DNA from: Halobacteriovoraceae bacterium
GTDB lineage: Bacteria; Bdellovibrionota; Bacteriovoracia; Bacteriovoracales; Bacteriovoracaceae
Assembly (NCBI GenBank): GCA_963719505.1
Contig: CAVRCF010000005.1
Coordinates: 992,001-1,056,000 of the forward strand
Direction: 5' to 3'
DNA length: 64,000 bases
Part shown: positions 1-64,000 of the stretch, in pieces
Layout of the letters: each line of letters opens with the position of its first letter
Numbering within the stretch: position 1 is the stretch's first letter
Made by a program: the position numbers and the translations under genes
Notes under the pieces: model-generated
What the model was told of the DNA's origin: nothing
What the model saw: only the letters and a program-made list of their open reading frames with translations
The model's database searches: none

Positions 1-718
1 TGGATGTACCAACCGAAGCTAAAATGGCCGTAATAGTTGTTCCAATATTTTCACCAAGAACAAGTGCAGCCGCAGTATTAAAGCCGATGACACCCGTTGA
101 AGCCAAAGCAATCGTTATTCCAAGCATGGCCGAAGAAGATTGGATAATAACAGTAAGGAGACAGCCCGTTACAATAGAGGCAAAATAGCTTCCATAGTCA
201 TCTCCAGAGAAGTAGCTAATCATATTTAAGAATTCAGCATTCGTTCTCAAAGGCTTAAAAGCACCACTCATCAACTCGAGACCTAAAAAGATCATCCCGA
301 TACCAAAAATCACTCGACCAATATTTTGCGCTTTGTTATTTTTTGAGAATAAAGCTGGAAATATCCCAAGTGCGATAAAGAGAAGTCCATATTTTCCAAC
401 TTTTATCGAAATGATCCAACCTGTAATAGTCGTCCCAATATTGGAACCGAAGATAACACCGATAGCTTGGGTAAGCCCCATCAATCCGGCGTTAACAAAT
501 CCCACGACCATAACTGTTGTCACTGAGGAACTTTGGACAATCATCGTCACCAACATCCCTACTGTCACGGCGAGGACTCTATTTGTTGTTAAAGAGTTAA
601 TGATTTTTGTGATAAAGTCACCAGCTGCTTGTTGAAGAGCATCTGACATTTGCTTCATCCCGTAAAAGAAGATTCCAAGACCACCCAAAAGAGTGTAGAT
701 AATTTTAAAAGTATCCAT
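1..718 (-). CDS. Na+/Pi cotransporter family protein (5' part; runs off window start)
   Basis: Read manually from ATG at 718: MDTFKIIYTLLGGLGIFFYGMKQMS...IVQSSSVTT...GSNIGTT...IIQSSSAM...GENIGTT, the duplicated QSSS/NIGTT signature of NptA/YjbB-type transporters. Confidence 0.9.
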   Translation of the reverse strand, partial: MDTFKIIYTLLGGLGIFFYGMKQMSDALQQAAGDFITKIINSLTTNRVLAVTVGMLVTMIVQSSSVTTVMVVGFVNAGLMGLTQAIGVIFGSNIGTTITGWIISIKVGKYGLLFIALGIFPALFSKNNKAQNIGRVIFGIGMIFLGLELMSGAFKPLRTNAEFLNMISYFSGDDYGSYFASIVTGCLLTVIIQSSSAMLGITIALASTGVIGFNTAAALVLGENIGTTITAILASVGTS

Positions 719-944
719 AAGTTAATTCCGCCGAGTAAAATGAGGGTTTTATCCTGTTAATTTTAGGTTTTAGAGCTTATAACACCTATTAAAATATTTT
801 GAAATAGCTTTAGCTGATTAAAACTATTAAGTTTTTGTTAGGATCAAATAATCTGAACGCAAAGACATAAATATAAGCTAAATCTAGGGTCACTTTCTAC
901 AAAACGGTGACAAAACTCTGATTCATATGGAATAAGATAACGCT

Positions 945-1889
945 ATGTTAGACCAGTTGGTATTAAATAATTTTTATAGTGGGTTTGATCATAATGAATA
1001 TGGGCAAACAGAAGAGTTTACTTTGGCCACATGTCAGAGAACTCTTATTCTCACTTTATCCAATAACCCCTATGAAGACCTCAAAGGTGTAGACGGGCAT
1101 CAGTGCCTCAAAGGCCTTGAGGCTTATAGTTATCTTTTAGAAATTATATGCGGCCTTAAAAGTAAACTCATCGGTGAAAATGAAATAGTTGGTCAGTTCA
1201 AAACAGCTTACAGAGACTACGTAAGCCTAGAAAAATCGAAAAGGTGCTCAAAGCTTTTAACCATTATTGAGAAGCTTTTCAAAGATGCTAAAAAGATTAG
1301 AACAGAATACCTTCTTGGTCTCACCCAAAAAACCTATTCTTCCATTGCTAGAAAACATATTGTTAATAAACACAAAGCCGACTCGGTCCTCATTTTGGGC
1401 TCAGGACAGCTCGCTGAAGATCTTATTAATCAGTTTAAAAAGAAAACAAATGTCTTTATCAGTGGACGAAACACCGAAAAAGTAGAGCAACTAGCAAAGC
1501 TACACAATGTTGAGATTGTTCCGTGGGGTTACCACGAAAGTCTTCTTAAATTTCCTTTCATCGCCAATTCCATTGGGTTTAAAGGGGTGCTTTTTAACGA
1601 AGAGTTTTTTGGAGACTGGTATAGCCGACACGATAAAAAACTTTTTGTCGATTTGGGATCACCATCTGCAGTACAAACAAAATTTTCCTATCTCGATGGT
1701 GTTATGAAATTAGATGACGTCTTTAAAGAAGGCGCTGTCCACGAAACTCAAAAATTAAATCAAATTGAAAAAGCCAGGACGGCAATGAAATCAATTGCCG
1801 TAAAAAGATTGGACGTCTTTAAAGAAAAGAAGTTGAAAAAAAAGACGTTCCAAACGAGAAGCCTGGAACAATATGTCGAAAACGTTTAA
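945..1889 (+). CDS. hemA: Glutamyl-tRNA reductase, short form
   Basis: TCQR (cf. TCNR catalytic Cys), GENEIVGQ, NADPH-binding LILGSGQLA; first gene of hem operon. Confidence 0.85.
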   Translation: MLDQLVLNNFYSGFDHNEYGQTEEFTLATCQRTLILTLSNNPYEDLKGVDGHQCLKGLEAYSYLLEIICGLKSKLIGENEIVGQFKTAYRDYVSLEKSKRCSKLLTIIEKLFKDAKKIRTEYLLGLTQKTYSSIARKHIVNKHKADSVLILGSGQLAEDLINQFKKKTNVFISGRNTEKVEQLAKLHNVEIVPWGYHESLLKFPFIANSIGFKGVLFNEEFFGDWYSRHDKKLFVDLGSPSAVQTKFSYLDGVMKLDDVFKEGAVHETQKLNQIEKARTAMKSIAVKRLDVFKEKKLKKKTFQTRSLEQYVENV

Positions 1890-3366
1890 AATCGGAACAA
1901 GAGGAAGTCTCCTCGCAGTTACTCAATGTACATTAATAGCTCAAGAAATGACCAAAAGAACAGGGGCTAATTTTGAGTTAATCAAAATCGTCACCCAAGG
2001 TGATGCACAGACAGAGAAACCCCTTTGGCAAATGGATGGTAAAGACTTTTTCACAAAAGAACTCGATCAAGCTCTTCTTGAAAATAAAGTTGATCTCGTT
2101 GTTCACTCCTATAAAGACCTTGGAAGTGATAGACCTGATGGAATTGGTTTAGCCGCAATCACGCAACGACAGTTTGCCAACGATATACTTCTTATAAGAG
2201 AAGATAATATTAAAACGATTCAAGAAAAAGAAATCTTTAATGTCGGAACAAGCTCGCCTAGAAGAATAGTTAACGCCGAATCTTCACTTGTTGATTTTTT
2301 GCCAGGAGCTCATAAAAACTTAAAAGTAAAATGTTCAATGCTTCGAGGTAACGTCAACACCAGAATTCAAAAGTTAAAAGATGGTCATTACGATGCTATA
2401 ATTTTGGCTTTAGCGGGATTGGAAAGGTTAGCCCAAAAAGAAGAAAGTAAAAAGATATTAGAAGAACTCCTCGATGGACTTAACTTTATGGTTATGCCTC
2501 AAAAAGTTTTTCCAAGTTCAGCTTCTCAAGGAGCATTGGCCATTGAGTACAATGAAAATGAGAAAAACCCCGAACTTCTTGAAGTCTTAAAAAGTGTCCA
2601 CTGTGATAGAACACAACTCGAAGTCAAAAACGAGCGCGCTCTTTTTCAAACTTATGGAGGGGGCTGCCACCTTGCCGTTGGAATTAATACTCAAAGTCAC
2701 AAAGGTCTTCTTTTAGATATAGAAAAAGGAATGCATGGAGATCAATATATAGAGAGAACGACTCTTCATGGGAGTCGTCTCAATGAACTTCATGGCAAGC
2801 TTTTGTTCCTTCCCTTGGGTGAAACAGATAAGTTGGTTAAAAAGAAACCTCTTCATCCCAATCTCAAAGATGACTGCGCCTATTTTGTAACCTCGTCGTA
2901 TTGTCTTGAAGCCGTCAAAGAATTATCCCGTTCTACTCTTTACGCAAGTGGAACAAGAACGATGAAAAAGCTTGTCAGGCAAGGACAGTGGGTGAATGCT
3001 AGCGCTGATAGTCTTGGACACAAAGAAGTAAGCCGTATCCACTCCTCTATCGCCGTGGGCATAATGAATAAAAACAAAAAGCTTCTCGTGCTCTCCCACG
3101 ACGAAGCTGACTCGACAGCTGGAGATGTTATCCCTTGCTACAAAAGAGAAGTTTCAAACGAGCAAATGGACTTAACTTCGTACGAAGCATTTTACTGGTC
3201 AAGTTTTTTTCAATATCAAACTTATTTAAATCAATATCCAGAAATTAAAAATAAACTCCATGCCTGTGGTCTTGGAAAAACTTATGATCAGTTTATAGAA
3301 AACGATATTGCTGTCATTCCCGTTGAAAGCATGAGTAAACTCAAAGAAACGTGTAAAATCTTATAA
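1873..3366 (+). CDS. hemC: Hydroxymethylbilane synthase with C-terminal HemD-like extension
   Basis: IGTRGSLLAVTQ, FTKELD, VHSYKDL, GTSSPRR, RGNVNTRIQKL, GGGCH; about 190 aa extra at C-terminus. Confidence 0.93.
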   Translation: MSKTFKIGTRGSLLAVTQCTLIAQEMTKRTGANFELIKIVTQGDAQTEKPLWQMDGKDFFTKELDQALLENKVDLVVHSYKDLGSDRPDGIGLAAITQRQFANDILLIREDNIKTIQEKEIFNVGTSSPRRIVNAESSLVDFLPGAHKNLKVKCSMLRGNVNTRIQKLKDGHYDAIILALAGLERLAQKEESKKILEELLDGLNFMVMPQKVFPSSASQGALAIEYNENEKNPELLEVLKSVHCDRTQLEVKNERALFQTYGGGCHLAVGINTQSHKGLLLDIEKGMHGDQYIERTTLHGSRLNELHGKLLFLPLGETDKLVKKKPLHPNLKDDCAYFVTSSYCLEAVKELSRSTLYASGTRTMKKLVRQGQWVNASADSLGHKEVSRIHSSIAVGIMNKNKKLLVLSHDEADSTAGDVIPCYKREVSNEQMDLTSYEAFYWSSFFQYQTYLNQYPEIKNKLHACGLGKTYDQFIENDIAVIPVESMSKLKETCKIL

Positions 3367-3376
3367 GGAAAAAATA

Positions 3377-4636
3377 ATGAATTCAGATCAACTTTTTCAA
3401 AAATCTTTAACTTTTGTCCCAGGCGGAGTTCACTCTCCAGTAAGAAGTTTTAAAGGTCTTCATCAAACGCCTCGGTTTATTAACAAAGCTTTTGGCGCTT
3501 ACCTAGTAGACGAAGAGAAAAAAAACTATATCGACTTTTGTATGAGCTTTGGTCCCCTTATCCTAGGCCATAGAAATGAAACTGTAGAAAGAGCTGTTAT
3601 TGAAGCAATCACTCGTGGTTGGACCTATGGTGCTTGTGAAAAGTATTCACTGGAGCTGGCCGAATTTCTTATCAATAAAATACCTCATATAGATCAAATT
3701 CGTTTTGTGAATTCAGGAACAGAAGCCGTTATGTCTGCGGTAAGGCTCGCTCGTGGGTTTACGGGAAAAACAAAAATTATAAAGTTTGATGGCTGCTACC
3801 ATGGTCACTTGGATGGAATGCTTATCAAAGCCGGCTCTGGTTTAGCCGGAGAGGGAGATTCTACATCCGCAGGAGTTACTAAGCAGATGGCTGCTGATAC
3901 TCTTATTTGCGAGCTTGGAGATATTGAAGCTGTTCGAGAAATATTTAAGCAAAATAAAGGAGAGGTTGCCGCTATCTTCATTGAGCCCCTTCCAGCTAAT
4001 AATGGAATCCTTATTCAGGATCAAGAGTTTTTAAAAGAGCTAAGAACACTTTGTGATGAAAATGAAAGTCTTCTTGTCTTCGATGAAGTTATCTCAGGGT
4101 TCAGAGTTGGATTTGAGGGAATGGCAAAAGATCTTGGTATCATTCCTGACATGGTGACATACGGAAAAATTATCGGCGGAGGATTTCCCGTCGGTGCTGT
4201 GGCTGCAAAAAAAGAAATCATGCAAAGACTCGCTCCAGTTGGAGATGTCTATCAGGCTGGGACCTTGAGTGCCAACCCTGTGGCCATGGCCGCGGGCCTT
4301 GCTAACCTCAAGCAGCTCACTCCCCACTTCTATGTTGATTTAGAAAACAAGGCCAATGCAATAGTAAAGATTTTCAATGACTGGCTGGCTCAAAGTGAGT
4401 TTAGTGATTATAGTATTATCCAATACAAGTCTCTTTTTTGGCTTACTCCTGGTGAGAAAGGAATCAAAAAACCAAGTCAAATTCCAAAAAACCTCACAGA
4501 CAGATTCTATAAACTTTTTGAAAACGTTTCGAACAAGGGCATTTATCTGTCTCCAAATGCTTATGAAATTGGATTTGTCAGTGCAGCCCATGATCAAGAG
4601 GTACAAGAAGAATTAAAAGCTAGGCTATGGAGTTAA
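3377..4636 (+). CDS. hemL: Glutamate-1-semialdehyde 2,1-aminomutase
   Basis: PGGVHSPVRSF, NSGTEAVM, FDEVISGFR, GKIIGGGFP, YQAGTLSANP. Confidence 0.96.
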   Translation: MNSDQLFQKSLTFVPGGVHSPVRSFKGLHQTPRFINKAFGAYLVDEEKKNYIDFCMSFGPLILGHRNETVERAVIEAITRGWTYGACEKYSLELAEFLINKIPHIDQIRFVNSGTEAVMSAVRLARGFTGKTKIIKFDGCYHGHLDGMLIKAGSGLAGEGDSTSAGVTKQMAADTLICELGDIEAVREIFKQNKGEVAAIFIEPLPANNGILIQDQEFLKELRTLCDENESLLVFDEVISGFRVGFEGMAKDLGIIPDMVTYGKIIGGGFPVGAVAAKKEIMQRLAPVGDVYQAGTLSANPVAMAAGLANLKQLTPHFYVDLENKANAIVKIFNDWLAQSEFSDYSIIQYKSLFWLTPGEKGIKKPSQIPKNLTDRFYKLFENVSNKGIYLSPNAYEIGFVSAAHDQEVQEELKARLWS

Positions 4637-5535
4637 ATAGAACAAATAACTGGTTCTACCTCGGAGTTGGACTAGCAACATCCTTTATTCTCGTTTTAGG
4701 AGCTTGGTGGCTGTATCTTGTTTTCAAGTTGGCCGCAAAACTCAATAGTGCTGAAATTCCAAACCTTGAAGGTAATCTTATTTCGATGGTTAAATGGGAG
4801 GGTTTTACTTTTTTTATCCTACTCATAGGTCTGGGTTCTGCTCTTCTTTACTTTTTCTTTCAAGATCATAAAAAGACCAATTCTCTGCATTCTTTTTTTG
4901 CTTCTTTAACTCATGAATTAAAAACGCCTCTGGCAAGTATTCGCTTGCAGTCACAGGTCATGGACGAAAACATTGATGACTTAAATGTCTCCGATGAAGA
5001 AAAAAATAAAATAAAAAAATATAGTTCAAGACTTTTACAAGACACTATTCGACTAGAAGATCAACTCGACAAGCATCTTCAGCTGTCTCGACTTGAAAAA
5101 GATCATTATCTTCAAAAAGAAGAACTCAATTTAAAAAGCTTTATCCTTAGAGAATATTCAAAACTTGGTCTTGAAGCTCCCAATCTAGAAGCACTTGAAG
5201 GTGCAACAATACATGCAAACCCTTTTACAGTCTCCTTAATCCTAAAAAATCTCATTGAGAATACACTTCGCCACAGTCCCTCCTCTAAAGGGGGCAAATT
5301 TAGTTATAGCCAAGCTCATAAAACAGCGATTCTAACATATACTGATAACGGAGAAGCTTTCGAAGGAGACCTTTCAAAGCTTGGTCAACTTTTTTACAAG
5401 TACAAATCCCCAAAAGGTTCAGGGATAGGACTATACCTTATCAAAAGATTGATGAAAAAAAATGGTGGAAAGCTTGGCATTAAAGCCTCGCCCCATTTAG
5501 TGTTCACTTTAACTTTTGAAAAAGAGTCTCCATGA
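4627..5535 (+). CDS. Two-TM sensor histidine kinase
   Basis: Two TM helices, H-box THELKTPL, N-box NLIENT, DNG, GSGIGLY. Confidence 0.93.
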   Translation: MELNRTNNWFYLGVGLATSFILVLGAWWLYLVFKLAAKLNSAEIPNLEGNLISMVKWEGFTFFILLIGLGSALLYFFFQDHKKTNSLHSFFASLTHELKTPLASIRLQSQVMDENIDDLNVSDEEKNKIKKYSSRLLQDTIRLEDQLDKHLQLSRLEKDHYLQKEELNLKSFILREYSKLGLEAPNLEALEGATIHANPFTVSLILKNLIENTLRHSPSSKGGKFSYSQAHKTAILTYTDNGEAFEGDLSKLGQLFYKYKSPKGSGIGLYLIKRLMKKNGGKLGIKASPHLVFTLTFEKESP

Positions 5536-6227
5536 AAGAGAGTTTAAATATTCTTCTGGTCGAAGATGAAGCCAATCTTGGAGAAACTCTTTGTGACTAT
5601 CTCAACTCCAAAGGACACAGTGTAGAGCTGGCAAAAACACAACTCGAAGCTCAAAAGCTTTTTGGTCCTCAGTTCCATGTCGTTCTAATGGATATAAATC
5701 TTCCAGATGGAGATGGATTAACTTTGGCCCGTGAATTTCGCCAAAAAAATCAAAATTTTGTTCTCCTCTTTTTATCCGCTCAAAATGATCCTGAAACAAA
5801 ATACCAAGGACTTGAATTGGGTGCGGAAGACTATATTACAAAACCTTTTGACCTTCGAGAATTAAACCTTCGCCTTACCAGAATTTTAAAAAGCTCCCAG
5901 AGGCTAGAGCAAATGAAATCGGAGATCAACCTTGGAAACCTAAAAATACTTTTCAGCCGTTTTCAAGTTATTGACGGAGAAGGTGTCACGATAAATCTTT
6001 CTCAAAAAGAGTGCTCAATTTTAGAACTTTTATACAATAACAAAGATGAAGTTGTCAGTCGTGATGAAATCATTAATCAAATATGGGGAGAGGACTCCTT
6101 TCCCTCCAATCGCACAGTCGATAACTATATTGTGAAACTCAGAAAATGGCTCGAGTCAGACTCTGAAGGTTTTTCTCAAATAAAATCGGTCCGTGGTGTG
6201 GGCTATACACTTACTACTAAGGAGTAA
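5532..6227 (+). CDS. OmpR/PhoB-family response regulator
   Basis: LLVEDE, MDINLPDGDG, DYITKPF, winged helix RTVDNYIVKLRK...VRGVGY. Confidence 0.95.
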   Translation: MKESLNILLVEDEANLGETLCDYLNSKGHSVELAKTQLEAQKLFGPQFHVVLMDINLPDGDGLTLAREFRQKNQNFVLLFLSAQNDPETKYQGLELGAEDYITKPFDLRELNLRLTRILKSSQRLEQMKSEINLGNLKILFSRFQVIDGEGVTINLSQKECSILELLYNNKDEVVSRDEIINQIWGEDSFPSNRTVDNYIVKLRKWLESDSEGFSQIKSVRGVGYTLTTKE

Positions 6228-6229
6228 AA

Positions 6230-7270
6230 ATGAATGATATTTTTGAAAACAGAATTGAAGTAAATGGAAAGAAAAGAGTTCCCGTATGGTTTATGCGTCA
6301 AGCAGGAAGATATCACGATCACTATCAAAACCTTAAAAAATCTCATGACTTTATGGAGCTCTGTAAAACACCACAGCTTGCTTGTGAAGTTACAATGGGA
6401 CCCATTAATGAATTTGACTTCGATGCAGCGATTCTCTTTTCAGACTTACTCTTTCCTCTAGAGCAGATGGGCACTGGTCTGATCTATAATCCAGGACCTC
6501 AACTATCTAAGACTATTCCAACCCTTGAGCATCTGAAAGAGCTAAAAATGACAGGGCACTCCCAGGACTATTATCAATTTCAAAAAGATGCTTGTGTTCA
6601 TTTAAAAAAAGCCCTCCCTGATACGAAAACACTTTTAGGTTTTGTTGGTGCTCCTTTTACACTATACGCTTACGCAGTCGAGGGAAGTCATGCCGGTGCT
6701 CTTGTAAGCTCCAAGACAGGTCTCTATGATGGACGCTTTGAGAAGTTCACAGAAGTTCTCCTCCCAAACGTTCTCGGAGAGATGATCATGCAAGCAGAAG
6801 GTGGCGCAGATGCAATGTGCATATTTGACACAGCTGTTGGAGAGCTTACGGTTAAAGACTTTAAAAATATCGTTCTTCCCAAATTGAAATGGCTGACAAA
6901 AGAATTTAAAGCCCTTTATCCTCATAAGCAGATCATCTACTATTCAAGAAATACTCATCTTAATCATATTCGTGAGATTCAAGATGAAAATATTGATGTT
7001 CTAGGTGTTGATTGGCGCCATGATATTGGAGCGGTTCTCAATGAGTTTGGAAAAGACTACTATATTCAGGGAAATTTTGATCCTTGTTGGCTTCACTTGC
7101 CTTGGGACCAATGTGAGGCAAACTTGAAAGATTTTTATAGAGAAATTACTGATCATAATGCTCCTTTGGACAAGTGGATCTGTGGACTTGGACATGGTGT
7201 GCTTCAGCACACACCTATGCAAAACGTCAAAAATAGTGTGCAATTCATTCACGAAAACTTTATCTATTAA
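6230..7270 (+). CDS. hemE: Uroporphyrinogen decarboxylase
   Basis: PVWFMRQAGRY, DAAILFSDLL, GFVGAPFTL, QGNFDP, LGHGV. Confidence 0.96.
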   Translation: MNDIFENRIEVNGKKRVPVWFMRQAGRYHDHYQNLKKSHDFMELCKTPQLACEVTMGPINEFDFDAAILFSDLLFPLEQMGTGLIYNPGPQLSKTIPTLEHLKELKMTGHSQDYYQFQKDACVHLKKALPDTKTLLGFVGAPFTLYAYAVEGSHAGALVSSKTGLYDGRFEKFTEVLLPNVLGEMIMQAEGGADAMCIFDTAVGELTVKDFKNIVLPKLKWLTKEFKALYPHKQIIYYSRNTHLNHIREIQDENIDVLGVDWRHDIGAVLNEFGKDYYIQGNFDPCWLHLPWDQCEANLKDFYREITDHNAPLDKWICGLGHGVLQHTPMQNVKNSVQFIHENFIY

Positions 7271-7391
7271 GTCGCCGAAGCGTTAATTTTTCTTAATGCT
7301 CCTACGTTAAGCACTTGAAATTAGGCTAAATGGAAGATGAATAAAATATTAATTTTTTAAGGATACTTAACAATGGTTTACATTGTTGAGT

Positions 7392-8027
7392 ATGGAAAAC
7401 TACTTAATAAAAATTAATTGTGACAACTTACTAACCGATTTCTCAGAAATGGACGGAGGGGTATCTTCAACGAGAGTAAAATCTTTAAAAGATATAGACT
7501 TCGACCATTTTGCTAAAAAAGATATCAATATTGTATTACTGCTCTCTATTTCAGATAAAGACCATCTCGAAGATATTATCCAACAACGATATCTTGAGAC
7601 TTTAAATATACCGACCATCTTCGTTTTAGATTGCGCCTGTGACAATATGATTGAACTTCTTTATTCAAAGCATTTTGTGAATCTTTATTTAAAAAATACT
7701 TCTCCTGCTCTTTTAAAGCAGCAAGTTCAATACATGTTTCAAAACTATGGCCATTACAAAAGCTTAAAATCTTCCAAACTTCTAGAAACGATTGAAACAA
7801 ATCTGTTCACTAATAAAGAAGTTGAAATTATTCGTTTGTTAGCAGAGTCTCCGCTTCAAGAGCTGAATCGCAACGAGCTTTATACAAAGGTTTGGGGCTC
7901 TGAACATATTAATACAAATACCCTTGACGTCCATCTGTGCAATATTAGAAGAAAATTAAAAAAGAGTGCCTATAACATCTCTTCTCTTACGACCGGGAAA
8001 GTATCCTTAAAGAGTGTTTTTTCATAA
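7392..8027 (+). CDS. Winged-helix (OmpR-type C-terminal) transcriptional regulator with degenerate receiver-like N-terminus
   Basis: C-terminal FTNKEVEIIRLL...RNELYTKVWG...NTLDVHLCNIRRKL; start placed at ATG 7392. Confidence 0.75.
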   Translation: MENYLIKINCDNLLTDFSEMDGGVSSTRVKSLKDIDFDHFAKKDINIVLLLSISDKDHLEDIIQQRYLETLNIPTIFVLDCACDNMIELLYSKHFVNLYLKNTSPALLKQQVQYMFQNYGHYKSLKSSKLLETIETNLFTNKEVEIIRLLAESPLQELNRNELYTKVWGSEHINTNTLDVHLCNIRRKLKKSAYNISSLTTGKVSLKSVFS

Positions 8028-8031
8028 AAGG

Positions 8032-9075
8032 CTAGTCTAAGAAAAAGTTGTTGTTTAAACCATACTCGATAAGTTTCGGCATCCGCTTTGGGACAAGTCC
8101 ATTAAAGACAAATTCTTCATCGACCATATTACCTAGGTCTTGAAGAAGAATCGTTTCTCCTTCCATGTTTGATATTTCAGCAACACGACTAACAATACGT
8201 CTCCCACTTCTATCTCTATCGAGCTGAATAATGAAGTCTATAGCTGTTGACATCTGTTGTCTGACGGCTTTAAGCGGAACATCGTAACCTGCGAATAAAA
8301 AGAGATTCTCTATTCGAGACAGGCATTCGCCTGGGGTATTTGAGTGTATTGTACACATACTTCCGTCATGACCTGTATTCATCGCTTGCAGAAGATCAAA
8401 AGCTTCCTCACCTCTCACCTCACCGATAATAATCCTATCTGGTCTCATTCGAAGAGTATTTTTGAGAAGATCTCTAATTTTTAACGGAGTTTCAATCTTT
8501 CCATTTCCTTTATTTGCCACAAGACGAACACTATTTGGAAGATTAAAGCTCAATTCTCTTGTATCTTCTATCGTGATGACTCTCTCTGCTGGACTTACTT
8601 CTTGCAGTAATAGATTTAGGAAAGTCGTCTTACCATTACCGGTACCACCAGAGATGATAATATTCATCTTGGCTTCCATTAAGGTTTTGATAAAGGTTAT
8701 CCATTTAGGAGACAGACCAAAAATCCCAGGAGAGGAATCAAATTCTTTAATCGTTTTGAGATATTTTCTAATCGTAATCGCGGGAGAACTCTGAGTATAA
8801 AGAGAAGAGATAATATTGATCCTACTTCCATCGGGAAGATTTCCATCAATGATAGGATTATTTGGATTAAAGACTGTTTTATTATATTTAGCTACATCTC
8901 TACAAAAAATGACGATGTCTTCGGGAACGAGCTTTATATTCAGAAGAATAAGTTCACCCTCTCTTTCTATAAAAACATTATCCGAACTATTAACAATAAT
9001 TTCTGTAATGCCACTTTTTTTAGCAAGCTCATTGATGAGTTTCCAAACAGAGTTACTTGGGTCACCGTAAATCAT
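8032..9075 (-). CDS. CpaF/TadA-family pilus assembly ATPase
   Basis: LPDGSRIN, ITIRK, Walker A GGTGNGKTT, TIEDTREL, LRMRPDRIIIGEVRG, AMNTGHDGSMCTIH. Confidence 0.92.
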   Translation of the reverse strand: MIYGDPSNSVWKLINELAKKSGITEIIVNSSDNVFIEREGELILLNIKLVPEDIVIFCRDVAKYNKTVFNPNNPIIDGNLPDGSRINIISSLYTQSSPAITIRKYLKTIKEFDSSPGIFGLSPKWITFIKTLMEAKMNIIISGGTGNGKTTFLNLLLQEVSPAERVITIEDTRELSFNLPNSVRLVANKGNGKIETPLKIRDLLKNTLRMRPDRIIIGEVRGEEAFDLLQAMNTGHDGSMCTIHSNTPGECLSRIENLFLFAGYDVPLKAVRQQMSTAIDFIIQLDRDRSGRRIVSRVAEISNMEGETILLQDLGNMVDEEFVFNGLVPKRMPKLIEYGLNNNFFLD

Positions 9076-9774
9076 TTAAACAACCTTTTCGTACAAAAAC
9101 ATTTCTGTCTCGTTAATACTTGCTCCATAGCGAAGAAAGTTTTGGACCATTAGATCCTTCTGCTCCGGACTCAATCGATTCTTTAAACGAGTGAAATCCC
9201 CTTTGTCTTCCTTTACAATATCGACAAATTTTTCTTTTCCTAAGAAACTCTCAAAGTGAATAAGACTCAAAACGAGCCAATCAGGCTTAATGAGTTTTTG
9301 TTCTCCTAAAAGAAGCACTTGTTTTAGCTGTCGAGACAGCCCAAGAAAAGAGATAAAATTATTTGAATTCTCTTTCATCGCTTGGATTTCACACATTTTT
9401 AAAAAGAATCCTAAAAAAAATATTCTTGAATTCCCCTCAGGAAAAATACCTTTCAGATCTTCCTCAAATTGAACCACCTCAGATATATTATCAACTTCGT
9501 CTTCCTCTGGAAAAAAACCATGAAAGTAGTGATAAAGATAACTCGATGCCAATCTATTTCGAAAACCTCTCCAACCTAGAGCGTTGAGCATAGACTCAAT
9601 GCTGTTGGCCTTAATATAAGAGGAAAATAGTTTTTCCACATGAAGCTTTAAAAAAGGTTTGGAGTGAACATTCTCAGAAATTGATAAATAGGCTTTTCTA
9701 CTATTGTTTAAATAAATAGCGTTAATCCACGAGAGATCTTCAGGTATGTACACAATTGGAAAAAGAATATTCAT
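9076..9774 (-). CDS. Hypothetical protein, possibly degenerate HDOD-like
   Basis: 232-aa ORF abutting cpaF; SIESMLNALGWRGFRN weakly resembles an HDOD helix. Confidence 0.6.
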   Translation of the reverse strand: MNILFPIVYIPEDLSWINAIYLNNSRKAYLSISENVHSKPFLKLHVEKLFSSYIKANSIESMLNALGWRGFRNRLASSYLYHYFHGFFPEEDEVDNISEVVQFEEDLKGIFPEGNSRIFFLGFFLKMCEIQAMKENSNNFISFLGLSRQLKQVLLLGEQKLIKPDWLVLSLIHFESFLGKEKFVDIVKEDKGDFTRLKNRLSPEQKDLMVQNFLRYGASINETEMFLYEKVV

Positions 9775-9836
9775 ATTTACCTCACCATCTATTTTAACTA
9801 TAATTTAGAGAAGTTAAACAACTTTACGGGAGAAAT

Positions 9837-10325
9837 ATGGCCATTCCTATTTATAAACTTATAAATATCGACAATTCCATTGAGTCCTCCATCCACAACC
9901 AGCTCAAACAGCATCAATTCAGTCAAGTACCAACGGTTATCGATGTGAGTGAACTCTCGGATCAATTTGAAGCGATAACTCATATTGAAACATTTCTGCT
10001 AGAGAATGAAGTAAGTAATTTCCCCTACCCAACTTATATCGTTACGGAGATTAAAAACTATCACGGAAAATATTCTTTTTTCGAGTCGACTGATAAGACA
10101 CCTTCATTTTTTTGGAAAAAACTCAAACAGTTAAACTCCAGAGAAAATAAAATTCTTCAAAAAAACTATCTCAAACAGAAAAATTTGGAAAATACCCAAG
10201 GACACGAATTTCATGAAGACCTTATGGACTACGCAAAAGGACATAAAGTAATCTTTAACTTGAGTAAGGAGAAAATCTTCCTTTCTAAAATTCAAAAAAA
10301 TTTAGAGGATTTCTATGACAAATAA
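9837..10325 (+). CDS. Hypothetical protein
   Basis: 162-aa ORF with GGAG upstream; overlaps next ORF. Confidence 0.7.
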   Translation: MAIPIYKLINIDNSIESSIHNQLKQHQFSQVPTVIDVSELSDQFEAITHIETFLLENEVSNFPYPTYIVTEIKNYHGKYSFFESTDKTPSFFWKKLKQLNSRENKILQKNYLKQKNLENTQGHEFHEDLMDYAKGHKVIFNLSKEKIFLSKIQKNLEDFYDK

Positions 10326-10656
10326 AAAAGATGAAAATATCGGCTTTAAAGAATTTCTCGAAGGAGAAGATAAGTCTTTTTTAGAAAACCCAAATTCCGG
10401 TAATAAAAATAGAAATCTCTCGAATTTTGAGCTTGAGACATTCCTAGAGCAAGACTCGATGAGAATGTCAAAATTGATAGAAACATTTGAAGAAAAAGCA
10501 TTTGTTATAAAAAAATATCCTCAAGCGGCTCAACTGGTTATTGAAGCAGAAGCTCAAAACATCTCCGCAAGAATTGAAACCACAGCTCTATGCACAAGAG
10601 ATAATTCGCCTCTTTTTGAAAATTTAGATTCTATCTTTAAGAAGTTTTTTAAATAG
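10315..10656 (+). CDS. Hypothetical protein
   Basis: 113-aa ORF with GAGG upstream, coupled to previous ORF. Confidence 0.65.
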   Translation: MTNKKDENIGFKEFLEGEDKSFLENPNSGNKNRNLSNFELETFLEQDSMRMSKLIETFEEKAFVIKKYPQAAQLVIEAEAQNISARIETTALCTRDNSPLFENLDSIFKKFFK

Positions 10657-12361
10657 TTAAAAGAATCGGCCCGCCGACATGTTCAAAGTCTTTATCCTCA
10701 AGTGAGTGATATTCATATCCGGAGAGATTTTCATAAAGGATTCCATAGAGGTACTCATGAAAATCAACAACTTCATTGAGACCATAGGTTTCACTGAATT
10801 CGACAAGCATTTTTTGGATCTCTAAATCAGTTATCATCTTCAAGCTATATTCCCCCCCCACAAAGTTAAAATACTTCTCATAAAAAGTTTTAAACTCTGT
10901 AACTGTTAATCCTAGTTTCCCTTGAGATCCTTTAACTGGATTTAGGCTAAAATTAATAAATGAGGAGATAATAATGGCTTCAAAATCTATTTCATCAACA
11001 TTGTAATTGAGATAAAAAGTGTCTTGAAGCTTATCTTGTGTCTTTAAAGTAATAAAAGTTTTTGCAAATTCTTCTATAAATGGCGCCATTGAGACAAAGA
11101 GTGAAACCTGCTTTTGCCAAAAACCAAAGGTCACGAGGTCGTTAATATACTGAGCATTAAGACCGACCCCAAAATTTTTTACTTTTGGTATCTCTTCAAA
11201 TGAATGATCAAGAAAGGATTTCCACCATGAACCAACAAAGTATTCAAAAGAGCTTTCTTCAAAAGTTTTTCCTTTTAGGGCTTTTTTAAGTTTTGTTTTT
11301 TCCATTGCGACTAGACTAGAGCCAATTTTATAAAGATCAAAAAAATCAAAGCGATCAAAGACAACTTCATCATCTGGCAGTTCATTCTTGATATAATCGA
11401 GCCCAATATCGAGGTAACTTCTCGTATGAGCCCCTATTCTTGTCAGTTCGATCCTTCCAGCTTTGAGCGCATCTTTAAGAGTAATCGTTGAATTGATGAG
11501 CCTAATAAAAGTAAAGTGAAGAAATTGTTTTCTCAAATCACTTTCCACTCGGGCCAACTCAACAAGAATCTTTTCCATATCAACATTAAAACTAACGAGA
11601 GCAGAAGAATGTAGAGATTGATTCTGGCCCCTTATATCAATGACACCGGAGCGAGAGCTTTTAGAATTGATAAGCTTTTTAATTTGTCCTACAGAAACAA
11701 AAGGGTGTAATTTCTCCATCGCCTCAAAGTGATCAACAAAGCCGAAGTCTCTCAAACGCTCTTTTTTATTTTGAAAGCCCTCTTCTTGAAGAGCTGAGTA
11801 AGAATCATTAATAAGTTTAAAAAGTGTTGTGTAAGCACCTTCAACACCTAAATGATCATACATATTTCTCACAAGAACTTTAAGTTCATGAGGAAACTGA
11901 TAGTCTTCACCGTATTCAACTAATAACAGATTATCATCTGTTAAGAAGTAATAATCGTGGTCAGGATACATTGGGTCTTCTGCATCAAAAGTATTGATAT
12001 TAACTCTCGACTTTAAATAGAGATAGAATTCTTCAGAAGTTGCAAATTCTTTTGTTATCTCGTCATCTGTTACTCTAGAATAAGCCTCAATCCAGAATTC
12101 AAAAGCCCCTGGATCAACAATATCTTTTCTCCAAAGATCAAGGTCAATAAACGCTTGTCTTTGTTCTTTAGAAAGTTTGGGAATAATCGCCGTCAGTTGA
12201 GAGGAGGAGCTCGTAATAAGAGAGACATATAAAGGTTGAATAGGTATCGCCGAAAGTTCAGTACCGCTGATAACCAACTTCTCTATATCTTCAAATGAAT
12301 TATAAGCCTGGGCTTCAAAAAGAATCTTTTTTAAAAGGTTGTTTTTACTAGAATCGTCCAT
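10649..12361 (-). CDS. DUF6178-like protein
   Basis: 570-aa ORF; DLDLWRKD and ERLRDFGFVDHFEA motifs recalled from the DUF6178 family. Confidence 0.65.
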   Translation of the reverse strand: MDDSSKNNLLKKILFEAQAYNSFEDIEKLVISGTELSAIPIQPLYVSLITSSSSQLTAIIPKLSKEQRQAFIDLDLWRKDIVDPGAFEFWIEAYSRVTDDEITKEFATSEEFYLYLKSRVNINTFDAEDPMYPDHDYYFLTDDNLLLVEYGEDYQFPHELKVLVRNMYDHLGVEGAYTTLFKLINDSYSALQEEGFQNKKERLRDFGFVDHFEAMEKLHPFVSVGQIKKLINSKSSRSGVIDIRGQNQSLHSSALVSFNVDMEKILVELARVESDLRKQFLHFTFIRLINSTITLKDALKAGRIELTRIGAHTRSYLDIGLDYIKNELPDDEVVFDRFDFFDLYKIGSSLVAMEKTKLKKALKGKTFEESSFEYFVGSWWKSFLDHSFEEIPKVKNFGVGLNAQYINDLVTFGFWQKQVSLFVSMAPFIEEFAKTFITLKTQDKLQDTFYLNYNVDEIDFEAIIISSFINFSLNPVKGSQGKLGLTVTEFKTFYEKYFNFVGGEYSLKMITDLEIQKMLVEFSETYGLNEVVDFHEYLYGILYENLSGYEYHSLEDKDFEHVGGPILLTI

Positions 12362-12387
12362 GAGGACTTATACATGATTTTTAAGAC

Positions 12388-12705
12388 TTAACCAAGAATT
12401 TCTTCCAAGGCATCTCGCTCTTTATCGTTAAACTTAAAACTACCCGTTCTCAGTAGACCTCTGAGCTTATCTTTAGTTTCTTCACTATTAGGGTCATTGC
12501 TCTTGATGCTGCCGTTGTCTTTGGCTTCTTGCGCTTTTTCGACGGCTTCTTTGCTTATTACGACAGTGGCATCATTTTTTTTAATTGCTTTGAACCTATC
12601 ACCAAACTTTTCAGCTAGCTTTTCTCTAAGGGCCTTCTTTTCAGCAATAGCTTCCAGTTTTTTATCTTTAAATTCTTGATGCTTAGCAGTGCTCGTTAGT
12701 TTCAT
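12388..12705 (-). CDS. Hypothetical Lys/Glu-rich protein
   Basis: 105-aa ORF with GAGG upstream. Confidence 0.65.
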   Translation of the reverse strand: MKLTSTAKHQEFKDKKLEAIAEKKALREKLAEKFGDRFKAIKKNDATVVISKEAVEKAQEAKDNGSIKSNDPNSEETKDKLRGLLRTGSFKFNDKERDALEEILG

Positions 12706-12759
12706 GGGGACCTCTTTAAAATTATACCAAGCGAGAGGCTTTTTTTAAATGGCGAGAAA

Positions 12760-14328
12760 TTATTGCTTTTCTGGTGGAGGTTCAATAATGGATACCTGCC
12801 AATTATTATTAGTTGATTCATCATTTTTTAATCTAATTCTACTGTAAGGCTTTGTTTTTACTTTATCGACATCGTTAACGACATAGAACTCATCACCCAG
12901 GATGGCTGTCATATTATAAAGGGCTTGATGCTTGTCTGATTCGATTAGGTATTTCAAAAACAAAAGAGGTAAAGGCCCTTTTGTCGTCCCTAAACCATCT
13001 CGTTTTTTCATCTCTGCAAGACCTTCTCTTGTGACGTAGATCTTGAGGTTCTCATCTAAAAGTTTTTTGAGATTTAATGAAAACAAAAAGTCATATTTAA
13101 ACTTTAACATATTGACGTCAACTGAGGTATAACCTGTTTGTTCTTGCAAAACGACAGCTTCTTTAAAAGCAGAGATTTTTTCTTTCTCTTCAATCTCTTC
13201 TTTCGCCTCCCTTTTGACAGAACTGATTTTCTTTTTCTTCTTCTGAACAAAGCGATCGACGAATTCAATTTTGTCTTCATCTGGCTTTGAGACGACCTTT
13301 TTGGTTTCTGACTTTTTGACGACTACCTTAGGAGCTTCAGGCTTGGGTGCAAAAAGATCAACCAATCCCATATCAATAAATTTTTTCATCGATCCAGCAG
13401 GAAAAAGTTGGCCCTGAAGATACCTTCTTTTGTTTTGAACCATATTCGAATAAGTTATAGGAAAGATTAATCGAAGATTGGGGTAGACTTCCTCTTTAGA
13501 TGAAGTGACTTGCTTAAAGCGCCTCAGACACCCTCTAGCAAAACCTGACTCATCAGCCGCCTCTAATATATCTGAGTTTACAAGGAGCGAGTACGCCTCA
13601 CTTATATAGCCCAGTCCATAGATTCGATCTTTCTCAGAACAGATTTTGGTAAACATTTTTTCATCTTCCACACAAGTTTTATCAACTTGCTTCATCGCTT
13701 TATCAAAGGTTATTCCTGCGCAGCGCGAGCCTCGACACTCATCCATGAGTCTAAAATGAGCTTCATCTTGAAATTGATTTTTATGTAAGTTTTCTAACCA
13801 CTGGCTTTGTTTCTCTTTTAAAGAGAGCGAGCTTGAGGCCAAGACCTCTTTCCTATTTTTCGTCAGATGTTTTGAACTTTTAACAAAGAACTTCATATCT
13901 CTGGAAAGCGGCGTGCACTTGTCCAGAGTCGATTGCCAATCAACGTCACAAATTCCTGCTTGCCCCATTCGCTTTGCTCCCTCTTTACGAGCTTGAATAT
14001 TTTCGTAAAGATAACTTAAAGCGAGAACCCTATTTGAAAATTGAAGGTAGGTATACATTGATATAAGTTCAGACCTTGGGCACGATAAAGACTGTGGAAT
14101 TTCTTTTAAAAAGAAAGTCTTAAGATCATAGAAGTCATCTTGAATCAAAGTCAGTGGGTATTTTTCTGATAAAAACTTATCTTCAAAAATGATATTCTCC
14201 TCAGAGCTATCAACATTGTAATAGAGATCCTTAGCTCCATAATACAGATCAAAATCTTTCTCCCCTAGCATATAAGGGGAGCTGATCGCACAAAAAGAAT
14301 AGAGAAGAAGGATCAAATAGAGCTTCAT
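12760..14328 (-). CDS. Hypothetical secreted Cys-containing protein
   Basis: 522-aa ORF, signal-peptide-like N-terminus, overlaps dctM stop by 4 nt. Confidence 0.75.
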   Translation of the reverse strand: MKLYLILLLYSFCAISSPYMLGEKDFDLYYGAKDLYYNVDSSEENIIFEDKFLSEKYPLTLIQDDFYDLKTFFLKEIPQSLSCPRSELISMYTYLQFSNRVLALSYLYENIQARKEGAKRMGQAGICDVDWQSTLDKCTPLSRDMKFFVKSSKHLTKNRKEVLASSSLSLKEKQSQWLENLHKNQFQDEAHFRLMDECRGSRCAGITFDKAMKQVDKTCVEDEKMFTKICSEKDRIYGLGYISEAYSLLVNSDILEAADESGFARGCLRRFKQVTSSKEEVYPNLRLIFPITYSNMVQNKRRYLQGQLFPAGSMKKFIDMGLVDLFAPKPEAPKVVVKKSETKKVVSKPDEDKIEFVDRFVQKKKKKISSVKREAKEEIEEKEKISAFKEAVVLQEQTGYTSVDVNMLKFKYDFLFSLNLKKLLDENLKIYVTREGLAEMKKRDGLGTTKGPLPLLFLKYLIESDKHQALYNMTAILGDEFYVVNDVDKVKTKPYSRIRLKNDESTNNNWQVSIIEPPPEKQ

Positions 14329-15599
14329 TTATCAAACCAAAAAAGTGATAGAGCTGGAATATAGGTAATTAAAACTAGCGCTATAATCATTAAAACAAGG
14401 TACGGCAACGAAGCTTTGTAGAGAGTAAGAACTGGTTTTTTAAATCTAAAGCTACTAATAAAAAGATTAATTCCCACTGGTGGCGTGATATAGCCGATCT
14501 CAAGGTTTGTCAAAAAAATGATCGCCAAATGAAGAGGATCAACTCCAAACTCAGCTGCTACGGGCAATATCAGAGGCACCACAACAATGATGGCACTAAA
14601 GATATCCATCATCGCTCCCACGATAAGAAGAAAAATATTAAGAAATAATAAAAAGACGTATTTATTATCGATGTACTGCTTCATTTGTTCTAAAATCTGC
14701 ATCGGGATTTCTTCATCCACCAAGTAATTCGTTAGTCCCAAAGCACAGCACAAGATCAATAAGATGGCTCCCACTAAAGTTTGAGACTCTTTTATAATCT
14801 TTGGTATATCTTTAAATATGGCCAAGTCTTTATAAAGAAAGCACACCATAATAAGGACGTATCCAGCTGTTAAAGCACTCGCCTCTGTTGCCGTTACGAA
14901 ACCTCCGTAAATTCCGCCCAAAACAATTATAGGAAGTGGTATTTCATAGCGAGAATCCCAAAGGGCAGCTTTCAAAGATTTCCAGCAAAAAGGTGTCCTG
15001 GAAAGAGACTTCGACTTCCTTCCACAATAAATAGACCAACTACTTAAAACGACAATAAGTAAAATTCCCGGAACAACCCCTGCGAGGAATAGTTTATCAA
15101 TATCGACTTTGGCAATAATTCCATAGAGTATGATGGGAAGGCTTGGAGGAAATAAAAGTCCTAACGATCCACTTGTTGTGATAAGCCCCAACGTAAATTT
15201 TTCATTGTATCCCTCTTTTATAAGCATCGGATAAAGTAAACCACCAAGGGCAATAATAGTAACTCCACTGGCCCCCGTGAAAGCTGTGAAAAAGGCACAA
15301 ATAACTAAGGAGACGATGGCCACTCCACCAGGAAGCCATCCAAGAGCGGCAGTCGCTAATCTCAAAAGCCTCTCAGGCGATTTTGATTCCGCCATCATAT
15401 AGCCGGCAAAGGTAAATAGAGGGATGGTTAGTAATGTTGGTGATCCCGCAATTCTATAAATCTCAACAGCGATAGCACTTGAATCAATGTCTGCAAAATA
15501 AAATGCTGTTAAAGCAAATAATGACATCACAGCAAATATCGGCCCCCCCACGAGAGCAAAAATGAAAGTACCTAAATAGAGAAGACTAGACATGGGCAC
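14325..15599 (-). CDS. dctM: TRAP transporter large permease
   Basis: LLTIPLFTFAG, GLLFPPSLP, TATEAS, GYITPPVGINLF. Confidence 0.93.
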   Translation of the reverse strand: MPMSSLLYLGTFIFALVGGPIFAVMSLFALTAFYFADIDSSAIAVEIYRIAGSPTLLTIPLFTFAGYMMAESKSPERLLRLATAALGWLPGGVAIVSLVICAFFTAFTGASGVTIIALGGLLYPMLIKEGYNEKFTLGLITTSGSLGLLFPPSLPIILYGIIAKVDIDKLFLAGVVPGILLIVVLSSWSIYCGRKSKSLSRTPFCWKSLKAALWDSRYEIPLPIIVLGGIYGGFVTATEASALTAGYVLIMVCFLYKDLAIFKDIPKIIKESQTLVGAILLILCCALGLTNYLVDEEIPMQILEQMKQYIDNKYVFLLFLNIFLLIVGAMMDIFSAIIVVVPLILPVAAEFGVDPLHLAIIFLTNLEIGYITPPVGINLFISSFRFKKPVLTLYKASLPYLVLMIIALVLITYIPALSLFWFDK

Positions 15600-16083
15600 C
15601 CTTCTCTTTTTCCGTAAATGTTAAAAGAAATCTCAAAATGAATCGCAAGGTTAGTAAACCCATTCCAAAGGGAATAATCCCCGCTAAAAATCCAGAATGG
15701 ATACCGAGGAAAACGACTTTTCCAAACTCGAGCTCAATTTTCGCAAAATCAAGACCGGCTTGTGCTAAGAATATTGTCGCCACACAAGTAATAAGAATAA
15801 CAATTCTTTCAAGCCATATTTTAGTTTTCGGCATTTTTTTATTTTCAAGAATTTTCGTCGCAAGATCAATTCTAATATGATTGTCTTCACCTGTAGCGAG
15901 TGTTCCACCTAAGAATGCACTCAAGAAAACAAGGTGCCTAACGAGAGGGTCAATCCATTCAAAAGAAGTATTAAACCAACGAAGGGCAATGTTCAAAATT
16001 GTAAGGCTTAGCATAAGTACTACCGCTATCACGATTCCATAAAATGCTATCCCACCGACGAACTGATCTATTTTTTTTATCAT
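15586..16083 (-). CDS. dctQ: TRAP transporter small permease
   Basis: 4 TM helices, HIRID motif, between DctP and DctM. Confidence 0.9.
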   Translation of the reverse strand: MIKKIDQFVGGIAFYGIVIAVVLMLSLTILNIALRWFNTSFEWIDPLVRHLVFLSAFLGGTLATGEDNHIRIDLATKILENKKMPKTKIWLERIVILITCVATIFLAQAGLDFAKIELEFGKVVFLGIHSGFLAGIIPFGMGLLTLRFILRFLLTFTEKEKGAHV

Positions 16084-17051
16084 CTAAAACCATTTACCAT
16101 TTTAATTGCCTCTTTCGAGATTAATTTCCCTTCGAGTTTTTTAATAACATCGTCTCTGATAGCTTCTGCTTTTTTCAAGTCTTTTTCATCAAATTGGACA
16201 AAGTCAATTCCCATTGACTTCATTGTTTTCAGACCAGCATTATTATCAGCGACAGCAAATTCATTTGCTTTATCAATATGCTTTTTCGCAATTTGTTCGA
16301 CTATTTTTTGATTGGCCGCAGAAATCTTTTTCCATTTTTTTGCATCGATCAAAAGAGCTCCAGTAGAATATGCAACGGGAAAGTCTATAAGATACTTAAC
16401 TTTACTTTGCCACTGCAATGCTAAGATTCCCAGTGGTGGTGCGTATGCAGCGTTGATGATTCCTGTGGATAAAGACGATAGAACATCTGGTAACGCCAGT
16501 GGAACAGAGACTAATTTTAAAGAATCAATCATACTTTTGACAACCTCATCCCCTTCCCATGACCAAATCTTTATTCCTTGCATCTGGGCGATGCTTCCAA
16601 CCTTTTGTGTCGAGACAAAGTAAACTTGGCCAATTTCGTAAAAGCCTAGATTTTTAAAACCATTATTTTGGAGTTTTTTATTTAAAAATGGAGTCATCGC
16701 TTTTAAAGCTTTAAACCCTTTTTCTCTATCACTATAGAAATTAAAAGGTATTTCTAAAGCTCTGATATCACCATCGATATCGCCCAGTGTTTTTCCGGTA
16801 AAGACACCACCGTTCATCTGCCCAACTCTTATTTTTCTCATCACATCAGGTTCGTCTCCAGCAACTCCACCGTAGTAGACTTTAAACTTAACCTCTCCGC
16901 CTGTTGCCTTTTTAACTTCTTTGCTCATATCTTTAATAGTATTTGCCCAATTCGTTCCCTCTGGTGCAATAGCTCCGATCTTTAAAGTTATCGCGTTTAC
17001 CGAAGCACTCATCAGTAAACTTAAAATTGAAATAGATAAAATGTTTTTCAT
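16080..17051 (-). CDS. dctP: TRAP substrate-binding protein (DctP, TatP-like)
   Basis: Signal peptide, LKIGAIAPEGTNW, YYGGVAGDE, VLSSLSTGII. Confidence 0.9.
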   Translation of the reverse strand: MKNILSISILSLLMSASVNAITLKIGAIAPEGTNWANTIKDMSKEVKKATGGEVKFKVYYGGVAGDEPDVMRKIRVGQMNGGVFTGKTLGDIDGDIRALEIPFNFYSDREKGFKALKAMTPFLNKKLQNNGFKNLGFYEIGQVYFVSTQKVGSIAQMQGIKIWSWEGDEVVKSMIDSLKLVSVPLALPDVLSSLSTGIINAAYAPPLGILALQWQSKVKYLIDFPVAYSTGALLIDAKKWKKISAANQKIVEQIAKKHIDKANEFAVADNNAGLKTMKSMGIDFVQFDEKDLKKAEAIRDDVIKKLEGKLISKEAIKMVNGFR

Positions 17052-17062
17052 ATTAACCTCTT

Positions 17063-18037
17063 TTAAAATAGATTTTTTCTGTTCTTTAATATTATTTCTA
17101 ATCGCTCTAAAGCAATGGCGTTAAAGAGATTGTACTCAGGATGCTTTAGAAACTTCTGCGTCGCTTGGCTTTCTTGAGAATAGTTTTTGACACCTTCAAA
17201 TGCTATTTTATCATTCGTTAAACCTTCAACAACCTTAGCAAACTCCACCTCATTCATTGTAGGGATCACATAGAACTGCAGATAAGCTGTTTTTGCAAGA
17301 AGGTGTTCGGGATATTTATTCATAAACTTTTCAAATATCTCTTTACCCTTCTCTAGTGAGCCTCCAAGCATGCGTGGTCTTCCTGCTTCATAGATAGCAT
17401 CAAAAAGATAACAACTTCCATTTTCAAAATCATATCCCTGCTCACAGACCCAATCAATCAGAGCTTTAACGGTTCCCAAGTTTGCCATCATAGAGACGTC
17501 TTCTCTTTGAAGATTAATCATCCCCCCCCAGGCTTGTGCAAAATAGAAAACAGCAACTCGATCATCTGGCGAGAGTTCACTGTCGAGCTTTTTTGAAATA
17601 TTGAGAGGAGCTGCTTTATCAAAGAGTTCTTTCTGGGAAATATCATTGAGCTTCATGAACTCTAACCCGTAACGAAACGCCTTTGTGTAATTGTAGAGAG
17701 CTTGTTGTTTATTGCCTTCATAATCGTTATCGGACAATTGATCTTCAAGGTATTGTGTTTCATTGATACCATAAGCGACTCCTGAGTACCCCTTAACAAG
17801 AAGGCTTAGGAGATTTTCATTTTCTTTTTGAGAAAACCAAAGTCCTTCAATGACTTTTAAATTGGGTGCCGCAGACTTTTTAAAAAACTGGTAATTTGCC
17901 TCTGTATTGATCTCTTGGGCACCATCTTTAAGGATTCCAGAGGTTGCATTTACGCCTACAGAGCGAAACATTTGGCACGATGATGCTAGAAGAACGACAG
18001 CTATGATGCCCAGTGAAGTGATAAATTGATTTCTCAT
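17063..18037 (-). CDS. TRAP-associated TatT-like lipoprotein (TPAT system T component)
   Basis: Lipobox LASSC, helical, RPRMLGGSLEKG motif, first gene upstream of dctPQM. Confidence 0.8.
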   Translation of the reverse strand: MRNQFITSLGIIAVVLLASSCQMFRSVGVNATSGILKDGAQEINTEANYQFFKKSAAPNLKVIEGLWFSQKENENLLSLLVKGYSGVAYGINETQYLEDQLSDNDYEGNKQQALYNYTKAFRYGLEFMKLNDISQKELFDKAAPLNISKKLDSELSPDDRVAVFYFAQAWGGMINLQREDVSMMANLGTVKALIDWVCEQGYDFENGSCYLFDAIYEAGRPRMLGGSLEKGKEIFEKFMNKYPEHLLAKTAYLQFYVIPTMNEVEFAKVVEGLTNDKIAFEGVKNYSQESQATQKFLKHPEYNLFNAIALERLEIILKNRKNLF

Positions 18038-18359
18038 TCCTTGATTCCTAATGTTAAATATCTGAAATTACTTAAGATTTTATATGAATTTTGAAACTTT
18101 GCTCTATTTATGCAAAACTAAGACATATTTTCCTACTCATATGCAATTATCATCATATTGTGTTAAAATGGGATAAGCCTTAAGTTTTAGTGACTTATGG
18201 CGATAAGAAATTAATCAACAAAACAGGAGTTGTTTATTGGACAATTTTGGCTCGTTTTGATTAACTGAAAGACCAGATGAATAAGTTTCTATAGGTAATT
18301 TAGTTAAGCTCAAAACCAAAAAAAGAGAAAACTAAACTTAAACCTTAAAGGAACTTGTT

Positions 18360-18542
18360 ATGAAAACAACAGAAAAAGCACTCACTTCAAATGAGATTAA
18401 AGACAAAAAAATTCTATTAAAGCCTACTCTATTACAAAATAGAAGTGTCAGGCCTGCTAAATCAATGATGAGACTTAGAAGCTTAAAGCCAAAGAGAATT
18501 GAAGTTGGTACGACTCTAAGACGCAAACCGATAAAAGCGTAA
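18360..18542 (+). CDS. Small basic hypothetical protein
   Basis: 60-aa ATG ORF with AAGGA upstream, in an otherwise empty intergenic gap. Confidence 0.45.
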   Translation: MKTTEKALTSNEIKDKKILLKPTLLQNRSVRPAKSMMRLRSLKPKRIEVGTTLRRKPIKA

Positions 18543-18543
18543 A

Positions 18544-18987
18544 CTATTTTAATTTTTCAGAAAGATCATCGAGGGCCATAAGGCTCTCTTTTTTTATGCC
18601 ATCAAGTCTCACTAATTGACTTTTATGTTCCTTCTTTAAGGCCTTCTCTCGTAGTTTAAAAATTTCATTTACATATTTTTTTCTAAAGTAGATTAGTTCA
18701 AGCAAACAGAGTTTTCTCTCTTCTTTAGAAAGCTTTGCTCTTTTGCTTTGTTCTACACCCTGCTCGCCCACTTCAATTGCGGTAAACTCTCCAGTACATT
18801 CTTTTTCTCTACTTTGAATATAGTAGTTGAAATTTTTTGTATAACGAGAGATTTTCTCCTCTAAACCTTCTTCCACTTGATCTAAAACTTTGATCTCATT
18901 TTCCAATGACCTCTTGGTTATTTCAGAAAGAGTTTCCACTCCCCAACTAAGAGGAATAAAGATAAGACTAAGTATTAAAAATTTCAT
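18544..18987 (-). CDS. Hypothetical secreted coiled-coil protein
   Basis: Signal-like MKFLILSLIFIPLSWG from ATG 18987; overlaps maf end. Confidence 0.7.
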   Translation of the reverse strand: MKFLILSLIFIPLSWGVETLSEITKRSLENEIKVLDQVEEGLEEKISRYTKNFNYYIQSREKECTGEFTAIEVGEQGVEQSKRAKLSKEERKLCLLELIYFRKKYVNEIFKLREKALKKEHKSQLVRLDGIKKESLMALDDLSEKLK

Positions 18988-19573
18988 GCAGTCCTTTGTA
19001 GTCTGTCTCAAGAAAAGTTAATAATTCTTTTAGAACAGTATTTATAGGAAATCCCATAACATTAGAATAACTCCCATCAAGCGATTTTACAAAGCTCAAT
19101 GCGCTTCCTTGCACTCCATATGCTCCCGCTTTATCCATTGGGTCGTTGGTTTTAACGTACTGGCCAATGAGGTGGGGATCAATTTTCTCAAAAACAACAG
19201 AGGTCTTTTCATAGAAGTTTTTAACCTCTCCGCTATATGACAAGCTCACTCCCGTATAGACCTCATGCGTTTTCCCAGAGAGCATATTGAGAGTTGCCTT
19301 CGCTTCTTCGTGATCTTTTGGTTTTCCAAGAACTCTTTCATTGTAATAAACAATTGTATCAGAACCAATAATTAAGTGGTCACTTGGATCAAATTTTTTT
19401 GCGACTTCAGAGGCTTTTTGACGGGCCAGATCCATGACAATAGAACCTGGATCGACCTCATTTGTTCGCTCCTCAATATCACTTGAAGATGTGATGAATG
19501 GAAGGAACAGATGACCTAAGAGCTCCTTTCTTCTTGGAGAAGATGAAGCGAGAACCAATTTAATTTTTTGCAT
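18968..19573 (-). CDS. maf: Maf-family nucleotide pyrophosphatase
   Basis: LASSSPRRKELL, IGSDTIV, LGKP, DKAGAYGVQ, GSYSNVMGFP. Confidence 0.95.
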   Translation of the reverse strand: MQKIKLVLASSSPRRKELLGHLFLPFITSSSDIEERTNEVDPGSIVMDLARQKASEVAKKFDPSDHLIIGSDTIVYYNERVLGKPKDHEEAKATLNMLSGKTHEVYTGVSLSYSGEVKNFYEKTSVVFEKIDPHLIGQYVKTNDPMDKAGAYGVQGSALSFVKSLDGSYSNVMGFPINTVLKELLTFLETDYKGLHEIFNT

Positions 19574-21029
19574 ATTTTAACACCCAAATATAATATTCTG
19601 TATCTGTAAGCTCTGGAATAATAAGTTTTTTATTAATATACCTTCCTTTGAGTTTACTCAAGTAAGATTCAAATGATGCTTGAAAGTACTCAGGGGAAAA
19701 CACCTCTGCCTTACCAGCAAAGACTTTGGAGACTGAAGCTAGATTCGTGGTCTCCACTCGACGAGAATACTCTAAAAGATACGCCTGCCTTTGAGAAAAC
19801 TCCTCATTCGTCCATAGACGATATCCATAGCTTTGAGCAAAGTCCTTTTCATCAAGGGACTCAATATTTAAAAACTTAAATTTCTGTTCGAGTAAAATCT
19901 CTCGGGCCAAGTGAATGGCTGGAATTCTTTTGACAAGCAAATCAATTTTTCGAAACTCAAGACCTAAATCAACTGTTGAAATTTCCCGCCCCTCTTTATC
20001 GACCTCGAACCACTGATCAAAGGCATAAGTTTCTGTCTCTTTATTTGTATAGCCTCGCTTCATCGTAAAGAAGAATGACTCTCTTTTGTCAGCGGTTTTA
20101 AACCTATCAATTGATTTTTGAACTCTAAAATTTCCAAGGCCATTGACTCCATAAAACATATCCAGATTGGCATTAACCGCCTTTAAAGTGATGTTAGGTG
20201 TAACAACAAATATTTCATTATTTCTTTTATTTAAGTAATGATCTTCCTTTAGAAAATCATTTAAATTTTTAAATTGAGAAAAGTGGCCCAGGTTCTTTTT
20301 GGTGAGATAGATCTGTCGCTGAGAATGATTTAACTTTTGATATTCCAATCGAGAGAAAAACTCCCGGTTAGCTTTCTTTATCTTTAAAGGATAGAAGCCT
20401 TGATCAGTCTCTGCCATATTATCGGTACTAAACACTCCAACCTCTCGTCTTATAGACTTTATATGTCCATGGTTTAGGCGCAAAGAGACAAAAGAGTTTG
20501 TTTGAGAGAAGTTTACTTCATTCAGGGTGATAGACGTTTTAGCTGAAACTCTCAAAAGAGTCCCATCGGCCAAAAGAATCCAAGCCCCAGAATCAGATTC
20601 TGTTTGAAATTCATCTCCTTCAAAAAGCCTTGAAGAATGACCTGCTGTTACTTTGTACTCACCTCTATATATCGAGCAACTATTCATACAACTAATGACT
20701 TCACCAAACTTTTCTTCGAAAGTTGACTCTCTCAGTCTTTGCTTCCAATTTGGCATGCTATCTCTTTGCTCTCTTTCTCTAAGCCATTGATTATAATCGA
20801 GCCACGTAGAGGTATCGAGAGACTTCCAATTGATCAGACTCTTTCCCTGTTCTTTATATTCATAGCCATCGACGTCTATTTCAGACTTCTTGACTTCCCA
20901 GTCATCGCTATGAGTCAAAACCTTGGAACTTAGTATTCCAGCACTTTTCATAAGGGCTTCGTCAGCAACGGTTAATGCAAAAGCTGAAAAACTAAAAATT
21001 AAGCATAATATCCAATAAATTCTCTTCAT
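19560..21029 (-). CDS. Secreted FecR-domain-like protein
   Basis: Signal peptide; LFEGDEFQTESDSGAWILLADGTLLRVSAKTSITL resembles the FecR domain. Confidence 0.7.
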   Translation of the reverse strand: MKRIYWILCLIFSFSAFALTVADEALMKSAGILSSKVLTHSDDWEVKKSEIDVDGYEYKEQGKSLINWKSLDTSTWLDYNQWLREREQRDSMPNWKQRLRESTFEEKFGEVISCMNSCSIYRGEYKVTAGHSSRLFEGDEFQTESDSGAWILLADGTLLRVSAKTSITLNEVNFSQTNSFVSLRLNHGHIKSIRREVGVFSTDNMAETDQGFYPLKIKKANREFFSRLEYQKLNHSQRQIYLTKKNLGHFSQFKNLNDFLKEDHYLNKRNNEIFVVTPNITLKAVNANLDMFYGVNGLGNFRVQKSIDRFKTADKRESFFFTMKRGYTNKETETYAFDQWFEVDKEGREISTVDLGLEFRKIDLLVKRIPAIHLAREILLEQKFKFLNIESLDEKDFAQSYGYRLWTNEEFSQRQAYLLEYSRRVETTNLASVSKVFAGKAEVFSPEYFQASFESYLSKLKGRYINKKLIIPELTDTEYYIWVLKYAKN

Positions 21030-21139
21030 ATTTAACTTATCGACACTTATTTAACCTACTCAAATCATTCAGAATTTGTTAGCTTTGAATGAAAACTTTT
21101 CCCTATTAAATGCCGGTAAAAACCGAGGAGATAACTCAA

Positions 21140-24100
21140 ATGAGTGACACTATTTCTAACTTTTCCTTCGCTGAATCAGAAAAAAATATCCTAGTATTTT
21201 GGAAGGATAATGATATTTTCAAAAAAACACTAGAGAAGACCAAAAAGATGGAGCCCTATATATTTTATGATGGACCTCCTTTTGCGACGGGTCTCCCTCA
21301 TCACGGACATCTAGTAGCATCGACTCTTAAAGATATTATTCCACGCTATTTTACGATGAAAGGTCGCTACGTTTCCAGAAAGTGGGGATGGGACACTCAT
21401 GGACTTCCCATTGAACAACAAATAGATAAGAAATTTGGAATGAGTGCAAACGACTATGTAGAACAACATGGAGTAAAAGCCTATTGTGACGCCTGTAGAG
21501 AGATTGTTCTCACTTACACAAGCCAATGGGAAAGTACCATAGAGAGAATGGGCCGCTGGGTCGACTTTGAAAATCAATACAAGACGATGGATCCAGATTT
21601 TATGGAAAGCGTTTGGTGGGTTTTTAAATCGTGTTGGGACAAAGGATTAATTTATAAAGGCAATAAAATTGTTCCCTACTCTCCCGCTCTAGAGACAGGG
21701 CTATCTAATTTTGAAGCGACATCAAATTATAAAGATGTTCAAGATCCCGCAGTCACAGTTCTCTTTAAATTAGAAAACAGCGATGAACACTTTGCCGCTT
21801 GGACAACGACTCCTTGGACCCTTCCCAGTAATTTGGCCCTCATTGTAAACAATGATATTGACTACGTCTTAGTTCACGAAAAAACCAAAGATATAAAGTT
21901 CTACATCGCCAAAGAAAGAATAGAGTCCTACAAAAAAGGTCATGACTTTGAAGAACTTAAAACCGTTAAAGGATCAAGCCTTGTTGGTCTAAGATACGAG
22001 CCACTTTTTAACTATTTCAAAGAAGAAGCTAAAAATGGGGCGTTTCAAGTTTTAGCTGACGACTATGTTACAACCAGCGACGGAACCGGTATCGTTCACT
22101 CTGCTCCAGCTTTTGGAGAAGACGATAATAGAGTTTTAAAAGAAAACAATATTAGCGCTATTGTGTGTCCAATCAATAAAAAAGGACAGTTTACAAACGA
22201 AGTCTCTGACTTTGCGGGTCTTTTTATAAAAGATGCGGATAAAGAAATCATCAAAGCCCTTAAAGATAAAAATCTTCTTTTCCATCAGTCGGTTCTTGTC
22301 CACTCTTATCCGTTTTGTTATCGAACAGATACTCCCCTTATCTACATGGCCATGCCTCAGTGGTATCTAAGTGTTGATACTATTAAAGATAAAATGCAAA
22401 AAGCGAACGCCCAAATTAACTGGGTACCAGAGCACATAAAAGAGGGACGCTTTGGTAAGTGGCTCGACGGAGCAAGAGACTGGGCGATATCAAGAAGTCG
22501 TTTTTGGGGAACTCCTCTACCAGTATGGGTTAATGAGACAACAGGAAATACTATCTGTATTGGCTCATTTGAAGAGTTGGAAAAGTATACAGGAAAGAAA
22601 GTGGACGACCTCCATCGAGAGACCGTCGATGAACTCGACTTTAAAATTGACGGGGAACTGGGAGAATATAAGAGAATACCAGAAGTTTTTGACTGTTGGT
22701 TTGAATCTGGATCAATGCCTTATGCACAACTTCACTACCCGTTTGAAAACAAAGAAATTTTTGAAAAAGGTTTTCCAGCTGAGTTTATCGCTGAAGGCCT
22801 AGATCAAACCAGAGGATGGTTTTACACTCTTACCGTTTTATCTGCCGCTTTGTTTGATAAGCCCGCCTTTAAAAATGTTATCGTCAATGGGATGGTAATG
22901 GCATCTGACGGGAAGAAGATGAGTAAAAGCTTAAAGAACTACACGGCTCCCGATAGTCTTATGGAAGACTTTGGTGCCGATGCTTTAAGGCTGACTTTCA
23001 TCACCTCCGCACTAGTTAAAGGTGAAGAGTTAAAGTTCACCGATGAGGGTGTTAAAGACATGGTTCGTCGAGCGCTCTTACCGTGGTTTAACTCCTTTAA
23101 ATTCTTTCAAACATACGCCAAGGTCGATGAATTCGACGTTGAAAAAGATCTTAAATTTGGTGAAAACATTTTAGATAAATGGATACTATCCAAGCTTCAA
23201 ACTCTTAAAAAAGAGGTGAATCAACAAATGGATGAATACAAGCTCTATAATGTTGTTCCTAAGCTTTTTGATTTTATTGAAGACTTAACAAACTGGTACA
23301 TCAGACTTAATAGAAGAAGATTTTGGGAAGGTGCGAACCTTACAGATGACAAGGCTTGTGCCTACTCTACTCTGTACACGGCCTTGAGAGAGCTCAGTAA
23401 GATAATGGCGCCGTTTGCACCATTTCTATCTGAGTTTATTTACTTAGAGTTAAAGAAAAACTTTAACGAAGACCTTCCTGAATCTGTCCATCTTTGTGAC
23501 TATCCTGAATTTGATGAAAAATTCATCGACGCAAGTCTTGAGGATTCTGTTATAAGGATGCAAGAACTTATTCTTTTAGGCAGGCAAAAGAGAAATCAAA
23601 GTCTCATCAAAGTTAAAACTCCTCTATCCAAATTAACAGTCATCCATCAAGACCAAAACCTCCTTGACGGAATCTCTAAACTTGAAAGTTTTATTAAGGT
23701 AGAACTCAATGTCAAAGAAGTTGCGTACGACAATAATGAAGATGCTCATATAAAACTTTATGCCAAGCCAAACTCAAGAGTACTGGGGAAAAAGCTTGGA
23801 AAAGATTTTAAAAAGTTTTTTGGTCCTATATCCCAAATTGCTTCCATGGACCTAAAGAAAGTTGAGGCTGGGGAAAACATCGTGCTGATGGAGCAAACTC
23901 TTGAACCTGAAGATCTATTGATATACAGAGAGGCTCAGAAAGACTCAAATGCCATTTCTAATCGATGGATCTCTATCGATCTAGACACGATACTAACGGA
24001 TGACCTTATTAACGAAGGACTTGCACGAGAAGTGGTAAATAGAATACAGCGAACGAGAAAAGACTTAGGGTTTAATGTTGAAGATAGAATCGTTGTGACA

Positions 24101-24274
24101 GCATCGACCGACGAGAAACTACAAACTATTATTGAGGATTTTTCAGACTATATAAAGTCTGAGACGCTGACGACTCAAATTAACTTTGAAAAAGCTTTGT
24201 CTGATTCTCCACAGAACACGGTGAAGACGGATATTGATGCTGTTGAACTTATTCTAAAACTAGAGCGAGTATAA
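21140..24274 (+). CDS. ileS: Isoleucine--tRNA ligase (type 2)
   Basis: YDGPPFATGLPHHGH, GWDTHGLP, WTTTPWTLP, GLDQTRGWF, KMSKS; GAGGAG before ATG 21140; type-2 C-terminus (EGLAREVVNRIQ). Confidence 0.97.
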   Translation: MSDTISNFSFAESEKNILVFWKDNDIFKKTLEKTKKMEPYIFYDGPPFATGLPHHGHLVASTLKDIIPRYFTMKGRYVSRKWGWDTHGLPIEQQIDKKFGMSANDYVEQHGVKAYCDACREIVLTYTSQWESTIERMGRWVDFENQYKTMDPDFMESVWWVFKSCWDKGLIYKGNKIVPYSPALETGLSNFEATSNYKDVQDPAVTVLFKLENSDEHFAAWTTTPWTLPSNLALIVNNDIDYVLVHEKTKDIKFYIAKERIESYKKGHDFEELKTVKGSSLVGLRYEPLFNYFKEEAKNGAFQVLADDYVTTSDGTGIVHSAPAFGEDDNRVLKENNISAIVCPINKKGQFTNEVSDFAGLFIKDADKEIIKALKDKNLLFHQSVLVHSYPFCYRTDTPLIYMAMPQWYLSVDTIKDKMQKANAQINWVPEHIKEGRFGKWLDGARDWAISRSRFWGTPLPVWVNETTGNTICIGSFEELEKYTGKKVDDLHRETVDELDFKIDGELGEYKRIPEVFDCWFESGSMPYAQLHYPFENKEIFEKGFPAEFIAEGLDQTRGWFYTLTVLSAALFDKPAFKNVIVNGMVMASDGKKMSKSLKNYTAPDSLMEDFGADALRLTFITSALVKGEELKFTDEGVKDMVRRALLPWFNSFKFFQTYAKVDEFDVEKDLKFGENILDKWILSKLQTLKKEVNQQMDEYKLYNVVPKLFDFIEDLTNWYIRLNRRRFWEGANLTDDKACAYSTLYTALRELSKIMAPFAPFLSEFIYLELKKNFNEDLPESVHLCDYPEFDEKFIDASLEDSVIRMQELILLGRQKRNQSLIKVKTPLSKLTVIHQDQNLLDGISKLESFIKVELNVKEVAYDNNEDAHIKLYAKPNSRVLGKKLGKDFKKFFGPISQIASMDLKKVEAGENIVLMEQTLEPEDLLIYREAQKDSNAISNRWISIDLDTILTDDLINEGLAREVVNRIQRTRKDLGFNVEDRIVVTASTDEKLQTIIEDFSDYIKSETLTTQINFEKALSDSPQNTVKTDIDAVELILKLERV

Positions 24275-24276
24275 CA

Positions 24277-24927
24277 ATGAATGCAATAGAGAATTTTATC
24301 CATTCGAGTGAAAGTTTTATTATTAAACAAAAAAAAGAATGGATAGAGATTTTCTCTGGCATAGAGACAAAAAATAAATATTCTGTTTTGAATGATCAAA
24401 TGAAAGAGATAGGCTTTATCCTTGAAGAAGGCAGTGGATTTACCCATTTTATCAAAAGATGGCTTCTTCGCTCTCACAGACCTTTTGACATTACTGTTCT
24501 CGACAGTGAAGGACATAAAATTCTTTCACTCAGTCGAAAGTTTTTTTGGTTTTTCTCTGATTTGAATGTTTCCTTCGATAATAAAAATTACGGCTCAATT
24601 CATAGAAGATTTTCAATTTTTTTTAAACATTACGATGTCCTAGATGCTAATGGAGCCTTTGTTTTTCAAGTAAGAAGCCCTTTTTGGAGAATATGGACCT
24701 TTCCAGCCAAGCGAGAAAACGGTTCACAGGTGGGCTTAGTCACTAAAAAATGGCAAGGATTAATAAAAGAAGCTTTTACAGACAGCGATGCTTTTATGAT
24801 CAAGGCCAATGCAGATCTATCCATAGAGACGAAGATTCTTCTTTTTTGCTGTGGTATATCAATAGACTTTGACTACTTCGAAAATAATCAAGGCAGCGGT
24901 AGTCTCTTTGATTTTGTGGGTACTTAA
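24277..24927 (+). CDS. Phospholipid scramblase/LURP-one-like protein
   Basis: IKQKKEWIEIFSGIETKNKYSV, RPFDITV, GLVTKKWQGLIKEAFTDSDAF, IDFDYFE match the scramblase pattern. Confidence 0.85.
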   Translation: MNAIENFIHSSESFIIKQKKEWIEIFSGIETKNKYSVLNDQMKEIGFILEEGSGFTHFIKRWLLRSHRPFDITVLDSEGHKILSLSRKFFWFFSDLNVSFDNKNYGSIHRRFSIFFKHYDVLDANGAFVFQVRSPFWRIWTFPAKRENGSQVGLVTKKWQGLIKEAFTDSDAFMIKANADLSIETKILLFCCGISIDFDYFENNQGSGSLFDFVGT

Positions 24928-25730
24928 TGAAATACTTTCTTATCCTTCTTATCGCTTTTATTAATACATGTTTTGCCTATTCGCCCAAAGACATTGATAT
25001 TACAAAGTTTGAGTACGTCAGATATGTAAAACCCCAACTTAAAAGTATTGTCCAAAGTTACAAAACTCTCCTTATAGGTCTTACTCCTGAGATTCAAAAG
25101 ATTTCAAAAGCCTTCGACCTAAAGATGGACTTTTATACCTTTGAAAGAGATATTCCGAATACCTGTGAACAAAAACGTGGGTCAAATTGTAAGATGCATC
25201 TAGGACCTCTGTCAGATTCTCTACAAGAGCTTATTGTTGTTATCGACCTCGAGATTGATTACAAAGAGATTAAAAATCTCACTTTGGAAGAGAAAATCAA
25301 AGCACAAAATGCAAGAATGTCTCTAAAGCTTCAGATCATTAAGTTGTTGGAAACGATTCAAGAACTTAATTTGCAGATGACGATCGCTATCACAAAAAAG
25401 TTATCGATGATGGACTTAAAAAAAGATATCCTTCAAGTTGTCTCAAAGCTCGATACTTACCTTTTATTTTTAACCGACAATAGATTTCGTGGGGATCTTA
25501 CTGACTTTCAAACGAGTTTTATAACACCTGTAACGAAGTTTATTATCCTTAGAGATAACCAGCAGGTCTTTATTCAGAATATAGATGAATTTAATATTAG
25601 GCTAAATGCAATTGCGATGAGAATAACTAAGTACAACTTTCCTGTGGATAATAAAGTGAAGACTTTAATAAATATTATGCATAACCGCTGGAATAATATT
25701 CTTAAAGTCTCACTTATTACTAATCCATAA
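24927..25730 (+). CDS. Hypothetical secreted helical protein
   Basis: 267-aa ORF, signal peptide, coupled to upstream gene. Confidence 0.75.
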   Translation: MKYFLILLIAFINTCFAYSPKDIDITKFEYVRYVKPQLKSIVQSYKTLLIGLTPEIQKISKAFDLKMDFYTFERDIPNTCEQKRGSNCKMHLGPLSDSLQELIVVIDLEIDYKEIKNLTLEEKIKAQNARMSLKLQIIKLLETIQELNLQMTIAITKKLSMMDLKKDILQVVSKLDTYLLFLTDNRFRGDLTDFQTSFITPVTKFIILRDNQQVFIQNIDEFNIRLNAIAMRITKYNFPVDNKVKTLINIMHNRWNNILKVSLITNP

Positions 25731-26600
25731 TTATAATTTTCTAAGACCTTTTACTCTACTAATGTAAGTGACACCTTCACCTGTATCGTTACTTTCATTG
25801 GCAAGATAGTTAGAAACATAACAGCCATTTCTATAAACGTAGTCTCTTTCACCACGAACTAAAATACCTTCAACTTCACCTGTTGCAACGTTAATAACTG
25901 CTGATCCAGAGTTTCCACCGTATGTATCAAGGTTAGCCTTAAAATAGTTTCTCTTTCTTTTTAATACCTTTGCACCATCTGCAATCTTCGTTGGAAGTCC
26001 ACTTGGATGACCAATAACGACAAGTTCAGTTCCTTTTTTTACTCTTCCTCTTCTTCTAAACTTTAAAGGCGTTTTTCCAACAACAGGTCTATCAAGCTCA
26101 ATAAGAGCGTAGTCTTTGTTTGGTCTACCAGTCAGCTTCGTCGAGACAATCGATTTACATTTATAGATTGAATCTGCTGTAAGAGTTGTATTCGCTTCTG
26201 TTTCGTTATTCATTTTATAGTCAAAAACCCAGTGATTATTACGACAATCACTCATGTCTTCCACACAGTGTCCTGCAGTAACGATATGTCTGTCACTGAC
26301 AAGAAATCCTGAACAGCTCGCAACAGTTGGTTGGTCTTTAAATTTTTCTGTCGCACAGACTCTTTTTCCATTAGAAAGCGTAGTCCTTGTTTCCAGAGAA
26401 TAAAGCTCACCGTCTTTTGTTATTTTTGATTTTTTGATCATCGCCGCTGTTGATTTAGACAATTCCACGAAGTCAGACCTAGTCGATTCGTATACGTCGA
26501 CTCTATCATCATTTCCGTATATAACTTTTTCGTTCATGTTCACTGTTGTTGCACTTGCACTGAGAGCAACAACGTTGAGAAGTATTGCTAATTTTTTCAT
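25731..26600 (-). CDS. Secreted trypsin-like (V8-type) serine protease
   Basis: TAGHC, DYALIEL, GGNSGS catalytic triad; signal peptide. Confidence 0.92.
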   Translation of the reverse strand: MKKLAILLNVVALSASATTVNMNEKVIYGNDDRVDVYESTRSDFVELSKSTAAMIKKSKITKDGELYSLETRTTLSNGKRVCATEKFKDQPTVASCSGFLVSDRHIVTAGHCVEDMSDCRNNHWVFDYKMNNETEANTTLTADSIYKCKSIVSTKLTGRPNKDYALIELDRPVVGKTPLKFRRRGRVKKGTELVVIGHPSGLPTKIADGAKVLKRKRNYFKANLDTYGGNSGSAVINVATGEVEGILVRGERDYVYRNGCYVSNYLANESNDTGEGVTYISRVKGLRKL

Positions 26601-26626
26601 GTTTATCCTTGGGGTAAAGATTATAT

Positions 26627-26652
26627 AAAAGCCTCATCTCTAGTGATGAGGC
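26627..26652 (-). terminator. Intrinsic terminator between the two protease genes
   Basis: GCCTCATC-N6-GATGAGGC hairpin followed by TTTT on the minus strand. Confidence 0.7.
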
Positions 26653-26660
26653 ATAGTTGA

Positions 26661-27521
26661 TTACATATCCATTAAAGCTTTTATATTAGTGATATAAGTA
26701 ACACCCTCTCCTGCACCTTCGTCGTTTCCAATTCTGTTTGAAGCTCTACAGTTTCCACGGCTTACATAATCAGTTGCACCACGAACAAGAATTCCTTCAA
26801 TTTCACCAGTTGAAACATTGAATACAGCTGAACCAGAGTTCCCACCATAAGTGTCAAGGTTGGCCATAAAGTATGCACCTTCAAGAGACTTAACTTGTGC
26901 ACCGTCAGCAATTTTTGTTGGAAGTCCACTTGGGTGACCAATAACAACCAGTTCATCACCAACACTAGGCTTTCCACTTGTTCTAAACTTTAGGGGAGTT
27001 CTTCCCGTAACGTTTCTATCTAACTCAATAAGAGCGAAGTCATCTTTTGAAGCTCTATCAAGTGAGCGTGAGACGATTTTTTTACAGCTATAGATTGTAT
27101 CTTTTGAATGCTTTAGATTTGCTTGAGACTCATTTTCCATTTTATAATCGAAAACCCACTTCGCTCCGTTACAGTCACTCATGCTTTTAATACAGTGACC
27201 TGCTGTTACAAGGAGGTTTTCACCGACAAGAAACCCAGAACAGTTCGCAGCACTTGGCTGATTTGCAAAAGGCTCATCTGAACAAACTCTTAGGTCTGAT
27301 CTCAATGTACTTCCATTAATTTTATATTTTCTACTGAGAAACCTCTTTTTGAGATCTTTATTTTTGATCATTGCAGCCGTCGACTTTGACAGTTCAACAA
27401 AAGCAGAGTTCGTGGATGCATAAACATCGACTCTGTTATCGTCACCGTAGATAACTTTATTAGCAGCAAAAGCTCCTACTGACATAACTGACAAGCTTAC
27501 AAGCATTACAAGGTTTTTCAT
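26661..27521 (-). CDS. Secreted trypsin-like serine protease (paralogue)
   Basis: TAGHC, DFALIEL, GGNSGS; start moved to ATG 27521 (GGAG upstream, signal peptide). Confidence 0.92.
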   Translation of the reverse strand: MKNLVMLVSLSVMSVGAFAANKVIYGDDNRVDVYASTNSAFVELSKSTAAMIKNKDLKKRFLSRKYKINGSTLRSDLRVCSDEPFANQPSAANCSGFLVGENLLVTAGHCIKSMSDCNGAKWVFDYKMENESQANLKHSKDTIYSCKKIVSRSLDRASKDDFALIELDRNVTGRTPLKFRTSGKPSVGDELVVIGHPSGLPTKIADGAQVKSLEGAYFMANLDTYGGNSGSAVFNVSTGEIEGILVRGATDYVSRGNCRASNRIGNDEGAGEGVTYITNIKALMDM

Positions 27522-27674
27522 TTTGTCTCCAATTAACCCATATATTTTTTTGGGGTAGAAAATATTTTTTTGGTGGAGAATAGATATCACCGAATGACAT
27601 GCTGCTCAACTAGAGTGAAATGTTTTCACAACAATGATGATTTTTATGTGATTTTAGATACTTGTGATGCCTTT

Positions 27675-27710
27675 AAAAAAAGAAAACCCCAGCGTTAGCT
27701 GAGGCTTTTT
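27675..27710 (-). terminator. Intrinsic terminator of rpsU
   Basis: Minus strand AAGCCTCAGC-TAAC-GCTGGGGTTT followed by a T-rich tract. Confidence 0.75.
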
Positions 27711-27742
27711 AATATAAGTATTCGAAAACACTGAATATTGTA

Positions 27743-27958
27743 TTAGATTTTACTTCTGCGAGAACCTTTGGCGCCAGTCTTTCTTCTTCTTTTTTCTGCT
27801 GCTTCAGACTTCTCTTTAGCTTGGATTGAAGGTTTTTTATACTCTTGCTTATCTCTATACATCTTAACGATTCCATAAGAATCACAAAGTCTTTTAAATT
27901 TTCTTAAAGACTTTTCAACTCCGAATTTCTCGTCGATTTTGATATGGATATTTTGCAT
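27743..27958 (-). CDS. rpsU: 30S ribosomal protein S21
   Basis: EKSLRKFKR...EYKKPS...KRRRK; GGAGG upstream. Confidence 0.88.
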   Translation of the reverse strand: MQNIHIKIDEKFGVEKSLRKFKRLCDSYGIVKMYRDKQEYKKPSIQAKEKSEAAEKRRRKTGAKGSRRSKI

Positions 27959-28078
27959 TTGAGGTCACCTCCTTGCGCATAACGGTAAGGCCAAGCTACG
28001 CTTGGGTTAAAAATTAAGTTTGCATAAAATAATCTATACGCGGTATATAGTCAATAATTCTACTCAAGGAAAGTTAGC

Positions 28079-29317
28079 ATGAAAGACCAAATTGGCCTAT
28101 TTGAATCAGAATCTAATAATAAGCCCCTAGCTTTTACAGTTAGACCTAGTGATTTATCCTCATTGGCAGGCCAAAATGCTATCCATAAGCGTCTGAGTCA
28201 CCTCAATATTAGCAAACTCCCCCATATTGTCTTCTACGGTCCTCCAGGGACAGGGAAAACGACTTTGGCCAATATCCTTGCTGTTGAGTCTGGGCTTGAG
28301 CTTTATTCATTCAATGCGGTTTTGGGCGGGGTAAACGAGCTTCGGGCCCTCATAAAGTCCGCTCTTGATCTCAAAACACTGGGAGGAAAACGCTCGATCA
28401 TCTTTATCGATGAGATCCACAGGTTTAATAAGTCTCAACAAGATGCTCTTCTTCCCCACCTAGAAGCAGGAGACTTTGTTCTTTTTGGGGCCACAACTGA
28501 ATATCCCCAAACAAGCTTGAATAAAGCAATTCTTTCAAGGGTTCAGGTATGGCCATTTTCTAAACTGGAGACAGAAGACATAAAAAAGATTCTTTTAAGG
28601 GCGATTGAACTTGAAAATAAAGATGTGAATGAAGAAATTATTAATCATATTAGTGAATTTTCAAATGGTGATGCAAGGAGTGCTCTCAATAGTCTGGAGC
28701 TCATCCTCAATCAAGACACTAGTAATCTATCTCTCAATGAAATTAAAGAACAAATTCTCCATAGCCAAAGAGCATATGACAAAAACTCAGACCGCCACTA
28801 CGATGTTATTTCAGCCTTTATAAAGTCAATTAGAGGAAGTGACGCCAATGCAGCTATTCTTTGGCTTGCAGTTATGCTCGAAGGCAACGAAGACCCTATT
28901 TTTATCGCCAGACGTCTATTGATAAGTGCAAGCGAAGATATTGGAAATGCTGATCCAAGAGCGCTACAGATGGCAACTTCTTCAATCACGGCTATTAGTC
29001 AAATTGGAATGCCAGAAGCTCGAATCATTCTCGCTCAAGTGACTACTTACCTGGCGCAAGCCCCCAAAAGTAATTCTAGCTACCTCGCCATTGATGCTGC
29101 ATTGGATTTTGTGAGAAATAACCCAACTATTGAAGTCCCTACTCATCTTCGAAATAACCACCCAGATAAAAATAAGTACAAATATCCACACAGCTTTAAT
29201 AATCACTGGGTAGAGCAAGCCTACCTTCCGATGGATGAAGACTTTTTTGCCAACTCGAAGATCGGCTATGAAAGACTACAAAAGGAATATTTAGACAAAA
29301 TTCAAAGGGACGTTTAA
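28079..29317 (+). CDS. rarA: Replication-associated recombination protein A (MgsA family AAA+)
   Basis: GPPGTGKTT, FIDEIHRFNKSQQDALLP, HYDVISAFIKSIRGSD, ASEDIGNADP. Confidence 0.95.
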   Translation: MKDQIGLFESESNNKPLAFTVRPSDLSSLAGQNAIHKRLSHLNISKLPHIVFYGPPGTGKTTLANILAVESGLELYSFNAVLGGVNELRALIKSALDLKTLGGKRSIIFIDEIHRFNKSQQDALLPHLEAGDFVLFGATTEYPQTSLNKAILSRVQVWPFSKLETEDIKKILLRAIELENKDVNEEIINHISEFSNGDARSALNSLELILNQDTSNLSLNEIKEQILHSQRAYDKNSDRHYDVISAFIKSIRGSDANAAILWLAVMLEGNEDPIFIARRLLISASEDIGNADPRALQMATSSITAISQIGMPEARIILAQVTTYLAQAPKSNSSYLAIDAALDFVRNNPTIEVPTHLRNNHPDKNKYKYPHSFNNHWVEQAYLPMDEDFFANSKIGYERLQKEYLDKIQRDV

Positions 29318-29326
29318 CATAAAGGG

Positions 29327-29962
29327 ATGATCGAATATATTATTGCCCATAGTCCAGATGATAGAGTTATTGACAATGCCTGCGCTATTTTAAAATCTGG
29401 TGGCCTCGTGTGCCTTCCCACTGATACGAACTGGATTCTTATCGCCGATCCAACCCATAAAGATGGTCTAGATAAGCTTTATAAGATAAAAAAAGAAAAT
29501 GGAAATAAACATTTTTCACTCTTTGTTCCGGACATCTCAACTGCATCTGAAGTTGCTCTGATCGATGACCAAGCATTTAAGCTTTTGAAGAAAGTAACTC
29601 CGGGTCATTATACGTTTATTTTTGAAGCCAAGAAGAGAATTGCCAAATCAATAAAAGCCACAAAAACAGATAAAGAGATCGGCTTGAGGTTTGTTCCCTC
29701 TGTTTTAGTTGAAACACTACTGAAGGCCTACAAAGACGTCGTCATATCGACAAATATACCTACAAGCTCTATCCACGGTCTTAGCGAGGAAGATGAAATT
29801 TACTCATATATGATTGAAGATTCATCAATCAAGCATCTGATTGATCTCATCATCGACCCTGGTGAAATTGAGTTCGTCGGTCACAGTTCTATTGTGAGCT
29901 TTTTAGGAGAGACACCTGAAGTCATCAGAGAGGGTGCTGGCGATATAAGTCTTTTCGAGTAA
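29327..29962 (+). CDS. Sua5/YciO/YrdC-family protein
   Basis: LPTDT, TPGHYTFIF, IGLRF, VIREGAG. Confidence 0.88.
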   Translation: MIEYIIAHSPDDRVIDNACAILKSGGLVCLPTDTNWILIADPTHKDGLDKLYKIKKENGNKHFSLFVPDISTASEVALIDDQAFKLLKKVTPGHYTFIFEAKKRIAKSIKATKTDKEIGLRFVPSVLVETLLKAYKDVVISTNIPTSSIHGLSEEDEIYSYMIEDSSIKHLIDLIIDPGEIEFVGHSSIVSFLGETPEVIREGAGDISLFE

Positions 29963-29963
29963 T

Positions 29964-32900
29964 TTACAAAAGAGTCGTAATTTCTAGCCCACGAGAATAC
30001 TGAATAACCTCATTGGTTTTGGAGTTTAAAGCCGGTGTCGCACTTCCAGATTTCACCTGATCAGTTGATCCCATATACAAATAATAAAGGTAATGCATTC
30101 TATTTGAGCTATTTATATGAGAGTGACTAGACTCTATATTTTTTAGACTTTTAAGTTTCGACGCAAGGACGAACATCGTTGCAACGCCAGCAATGCCGGG
30201 CTCAATTAAATTTGCCGTTTTAATCTGTTCTTTATATTTACCTTTTAAATAATCATCAATATTTTTTATCTGAGTAGAGCCTCGACTATTATTCGCATTA
30301 TCTCCGAAAAGAGATTTTACAGGACTTAGCGAAAATGGCATTGATGGAAGCCTTGGGAGTTTGAAACGTTCATTCTTCTTTACATCAATAAGCAATTGTC
30401 CTTTTTTGGACTCTTTAAATTGATAAAGACTAGAGCTACCAAAGTCAGACTCAACCCCCATCACACCAAAAGCTAGTTTTGCAAGTTGGTCATACTCCTC
30501 ATTTGTTATCCCTAATAGTGGAAGAAGATCCTTCTTTTCTTGCACGAGTGAATTCACAAATTCCTGTGTCGATTCCGACTTATAACGATTGTCTATAATA
30601 TGAGCGGAGATGGGCTTAAAAGAGGTCGCTGGCTCAAAGGTATTGTAGTCTCGATCGCAGTCTGAGCAGTTGACTTCGAAGGCCAACGTACTTTCTTTAA
30701 CAACAAAGTCGGCAATATTAGATTCTGGAAGAACGTAAAAGGGACACCCCTCTTTTGAAAATTTTTGCAAGATTTTATTATAGTCATCCGACTCCATATT
30801 GATAGAGCCATTTGTGACTCTATTATTAGAGGGATCATTATCGTTAAGAAGTAATCTTCGTTGAGCCGCGCTCTTGGGGATTGAAGACAAAGACAGAGCA
30901 GAGTTTTTATTTTGTGTGTTGAGATGAAGAACACCAGAGCGATCTTTATTTCCAATAAAATAAATCCCTGCCCCTGTTTTATTGTTCGGAATATTTGCTT
31001 TGTAATCCCTATACAGAGTTCTCTCATCCCCAACAGCTGATCCTAAGAGAACCTCTTTTCGATAAATTGAATCCCCTTCATTATTATAAACATTTAAGGA
31101 GCTATCATTTTTATCGATGACAATATATTGCTCACACTTATTGGCATAGTTTTTATGAAACTCCTGAACCTTTAGAAATGAGTTCGGCTTTTTATTTACA
31201 ATGTCAGCTTTTCTTTTTACTTCATTACTTGAAACACTCAAGGGGGTTGATGCACTAATCTCCCTTTTGATAACCTTTCTCTTACCGGTTCTCGCATCAT
31301 AAGTATTCGCCTCGTATTCAAAAGAGGGTTGTTTATTTAAAATAGCAATCGCATTAGCTTGTAGATAGGGTTCATCAAAAGTTTGTAGTTTTCCAAGTGT
31401 ATCAACATCAAAGTGTTCTTTATGATTTTCAACAATTTTTATCGCCTCTTTCTTATCGATCACTTGAAGTTTTAAAAGATTTACGGGTTTAGACTTGTCA
31501 GTAAAAGCGACTTTCTTATCAGCAAAAGCTTTTTTAACTTTCTCTAAGCTAATATCGTTTTTCTTTGCGAACTGCTCAATTTTCTTGGAGGATGGAAAGC
31601 TTTCAAGTTTCTCTCCTTTTATTGCAGACATATTACCTTGATCAAAAGTGCGTTTTGCTCGAGACCTTTCTTGCTCAAAATCAATGGGAACGCCTGAGAT
31701 ATGAAAAGCTTGTCCTTCTTTATTGAAATAGGACCTATTTCCAAGATTAATTTCATGCGCCATCTTACCCATAGAAGATTCATCAAAATCAAGCTGTTTT
31801 GCATTTTCACTTGCTGGTAACTTAAAGGCTAGTAGCGCCTCCTTGGTACCTTCTATAAGGGAACCATCATCAACTCGGTAGAGTTTTCCTTTAAAGGAAA
31901 AAGCGATCTTTTGACCTTGGTTTTCCTTTTTATTTTGCCAGGTTTTTACAAAACTCTCTTTTTCACTTTGTCCTATTCCATTATTTTTTGGCACTGTATA
32001 ATCATCACCAAAAAGGGCATTTCCTAAATTGTCCCAGTTTTGGCTCAAGATTTTCTTTAACCTATTACCTTCATAGTTTTTATTCCAAAGCTCTGGGATA
32101 TAATAAGCTTCACCTTTATAGAAATACTTTCTGTCTTTTCCTTTTTTTGTTAAGACTCCCGCATCAATAGCCTGGGCCAGGCCAAGAGTTAGCGACTTAT
32201 CATTCTTTAAATCTTCTCTTTCAAAAAAGTAGGGCATATTACTTAGAACGTGATCAATGAGGTACTCGTGAATAACGGTCTCGTGATCGACGGGTTTCGT
32301 TTTCTCAATTTTGGTTGTCGATTCTTTTAGTTTCCCACTTTGGCTTCTTTTTTCAATTTGCTTCTTTGTCGCAAAAGCTGTTCTCAGCCATACATCTCCG
32401 TAGCGAAGTTCTTTATCTTTATCAACTCCATCTACAGATTCCACCGCTTTTAAGATGGCGGTAAGCTGACTTTCTTTTAAGACCTCTGAAGGACTCTGAG
32501 ACCCTGGGACACAAGAGACAACCTGTTCCTTAGCGCAAACGGTACCATCGAAGATAGCTTCGAGAGTTTTGGTGGATTCTCTATGAACGCGATTCAATTG
32601 AAGGTCAAATGTTTGAACCATCTGTTCAGATTTTGTATTAGTGTTTCGTATTGAGGAGTTAATGATTTTTATAAAATTTAAGATTCCACTATCACTCTCT
32701 CTCCTACTAGAGAGAAGACTTGCATATTTACCGTATTTATCAACGGACTCTTTTTCTGACAGAATCGAAAGCATTCTAATATCACTTGTTCCCAAGTTTA
32801 GCTTTTCTCTTTTATCAGGATCTAACTCTTTATTCTGCTCGTTTAAAATATCCATTAAAAAGGGTAAGACATTAGTAAGAGCATTTCGCGAGAGCTTATT

Positions 32901-33224
32901 ATTTGGATCTCTAAAGTCATTGTAAACTTTTTCAAATTCTGGTTCTTTTCTTTGATCTTTCATGTTCTCTAAAAGAGTTAGTATTTTATTTTCAACCCTA
33001 AACCCTTCTTTTGGTTCATTTTTTAAAAAGGCGTAGGCTAACTTATGCAGGGTAATTTCAGACTGAAGTCTTAAATACTTCTCTAGCAGCTCTTTCTTAT
33101 TTGGATTTTTACTTACAATTTGATTAATATCACTCAGGCATGTGAAGTCTGCGCCAGCAAAACTGATCTGACTCACCGTCAAGAAGAGAAAAAAAGTTAA
33201 TTTAATGAAGCTAAATTCTTTCAA
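29964..33224 (-). CDS. Large secreted protein with catalytically degenerate L,D-transpeptidase-like domain and C-terminal lysozyme/transglycosylase-like domain
   Basis: YIVIDK...VLLG...TGAGIY...VTNGSINM (no His/Cys); C-terminal MGVESDFG...RGSTQIK. Confidence 0.6.
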   Translation of the reverse strand: MKEFSFIKLTFFLFLTVSQISFAGADFTCLSDINQIVSKNPNKKELLEKYLRLQSEITLHKLAYAFLKNEPKEGFRVENKILTLLENMKDQRKEPEFEKVYNDFRDPNNKLSRNALTNVLPFLMDILNEQNKELDPDKREKLNLGTSDIRMLSILSEKESVDKYGKYASLLSSRRESDSGILNFIKIINSSIRNTNTKSEQMVQTFDLQLNRVHRESTKTLEAIFDGTVCAKEQVVSCVPGSQSPSEVLKESQLTAILKAVESVDGVDKDKELRYGDVWLRTAFATKKQIEKRSQSGKLKESTTKIEKTKPVDHETVIHEYLIDHVLSNMPYFFEREDLKNDKSLTLGLAQAIDAGVLTKKGKDRKYFYKGEAYYIPELWNKNYEGNRLKKILSQNWDNLGNALFGDDYTVPKNNGIGQSEKESFVKTWQNKKENQGQKIAFSFKGKLYRVDDGSLIEGTKEALLAFKLPASENAKQLDFDESSMGKMAHEINLGNRSYFNKEGQAFHISGVPIDFEQERSRAKRTFDQGNMSAIKGEKLESFPSSKKIEQFAKKNDISLEKVKKAFADKKVAFTDKSKPVNLLKLQVIDKKEAIKIVENHKEHFDVDTLGKLQTFDEPYLQANAIAILNKQPSFEYEANTYDARTGKRKVIKREISASTPLSVSSNEVKRKADIVNKKPNSFLKVQEFHKNYANKCEQYIVIDKNDSSLNVYNNEGDSIYRKEVLLGSAVGDERTLYRDYKANIPNNKTGAGIYFIGNKDRSGVLHLNTQNKNSALSLSSIPKSAAQRRLLLNDNDPSNNRVTNGSINMESDDYNKILQKFSKEGCPFYVLPESNIADFVVKESTLAFEVNCSDCDRDYNTFEPATSFKPISAHIIDNRYKSESTQEFVNSLVQEKKDLLPLLGITNEEYDQLAKLAFGVMGVESDFGSSSLYQFKESKKGQLLIDVKKNERFKLPRLPSMPFSLSPVKSLFGDNANNSRGSTQIKNIDDYLKGKYKEQIKTANLIEPGIAGVATMFVLASKLKSLKNIESSHSHINSSNRMHYLYYLYMGSTDQVKSGSATPALNSKTNEVIQYSRGLEITTLL

Positions 33225-35175
33225 ATTCTACCTCATCCGCTTTGTCTATAACTGCTTTTTCATCAACTGAGTTGTCAAAGTCTTCTTTATATCTTTTTAA
33301 TATCTTTTTTCTTTTCCGTTGCTGTGAGAGTTTCTCCTGCGCGTTTTCACGATACATTGAATTATAAAGGTTTAAGAAGATCGATTTTGCCTCTTTTGGG
33401 TCTTTTGTTAGACCAAAAGTCATCGCCACTAAATCTTCAAAGTCATCTGTTTCTATAAGCCTTGCTCTTTGATACAACTCTTCTTTTTCCTCCAGAAGAG
33501 TTGATAAAACAGCAGATGAAGCAGCAAGCCCTTTGATCCCTACAACCTTATTCGTCTTATCTATTGGTGAGAAACGGTACTGATTGTAATTATTTGGATC
33601 TTCTGTCTTGGTTCCGTCTGAATAGGTCATCTGGGAATGCTCTTCATTTTTCTTTCTTTCATCAAGTCTCGTTGAGAATTTAATGCTTCCATTTTTGACA
33701 AAGAAATAATTATCTTTATCCTCAGGCAAGATATAGATTGGACATTTATTTTGCATAAATTCATTTATGATATCGTAGGAATACCCCTCAAGGTTAACAC
33801 ATCCAGTTGATAACTTTCGCTCTGATGCTCCACCGGCAAAAGATCTCATCCTCTGGTCTTTGTTTTTTATCCAACTCTCATTGGGAACGCCATGAATGGC
33901 TTGAACTTCTTCATTTTCGGGGTCATCTTTATCAGAGTACAAGACCAAGACCCTATCGTTAAACTCAAGATCATATTTTCGATCTATTCTCTCTTTCTTA
34001 GTCAGTGACTTCTTTACATAATAAGTACCGGCGCCCGTTGTTCGAGTGTATTTGTATATAGGCTTTCCGTTCTTTAATAGAGGTTTCCCTTCACGATCAA
34101 GGACTGGCCATTTTCTTAAAACTGAGTCGGGGTTAAAGTTCTTATACTCATTCATCTGCCCAGTCCCCATAATGGCATTGACTCTAAAAATTTCACTTCC
34201 ATCGCTATCGTAAAGAGTTGTGGTGGACTTCTTTTTATCTACTGTAACGAAAGCATTACAACTATCTTGAATAAGACCACTTTTATAAGCCTGCGCGATT
34301 CGATTCTCGTTACCCGCAATTTTATTAATTTGATCTTGAATCTCTCTTGGATTTTGAGTTTTTTTCGAATTTAAAGACAAGACTGGAGTCTTTAAAGAGA
34401 GCCTCTCTCCATCAACAATATCTTCAATCGCTTGCAAAAGGGACTCGTCAATAATCTTGCTCTCTTCCATCCGACATAGAGCAAACACAGAGGTATTTTG
34501 AGCATTTGAGTTTTGATCGCCATAAAAATCTAAGCATTCTTCTTTATGCTTTTCATAAACGGCAGCTTTAATCTGTGCCATCTTGGCTTTCACCTTCAGT
34601 CGAGCACGAACAAGATTGGCTTCCAAATCCTCTTTGTCTTTAAACTGCGAGATAAAGTCACTAATGATATAACTGTCTTTGCCAGTACTAATACTCGAGG
34701 CTTGAGAAACCAAAGCTGTAAAAGCAATATCACTTTGGTCAAAGCCAAAGTCATCTTGACCTTTCCAAGTCTCTTGTAAAGATGCCATTAATATAGAAAC
34801 ATCAGCGTCACTTACTCTTTCTAAGCTTTTTAGTCTTTCAAGTTGTAAGGTTGGGTTTAAATACTTTTTTGATCCTTGATACTTGTTCATAAGGTCAAAA
34901 ACTTCGTTTTGAATTTCTGTGCTATTTGCAAGTCTCTCAAAGGTTTTGTTGCCAATGATAGAGTTTGCGTAGCTCTCAAGGGTATCTGTTCCTGTTCTCT
35001 TTTGAACTTTCTGAAGTAACTTTATACCCGTCACTTGCAGTTTTGCTGAAATAAGCCCTTCATCTTTTTCCAAAATCGTCTTGAACTCTTCAAAAAAAAG
35101 GGCACGACATTCTGTGCCTCCTGAAAAAGCTGGCAAAGATATAACAAAGAATAGGAATAAAAGAATACACTTCAT
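33211..35175 (-). CDS. Secreted L,D-transpeptidase (YkuD-like) domain protein
   Basis: VTVDK...TTGAGTY...AIHG...LSTGCVNL catalytic His/Cys; signal MKCILLFLFF from ATG 35175. Confidence 0.75.
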   Translation of the reverse strand: MKCILLFLFFVISLPAFSGGTECRALFFEEFKTILEKDEGLISAKLQVTGIKLLQKVQKRTGTDTLESYANSIIGNKTFERLANSTEIQNEVFDLMNKYQGSKKYLNPTLQLERLKSLERVSDADVSILMASLQETWKGQDDFGFDQSDIAFTALVSQASSISTGKDSYIISDFISQFKDKEDLEANLVRARLKVKAKMAQIKAAVYEKHKEECLDFYGDQNSNAQNTSVFALCRMEESKIIDESLLQAIEDIVDGERLSLKTPVLSLNSKKTQNPREIQDQINKIAGNENRIAQAYKSGLIQDSCNAFVTVDKKKSTTTLYDSDGSEIFRVNAIMGTGQMNEYKNFNPDSVLRKWPVLDREGKPLLKNGKPIYKYTRTTGAGTYYVKKSLTKKERIDRKYDLEFNDRVLVLYSDKDDPENEEVQAIHGVPNESWIKNKDQRMRSFAGGASERKLSTGCVNLEGYSYDIINEFMQNKCPIYILPEDKDNYFFVKNGSIKFSTRLDERKKNEEHSQMTYSDGTKTEDPNNYNQYRFSPIDKTNKVVGIKGLAASSAVLSTLLEEKEELYQRARLIETDDFEDLVAMTFGLTKDPKEAKSIFLNLYNSMYRENAQEKLSQQRKRKKILKRYKEDFDNSVDEKAVIDKADEVEFERI

Positions 35176-35239
35176 CAGTTTCCTGATCGGCAAAATCGGG
35201 TAACTCTTTAGTCGCTCAAAAACGGTAACGTATTTTCAG

Positions 35240-36247
35240 CTACTTAAATGAAAAATCTGGTCTTAAAAGGTGACAATTATAGCCATTTGGATTTTTGACA
35301 AGATAATCCTGATGAACATCTTCAGCGTCAACAAACTTACTCAGTGGCTCTATCTTTGTCACAACTGGATCTTCGAGGTCACCAGATTTATTAATCTTCG
35401 CGATGAGTTCTTGGACTGTTTTCTTTTCCATTTCATCATTAGTAAAGACCGAACTTCTATATTGAGTTCCCTTGTCATTACCTTGTTGATTAAGTGTGGT
35501 TGGATCATGAATTCTAAAAAAATATCTTATTAAAGATTCATAGCTTAATTTATCTGAATCGTACTCAACTTTAATGGCCTCAGCATGTCCAGTTGTTCCA
35601 GTTTTGACATATTTATAAGCCGCTTGTGTTGGCTCTCCGCCGGTATAACCGACTTCAGTGTTAATAACGCCATCGAGTTTTCTAAGATACTTCTCCATCC
35701 CCCAAAAACACCCACCAGCAAGATATGCAGTTTTCATATTAGTTACCTTTTTTTTTTCAAAGAGTTTTAAATATTTTTCATATCCTCTTTCTTTAAGCTT
35801 CTCTTTGGGAATGAATTCTAGACTCGCAGAGTTCATGCAATACCTAAGCCCCGTCGGCTCGGGTCCATCTTTAAAGAGGTGACCTAGATGAGAGTCTCCA
35901 TACTTTGATCTTATTTCTGTACGAGGCAAAATGAGTTTAAAGTCTGTTTCCTCTACAATATTTTCTTTCTCAAGTGGTCTTGTAAAACTTGGCCATCCAG
36001 TTCCAGACTTGTATTTATCAAGAGAACTAAAAAGGGGCTCTTTAGAGACGATATCAACATAGATTCCCTCTCTTTTATTATCCCAGTACTCATTCTTAAA
36101 AGGAGGTTCAGTGTCCTCGTCTTGAGTCACTTTATACTGCATATCATTTAGTTTTTTCTTTAAATTTTTAACAGGCTTTTTGGTCTTCCAATCAACTGGA
36201 TTAGCTAAGGCTGATACACAAAAAATAGACAATAAAATTTTTAACAT
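35240..36247 (-). CDS. msrAB: Periplasmic bifunctional methionine sulfoxide reductase MsrB-MsrA
   Basis: Signal peptide; MsrB GTGWPSF, HLGHLF, RYCMNS; MsrA GGCFWG, GHAEA, GTQYRS, HQDYL. Confidence 0.95.
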
Positions 36248-36251
36248 AAAC

Positions 36252-36349
36252 ACCTCTTACCTCTTACCTCTTACCTCTTACCTCTTACCTCTTACCTCTT
36301 ACCTCTTACCTCTTACCTCTTACCTCTTACCTATTACCTATTACCTATT
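36252..36349. repeat. Heptanucleotide tandem repeat: 11 x ACCTCTT plus 3 x ACCTATT
   Basis: Counted directly; 98 bp immediately upstream of the msrAB start. Confidence 0.97.
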
Positions 36350-36450
36350 GGTGAAATTTGAAGACATTTTATTACAGTCTTTTTTTCATCTTAACACTTA
36401 AAGAGGAGAAAAATGTTTAGTTATCTCCACAGTTGCCTGCAAACTACCGA

Positions 36451-37314
36451 TTATAGGAGCTCGATAGATCCATTAAGATCTATTTTTATGAGATCAAATC
36501 TTTTGTAGGTCGGAAATAGCCTGCTCCCCACTGCTCCTATCGCAAGGTTTTGACAATCATAGGGACTTGGGTCGATATGATAATCCATAAAGCAATAAGC
36601 CTTGTCTCCATCTGTAAAAAGTTGAGAATCAATTGTCGAAAGGTATTCCTTATAGGCCGGATTCAACCAAAGAAACTTAAAGTCTAAGGGCTTTGGTTGG
36701 TACCTCTTGTAGAGAATAAATTTAGTCTCTCCTTTTTGAAAAAGAAAGTCTCCAGCTTTAAGATCTATTATTTGAGTTGTAACCTTTTGATCTTCTGGGA
36801 GAAAGTGAAAAGCATCTCTTGAAAAAGTTAAAGTTTGCAAAAGTGTAACTTTACCTTTTTTTACTTCAAGAAATGATTGAGCAACCATTTCAAATTTGTA
36901 ATCAGCAGTCTTAGCTGAGTGTAAATCTCTTAAGAAAAATTTAAATCCAACACCGCTGTATTTCTTTTCAAGAATTTCTTCTTTTAAAAGAACTTTTTGA
37001 TCTTTTAATTGAGTCTTTAAATCAATACTTTTAAAGCCTGGGAAATCAGCCAGAGTAAATTCTCTTTTATTTAAACAACTTGTTTTTGAATAGTTAATGG
37101 AGTTTTGATAAAAATGAAGTTTTAGACATTTATTAAATCTTTCAACAACAACCTTTGGAAGGTTATTTTCGTAAAAGTAAGGAGTCACTCGTCTATAGTT
37201 TTGGTAGTAAGATTCACCAAGACGTTTACTTAACTCACTTACTTTCTTTGCATCTACGATCAAGTCCGCAGCACTGGCACCAAGGGAAATAATCAATATT
37301 AGTAATATCCGCAC
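36451..37314 (-). CDS. Hypothetical secreted protein
   Basis: 287-aa ORF, GTG start with AAGGAG upstream, signal peptide. Confidence 0.75.
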   Translation of the reverse strand: MRILLILIISLGASAADLIVDAKKVSELSKRLGESYYQNYRRVTPYFYENNLPKVVVERFNKCLKLHFYQNSINYSKTSCLNKREFTLADFPGFKSIDLKTQLKDQKVLLKEEILEKKYSGVGFKFFLRDLHSAKTADYKFEMVAQSFLEVKKGKVTLLQTLTFSRDAFHFLPEDQKVTTQIIDLKAGDFLFQKGETKFILYKRYQPKPLDFKFLWLNPAYKEYLSTIDSQLFTDGDKAYCFMDYHIDPSPYDCQNLAIGAVGSRLFPTYKRFDLIKIDLNGSIELL

Positions 37315-37355
37315 GATAACTCCTTTTTTAAGGATTTTATATCACGATTTTTTTC

Positions 37356-37383
37356 AAAAAAAAGCCCTCTTTTACAAGAGGGC
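37356..37383 (-). terminator. Intrinsic terminator after the E2 gene
   Basis: GCCCTCTT-N4-AAGAGGGC hairpin plus 8 T on the minus strand. Confidence 0.8.
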
Positions 37384-37410
37384 CTTAGACATTATCTAAA
37401 TATTCGTTTT

Positions 37411-38726
37411 TTAAAGAAGATCTGTCGGATCCATTGTCTCGAGAGTGTTTTTTACATGCATCAAGAACTTCGAACCAACCTCACCATCAATCAATCTGTG
37501 ATCGTAAGTATGGGTCGCATACATAATATCTCTAATTGCCATGGAGTTGTCTGGCATAACTTCAACTGACTTTTTAATCGTACCAACACAGAAGATACCA
37601 ACTTGAGGCTGAAGTATGACCGGTGTCGCAGCTATGACTCCAAATGAACCATTGTTAGTGAAAGTGTATGTTCCTTCACTCAAATCATCCATTGTAAGCT
37701 TCTTATTTCGCGCTTTAATAACGAGGTCATTTAGGCTTCTGGCAAGACCTGTAAGATTTAAATTATCAGCTCCTTTAATAACAGGAACGATTAAACCATT
37801 TCCAGGAACCGCAACTGCACAACCGATATTAATATCTTTTTTGTAGACGATATTATCTCCATCAATTGATGCATTAACTGTTGGAAACTCTTTAAGAGCT
37901 TGAACTAAAGCATACATAACAAAGTGAGAGTAAGTTAAAGAGAAACCCTCTTCTTTTTTAAATTATCTTTTAAACTATTCTCTAATTTTCACAAGATTAG
38001 TCATATCGATATCATCAATTGAATTAACGTGAGGAGAAGTGAGCTTACTTGCCTGCATATTTTTAGCAATCGCTTTTCTCATATTATCCATTGGTACGAT
38101 TTCAACTTTTTCACTTGACGTGTAAGCTGGAACAGTCGAGAACTGAAATCTGATGAACCACCGGAGCTTGCACCTTTTTTCGAAGTCGATCCAGTCCCTC
38201 TGGTTTTTAGAAAATTTTCAAAGTCTTCTTTATTAACTCTTCCACCAGCTCCTGATCCGTCAATATCTTCTAAGCTCAGCTTAAGATCAACATCATTGTC
38301 ACTGCTAATTTCTTAACAAGTGGAGTATAAAATCTTCTTCTCTGCGATTATTCTGACTTCGCTGAAGGCTTTGGCTTTTGAAGTTAGCCTTATCTTTCGG
38401 ATCTTCTTCTTCATTTTTAGCAGAGTCTTCAGTTTTTTCTTCTTTTTTATCGGCTGAACCTGAGTCTGAAACTTCTGCATCCATATCTTCATCGATATAC
38501 GGCAATAAGTTTTCCAACATCAATTGTCTCACCTTCAGGATAAAGTAATTTCAACAATCTTTCCTTCAACTGGACTTGGAATTTCTGATTCAACTTTGTC
38601 AGTTGAGATCTCTAAAAGGATTTCATCAATTTCAATTTTATCTCCAACATTTTTATTCCAACTTGTGATTGTACCAGTTGTGATTGACTCACCCATTTGA
38701 GGCATAACAACTTCAACGCGTGCCAT
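37411..38726 (-). pseudogene. Dihydrolipoamide acyltransferase (2-oxoacid dehydrogenase E2), multiply frameshifted (possible sequencing error)
   Basis: Lipoyl domain MPQMGESITTG...ISTDKVESE, E3-binding GSGAGGRVNK and catalytic DHRLIDG lie in different frames. Confidence 0.85.
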
Positions 38727-38789
38727 ATTTATACTCCTAATAATTTTTATTTATATTTTACTCTATTTTATAGCGGTTCTAGATTATCA

Positions 38790-40183
<1,394 letters not shown>

Positions 40184-40315
40184 GGGTATATCCTTTATAA
40201 AAACATTTCATTAAATCAGATAAAGAATTAGAAAAAACGAGGGGTTATGTCAATCACACCATGCAACAATTAACGCGGTTGGCTTAGTCGTCTAGGCCTT
40301 CATAAGGTATCTGAG

Positions 40316-41215
40316 ATGCCTATGACAAAAAGGTTAGAAACATCCATCCCCTTGGAACCATCTGAGATTGAGATTCTACTCGCCCACTTCCCAAAAGGGA
40401 TGGTGGCTTTTGATTTAGAAATGACTGGCTTGTCCGCCACTTTCGACAAGATTATTGAAATTGCGGCAGTTAAAGTGGACGCCAATGGAGAAGTTTCGAC
40501 CTTTCACGAAATGATCAACCCGCTCATCACTATTCCAGAATATACTATTGAGTATCACGGCATCACTAATGCAATGGTCAGAGATTGCCAGACTTTAAAA
40601 CTTCCCCTTAAAGAATTTACAGCCTTTTATGGCAACCTTCCCCTTTTGGCCCATAACGCCCAATTTGACATGGGCTTTATCGTGAAAGGAAACCATGAGT
40701 TCAACTACCCATTTTCCATGAGTGATGTCTATGACAGTTGCAAGTTCTCTCGGGCCCTCTACAAGAAAGAGACTGGTGCTAAACCAGAGAATTTTAAACT
40801 ATCAAGTCTTGCAACGTTTTTTGAGTTTGAGTTTAATCACCATCAAGCCCTCGATGATGCCCTTATCTCACTTAAGGTTTTTATCAAGTGCCTTAAAAAA
40901 TTTGAAAGCTTCACAGGAAAAAGAACTCTCAGAGATCTTTGTTACCTTTTCAAAATAAACTCTTTTAAAAAGCCAATAGAATACGAACTACCAAAAAAAC
41001 TTAGACCCATTCAAGAATCTTTAAGAACTCGCTCCCAGATCAGTATAAAATACAAAGGCTCAAGCACTGGCGATGACTTTAGACAGGTCAAACCCATTGC
41101 TCTTATTCCTATGCCCCAAGGCCTTATACTTTACGCTGAGTGTCTAAAAGATAATATGAATAAACACTTCATGGTCAAAAAAATCAAAGAGTTAAAGCTA
41201 GATCCACCTGCATAA
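40316..41215 (+). CDS. DEDDh 3'-5' exonuclease with C-terminal WYL-like domain
   Basis: AFDLEMTG, AHNAQFD, HQALDDA; C-terminal ISIKY...RQVKPIAL...LYAEC...KHFMVKKI. Confidence 0.85.
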   Translation: MPMTKRLETSIPLEPSEIEILLAHFPKGMVAFDLEMTGLSATFDKIIEIAAVKVDANGEVSTFHEMINPLITIPEYTIEYHGITNAMVRDCQTLKLPLKEFTAFYGNLPLLAHNAQFDMGFIVKGNHEFNYPFSMSDVYDSCKFSRALYKKETGAKPENFKLSSLATFFEFEFNHHQALDDALISLKVFIKCLKKFESFTGKRTLRDLCYLFKINSFKKPIEYELPKKLRPIQESLRTRSQISIKYKGSSTGDDFRQVKPIALIPMPQGLILYAECLKDNMNKHFMVKKIKELKLDPPA

Positions 41216-41264
41216 TCTAGACAATGACCGACATAAAAGATAAGGTTAAAACTCGGAGACTATT

Positions 41265-41471
41265 ATGAGCGAGATGATCAAATCTATTGACTGGTTAAAA
41301 ACCACACAAATTTTTTTCTTGGGCCTAAATTTTCTTGTTTTTGCATGGATCGTTTTTCTTATTACCCATACTAAAGAGATCCCTTTTTCATCACTTTGCC
41401 TCAACTACGCAATTGTGTTGCCAATTGTTATTGCGCTTTTTCGTTTAAATAAAAAAGTTATTCAACATTAA
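41265..41471 (+). CDS. Small two-TM membrane protein
   Basis: 68 aa, GGAG upstream, stop abuts the next ATG. Confidence 0.6.
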   Translation: MSEMIKSIDWLKTTQIFFLGLNFLVFAWIVFLITHTKEIPFSSLCLNYAIVLPIVIALFRLNKKVIQH

Positions 41472-42506
41472 ATGAATTTAAATCATTGGTCGTCTGATTA
41501 TCGGGACTCTTTTAAAGACCATGCTGCTCTCGAATCATTTCTATCTTCCAAACTTGATGAAACAAAATATCCTATTTTAATTCCTCGAAACTTTGCACAG
41601 AAAATCAAAGAAAGCGGTATCGATTCACCTCTGGCAAAACAGTTTCTACCAAGCCGTGAAGAGGAAGAGGAACAAAGAGGTGGGCTCATTGATCCAATAG
41701 GTGATCAAAAATTTGAGCAGCAAGGTGGAATCATTCACCGGTATAAGAGTCGTATCCTCTACAGCCCTACAACTGTTTGCCCTATAAATTGTCGCTACTG
41801 TTTTAGAAAAAATGAACTTTTTGAAGACCTCGATACTTTTAAAGCGTCCTTAGACCTTTTAAAGAAATACTTAGAAAACCATCATGATGTTGAAGAGGTT
41901 ATTCTCACAGGAGGTGATCCCCTCATCCTATCCAATAGCAAACTGGAAAAAATATTTTCAGCGATTACTCAGTTTCCTCACGTTAGATACGTAAGAATTC
42001 ACTCTCGCACGCCTGTCATTCTTCCAAAGAGAATGGATACACAATTATATGATCTTCTGAAGCGATTCGAGAAAGTTTTGGACACCATCACTATCGCGAT
42101 TCATATTAATCATGAAAGCGAGATCTCCGAAGATTTTGAAACCCATATTAAAGCGTTTCAATCTTTTAATCTTTTATCTCAATCAGTCCTTTTAAAAGGT
42201 GTTAACGATAATAAAGAAGCTCTCGTCTCACTTTTCAAAAGAATAAATAAACTAAAAATAAAACCTTACTATTTACATCACCCGGATCTTGTCAAAGGAG
42301 CAATGCATTTCTATCTTCCTCTTCGAGAGGGAAGAGAGATTTACGGAAGCCTCAGAGATGATCTTCCCGGTTGGCTAATCCCCCACTATATAATCGATTC
42401 AAGTCGTGGCACGGGAAAAAACTTGGCCTATAATAGCGAGAATCTAAACCCAAGTGGTCAAATCCTTGATCGTTTTGGACAAGTTCATCCTCTTGATCTT
42501 AAATAA
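41472..42506 (+). CDS. KamA-family radical SAM (lysine 2,3-aminomutase/EpmB-like)
   Basis: IHRY, CPINCRYCFR, ILTGGDPL, RIHSRTP, QSVLLKGVND, PYYLH. Confidence 0.92.
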   Translation: MNLNHWSSDYRDSFKDHAALESFLSSKLDETKYPILIPRNFAQKIKESGIDSPLAKQFLPSREEEEEQRGGLIDPIGDQKFEQQGGIIHRYKSRILYSPTTVCPINCRYCFRKNELFEDLDTFKASLDLLKKYLENHHDVEEVILTGGDPLILSNSKLEKIFSAITQFPHVRYVRIHSRTPVILPKRMDTQLYDLLKRFEKVLDTITIAIHINHESEISEDFETHIKAFQSFNLLSQSVLLKGVNDNKEALVSLFKRINKLKIKPYYLHHPDLVKGAMHFYLPLREGREIYGSLRDDLPGWLIPHYIIDSSRGTGKNLAYNSENLNPSGQILDRFGQVHPLDLK

Positions 42507-42561
42507 AATTGGACTAAATCGCCTAGTGTAAAAAATCAGCACTTTAGGTTACAATTTGTAC

Positions 42562-43890
42562 ATGAGCCAAACAATTTTAATTCATGACAATCAAGATTTA
42601 AGAAAGCTTTATTCAATAAATCTTAATACATATGCTGCAACTGATATTGTTGACAGGGGAAATGCGAAAGAGACCATTGAGCTTTTGGCGATTTTACCAA
42701 CGATAAATCTCATTATTTCAAAAAATAATATTGGTAATGAAAATACCGCCGAAGATATTTATGACTATCTCCAAGATAATAATCTAGATATCCCACTAAT
42801 CGTTTTAGGCGAATGTCCGGAAATTTCTCACGACACCCTATGCTTAAAGTCACCTATTGACTGGGAGATACTGGTAAAACATGCCAGTCAACTTTTAGGA
42901 ATAACAGAAGAAGAAGTTAAGAAAAAGATTGTCCCCAACCACGTTCCCATAAAATTAACCTATTTTTACGAGATAGATCACACTCCGTGTGAAATCTTTA
43001 TTCGAATAAAGAAAGGTCCTGGCGAGTATGAATTTATCAAAAGACTCCATGCTCAGGATAACTTTGATGCCTCAGACATCGATAAATATGAAGCACAGGG
43101 ACTAACTGAACTCTATATTCCAAAAGATTATCAGCAGTACTTTGTTAATTTTGTGACAAATAATATTATAAGAAAGCTTGAACTCTCTGACATTGGAATC
43201 CAAGACAGACTTAACGCAACCTCTTCGGGCTATGAGCTCGTTCGCGACAGAGCAGATGAGATCGGTATAGACGAGAATATTCAAGAGCTCGCTCAACAAA
43301 GTATTCAGTCAATGATCAAGGCCATTCAAGAAAACACTAAACTCTCTAGCCTTCTGAAAATGCTTTTGTCCTCAAAAATTTCTTATGCCTATCAGCATGC
43401 TCACCTTGTTTGTGTTATCGGTAATTTTATTTTATCGAAACAACCTTGGTACGAACAAAAGCATCTTAACATCTTCGCATCAGCAGCTTTTTTCTCCGAT
43501 ATAACTTTAAAGTCAATCGATCAGATTAGAGTTAACTCCAATGACGATCTTGCCATGGTCGAGCTAACTGAAGAGCAAATACAAGAAGTTCATTCCCACG
43601 CAAATGATGCTGCAGAAATTATTATAGGGACCCCAATTTACAGTGAGTACCTGTATGCTGTCATCCAACAGCACCAAGGAAGCCTAAATGGTCTGGGCCT
43701 GCCAGATGATCCTAGCGAGGATATTCACCCACTAGCGAAGGTCTTTGTCATAGCTGACTACTTCGTCAAACTTATGCTTGATCCTAAAGCTCCTAAAAAT
43801 AAAAAAGATATTTTGACTATTATCTATGCTCGTTTTAACAACACGAGTTATCAGAAGATTATTAAGGTCTTAGAACTCAAAATAGACTAA
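42562..43890 (+). CDS. Receiver-like plus degenerate HD-GYP domain protein
   Basis: HAHLV, FSDI (HD replaced by SD), QQHQGSLNGLGLP, VIADYF. Confidence 0.75.
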   Translation: MSQTILIHDNQDLRKLYSINLNTYAATDIVDRGNAKETIELLAILPTINLIISKNNIGNENTAEDIYDYLQDNNLDIPLIVLGECPEISHDTLCLKSPIDWEILVKHASQLLGITEEEVKKKIVPNHVPIKLTYFYEIDHTPCEIFIRIKKGPGEYEFIKRLHAQDNFDASDIDKYEAQGLTELYIPKDYQQYFVNFVTNNIIRKLELSDIGIQDRLNATSSGYELVRDRADEIGIDENIQELAQQSIQSMIKAIQENTKLSSLLKMLLSSKISYAYQHAHLVCVIGNFILSKQPWYEQKHLNIFASAAFFSDITLKSIDQIRVNSNDDLAMVELTEEQIQEVHSHANDAAEIIIGTPIYSEYLYAVIQQHQGSLNGLGLPDDPSEDIHPLAKVFVIADYFVKLMLDPKAPKNKKDILTIIYARFNNTSYQKIIKVLELKID

Positions 43891-43899
43891 TTTCTTTGA

Positions 43900-43928
43900 T
43901 TGACATCTTTCTTCATTTTCACTATTTT
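43900..43928 (+). promoter_or_regulatory. Sigma70 promoter of tRNA-Gly
   Basis: TTGACA-17 bp-TATTTT, 14 nt upstream of the tRNA. Confidence 0.7.
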
Positions 43929-43942
43929 AATTGAACGTTTAA

Positions 43943-44018
43943 GCGGTAGTAGCTCAGCTGGTAGAGCATCTCGTTGCCATCGAGAAGGTCGTGAGTTCGA
44001 ATCTCATCTACCGCTCCA
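43943..44018 (+). tRNA. tRNA-Gly (GCC)
   Basis: GCGGTAG/CTACCGC acceptor stem, D-arm AGCTCAGCTGGTAGAGC, anticodon stem TCTCG-TTGCCAT-CGAGA, GTTCGAAT, encoded CCA; 76 nt. Confidence 0.97.
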
Positions 44019-44312
44019 TTTTATTTGATGATGTTGCTCCATTCGGGGCTTTTTTTATTCTTTCTAACTACTTACAAACATTAGAACTGTATACACTCAG
44101 TTTTTAAATCTTTCCGTTTATTTCTCCATCTTTCACTTAGTGCTTACCAAATGCTTACCAGTATTTTGAATTAGTAGCACCGTTAAGCACATGCTTGCAT
44201 TTCGAGGCACAGTTTTTTGTAAACCACTAAAACCCTTAGCTTTTGTCTGTAAGCATATGCTTGCTTAAAAGAGCTACCACCACCTCACTTAAAATTCACA
44301 AGGAGAACAACT

Positions 44313-44948
44313 ATGAAAGAAATTACAGAAGTAATTAATCAAGACTATATTTCAAATAACGCAATCATCTTAAAAAAAATGCGCCTGCTTAAAAGATTAA
44401 ATCGCCAACAAGCCGGCCTACTATTCGACTTCTCATTCAAATATATTGAAAAGCTTGAAAATGGCAGAGGTGCGATTACACCTGAAAGATTTAGAGAGTT
44501 TCAAGAAAACTATGGCTTCTCTGACCGAGAAGTTGAAGATCTTAGGTCAGGAAAACTCGAGGCTCCAACCGATGCTAATTGTATAAGAAGGACAATCTCA
44601 ACTGACAAGAGACTTGATAAAAGGTTTCGGCACAAAAGAATTACACGTGAGTGCAAAGTTTTAAAAGAGCTAAGGCTTAGAATTAATCTAGACCAGTACT
44701 CCGCATCTAGTAGGTGTGGCGTTGGAAAAAATACTATAGGCTGGATTGAAAATGGCCGAGTCACCTTAACAGATAAGAAGATCAGAACAATTGTAGAATC
44801 CTACGGCTTCACAATGGAGCTATTCAACCAACTCTTAAAAGTAAATCCCTTAAGGCATGAAATGATTGAGCAGTGTAGCGAGATCATTTCAAGCATGGAT
44901 GAGAATAAGCTTAGGGTAATAATGCCGATGCTCCAAAGTATGAACTAA
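44313..44948 (+). CDS. Transcriptional regulator with two tandem XRE/HTH_3 domains
   Basis: LKKMRLLKRLNRQQAG...IEKLENGR and LKELRLRINLDQYSAS...IGWIENGR; AAGGAG upstream. Confidence 0.85.
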   Translation: MKEITEVINQDYISNNAIILKKMRLLKRLNRQQAGLLFDFSFKYIEKLENGRGAITPERFREFQENYGFSDREVEDLRSGKLEAPTDANCIRRTISTDKRLDKRFRHKRITRECKVLKELRLRINLDQYSASSRCGVGKNTIGWIENGRVTLTDKKIRTIVESYGFTMELFNQLLKVNPLRHEMIEQCSEIISSMDENKLRVIMPMLQSMN

Positions 44949-44974
44949 TAATTAAACTAATAAAGGAATAAAAT

Positions 44975-45124
44975 ATGAAATTGAATAATATCTTTAGAGT
45001 AGGCTTACAATTATCTGTAAGCTTAACTTTGAAACTTACAACCATTATGTCGTACTTATTCAGGCCACTTCTCCATTTTTATTTAACTTGGGTAGTTCTT
45101 AACCTCATAAAGCTATATATTTAA
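44975..45124 (+). CDS. Small hydrophobic ORF (49 aa), possibly a remnant
   Basis: AAGGA upstream; MKLNNIFRVGLQLSVSLTLKL...LIKLYI; below ORF-track cutoff. Confidence 0.3.
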   Translation: MKLNNIFRVGLQLSVSLTLKLTTIMSYLFRPLLHFYLTWVVLNLIKLYI

Positions 45125-45187
45125 ATAAGTTTGTCTGCCGACTTGTCCACCAACACAATATCCCTTAGCCTATAGTTCGTATCTCCA

Positions 45188-46144
45188 TTATTTTCTATGA
45201 AAAGAAATAATTCTTACAGTCTCATTCCTCACAACAAATACTAATTTCCAATTTTTATTTAAATCGTCAGTAAGAATTATCTCTTGACGTGACTCATCAC
45301 CATCTTTATTTGAATCTCTTTGTATCGTGCTAGGATAAAATTTGACAAACATTTTTACGACCTCTTTAAAACTAGGTCGGTCTTTCTCTTCATTTAATAT
45401 CGATTTGTTTACATCCCATTCAAATTTAAACCTAACAAGCTCTCCCGGCATAATTTCTACCCTTTGAGACAGATATCGATTTCCATCCAATAGCTCAACT
45501 CCAGTACCAATGATTTCTAAATAACCTAGAGCATCACATATAACTTGAGGGTGAAACTGGACAGTTGGAGAATTGTCAAAATCATGTGTATAAACGGATT
45601 CGTAAATTCTATTGTCAGTATTTTCAATTTGAATAAACGGCGGAACATACGGCATTATTCTATGGGCCGATGAGTTCCTAAAATCAGTGACGTGTTCGCT
45701 CAACCAAGTATGGTGCTTATTTAAAATCTCAACTAAACCATTGGGTAAAATTTCTTTAAAATCTTTCTTTTTAAATGATATGTCGAAGTGACTTTTATGA
45801 TCAAAGTTATGTTCAAGTGCGTACACCCAAGCCAAATTATCAATCCCTCCGGAAATATTCATAAAAAAGAAGTTCAAAAGCACAGTTTGGTCAAAACGAA
45901 CTCTTCTAGAAATTTCTTTGCCATCAATTTCTAGTTGAAATATTTCATAAAATCTTTCAACACATTCTTTTAAGTATAAAGTCCTCCGTGCCAATCCATG
46001 TTGTGAGTACTTTATAGCTTCTTTAGAAATTAGTTTATTATTTTTATTGATGTTTTTTATTAAAATATCATCAAACTTTTCTATTACCTCTAAGTATTTA
46101 GTACAAATTTTATTCTGCGTTTCACGGTCATGTAAATAAGTCAT
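45188..46144 (-). CDS. HEPN-like domain fused to a C-terminal BrnT-like RNase toxin domain
   Basis: FRNSSAH (Rx4H); C-terminal FEWDVNK...SFKEVVKMF...DESR...LVFVVRNETVRIISFHRK. Confidence 0.65.
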   Translation of the reverse strand: MTYLHDRETQNKICTKYLEVIEKFDDILIKNINKNNKLISKEAIKYSQHGLARRTLYLKECVERFYEIFQLEIDGKEISRRVRFDQTVLLNFFFMNISGGIDNLAWVYALEHNFDHKSHFDISFKKKDFKEILPNGLVEILNKHHTWLSEHVTDFRNSSAHRIMPYVPPFIQIENTDNRIYESVYTHDFDNSPTVQFHPQVICDALGYLEIIGTGVELLDGNRYLSQRVEIMPGELVRFKFEWDVNKSILNEEKDRPSFKEVVKMFVKFYPSTIQRDSNKDGDESRQEIILTDDLNKNWKLVFVVRNETVRIISFHRK

Positions 46145-46155
46145 TTATAACTCCT

Positions 46156-47436
46156 TTAGTAGGATAAAAATAAGTCAGAATATTCAAGAGAATTAATTGC
46201 ATCATAGATTATCCTCCACTCACCTCCACCCATATTTCGAGGAATTGTCTCTCCACTAGTATCAACATATAACAATCTAATCGTAGCACTCACAACTTTT
46301 TCATCTTCATCTGTTCTCTGGAAGTATACTTTAACATTTACATTTGTCGCAGCTGATGCTTGATCCTCAACACTTTCAATCTTATAATAATTAATAGTCT
46401 TACTTTTTAATTTTGCTCTAAGTTCTCCAGCGACTTTACTTATTTCCAATTTTTCTGAGCTAAAAGCACTTTTTGTAAGACTCACTGCCTTTCCATAGTT
46501 GGCAGTGATTAAGTAATCTAAATACAAACCACAAGTATACTCAGGAGTACCAATCTCTAACTTGGAACTGTCTATAGATTTAATCAGCTTTCTAGGTTTC
46601 CACTCTTTCATTGCACTCTTCTGCTGTTGTGTTTTGTATATTTGATTAATTAAGGTTTCCAAGGAATATTTCTCTTCAATTTCTGGCTCATTATTAAGAC
46701 TATGAGCCCAGTCACCTACAGCAAAAAGTAAACTCCAACACTTTGCTGCTAAGATTTTATTATCGTAACCTAGGTCTCGGCCATGTAATATTCCATGCCG
46801 ATAAGGCAAATATAAAGGATCGGCATTTGTCTTTTTTCTATTTTTAGTGAGTATCTTCTTTAAAGCTTTAAGGCCTTTCTCATGTCCCGAAATTGAATCA
46901 TAGGAAGTCACATTAGATGAATCTGTATAGAGACCATTATTAGAAAGATCTGCCACCATTGCATCCGTCAAGCTTAGTAAAACTAAAACAACGGAGTAGT
47001 ATCGACCCTCCAAATAATCTTTTAATATCTTATCAATAAGATTCATCCGAACCATATAACTCGGAATTGATTTCAAACGAGTTTTCAGAAATGTAATTTG
47101 TTCTTCTGTATAAAAATTTACTAATATATTTTCAGCTTCGTCTATATTTGATGAGTCTGCCTTATCAACAGCAGCTTTCATAGTCTCATGGTTTAATGAT
47201 TCATAGGCGATCCAACCTAGCTTAACAAAATGGTCATTAAATCGATCTGGCATTTGGATAAGCTCTTTAGCCAGTTTAAATTGTTTGGGTGCCTCTTTTG
47301 AAAGTCTTTCAATTAACTCTGCTTTAAATCCTAATTTACCTAATGCTTTCGCCCCCCAAATAAAGGGTTTGAGAATCTTCATTTGTTCTTCTAATTTTTT
47401 TAAAGATATATTCTCACTAATTTTTATTTCTTTCAT
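46156..47436 (-). CDS. HEPN-like domain protein
   Basis: Helical N-terminus, YRHGILHG (Rx4H) motif, extra C-terminal alpha/beta domain. Confidence 0.6.
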   Translation of the reverse strand: MKEIKISENISLKKLEEQMKILKPFIWGAKALGKLGFKAELIERLSKEAPKQFKLAKELIQMPDRFNDHFVKLGWIAYESLNHETMKAAVDKADSSNIDEAENILVNFYTEEQITFLKTRLKSIPSYMVRMNLIDKILKDYLEGRYYSVVLVLLSLTDAMVADLSNNGLYTDSSNVTSYDSISGHEKGLKALKKILTKNRKKTNADPLYLPYRHGILHGRDLGYDNKILAAKCWSLLFAVGDWAHSLNNEPEIEEKYSLETLINQIYKTQQQKSAMKEWKPRKLIKSIDSSKLEIGTPEYTCGLYLDYLITANYGKAVSLTKSAFSSEKLEISKVAGELRAKLKSKTINYYKIESVEDQASAATNVNVKVYFQRTDEDEKVVSATIRLLYVDTSGETIPRNMGGGEWRIIYDAINSLEYSDLFLSY

Positions 47437-47621
47437 AAATAATCCTTAATACTACTACGAATGATAGCTTCTCAAAGCATCTTTGGAAAGGACTCAAGGT
47501 AATGTTGTTAGCAAGTCAAGCCGTAAGCATAAAAGAATCACAACCATAAAGTGTTAAAGCTCCATTATTCAATCTTATTTTTTTGAATATTCTTAAGTGT
47601 TACAGGTCTATCTTTTAAAAA

Positions 47622-48356
47622 TCAACTTAGCGTAGATCGTTGGTCATCATTTTTTGCTAAATCTCTTAGAAGAAAATAAGTAACTCTATTCATGAAGTAT
47701 GCATTTGCAGGAAATGTTAAGCTGAATTGAACTTGTTTTTTCTTTAGTAAATCTGAATGAATTGTATATTTCTGAGCTAAATCAAAAACGATGAAGTCAT
47801 CATCTTCCTCATCTGTCATTCCCTGAAGTTCAGAAGGAGGTAGACTTAGTAATCTTGCTTTTTTATTTTGAAAAATCCCTGCTCTAGGATTAGGAGGACG
47901 AACACCTAGTAGCGATAAACTTTCGTCTTTTATTAGCTCTTCATATCTATACCCTGGGATAATGACTGAAAAAGCTTCTTGCTCTACAACACAGGTTTGG
48001 CTTAAAACAATCCAAAATGAAGTCATTAAACCAGATGCCTCCGTCGGAAAATCAGTATCTGATCTAAAAACATCCCCCTGCCTTACAAACTCAACAGGCC
48101 TAGAATACAAGTTTTCAGAAGATAACAACAATGATCTTTTTGTATGTTCTCCTAGTACTGACTCTATTTTAAAATTTCCGGTTGTAGGAGGATATTTTGG
48201 AATATAATCACGAAAAAAAATACCTGTTTTTGAGAAATATGACCTATTAAGATCAAAATATGATGCATTAAAAGGGAATGACTCTAATTCATTGTGGGTT
48301 ATTAAGTAGTCGTGATATTCGTCTAAGTCAGTAAACGTCCAGCTTGTATGGGTCAT
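47622..48356 (-). CDS. Hypothetical protein, PemK/MazF-like motif pattern
   Basis: VRQGDVF...WIVLSQTC...VIIP...LLSLP...VFDL. Confidence 0.5.
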   Translation of the reverse strand: MTHTSWTFTDLDEYHDYLITHNELESFPFNASYFDLNRSYFSKTGIFFRDYIPKYPPTTGNFKIESVLGEHTKRSLLLSSENLYSRPVEFVRQGDVFRSDTDFPTEASGLMTSFWIVLSQTCVVEQEAFSVIIPGYRYEELIKDESLSLLGVRPPNPRAGIFQNKKARLLSLPPSELQGMTDEEDDDFIVFDLAQKYTIHSDLLKKKQVQFSLTFPANAYFMNRVTYFLLRDLAKNDDQRSTLS

Positions 48357-48378
48357 ATTATATTAAGGCCTTAATTTT

Positions 48379-48825
48379 TTATTTAAATTTTGATACAACC
48401 GTCTTTATTACTGTAGATAATAATTTATTTTCAGGATTATCAACAATATGATCCAGTAGTGACAGATCTCCTTCATCACCAACAGGTTCATTTAATACAT
48501 TCAAGATGTCACCATCGTTAATACCCTGCGAATAAATCTCCTCAACACAGCGATATAAACATTGAAGCCTACGAAATTTTGAAGGTACACTTGTTTGAGT
48601 AATCGTATATGCAGTCCAATTAGTTAAGGTTCTTTCTGACACCCCCAAAAGTGCAGCGATCATAGTTACACGAACATTAAGTCGTTTTTCCAATATTGCA
48701 ATTGCATCACTTCCTGTGACTTCAAAGTACTGATCTTCTTGCTCTAAATCTCTTGCTGCACCCATGACACTTCCTTGTATAGCAGGACTCTTTTTTACTA
48801 GTTCTGTGTGTTGTCCCATATTCAT
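48379..48825 (-). CDS. Xre/MbcA/ParS-like antitoxin (HTH plus C-terminal toxin-binding-like region)
   Basis: IAALLGVSERTLTNW, RRLQCLY, VLNEP...SLLDHI; start moved to ATG 48825 behind AAGGAG. Confidence 0.6.
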   Translation of the reverse strand: MNMGQHTELVKKSPAIQGSVMGAARDLEQEDQYFEVTGSDAIAILEKRLNVRVTMIAALLGVSERTLTNWTAYTITQTSVPSKFRRLQCLYRCVEEIYSQGINDGDILNVLNEPVGDEGDLSLLDHIVDNPENKLLSTVIKTVVSKFK

Positions 48826-49022
48826 TTTATACTCCTTAGTAGTATCGGTACATCTAGGCATAATTTTACCACTTTTTCCGAAAAAAATCACCTTATTTTC
48901 CGAAAAACACATCATTTATTCATGCTGTCAGTACAAAACAAACATAAACTACTGATTTCTCGTGATCTTATCCGCCAGAACTATATCCAAAGCTAAAACC
49001 ACCTGATCCTTCACCACCTACG

Positions 49023-51521
49023 CTACTGAACATAAAACCCTTTCCCTTGTACCTTCTTAATCCAATAAGGCACCTTAATATCTTCTCTTCTTTTTCCTGT
49101 CGCTAAATAAATATTTCTAAAACCGAGATCAAAGATTTCTTTGCTTAGTTCTTCTCCTTTGAGACCTTCCCCCAAATCAGAGTCAATATATATAGAAGTA
49201 TTTTTATTGTAAGAAGTAGATGAACTTAAAAACTCTACCACACTAAAGTATGAAGAGAATTTTATATCATTATTCTTTGCTGATCTTTTCCAATTTAAAT
49301 GTGTAAATTTATCATCATCTATTAAAACAACTTCCTTAGGAGCCGATTGTTTAGTGAAACTTACAGCAATATTTAAAACTGATTCTTTGGGGATCATTTT
49401 AATCCCAAACTTGGAACACATTTCTTGTACATCTAAATCTAAAAAATGGCTTGTAACCAAAGTACTACGGTTATGAAGCTGATATGCATTGATTAAGTTT
49501 ATACCTGTATCTAGTGAGCCAATAAGTTCTAAATCAATTAGATAAGAATACTCCTTTAAATCTTTATCCATTGCCCAATTTTCAAATTCTTTAGAGCTAT
49601 ATAAGTGAACTAATTTTGCATCAAGTGGGTTTAGTTTTTCATTCCAAAGCTTGTGAATTGACTCATCATCATCAACGATTACAACTTGCTTAGAGGAAAG
49701 CTTAATTTTAGCAGTATACCAAGCCGGAGCCTCGATTTCATTCAAGGAAATTTTTAAAACAGTTCCTTGATCAGGATTCGATTCTATTAAAAGCTCTCCA
49801 TTTTCTGATTCTATATAATCTTTTGCCTGATTAAGGCCTATTCCTGTACTATTTTTATTAAAACTTTTTCCATATTCAAAAACATCATTTAAATATTCTT
49901 TTTTAATTCCAATTCCATTATCTGAAATAATAATACTTACGTTTTCTTCATCTCGTTCTACATGAACCACAATATAAATGGGGCTATTAGGCTTTTGAGC
50001 CTCGACAGAATTATTAATAATATTTGAAATAGCCCTATTAAAATCCGACTTTCTGATTTCTAAAAAATAATCTTTAGAAGCAATTGAATCGAGTGATATA
50101 TGAACATCTGGTCGATTTTTAAACTCAATACGTTTTTCAGAAACAATTCTTTTTAAAAGAGGATAAATTGCTATTATTTCCTTTTTACTGCTTTCTTCAA
50201 GAATACTCTCTTCCTCATTGATTTTAAGGGTATTAATAATGTCTTGAATACGATTAAGGGATTGCCTTCCCATTAGTCTCAAGTCTTCTGTAACGCTATT
50301 TCGAGCTTCTAGCATAAAGAATTCTAGAGAAGTAAGAGGCGAATCAATATCATGTTGAAGCTTCTTAATTATTTTAATATTTCCATTAGTGATCATTTGA
50401 TGCATGCTTGCATTGGTAATAATTTTTGCCTCCTCAAATAGAGTTCGCACCATAACGGCCCCTAAAATGAATATTTCGACGAGCAAACTAACTTTAACTA
50501 AATAGTTAACTTGAATTTCATTTATGTTCATAATACCTAGGTCTTTAAGCGTGAATGCAAGAGATGAAAAAAGAAACAGAGAAAAGCTAAACAAAAATGA
50601 TTTTGAGTACTTTAACTTTCTAACCATCGCATAAATACATATACTCAAACTTGATACAGACAGCAATAGGGTTAAGTAACTGGTTAGCTTAATAATTGCT
50701 TGGTTATAAAATAATACACATAAAGCAAAGTGTACTACTGCCACAAACATTACTTTTCCATATGCCTTAATAAAGCGATCATTTTTTCTTTGATTTAGAA
50801 ATGTTTTGTATATTAGCCCTACTGTTCCAAAGGTTAATATCCCACAGGCAAATACAACAGATCGGCTTATGAAATACTGAGGCATAAATCTTAACATTGA
50901 AAATAAATAGCCTGAAAATGCTAATTGGATAATAAACAATGCAAAGATATGCATTGAGTAATAAATGATTTCAACTTTTTTTCTAATATAGTAAAAAGCA
51001 AAAGTAAGTAAAATTGTTACAAATAAGACACCAAACCACAAACCATCAAAAATCCATTTTTGCTTCAAAAAAGACTGAAATTCATCTCGACTATTAAAAA
51101 GCATATATGGGAGTTGAATTGAACTCTGGGTATTAGTAATAGCAATAATTGTAGTATCTGATTCTCCTATATTATCGAAATAGACATATTCGTCACCTTT
51201 ATTGTCATTTTTTGAATAAGATTTCTCTTTTACTAATTCATTATTATTAAATTTATAGAAATTTATTTGATGAATCATTGGGAATGAAAAATAAAAAAGT
51301 TTATTACTTAGCTCATCATTAAGAATAAATGCGACTTTGTTTGTATTTTTAAAACCTAAGTTATTTTTCTTTGTCGACTTGGCACATTCAGAAATCTCCG
51401 CAATATTAATCTTTGAATTCACAAATGAATTGATAACGTCAATATCAGTACAATATTTGACGTTCGCTTGTACCGAGATTGAAATAAGAAGAATTAATAA
51501 GAAAACAAACTTATTGAGCAC
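49023..51521 (-). CDS. 7TM-DISM-type hybrid sensor histidine kinase with two C-terminal receiver-like domains
   Basis: Periplasmic domain plus 7 TM, QHDIDSPL, NIINNS, DNGIGI, TGIGL, two IVDDD/LIDDD receiver modules; GTG 51521 is the likely start. Confidence 0.85.
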   Translation of the reverse strand: MLNKFVFLLILLISISVQANVKYCTDIDVINSFVNSKINIAEISECAKSTKKNNLGFKNTNKVAFILNDELSNKLFYFSFPMIHQINFYKFNNNELVKEKSYSKNDNKGDEYVYFDNIGESDTTIIAITNTQSSIQLPYMLFNSRDEFQSFLKQKWIFDGLWFGVLFVTILLTFAFYYIRKKVEIIYYSMHIFALFIIQLAFSGYLFSMLRFMPQYFISRSVVFACGILTFGTVGLIYKTFLNQRKNDRFIKAYGKVMFVAVVHFALCVLFYNQAIIKLTSYLTLLLSVSSLSICIYAMVRKLKYSKSFLFSFSLFLFSSLAFTLKDLGIMNINEIQVNYLVKVSLLVEIFILGAVMVRTLFEEAKIITNASMHQMITNGNIKIIKKLQHDIDSPLTSLEFFMLEARNSVTEDLRLMGRQSLNRIQDIINTLKINEEESILEESSKKEIIAIYPLLKRIVSEKRIEFKNRPDVHISLDSIASKDYFLEIRKSDFNRAISNIINNSVEAQKPNSPIYIVVHVERDEENVSIIISDNGIGIKKEYLNDVFEYGKSFNKNSTGIGLNQAKDYIESENGELLIESNPDQGTVLKISLNEIEAPAWYTAKIKLSSKQVVIVDDDESIHKLWNEKLNPLDAKLVHLYSSKEFENWAMDKDLKEYSYLIDLELIGSLDTGINLINAYQLHNRSTLVTSHFLDLDVQEMCSKFGIKMIPKESVLNIAVSFTKQSAPKEVVLIDDDKFTHLNWKRSAKNNDIKFSSYFSVVEFLSSSTSYNKNTSIYIDSDLGEGLKGEELSKEIFDLGFRNIYLATGKRREDIKVPYWIKKVQGKGFYVQ

Positions 51522-52230
51522 TATACCCCCCATCAACAAATAACTCAGAGCCAGTCATAAATGATGTATTATTTTCTATTATAAATTTCACGTACGTTGC
51601 TATTTCATCTGCTGTAGCAATACGCTTAACAGGATGAATTTGTTCTAAAGCAGTTGTACTTCCCATTCTTTTTTTCAAATCTGAAATGAGATTCGTATCT
51701 ACTCCCCCTGGAGAAATACAGTTGATTTGAATATTTTGTTGAGCATACTCAATGGCCAAAGACTTTGTCAGTGCGACTATTCCTGCTTTGGAAGCTGAGT
51801 AGTAAGAGCTCCCAGTCATTCCACAGCTAGCGAGAACAGATGCTATATTTACGATTTTCCCATTACCGACCTTGGCCATGTCTTCTAATTCTTTTTTCAT
51901 CATTATAAATGTTCCTCTTAAATTCACACTTATAATACGGTCAAACTCTTCAATCGTTGACATAGTGAGAGGTTTATTTGGCCCCGGCATTCCAGCGGCA
52001 TTTACAGCATAATTGATTAGGATATTCTTAGAGTTTAATTCCTTGAAAAGATTTTCAATTTCACCTACACTAGAAATATCACATTTGATTGCAATAACTT
52101 TATCGTTTTCAATTTCTATTGCGTTTATGTCAACTAAAACAATTTGATCAAAAAGGTTTTGATTCAAGCTTTCATAGGTTGCTCTTCCAATTCCACTCGC
52201 AGCTCCAGTAATAAGGATATTATTTTTCAT
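51511..52230 (-). CDS. Short-chain dehydrogenase/reductase
   Basis: TGAASGIG, NAAG, YSASK, PGGVDT, VDGG. Confidence 0.93.
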   Translation of the reverse strand: MKNNILITGAASGIGRATYESLNQNLFDQIVLVDINAIEIENDKVIAIKCDISSVGEIENLFKELNSKNILINYAVNAAGMPGPNKPLTMSTIEEFDRIISVNLRGTFIMMKKELEDMAKVGNGKIVNIASVLASCGMTGSSYYSASKAGIVALTKSLAIEYAQQNIQINCISPGGVDTNLISDLKKRMGSTTALEQIHPVKRIATADEIATYVKFIIENNTSFMTGSELFVDGGYSAQ

Positions 52231-52415
52231 TGTATTTCCTTTAATTGCATCTTTTCTAAGATCAGTAAAATTTCCTCTTCTCTATCAAGTGCAATTTCCA
52301 ACATCTCTTTTGTGTCTTCATTATTTATAACTGCATCTTCTTGGATGCATTTAAGGAGGTTGGCTACGTTATGAATATAGCCATTGATTGAATGAAATGC
52401 TTTGTCTTTACTCAA
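52227..52415 (-). CDS. Small helical protein resembling a stand-alone HisKA/DHp hairpin
   Basis: 62 aa, overlaps both neighbours by 4 nt; FHSINGYI resembles an H-box. Confidence 0.55.
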   Translation of the reverse strand: MSKDKAFHSINGYIHNVANLLKCIQEDAVINNEDTKEMLEIALDREEEILLILEKMQLKEIQ

Positions 52416-53767
52416 TGTAATCTCCCAACTTTAAAGTTCTTATCTTTATGAGTTTGTAAATAACGAGACACATGAGCAGGAGAAACATCCATAGCCTTTG
52501 AAGCAGTCCTAACTATTCCATTATGTCTCTTAGTCATACCCTGAATGAGCTCTTTCTTAAAAATAACTAAAAAATCCTTCAGCCCCATTTCTTCAACAAG
52601 ATCCAAATGTTCGTCAGTGACAAGTCCTTTAGACTCAAAGGTATTATTTTTAACCCTTGAAGGTAATACATCCGGAGTTATTAAACGATGGCCATGTACA
52701 ACCCAATTCTCGACTAAATCTTGGATTTCTCTTGTATTTTGAGGCCATGAATAGTTATGTAAACATTCAAGCGCCAAGTCATTAATTAAAATACGGAATG
52801 GTTGTTTTGAAATAAAATAATGAAATAAAAGTTCTATATCTTCTCTTCTCTCTCGTAGTGGTGAAAGAGAAATTTGAAAGGTACTAATTCTTGCATATAA
52901 ATCTTTTCTAAAAGTTCCCATTTCAATCATTGAATGGATATCTTCACAAGTTGCACTCATAACTCGGAAGTCAGATTTAACTTTACGGTTAGAACCGACA
53001 GGATAAAACTCTTTTTCTTCTATAGCTTTTAAAAGAGTCTTTTGAGATTTTGATGAAAGAGAATGTATTTCATCAAGAAAGATGACTCCTCCATCTGCTA
53101 GTTCTAAAAGTCCTTTCTTCTCCTTCTTTGCACCTGTGAATGCATTATCAGTATGGCCAAATAGTTCACCAACAAATAATTCATCTGAATACTGTGAGCA
53201 ATTTATTTCTATAAAATTTTCGACTTTGAGAATATCTCTAATAAGATGGGCAACTACCCTTTTACCTGTTCCTGTTTCGCCATGAACAAAAATGGGCTTA
53301 TTAGAAAAAGAAAGATTTTTAATCTGATAGAGTTCTTCTGATAAAGATTGAGATTTAGTAATAAAGCTTTGGTTAATTATGTTTTCAAACTCTATATCTT
53401 TTCTGTGATTTTCAAATCTTCTCCAAACAATGTCTAATTTGTGATTATTAAACGGTTTATTCAAAAAATCTTTAGCACCATTTATAAATGCTTCTTCAAG
53501 AGTCTCTTTTGCAGTTTCTCCAGATACAACGATTGAATATATGTTCAGATGATTGGCCAGTTTTAAAAGCCTTAGCCCATCAAGCTCTCTAGATAAGTTT
53601 AAATCAAAAAATGCGATATCAATATCTTCTGCCTTTATTAAATGGTGTGCATCATTCACATCATTTGCAACGACAACATTCCCAAAAGAGGCCAATAACC
53701 TCTTATTTAATTGAGCTGTTAATAAATCATCTTCAACAATTAAGATTTTAATTTTTTGTTTATTCAT
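52412..53767 (-). CDS. Sigma54-dependent response regulator (REC-AAA+-HTH, NtrC family)
   Basis: IVEDD, GETGTGK, INCS, ELFGHTDNAFTGA, FLDEI, FRKDLYAR, WPQNTREI. Confidence 0.92.
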   Translation of the reverse strand: MNKQKIKILIVEDDLLTAQLNKRLLASFGNVVVANDVNDAHHLIKAEDIDIAFFDLNLSRELDGLRLLKLANHLNIYSIVVSGETAKETLEEAFINGAKDFLNKPFNNHKLDIVWRRFENHRKDIEFENIINQSFITKSQSLSEELYQIKNLSFSNKPIFVHGETGTGKRVVAHLIRDILKVENFIEINCSQYSDELFVGELFGHTDNAFTGAKKEKKGLLELADGGVIFLDEIHSLSSKSQKTLLKAIEEKEFYPVGSNRKVKSDFRVMSATCEDIHSMIEMGTFRKDLYARISTFQISLSPLRERREDIELLFHYFISKQPFRILINDLALECLHNYSWPQNTREIQDLVENWVVHGHRLITPDVLPSRVKNNTFESKGLVTDEHLDLVEEMGLKDFLVIFKKELIQGMTKRHNGIVRTASKAMDVSPAHVSRYLQTHKDKNFKVGRLH

Positions 53768-53924
53768 AAATGGCTATTAACCAAAATTATTTTAAAAACT
53801 CAAAGAAAAAGATGATTAAATGTAAGGTTTATTGACTTTTAGTCAACAATGAGACAACTAAGCAACTGATTTCACGAAGAGAGAATCAAATGAATTGCAA
53901 GAGTTATATTGTTTCTTCTTTAAA

Positions 53925-54182
53925 TTACAATTTGGAAAGTATTTTATTGAATTCTTCAGTTGTGGGAATTCCCAATGAACATCCTCCACCATTCGCTTCA
54001 CCACCAAGAATAACTTTATCATTTTTGATTACAGTCGGAGAGGTATAATTATTATAATCATCTTTTCCATCAAGAATATTTTGATCTAATTCAACAAATT
54101 CTATTTCTGATTCTTGAAGTGCTTGCCTAACTCTTTCAGCATTTGGGCATCCTTCAAAGAAAATAAGTTTAATGTCATTCAT
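53925..54182 (-). CDS. Thioredoxin-fold protein of the mer-associated type
   Basis: FFEGCPN, SPTV, GGCS; last gene of mer-like operon. Confidence 0.65.
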   Translation of the reverse strand: MNDIKLIFFEGCPNAERVRQALQESEIEFVELDQNILDGKDDYNNYTSPTVIKNDKVILGGEANGGGCSLGIPTTEEFNKILSKL

Positions 54183-54193
54183 TTGTCCTCCGT

Positions 54194-54445
54194 CTATTTG
54201 TTACAGGAATAATGTTTAATGAACGCAATATTATCAGCAAAACAGCATTTTCCAGAAGGATTTGCTGTTTCACAGAAACATCCGGGGACTTTCATTTTAG
54301 ATTTAATATCATCTAGTATATCTTTTTCTCTACCCTCTTGAATGGCATTAAATAATTCTTGCTTAGAATGTTTAAAACAGTAACAAATTAGTCCTTTAGT
54401 ATTAAATTCAACTTCCGCTTTTTCTTTTTTGGCACAACAGCTCAT
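54194..54445 (-). CDS. Cys-rich BFD-like (2Fe-2S)/CopZ-associated metal-binding protein
   Basis: ICYCF...CFCETANPSGKCC. Confidence 0.75.
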   Translation of the reverse strand: MSCCAKKEKAEVEFNTKGLICYCFKHSKQELFNAIQEGREKDILDDIKSKMKVPGCFCETANPSGKCCFADNIAFIKHYSCNK

Positions 54446-55086
54446 AATAAACCTTCACAAGGTTTTTTATTCTCAAAAGTCCAAAAAGCAACATATCCAG
54501 GACTCTTTTTTATTTCTTTGATTACTTTACAACCTGCTTCATCTGAAACTTTAATGACTGCACTTCCAATGGTTTCTTTCGGCTTTGGATTGGAGTGGTC
54601 TATACTTAATATATCTGCATCTTTTAAGCCTGCTCTTTTTAAAGCTTCTCTCACTCCTAGCTCACATCCTCCACAAGTCATACCTTTGATGTATAAGGTT
54701 TTAACCTTGCCTATAGAATCGCTTGGTTGATTTTGTGCCTGAGCTACTGAAGAGAGCAACATTGGAGAGATCATGAACAGTATAGCTATAAATGTTCCAA
54801 TACCTAAGCTAGTTCTTCTAAATCTCTTTTTCTTATGATCTGCACACATTGTTCCATCTTTGCATTCTTTTTGTTCAAGTCTGTAATTCATAATCCAACC
54901 TATTGTTATTAAAATAACCACAACTACTAAAATTATACTTCGATAATCTTCCAAAAAGAGTAAAGATGATGCACCTCCTAATCCTAAAAAACCTAAAATC
55001 AATGGGCCGATACAACAAATAGAACTAGCGGTAGCCGCAATAATACCACCGCTAGTTAGACATTTTATTAGCTTACTTTCTTTCAA
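54442..55086 (-). CDS. merT: MerT-like mercuric transporter fused to a MerP/HMA domain
   Basis: SSICCIGPL in TM1, ECKDGTMC loop, GMTCGGC HMA motif. Confidence 0.85.
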   Translation of the reverse strand: MKESKLIKCLTSGGIIAATASSICCIGPLILGFLGLGGASSLLFLEDYRSIILVVVVILITIGWIMNYRLEQKECKDGTMCADHKKKRFRRTSLGIGTFIAILFMISPMLLSSVAQAQNQPSDSIGKVKTLYIKGMTCGGCELGVREALKRAGLKDADILSIDHSNPKPKETIGSAVIKVSDEAGCKVIKEIKKSPGYVAFWTFENKKPCEGLL

Positions 55087-55358
55087 TTACTACCAATTCC
55101 GGCGGCTCTTAAAGATTCCTCTGATGGGCCACCTCCATTAACACAACAATCGAGTAATTTTCCATTTACAGCAACCGCTGGGTAACTAGATACTCCATAC
55201 TTCTTTGCTAAATCTCTGCAAACATTGGTGTCACAACCTTTTTTTACATCATAAACAATAACTTCACAGCTATCACAGGCCAATGACTTAACTAAATCAA
55301 CTGTAGGTAAACATTTAGAACACCCTTCAGTAAATACCTCTACTTTTCTTTTATTCAT
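55083..55358 (-). CDS. Thioredoxin/glutaredoxin-like protein (CxxC plus CC)
   Basis: VEVFTEGCSKC, YGVSSYPAVAVNGKLLDCC; GGAGG before ATG 55358. Confidence 0.8.
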   Translation of the reverse strand: MNKRKVEVFTEGCSKCLPTVDLVKSLACDSCEVIVYDVKKGCDTNVCRDLAKKYGVSSYPAVAVNGKLLDCCVNGGGPSEESLRAAGIGSN

Positions 55359-55776
55359 TTTTTCCTCCTTGGAAATTCGAACAAGAACTACAACTCTCTT
55401 TTTTTGGAATAATATTCCAAATTGTTGCAATTACTAATATTATTATTCCAATATAGAACATTATTTCTATGTTAAAAAATCTTCCTGAGATGCCTAAAAA
55501 AATAGCTACCGTCCCCAACCAAAAAGGCCTATAACCTCTGCGTGACTTAGCTCTAAAAGCTAAACCAAACAGTGAGATTGAAATGAACAAACTAACAAGA
55601 ATATCAAAGTAGAGACCTTCAAATAAAAAGCCTAAACCTATACTTGTTAAGAATCCACCTATAGCTGGGTAGCAAAAAGGACAAGAAGCCTTGGCTAAGA
55701 TTGCAACCCCAATTCCTGGGCCAACAGACGCGGCACCAATTTCACCAGCTATTTTAGCATTACCTTTCTCATTCAT
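55351..55776 (-). CDS. merC: MerC mercury transporter
   Basis: SCPFCYPAIGGFLTSIGLGFL, 4 TM helices, C-terminal CSSC. Confidence 0.8.
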   Translation of the reverse strand: MNEKGNAKIAGEIGAASVGPGIGVAILAKASCPFCYPAIGGFLTSIGLGFLFEGLYFDILVSLFISISLFGLAFRAKSRRGYRPFWLGTVAIFLGISGRFFNIEIMFYIGIIILVIATIWNIIPKKESCSSCSNFQGGKNE

Positions 55777-56192
55777 TTTAATCCTTTTTCAAAGTTCTCT
55801 AAAATCGGGCATTGTGAAATAGACAAATCATTTCTCCCACAAGATTCAGATAAATTCTTTAGAGTTTTCTTTATTTTTTGAAGGTCTTTAATTTTTAGTT
55901 CAACTTCAACTATCTTCAAGTCCGCCTTGTTTTTTACTGATGAACATTTCGCTGTTCTACTTACTTTCAACTCAAGTAAATCTTTGGCTTCATTTAACGT
56001 GAAGCCTAGCTCTTGGGCTCTTTTGATAAATTTTATTTTTATTACGTCTTCGAAAGGATATTTTCTGAAACCTTCAGAGCTTGAAGGCTGTTTTATAAGA
56101 CCTTTACGTTCATAAAATCTAATAGTATCAATTTTAACCCCAGCCTCTTTAGCTAGTTTTCCAATTGTAAATTTTATTTCTTTCTTATTCAT
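55773..56192 (-). CDS. merR: Hg(II)-type MerR regulator
   Basis: TIGKLAKEAGV...IRFYERKGL, FIKRAQELGFTL; three Cys (AKCS, ESCG, QCPIL) equivalent to C82/C117/C126. Confidence 0.85.
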   Translation of the reverse strand: MNKKEIKFTIGKLAKEAGVKIDTIRFYERKGLIKQPSSSEGFRKYPFEDVIKIKFIKRAQELGFTLNEAKDLLELKVSRTAKCSSVKNKADLKIVEVELKIKDLQKIKKTLKNLSESCGRNDLSISQCPILENFEKGLK

Positions 56193-56198
56193 GAACTA

Positions 56199-56230
56199 AT
56201 TCTATACTCTGGACTATAGTCCAGAGTCAA
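56199..56230 (-). promoter_or_regulatory. MerR-type promoter/operator
   Basis: TTGACT-20 bp-TAGAAT overlapping a perfect 22-bp palindrome ACTCTGGACTATAGTCCAGAGT (56206-56227). Confidence 0.9.
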
Positions 56231-56506
56231 GTGTGAGCGAACATCAACAATATTAGACAGTTACAATTTGTACTACGCGGTGATACTTCAATTTTTCTAA
56301 TTTTAGCTTTTGGATATTTTTAAAGGTACCTAAATGATTTTCTCCATAGCCAAAAAAAATAGAAGTATAGTCATCACCTATCAAGAGTACTTAGAGAATA
56401 AGAAAATGGTAAAAAAAGATTGAACTACAAATCATAATCCGACGAAGCTACTTTTATAATGATACTACGTATACAATCCCCCACCTAAGACTATAACTCT
56501 AAAAAC

Positions 56507-56766
56507 TTAGATTAAATTTCTCTGCAAGTAAGAATCTAAGAAAAAAAATAATAATGATTTTGGTATTGCTACAAGCACGCTCTTAGCATACTCAAATGAT
56601 TGCTTTGCATCCCCCCACTCCATATGTGAAAAGGACAAAGCACACGCAAAGCAGTAAGAGGCAGGGCTGCTAAAAACCCTGCCAGTCCCCGTCCTCTTCT
56701 CCGAAGCCAAGAGACAAAACTAATTAATATTGCAGCAAAAACAGTTTTACCTACCGTTAGCCACAT
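56507..56766 (-). pseudogene. DUF3147-like membrane protein, frameshifted
   Basis: KTVFAAILISFVSWL...GLAGFLAALPLT in one frame; SHMEWGD...YAKSVLVAIP in another. Confidence 0.6.
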
Positions 56767-56838
56767 ATATTAATCAAATAATTAAATATCTGATTACTCA
56801 TAAATTCTTTATTCTAATTTTTTCGATATCCATTTATT

Positions 56839-59022
56839 TTAAATTTTTGTCATTTTTAATCTCAATGAATTTGCAATAACCGAGACCGAGCTAAAGCTCA
56901 TTGCTGCAGCGGCTATCATTGGACTCAATAAAATCCCAAACCATGGATAAAGCAATCCCGCCGCGATTGGAACTCCTGCAGCATTATAAATAAATGCAAA
57001 AAATAAATTTTGTTTTATATTTGCCATAGTGGATCGACTCAACCTTCTTGCTCTTACAATTCCTCGAAGATCCCCCTTAACCAATGTTACAGAAGCACTT
57101 TCCATTGCAACATCAGTTCCAGTTCCCATGGCAATTCCAACATCTGCAATGGCAAGTGCGGGCGCATCGTTTATTCCATCTCCGGCCATCGCAACCACTT
57201 TCCCTTGGGCTTGCAATTTTAAAATTACTTCTACTTTTTGTTCTGGAAGAACTCCTGCAATGACATTATCAATATTTAACTTGCTCGCAACAGCTTCTGC
57301 AGTTGTCTTACTATCTCCAGTAAGCATAACAATATCTAAACCTTCTCCATGTAATTCGGCTATTGCTTGTATACTAGTTTCTTTAATCGGATCGGCGACT
57401 CCAATTATTCCTGCGAACTCATTATCTATTGAGACAAACATAACTGTCTGCCCTTCTTTTCTATAACTTTCGACCTCATCAATAATATGATCAACCGTAA
57501 TATTTTCAGCGTTCATTAATGCTTTATTACCAAGAGCAATATTTTTTCCATTAATACTGCCTTTAACACCTTTACCCGTTATTGAAGAAAAATTCTCAAC
57601 ATCGACAAGGCTTATATTTTCCTTTTTAGCTCCTCTCACAATCGCCTCTGCAAGTGGATGTTCACTACCATTTTCTAAACTTGCGACAAGAGTCAAAAAC
57701 TCTTCATTTTTGATTGTTGCTATAGGTTTAATCGTTACTAATTCAGGTCTTCCCATAGTTAGTGTACCCGTTTTATCAACGACCAAAGTATCAATCTTTC
57801 TCAACACTTCAATCGCCTCGGCATTTTTAAACAATACTCCCATGGTGGCAGCTCTACCAGTTGAGACCATTATCGACATAGGAGTTGCCAGTCCAAGAGC
57901 GCATGGACAAGCAATTATTAGTACTGCGACTGAATTTATTATTGCATAGGCCATTGCTGGGCTTGGACCAAAAGATGCCCAAACAATAAAGGTTACTACT
58001 GCGACCAATAAAACGATTGGCACGAAGCACCCTGCCACTGTATCTGCTAATTTTTGAATGGGAGCTTTACTTCTTTGTGCTTCTGCAACCATATGAATAA
58101 TTCGAGACAGTAAAGTATCAGAACCAATTTTAGTCGCTTTCATAACAAAGCTTCCGGTTCCGTTTATGGTAGCACCGACAACGTGACTTTCTTTAAATTT
58201 TTCGACAGGAATTGGCTCACCAGTAATCATTGATTCATCAACATTGCTTTTACCTTCTAATACAATCCCATCGACAGGAATTTTTTCTCCAGGTCTAACT
58301 CTTAATTTGTCATTTAATTGGACATTTTCAAGAGGAATATCTTCCTCTTCTCCATCTTTATTTATTCTTCTGGCCGTTTTGGCGGCAAGACCCAGTAGTT
58401 TTTTTATTGCCTCTCCAGTTTGGCTTCTTGCTTTAAGCTCCAATACTTGTCCCAAAAGAATCAAAGTAACAATAACTCCTGCTGCTTCAAAATAGACTGA
58501 CACATGTCCATTACTATCTCTAAACGAAACGGGAAATAGATCTGGAATTAATGTTGCAATTAAACTGTAGATAAAAGCAACGCTGACCCCAATACCAATG
58601 AGGGTAAACATATTTAAATTTCTTCTAACAATTGAACTTAGTCCTCTTTCGTAAAATGGCCACGCTGAATATAGACACACAGGTATAGCGAGTATCAACT
58701 CAATATAATTTTTCATTTTTGCTGAAAACATGTTTGAAATAGGCTGACCTGGTAAGAGGTCCCCCATTGAGATTATGAATAAAGGAATGGTGAATAAAGC
58801 AGCAAGCCAGAACCTTTTCGTCATATCCTTTAATTCGACATTTTCTCTGTCATCAGCAATAAGAGCTTCTAGTGCCATACCGCATTTCGGACAATTTCCA
58901 GGCCCGATCTGCCTTATCTCTGGATGCATGGGACACGTGAAGATAGAAGTACTTTCTACATTTACTTTTTTGCCATCACTTTTATGCTTATGTTCGGAAT
59001 GACAGTTTTTATGATCTTCCAT
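56839..59022 (-). CDS. copA: Cu(I)-translocating P1B-type ATPase
   Basis: [15 protein letters not shown]-terminal domain, [33 protein letters not shown] and MSFSS. Confidence 0.95.
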
Positions 59023-59201
59023 ATTGTTCCTTTAATGGATATTCTGAATGAGACTAATTGCTTCTGCTTTGGCCAAAATATTTGTAAACTCAAGTGATGA
59101 TTCCCTATATCGTTGTCAATATCTATAGCTTAGAATACCCCTCTTTATTAAGATTCTAGCGAAGCAGAAATAAATTTTCACTTCACTAGATCATTTAATA
59201 T

Positions 59202-59528
59202 TTATCGTCTATCACCAGCGGTCCAGAAACGATTTGCTCGTTCGATATTTTGTTCAATATTTTCCTTAAACTTATTCATTTTCTCTTCAGAGGAAAAGTA
59301 ATAAGTTTCACCGTGGTGAATAATTTTATAATCTTCATTACCCGCGACATGAGAATCCCCCATGGCCAATGACATCGCACAGTGTTTGTTAAAGACTTCA
59401 CCATTGTCACTATGCATCTCACAATTTTTTTCACATTTATGATGATGATGTCCGCCATCACTTTTATGATGGTGAGCACAAGAGCTAAATAAAAACAAAC
59501 TTAAAATTGATAATAAAAATAATTTCAT
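59202..59528 (-). CDS. His-rich YHS-domain lipoprotein
   Basis: Lipobox FSSC, His tracts, HGETYYFSSEE. Confidence 0.75.
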   Translation of the reverse strand: MKLFLLSILSLFLFSSCAHHHKSDGGHHHHKCEKNCEMHSDNGEVFNKHCAMSLAMGDSHVAGNEDYKIIHHGETYYFSSEEKMNKFKENIEQNIERANRFWTAGDRR

Positions 59529-59551
59529 AAAATTTCCTTTATAGATTTATA

Positions 59552-60163
59552 TTAATAATTTGAATCTTGATTTCCACAATGAGCCATACCAGAAACATAA
59601 GGGCTATGATTTTCAGATACTTTCTTAGAACTTTGAAGCCATTTCTTTTTAACCATGGGACAAGAGTAAGCATCATAGTCTTTACCCACGTCATAGGTGT
59701 TGACTATATAAATGAGTGCCATAGATACAATATGGTCATTTTGGTTATTCATCTCTCTACTGCTTGATGCTTTAATATTAAGAAGCTTCTCTTTTGAAAA
59801 ATTTAATGATTTTGCAATTTCTGAATGCGAAATATTCTCAATTTCATTTTTTAATTTTTTTGCACTCAATTCAACTTTTGCAGCGTCAAAAGTAAAGAAT
59901 GCATCATGCAATTTTTCATTAACAGCCAAGACTACCAAAACTTGATTTTTTGATTTTTCGTCCAAGTCTTTCCGGTCTTCATTACTCATCTTTATTTGTT
60001 CACCGTTACTCATTTTGTTATCAGTGCTTGAACCGAAAGTTTTTAAACTGTAGATCCCAACTGCGACAATAGTTAGAGTGAGGAGCATTTTTTTAAATGA
60101 AAATCTTTTTTCACATTTTGGACATGTCATGTTCTTCACCTTGTTCAATATTTCTCTATTCAA
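59552..60163 (-). CDS. DUF3347-like periplasmic metal-associated protein
   Basis: YSCPMV...WLQ...SPY...MAHCG; exact start uncertain. Confidence 0.7.
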   Translation of the reverse strand: MNREILNKVKNMTCPKCEKRFSFKKMLLTLTIVAVGIYSLKTFGSSTDNKMSNGEQIKMSNEDRKDLDEKSKNQVLVVLAVNEKLHDAFFTFDAAKVELSAKKLKNEIENISHSEIAKSLNFSKEKLLNIKASSSREMNNQNDHIVSMALIYIVNTYDVGKDYDAYSCPMVKKKWLQSSKKVSENHSPYVSGMAHCGNQDSNY

Positions 60164-60261
60164 AATAAATTAATGCTACAGAAGCTGTAATAAGTAAGCA
60201 TTTCCTTCAGTCTCTGTATTGCCATATGCTACATCATTTCAAACTTGATAATTGTAACCAC

Positions 60262-60282
60262 TTATACCCCTTATGGGTATAA
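60262..60282. promoter_or_regulatory. CsoR-type operator upstream of the DUF3347-YHS-copA unit
   Basis: Inverted repeat TTATACCC-CTTAT-GGGTATAA. Confidence 0.75.
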
Positions 60283-60511
60283 AAAAATAATTTATGTCAT
60301 ATTCCTTAATACAAAAGTAAATATGCAGGAAAAGACTTTAAGCATCTTATTAACACTTTCTTGCAATAAGTATATTTCTGGAGTCTTAAGGTTGACTAAT
60401 AAAGAAGGCTTTCTATTTTTTCTCTTTGAATTTACTTTTATATTTTATTGTTGGCATGAGATTATTATTTTTTTATCTCATTGTTAGAAATCAAATTAAT
60501 CTAATCATGTA

Positions 60512-60538
60512 TGGGAGTTCGGTCTATAGGAACTCCCA
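60512..60538 (-). terminator. Hairpin downstream of the multicopper oxidase gene
   Basis: TGGGAGTTC-N9-GAACTCCCA; U-tract is weak. Confidence 0.45.
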
Positions 60539-60550
60539 CGTTCTTATTGT

Positions 60551-62698
60551 TTAAAACAGAGGTTTTTTTCTCTTTTTCTTCTTCGTTCGTCCTCGATTGA
60601 GATTAACCCTGACGCCCACGCCAACAGTTGGTCCAATATTGGAATCATATCTATAATTAACTCCAACGCTTGTTCTCGGAGTTGCTTGATAGTACAGGCC
60701 GGAATTAAATTCCCACTCAGGACTGTCACTAATACCAAACGCTCCTCTTCCAGCAAAATCAATGCTAACTCTTTTGGTTATTGGAAACATTTTGGAGAGC
60801 GAAACAATTAACTTACCATCGGATCTCACATGAGTTTTCACTTCTACCCTTAACGGTATGGTGTATGCGGCACCAAGCACACTGTGCATTTGACCATCAT
60901 CATACTCAACACCGGCATAAATGTTTAAGAAGCGATCAATATACCGTTTAAATAATAATTCACCATCAAGGTTGTTCAGATCATACTGATCCATCTCTAA
61001 GTTTATATCAACTTGATACTTACCTTTAGATATTTTGACTTCTAATTCAGAAGAGTTTGTTGCAACTCCAAGTTCAGCACTAGTGAAAGCAGAATCATCA
61101 TGAGTCATGTAGCGAGTCCATCTTCTTTCATTTTCAACAAGTGTATCTGGTCTTTTGAAGTTTTCGTACTTAACCAATCTCGCCATTCCCATCTTCATGT
61201 GGTAGAGGTTGTGACAGTGTAAAAACCAAATTCCCGGTTCATTTGCATGAAATTCAATTGTGATCTCTCCCATTGGTGGAACATCTACAGTATGGAATTT
61301 TGGAGCAAAATGACCTTGACCGTTTAGCACTCTAAAGAAGTGACCATGAAGGTGCATCGGATGATGCATCATCGTTTTATTTACATATTTAATTCTAACA
61401 ACTTCATTATATTTAACCATCAAGTATTTATCTTCAGAAAACGCTTTACCGTTAATCGTCCAGTTGTATCGGTCCATATCTCCGTTTAATTCTAAAGTGT
61501 AGTCTCTTCTAGGAAGCGACATATCAAACATTGTCATTTTTGGAGATTTAATATCTTTGTAGTTTAATCTTTTTGTCATTGGCATCTGCTCAATCTCTTC
61601 TTGAGAAACTTTCATTGTATGGCCATCGTGTCCACCACCGTGACCTCCACCGTCGCCCATACCACCACCATGATCCATATCACCCATACTATATGGACTT
61701 GGTCTCATTTTCATGGGTACTTTTTCAATATGATGACCTTTTCCTAAAATTAAACTTCCCGCTCCAGTAATATCTTGGGCCGTAGCTTTAAACTCTAAAG
61801 CTTTATGTGCTGGCATAGTAAAAATAACATCGTAAGTCTCAGCTATACCGATTAATATTTCGTTTACCTCAAGAGGTTGAATTTCAACTCCATCTTTTGT
61901 AATGACTTTGAAGTTAAATAATTTTCCAAGGTTGGCGTAAAAGTAAGTTGAAGCTGAAGCATTTATAAGACGCAGTCTAACTGTTTCGCCAGCTTTTATA
62001 TTCATTAGGTGTTGTTGTTGTTTACCATTAATTAAAAAAGCATCATACCCAACATCACTCAAGTCCATAGGACCCATTTTAGTCCATTCACTTTTAACAT
62101 AATCCCAAAACTTACCTGCTCTTATGGCACTGTAAATAGAGGCATCTGTGTTTTTCTTATAAACGTAATAATCTCCATCCATCTTTAAGTTAGCTAGAAC
62201 TTGATCTGGATGTTCATTAGTCCAATCACTCATTACGACTTCAATATCATGGTCTGTTTTAAATCTGTCATGATCGTCTTCAATTACGATTGCACCGTAT
62301 AGTCCTCTTTGCTCTTGAAGTTCAGTATGTGAGTGATACCAAAATGTTCCCGTATGAATTAATGGGAATTCAAAAACATGAGTTTTCCCCGGTTCAATAA
62401 TAAGCGTATTGGAGAACTGCGGTCCATCTTGATCCCAAGGTACTAATAAGCCATGCCAGTGAAGAGTCGTTGGTTCATCAGTTTTATTATTAACTGTAAT
62501 TAGGGCCGTATCACCTTTACTAAATTTTAAGGTTGGAGCAGGGATTGATCCATTAATGGCCAAAGCGTGCTTAACCTCAACTCCAGTGAAATTGACTGTT
62601 TTGTGTTCTACATTTAGTTCGTATTCTACAATCTTTGCAAATGAACTAAAACTTAGAAGAAGTGCTAATAATAAGAAAAATTTATTCGAGATAAACAT
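60551..62698 (-). CDS. Multicopper oxidase (CopA/PcoA-like) with C-terminal beta-rich domain
   Basis: HWHG, WYHSH, HPMHLHGH, HCHNLYHMKMGM; Met/His-rich linker. Confidence 0.93.
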   Translation of the reverse strand: MFISNKFFLLLALLLSFSSFAKIVEYELNVEHKTVNFTGVEVKHALAINGSIPAPTLKFSKGDTALITVNNKTDEPTTLHWHGLLVPWDQDGPQFSNTLIIEPGKTHVFEFPLIHTGTFWYHSHTELQEQRGLYGAIVIEDDHDRFKTDHDIEVVMSDWTNEHPDQVLANLKMDGDYYVYKKNTDASIYSAIRAGKFWDYVKSEWTKMGPMDLSDVGYDAFLINGKQQQHLMNIKAGETVRLRLINASASTYFYANLGKLFNFKVITKDGVEIQPLEVNEILIGIAETYDVIFTMPAHKALEFKATAQDITGAGSLILGKGHHIEKVPMKMRPSPYSMGDMDHGGGMGDGGGHGGGHDGHTMKVSQEEIEQMPMTKRLNYKDIKSPKMTMFDMSLPRRDYTLELNGDMDRYNWTINGKAFSEDKYLMVKYNEVVRIKYVNKTMMHHPMHLHGHFFRVLNGQGHFAPKFHTVDVPPMGEITIEFHANEPGIWFLHCHNLYHMKMGMARLVKYENFKRPDTLVENERRWTRYMTHDDSAFTSAELGVATNSSELEVKISKGKYQVDINLEMDQYDLNNLDGELLFKRYIDRFLNIYAGVEYDDGQMHSVLGAAYTIPLRVEVKTHVRSDGKLIVSLSKMFPITKRVSIDFAGRGAFGISDSPEWEFNSGLYYQATPRTSVGVNYRYDSNIGPTVGVGVRVNLNRGRTKKKKRKKPLF

Positions 62699-62739
62699 TT
62701 GAAGACTCCATTATTAATAATTTACAGTTACCCTATATA

Positions 62740-62756
62740 AGCAATATAGGTGCCAA
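62740..62756 (-). promoter_or_regulatory. Sigma54 (-24/-12) promoter of the multicopper oxidase gene
   Basis: Minus strand TTGGCAC-CTATA-TTGCT (GG-N10-GC), about 41 nt upstream of the ATG. Confidence 0.75.
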
Positions 62757-62946
62757 GTAAACTGGAATTTCAGACAGGATTACAGGGACATAGATAGCAT
62801 CTCCTTTCAAAAGCTTTATAGATGTATAATAACAAGACAAGACAAGCCAATGAAATATTGCCAATACTAGATGAAAGGTTCAAAAAAGACAGAGTTTAAA
62901 TAAAATTGAAGTTATCTGCCACAATATCAGTTATGAGGGGAGAAAT

Positions 62947-63231
62947 TTATTTACAAGTATTTTTAATAATTTTCATTAGTTCATCAATTTTCTCATCAAT
63001 ATCTTTTTTATCATTTTTCATAGCCGCATCTTTCACACACCAATTGAGGTGTTCTTCTAAAATAATAAACTCAATGGACTTTAGAGCACTTCTAATTGCT
63101 TTAATCTGATTGATAATATCAACACAATATTTTTCATTTTCAATCATGGCTTTGATACCACGAACTTGGGCTTCAATTCGATTGATTCGCGTTATTTGTT
63201 GTTTATGGTTTGCACCAACTTTTTCTTTCAT
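62947..63231 (-). CDS. csoR: CsoR/RcnR-family metal-sensing repressor
   Basis: RINRIEAQVRGI, YCVDIINQI, EEHLNWCV (C-H-C ligands). Confidence 0.88.
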   Translation of the reverse strand: MKEKVGANHKQQITRINRIEAQVRGIKAMIENEKYCVDIINQIKAIRSALKSIEFIILEEHLNWCVKDAAMKNDKKDIDEKIDELMKIIKNTCK

Positions 63232-63377
63232 TTAAACCTCTTTTAATAAATATACGAAAGAATCTCTACATAATCCATTAATAATGTCTCTATTTAGTTG
63301 TTTTCTCGATAAATAACATCGATTTTTTTAACTTTTTAGTTTTGTTTAAATTGTTCCTATAAAATATTAAAATATCA

Positions 63378-63396
63378 TATACAATGGGGGGGTATA
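63378..63396. promoter_or_regulatory. CsoR/RcnR-type operator between the divergent csoR and DUF1624 genes
   Basis: TATAC-AATGGGGGG-GTATA: TAC...GTA flanking a G-tract. Confidence 0.6.
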
Positions 63397-63423
63397 AAAT
63401 TATTTTTAAAGGTTTTTTTGTCT

Positions 63424-64000
63424 ATGCAAAAAGAGTTAGATATTAAGACTAATGGTCGATTTGATTCATTAGATCATATAAAAGCAATTGCTGTCATCAT
63501 GATGATTATCTATCATCTATTTTTTGATCTTAGCTATTTTCGTTTGGTTGGGTTTAATGTTGAACGTGAGACTTTTTGGGTATTACAACCCAAGATCATT
63601 GTTTTTCTTTTTCTCATGTCCGCAGGTATAAGTTTATCTATAGTTCACTCAAAAAGTATAAATTGGAAAAAAATATTTCATAGGACTATTAAATTACTGG
63701 TCGTTGCCTTATCAATAAGTGTCGTCACTTATTTTATTTTTCCCACGAGGTGGGTATATTTTGGTGTCATTCACAACATAGCAATTTCATCACTTATTTG
63801 TTTAGCATTTTTAGGAAAACCAAAACTCTCGCTTTTCGTTGGATTGTCTCTACTTTTTCCATCAGTTTTTTATCAATACGATTATCCACTGCCAAGACTT
63901 GTCCCTGCTCCTGTAGATCACGTCGCTCTCCTACCTTGGTTGGGATGCATGCTTATGGGTATATACTTCTATCACATTGGACTTCATAAGGTGGCGATTC
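63424..64000 (+). CDS. DUF1624/heparan-alpha-glucosaminide N-acetyltransferase-like membrane protein (runs off window end)
   Basis: Read manually, open to the end: RFDSLDHIKAIAVIMMIIYHLFFDL...FLMSAGISL...YFGVIH...DHVALLPW. Confidence 0.8.
   Translation, partial: MQKELDIKTNGRFDSLDHIKAIAVIMMIIYHLFFDLSYFRLVGFNVERETFWVLQPKIIVFLFLMSAGISLSIVHSKSINWKKIFHRTIKLLVVALSISVVTYFIFPTRWVYFGVIHNIAISSLICLAFLGKPKLSLFVGLSLLFPSVFYQYDYPLPRLVPAPVDHVALLPWLGCMLMGIYFYHIGLHKVAI

Follow-up and report, generated by a model that had tools for sequence, protein, structure and literature searches.

Two adjacent gene pairs with predicted toxin-antitoxin-like and HEPN-type features in a strain-specific region at tRNA-Gly of a Halobacteriovoraceae bacterium

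Four genes, here called A, B, C, and D, lie in a strain-specific region at a tRNA-Gly gene within the 64,000-nucleotide stretch of Halobacteriovoraceae DNA analyzed in this work (the window). In our judgment they are probably two separate two-gene mobile modules that were independently acquired and now sit side by side. The first, D followed by C, would be a type II toxin-antitoxin-like operon, and the second, B followed by A, would encode two predicted HEPN-type RNases as a cassette. For these genes we infer toxicity, RNase activity, and repression, together with any anti-phage or island-stabilizing role.

Table 1. Features of the locus, in window coordinates
Feature	Position	Strand	Description
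tRNA-Gly(GCC)	43943-44018	+	ARAGORN; context
Double Xre-type HTH gene	44313..44948	+	Convergent with A; context; at most a candidate member of either module
A	45188-46144	-	318-aa ORF
A, N-terminal domain (residues 1-218)	45491..46144	-	Predicted Cthe_2314-type HEPN domain
A, R156-H161 (RNSSAH, residues 156-161)	45662-45679	-	Rx4H motif
A, tail (residues 237-318, plus stop codon)	45188..45436	-	BrnT-like; probably degenerate
B	46156-47436	-	426-aa ORF
B, N-terminal helical domain (residues 1-279)	46600..47436	-	HEPN-like; PYRHGILHG motif
B, R213-H218 (RHGILH, residues 213-218)	46783-46800	-	Rx4H motif
B, C-terminal domain (residues about 280-422, plus stop codon)	46156..46599	-	NTF2-like by VIA-align and Foldseek
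Spacer between the D-C and B-A pairs	47437..47621	-	185 bp
C	47622-48356	-	244-aa ORF; predicted MazF/CcdB-fold core with N-terminal extension; candidate toxin
D	48379..48825	-	148-aa HTH protein; candidate antitoxin and repressor of C
D, longest ORF	48379-48915	-	178 aa from the longest start

Arrangement and genomic setting

The ORF listing of the window places A, B, C, and D in series and co-oriented on the minus strand, with gaps of 11 bp (A-B), 185 bp (B-C), and 22 bp (C-D), just as the initial annotation of this DNA had described two tight pairs of genes. For D, an AAGGAG box lies 7 nt upstream of the ATG at 48825, which gives the 148-aa form. The spacer between the pairs holds a single sigma-70-like site on the minus strand (47489-47461, matching at 9 of 12 positions), and the ATG of B is preceded there by an AAGGA box. 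No terminator-like site was found in this spacer, so transcription of D-C could read through into B-A and all four genes could be co-transcribed.

An island edge near a tRNA gene had also been proposed, and comparison with two same-genus genomes bears this out, as both lack the D-C and B-A genes and the strain-specific region begins at or just past the tRNA. In one genome (G430), synteny covers window positions 38000-44022 and nothing further matches at that place; in the other (G408), the match runs to 44948, and a counterpart of the double Xre-type HTH gene, at 69% nucleotide identity, sits beside the tRNA. The product of this gene matches Pfam HTH_31 (2.2e-11) and HTH_3 (5.9e-11) in two stretches. 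The host genome assembly is 83.5% complete, and B was not found in the 100 other family genomes searched.

The D-C pair

The AF2 model of C (pLDDT 90.9, pTM 0.89) is predicted to adopt the MazF/CcdB fold, in agreement with the MazF-like character first guessed for this ORF. The best PDB match in Foldseek was 4of1_A (E 7.4e-4), and all matches listed through rank 49 were MazF/PemK-type toxins or CcdB. By VIA-align, C superimposed on the MazF chain 4mzm_A over 112 of 115 residues (Z 11.6, rmsd 2.6) and on the CcdB chain 1vub_A at Z 9.6; the top 12 matches were all MazF, Kid, CcdB, or CptN, after which Z falls from 6.7 to 4.3. The fold core, residues about 88-234, covers nearly the whole MazF/Kid/CcdB chain (Z 9.2-11.6), whereas the top 11 aligned chains have 94-118 residues and C has 244, of which ~87 form the N-terminal extension. 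At the level of sequence, C matched no Pfam, NCBIfam, or PADLOC model, those for PemK/MazF and CcdB included, and its family is rare, a search of 1.84 billion sequences giving 90 representatives at E<=1e-3. The QGD/SQxC pattern noted at the outset is present as QGD (residues 93-95) and SQTC (119-122), and Gln93, Asp95, and Cys122 are invariant in 55 of 55 aligned members; Pro134 is also invariant across the family, and Asn164, Pro173, and Arg231 are nearly so. The invariant Gln, Asp, Cys, and Pro differ from what we take to be the catalytic residues of MazF.

D has weak matches to the HTH models of Pfam, HTH_23 (E 0.015, residues 81-100 of the 178-aa form) and HTH_29, both scoring below the Pfam thresholds; its alignment comprises 8 rows, and no family-level antitoxin model in Pfam, NCBIfam, or PADLOC matched it. 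The gene order and the pairing of D with C are conserved across genomes. Matches to C occur in 6 of the 401 phylum genomes, that of the window counted. With G295 left out, where a 345-aa ORF matches only residues 145-203 of C, a D homologue is found directly upstream of the C homologue on the same strand in all four remaining genomes (G277, G360, G112, and G193), with a 15-bp gap between the two or overlaps no longer than 35 bp when the longest-ORF starts are used.

A complex between the two proteins was predicted with ipSAE values of 0.85, 0.83, and 0.82 over three runs, the best control reaching 0.01; of 157 solved complexes, 116 attained the mark applied to such values, as did 2 of 215 mismatched pairs. 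At least 94% of contacts are common to the runs, with partner pLDDT of at least 77. The predicted interface on C adjoins or includes the conserved residues Gly69, Leu78, Asn164, and Pro173, and the N-terminal extension contributes to it. In its pairing and its modelled complex with C, D conforms to the role of an HTH antitoxin, which the initial annotation had surmised for it. D would bind C across this conserved surface and, if it resembles other type II antitoxins in this respect, would probably also repress the D-C operon. Were D lost or degraded, free C would halt growth; cleavage of RNA, in the manner of MazF, is the likeliest route, and a different target, as for CcdB, is less likely.

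The nearest known systems, MazE-MazF, PemI-PemK (Kis-Kid), and CcdA-CcdB, are likewise two-gene operons in which a small DNA-binding-type protein is encoded first, but their antitoxins are of the AbrB or ribbon-helix-helix type, whereas the partner here is an HTH protein. The relevant passage of a MazF-family survey lists partners of the AbrB, CopG, DUF3018, DUF104, DUF2281, and RelB types along with five archaeal winged-HTH cases (PMC3879964).

The B-A pair

Both Rx4H motifs of the initial annotation are present, one in A and one in B. A bare Rx4H is unremarkable, as 2000 shuffles of each sequence yield one in 52% of cases for A and 19% for B; its conservation exceeds chance, with Pro211, Arg213, Gly215, His218, and Gly219 of B invariant in 54 of 54 family sequences and the motif of A retained in 5 of 6 aligned family members.

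The N-terminal domain of B is all-helical in the AF2 model (pLDDT 89). For this part of the protein, Foldseek against BFVD ranks a DUF4209 protein from a phage first (E 1.6e-5, 277 columns, TMt 0.55), a comparison of two predicted structures with an rmsd of 13.3. This resemblance and the conserved Rx4H suggest that the domain is HEPN-like, DUF4209 overlapping the C6orf70 HEPN family in the pertinent section of a 2013 survey (Anantharaman et al. 2013, PMC3710099). Long homologues of B (~665 aa) hold the domain twice in tandem with the motif in each copy, as would be expected of a domain that works as a dimer. HEPN/DUF4209 models of Pfam matched none of the 54 family members, B itself had no match among Pfam, NCBIfam, and PADLOC models, and hhalign of the N-terminal domain against the A family and against single HEPN neighbors returned nothing.

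The C-terminal domain of B, which fills the match lists of the protein against the PDB, is predicted to adopt an NTF2-like fold. VIA-align gave YchJ (9vxg_A; Z 12.3, rmsd 2.5, 107 aligned) and many NTF2/SnoaL/SEC-C-associated chains at Z 8-12, and Foldseek gave limonene epoxide hydrolase and the PBP5 N-domain. This domain may serve as a sensor or regulator; titles and abstract openings in the literature yielded nothing related that pairs HEPN with NTF2. The B family (289 relatives at E<=1e-3; 338 confirmed stretches in species-representative genomes) is widespread and without a name, and its members are normally single genes beside restriction-modification, transposase, integrase, TIR, Abi, and other HEPN genes. 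In its Rx4H within a helical domain and in its solitary occurrence among defense-type neighbors, B resembles the solo HEPN Abi-type proteins and the C6orf70/DUF4209 family as the surveyed portion of that work presents them, but differs in its NTF2-like domain and in the missing Pfam match.

A is predicted to join a Cthe_2314-type HEPN domain at its N terminus to a BrnT-like tail. The N-terminal part matched no Pfam, NCBIfam, or PADLOC model, and A itself fell below detection against PF18730 at E<=1; its relatives provide the link. Stand-alone homologues of the domain (213-249 aa, in G040, G231, G266, and G116) keep R[ND]xxAH, one of them scoring 25.7 bits on Pfam HEPN_Cthe2314 (cut-off 27.1), and the A-family HMM matches at 45.8 bits an ORF in G219 that itself scores 27.4 bits on HEPN_Cthe2314, above the cut-off. 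For the Cthe_2314-like family, the entry in the 2013 survey reads 'None detected' under architecture and context (PMC3710099).

Of the BrnT-like tail first described in A, the likeness stands and the function is doubtful. Against Pfam BrnT_toxin (cut-off 34.5 bits), residues 243-315 score 28.0 bits within the whole protein (E 2.8e-6) and the tail alone scores 31.9 bits (E 1.7e-7, profile positions 1-70 of 77); in the last 82 residues of A, the start (FEWD..NKS..N) and the end (RIIS) match those of a canonical BrnT. Aligned by eye with a canonical BrnT (L087, 104 bits), the tail keeps the Lys and Phe, has Asp in place of His, and ends short of the conserved Glu, the C-terminal region of which is gone. 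According to the relevant part of a study of Aave_1720, the His, Lys, Phe, and Glu positions affected toxicity or RNase activity (PMC10714953), and two of these four functionally tested residues are missing from A. Given the sub-threshold score, the missing Glu, and the change to Asp of a His that toxicity requires in a characterized relative, the tail is probably degenerate and should probably be left out of any count of active RNase domains. A would then be a HEPN domain with a captured, now degenerate BrnT-like tail, which may serve RNA or ribosome binding instead of catalysis.

Free BrnT is a protein of ~95 aa that accompanies BrnA, whereas the tail belongs to a larger protein and no BrnA was found near A; the only BrnA match of the genome is ~240 kb away, and the one BrnT-BrnA pair that the genome has lies at C5:796966-797411. 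Among 401 phylum genomes, 20 contain stand-alone ORFs of 93-151 aa that match the tail. BrnT-like RelE-family domains associate with HEPN RNase (CoCoNuT) systems, with BrnT toxicity residues partly conserved, in the pertinent passage of one report (PMC11090510); there the BrnT-like domain is a separate upstream gene by McrBC-type systems, whereas in A it is fused to HEPN and no McrBC-type genes accompany it.

One system or two modules

The initial annotation recognized no named system, and a search of PADLOC-DB v2.0.0 with the four ORFs concurs, as it gave nothing convincing and no match below E 0.007. Its further proposal of a single multi-effector module with up to four RNase domains and one antitoxin was not supported when neighborhoods were compared across genomes: the two pairs occur separately. 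Neither A nor B lies within ~1.5 kb of D-C in the 4 other genomes, and B is missing from the loci of A-domain and C/D homologues (about 1.5 kb of flank each). Among 3136 ORFs of 80 B loci in other species (within ~5 kb), BLAST at E<=0.01 found no relatives of A, C, or D, and family HMMs at E<=1 found none save one D match at E 0.026. In the metagenome contig L104, B (83% identity) is followed after an identical 11 bp by A (a fragment, 67 of 74 residues identical, 91%), and two integrases and an AlpA-like gene stand upstream of B in place of C and D. In view of these loci it is highly unlikely that the whole quartet works as a single multi-effector abortive-infection system in which C, B, and A answer to D as sole antitoxin or regulator. 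The tight co-orientation, the terminator-free spacer, the toxin- or antitoxin-type features of all four genes, and the lack of a catalogued match would suit such a system, but the spacer also provides a promoter-like site and B with a ribosome-binding site of its own.

Within the preferred two-module reading, the nature of each pair can be questioned. C might be a toxin that is not an RNase, with a CcdB-like other target (gyrase) or with its invariant Cys serving other chemistry. We consider this possible but doubtful: CcdB scores near the MazF chains, the invariant residues are presumably unlike the catalytic ones of MazF, and the PemK/MazF sequence models are silent, but 11 of the top 12 VIA-align matches and most listed Foldseek rows are MazF/Kid/CptN-type RNases, while a fold in common settles the target neither way. 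It is quite unlikely that D-C is no toxin-antitoxin pair at all, in which case D would regulate transcription in the usual way and C, as its partner or co-regulator, would have a MazF/CcdB barrel but no toxicity. D does lack a family-level antitoxin match, the toxicity of C is one that we infer, and SH3-like barrels are present in non-toxic proteins (lower VIA-align rows); however, such generic barrels reach Z <=4.3, far from a match along nearly the whole MazF chain, and the layout is antitoxin-first and overlapping. D-like proteins elsewhere also pair with TacA/GNAT-type toxin modules, one having a tail that matches TacA1 (21.9 bits against a cut-off of 21) and another preceding a GNAT gene, and the D-C genes have a sporadic, accessory distribution (5 of 401 phylum genomes). 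As for B-A, we think it rather unlikely that B neutralizes or gates A in the manner of an antitoxin, for example through a mixed HEPN dimer. An antitoxin gene usually sits upstream of its toxin gene, and B is encoded first; neither BrnA nor another small partner for A lies close by. The order and identical spacing in L104 argue that B and A are coupled beyond mere adjacency; that copy is close, so the kept spacing may only mirror recent common descent. Against such a pair, members of the B family stand alone in 77 other loci, where A-like neighbors are lacking, stand-alone relatives of the A N-terminal domain occur without B, and B itself carries an invariant catalytic-type Rx4H.

Locus layout and the relation between the two gene pairs

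The four genes lie co-oriented on the minus strand, with gaps of 11, 185, and 22 bp, as the initial annotation had given them. With an AAGGAG box 7 nt before it, the ATG listed below is the most likely start of D.

Features at the tRNA-Gly end of the putative island (positions in the window)
Feature	Positions	Strand	Remarks
A	45188-46144	-	ORF of 318 aa
B	46156-47436	-	ORF of 426 aa
C	47622-48356	-	ORF of 244 aa
D	48379-48915 (longest ORF)	-	Likely start ATG at 48825, 148 aa
tRNA-Gly(GCC)	43943-44018		
Double Xre-type HTH gene	44313-44948	+	Convergent with A

In a genome of the same genus, G430, the match to window positions 38000-44022 ends at the tRNA, and in a second, G408, the match reaches 44948 and includes the Xre gene; as synteny ends at these two points, the four genes fall in a strain-specific region. 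The Xre gene itself is found at the same place in G408 with 69% nucleotide identity and is absent there in G430, and it could be either an island regulator or a backbone gene. We found no direct repeat of the 3′ end of this tRNA: its 26-mer has a single occurrence genome-wide even when as many as three mismatches are allowed. On the island side, the nearest integrase-family match is a phage-integrase-family stretch with four in-frame stops (C5:1088313-1088810 on the genome's own contig), about 52 kb from tRNA-Gly and about 32 kb beyond the window end, possibly an integrase remnant at the island's far side.

All of the motifs named in the initial annotation are present in the four protein sequences. 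A bare Rx4H motif also arises in 52% of shuffled A sequences and 19% of shuffled B sequences, so that the argument depends on its conservation. Pfam, NCBIfam, and PADLOC searches with the four ORFs return almost nothing, the sole notable match being a sub-threshold BrnT_toxin match on the tail of A. Against the system models of PADLOC-DB v2.0.0, only faint matches are obtained (B to MkoB, E 0.0073; D to mad1, E 0.013), and none of the four proteins has a convincing one. Sequence searches of the PDB with A, B, C, and D singly give no matches at E ≤ 1.

The four genes had been proposed to form one multi-effector defense system, a reading that their arrangement invites and that their distribution elsewhere does not bear out. 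In a 6348-bp metagenome contig (L104), a B homologue with 83% identity is followed, after the same 11 bp, by an A homologue that the contig end cuts off after 74 residues, 67 of them identical; upstream of B, this contig carries two tyrosine recombinases and an AlpA-like gene rather than C and D. Conversely, neither B nor A occurs within about 1.5 kb of the D–C pairs found in other genomes. We also surveyed 80 loci of B (the B ORF is intact in 77) to a reach of about 5 kb: no relatives of A, C, or D were found near B by BLAST, and the A, C, and D family HMMs gave none except one D match with E 0.026. At the present locus, a promoter-like site lies in the 185-bp spacer between C and B, which also supplies B with a ribosome-binding site; no terminator-like site was found in it. 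Because B–A occurs without C and D, D–C occurs without B and A, and the spacer carries its own signals, the data favor two modules, D–C and B–A, that were acquired separately and are now together. Within the second module, B may be coupled to A, but the contig copy that suggests this is a close relative of the pair studied here. The domain assignments of the initial annotation are largely upheld (the fold of C, the Rx4H domains of A and B, the tail of A, and D as an antitoxin-like HTH protein). Calls at the level of motifs were right here, but adjacency at an island edge did not make a system. The toxin, HEPN-like/NTF2, and HEPN-BrnT roles discussed below for C, B, and A are all candidate functions.

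Protein C and its HTH partner D

Protein C belongs to a rare family. A word-index search yields two relatives, and six-frame searching across the phylum (401 genomes) yields matches in six, the own genome counted; a match in G295 was left out of the homologues, as it covers only residues 145-203 and lies in a 345-aa ORF. HMMER searching of 1.84 billion proteins with a six-sequence profile recovers 90 representatives at E ≤ 1e-3, about 45 of which are full length (229-254 aa). No relatives were found in viral contigs and no matches in plasmids. Neither PemK_toxin nor CcdB of Pfam matches C at E ≤ 1, and 25 members of the family match no Pfam family at E ≤ 0.1. In an alignment of 55 sequences, Q93, D95, C122, and P134 are invariant and N164, P173, and R231 nearly so.

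The AlphaFold2 model built from this alignment (pLDDT 90.9, pTM 0.89) places C in terms of fold. The matches listed by Foldseek against the PDB are all MazF/PemK-type toxins or CcdB, led by 4of1_A (E 7.4e-4, TM 0.71 on the target). When the model is compared with 48,161 representative chains by VIA-align, the top 12 matches are all MazF, Kid, CcdB, or CptN, after which Z drops from 6.7 to 4.3; residues 89-233 of the model superpose on Staphylococcus aureus MazF (4mzm_A) with Z 11.6 and an rmsd of 2.6 over 112 of 115 residues, and the SH3-like barrel of MazF/CcdB is thus matched over the whole toxin chain. The description of C as “MazF-like” is accordingly supported for the fold (Z 11.6 to 4mzm_A), but not for the sequence family, where no profile matches. 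C differs from MazF and CcdB in being a longer form, with an N-terminal extension of about 87 aa.

Homologues of D are present in nine of the 401 genomes, again counting the own genome. Wherever a true C homologue occurs in another of these genomes (four cases: G277, G360, G112, and G193), it is immediately preceded, on its own strand, by a D homologue; with longest-ORF starts, the two are separated by a 15-bp gap or overlap by up to 35 bp. The predicted complex of C with D scores ipSAE values of 0.85, 0.83, and 0.82, against 0.01 for the best control; of 157 solved complexes, 116 attain the mark applied, as do 2 of 215 mismatched pairs. Contacts agree between runs to at least 94%, and the pLDDT of the partner is at least 77. 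These predictions support binding of C by D, and the pair has, in D, a conserved adjacent gene whose product is predicted to bind the putative toxin. The score could in principle reflect recall of solved MazEF complexes by the predictor, which we consider the less likely cause because D is not MazE-like.

C is probably a new long-form toxin of the MazF/CcdB fold with an HTH antitoxin. If D–C is toxic and neutralizable, the MazF/CcdB toxins would gain a long form that is distinct in structure; if true, its HTH antitoxin and its different invariant residues would help to explain how one fold is re-used on different targets.

Other loci in the phylum carry D-like proteins in different company. 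One HTH protein of this type has a TacA1-type C-terminal tail (L097:277-846 in G104; 21.9 bits), and another is followed by a 211-aa GNAT gene (L099:825-1905 in G400). From this tail and this neighbor, the D-type HTH module seems, by sequence, to serve elsewhere as an antitoxin chassis paired with acetyltransferase toxins. Right after the D–C pair of G193 comes a 399-aa ORF (L093:1905-3104) that overlaps the C homologue at its end. This ORF ends in a GNAT acetyltransferase domain, is faintly matched by HEPN_AbiU2 (E 0.02) around RAHRDTVVAH, and may be a third gene of that locus.

The B family

A word-index search with B yields 289 relatives at E ≤ 1e-3, among them bacterial and archaeal proteins that carry no other name than “hypothetical” or “zinc chelation protein SecC”, and the family comprises 338 confirmed stretches in species-representative genomes. 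Five viral or proviral contigs of IMG/VR (L107-L111) encode family proteins with 30-35% identity. In 100 other genomes of the bacterium's own family, including two of the same genus, B was not found. Among 54 members of the B family, Pfam detects no family and the models of the HEPN clan give no match at E ≤ 0.1. The motif PYRHGILHG is nevertheless strongly conserved, with P211, R213, G215, H218, and G219 invariant, so that the R and H of an Rx4-6H motif (R213 and H218) are retained in 54 of 54 sequences.

The AlphaFold2 model of B (pLDDT 89) consists of a helical N-terminal part and a separate C-terminal domain. The latter (residues ~280-422) is clearly NTF2-like, with Z 12.3 to YchJ (9vxg_A) and many other matches; fold searches of the PDB with the whole model return matches to this domain only, which thus fill the lists, and the B profile finds two chance-level matches in the PDB. 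Among predicted viral structures (BFVD), the B model matches a DUF4209 protein best, over 277 columns with E 1.6e-5, TMt 0.55, and rmsd 13.3, and DUF4209 is also the named, though weak, lead in the ESM Atlas for B(1-280), whose nearest clusters are unnamed (19% share; score 0.77, below 0.9). A table of the 2013 HEPN survey has DUF4209 overlapping the C6orf70 HEPN family (PMC3710099). Comparison of the N-domain by hhalign with its HEPN neighbors and with the A family gives probabilities of at most 0.4%. Six long relatives of 628-666 aa (P0009-P0013 and P0017) have no Pfam match; in the one that was aligned, P0009 (665 aa), the N-domain occurs twice in tandem, with the motif in both copies, followed by one NTF2-like domain. 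Such doubling in homologues of ~665 aa is what one would expect if the domain functions as a dimer. Overall, we consider it rather likely, and well short of certain, that the N-domain of B is HEPN-like.

The immediate neighbors of B vary between loci. Of 147 neighbors scanned, 57 have a Pfam match at E ≤ 1e-3; by our own count, eight of these are transposase, IstB, or integrase genes, 16 are of restriction, nuclease, HEPN, TIR, Abi, Fic, toxin–antitoxin, or immunity types, and four are DUF5677. This mobile and defense-type neighborhood is to be read as a pattern, not an enrichment. All-against-all BLAST of the 147 neighbors, searched for a recurrent partner of B, gives clusters of two or three only. 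DUF5677, which adjoins a B homologue in four of the 77 loci (L013, L014, L049, and L072), twice within 30 bp, is the only recurrent annotated neighbor type.

The family is thus found in bacteria, archaea, and a few viral contigs, lacks a family name, carries an invariant HEPN-type motif, and sits among mobile and defense-type genes. It is reasonable, at the level of sequence, to regard B as a representative of a widespread unnamed HEPN-like/NTF2 family and as a candidate for single-gene defense; its spread, motif, and gene setting make it a cheap and well-defined candidate for a phage-defense test, and the family is the broader prize here. A more specific joint reading, which we hold as tentative and rather doubtful, would combine two claims. 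C would be a rare new MazF/CcdB branch in which a surface of invariant Gln-x-Asp, Cys, and Pro, in a protein with the ~87-aa extension, is covered and neutralized by the HTH antitoxin, and the target or chemistry would be unlike those of MazF and CcdB. B would be a widespread (at least 338 species-representative genomes), unannotated single-gene HEPN-NTF2 defense protein of the abortive-infection type, whose RNase would be gated through the sensing of a small molecule or phage cue by the NTF2-like domain.

Protein A, a candidate HEPN-BrnT fusion

A word-index search with A finds nothing but A itself. Six-frame HMMER searching of the phylum does reveal relatives, in two separate parts: residues 1-218 correspond to stand-alone ORFs of 213-249 aa in G040, G231, G266, and G116 (27-38% identity), with a weak match in G172, and the tail (residues ~230-317) corresponds to 20 stand-alone ORFs of 93-151 aa. 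The motif R[ND]xxAH is kept in five of six sequences of the N-domain family. PF18730 (HEPN_Cthe2314) does not match A at E ≤ 1, its gathering score not being reached, and a relative of A (L085) scores 25.7 bits against the 27.1-bit cut-off. The A-family HMM, however, matches an ORF of G219 with 45.8 bits (conditional E 2.6e-16), the motifs DNLA and FRxxxxHR falling into register, and this ORF, at 27.4 bits, is the only one over the PF18730 cut-off in 301 genomes of the phylum. The N-domain of A is thereby linked at the profile level to a bona fide PF18730 member and has a conserved Rx4H. In the ESM Atlas, the nearest clusters of A(1-235) are unnamed, and HEPN_Cthe2314 is the named lead (19% share; score 0.87, below 0.9); hhalign of the A and B N-domains against single HEPN_MAE_28990, HEPN_Cthe2314, and DUF5677 neighbors gives probabilities of at most 1.3%.

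The tail stays below the 34.5-bit cut-off of the BrnT family PF04365, with 28.0 bits for the whole protein, 31.9 for the tail alone, and 31 in the six-frame search, compared with 104 bits for a canonical BrnT that is followed by a BrnA gene (L087). Searched alone against the PDB, the tail finds nothing significant (a 94-aa “toxin” chain, 7vd7_A, has E 1.1). Substitution of Lys17, His18, Phe29, or Glu86 in the BrnT-like toxin Aave_1720 is reported to affect toxicity or RNase activity, and three of these four residues had been reported earlier for BrnT itself (PMC10714953). Aligned by eye with the canonical BrnT of L087, the tail of A keeps the Lys and Phe, has Asp in place of His, and ends before the conserved Glu; it lacks two of the four activity residues. 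A BrnA gene is likewise not found beside A: a six-frame genome search with PF14384 at E ≤ 0.1 gives a single match, C5:797226-797411, about 240 kb away. That match belongs to the single canonical BrnT–BrnA pair of the genome (C5:796966-797411, outside the window; 90.5 and 41.2 bits), and this BrnA might conceivably act in trans on the tail of A.

The fusion suggested for A in the initial annotation is therefore borne out, but its BrnT part looks disabled, given the Asp for His, the missing Glu, and the sub-threshold score. From its sequence, A looks like an unusual fusion of a HEPN domain and a degenerate BrnT tail, in which a toxin domain has been captured and apparently disabled. Neither BrnT nor DUF497 occurs in the HEPN survey (PMC3710099), and no HEPN-BrnT fusion was found in the available portions of the literature that names both HEPN and BrnT. 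The closest precedent there, CoCoNuT, has separate BrnT-like genes that adjoin HEPN-bearing systems and incompletely conserve the toxicity residues (PMC11090510), whereas in A the BrnT-like part is fused to HEPN.

At one locus in G040 (L082:1053-2528), a stand-alone 213-aa relative of the A HEPN domain is flanked by two ORFs without a Pfam match, one of 148 aa and an overlapping one of 128 aa, and the three may form an operon.
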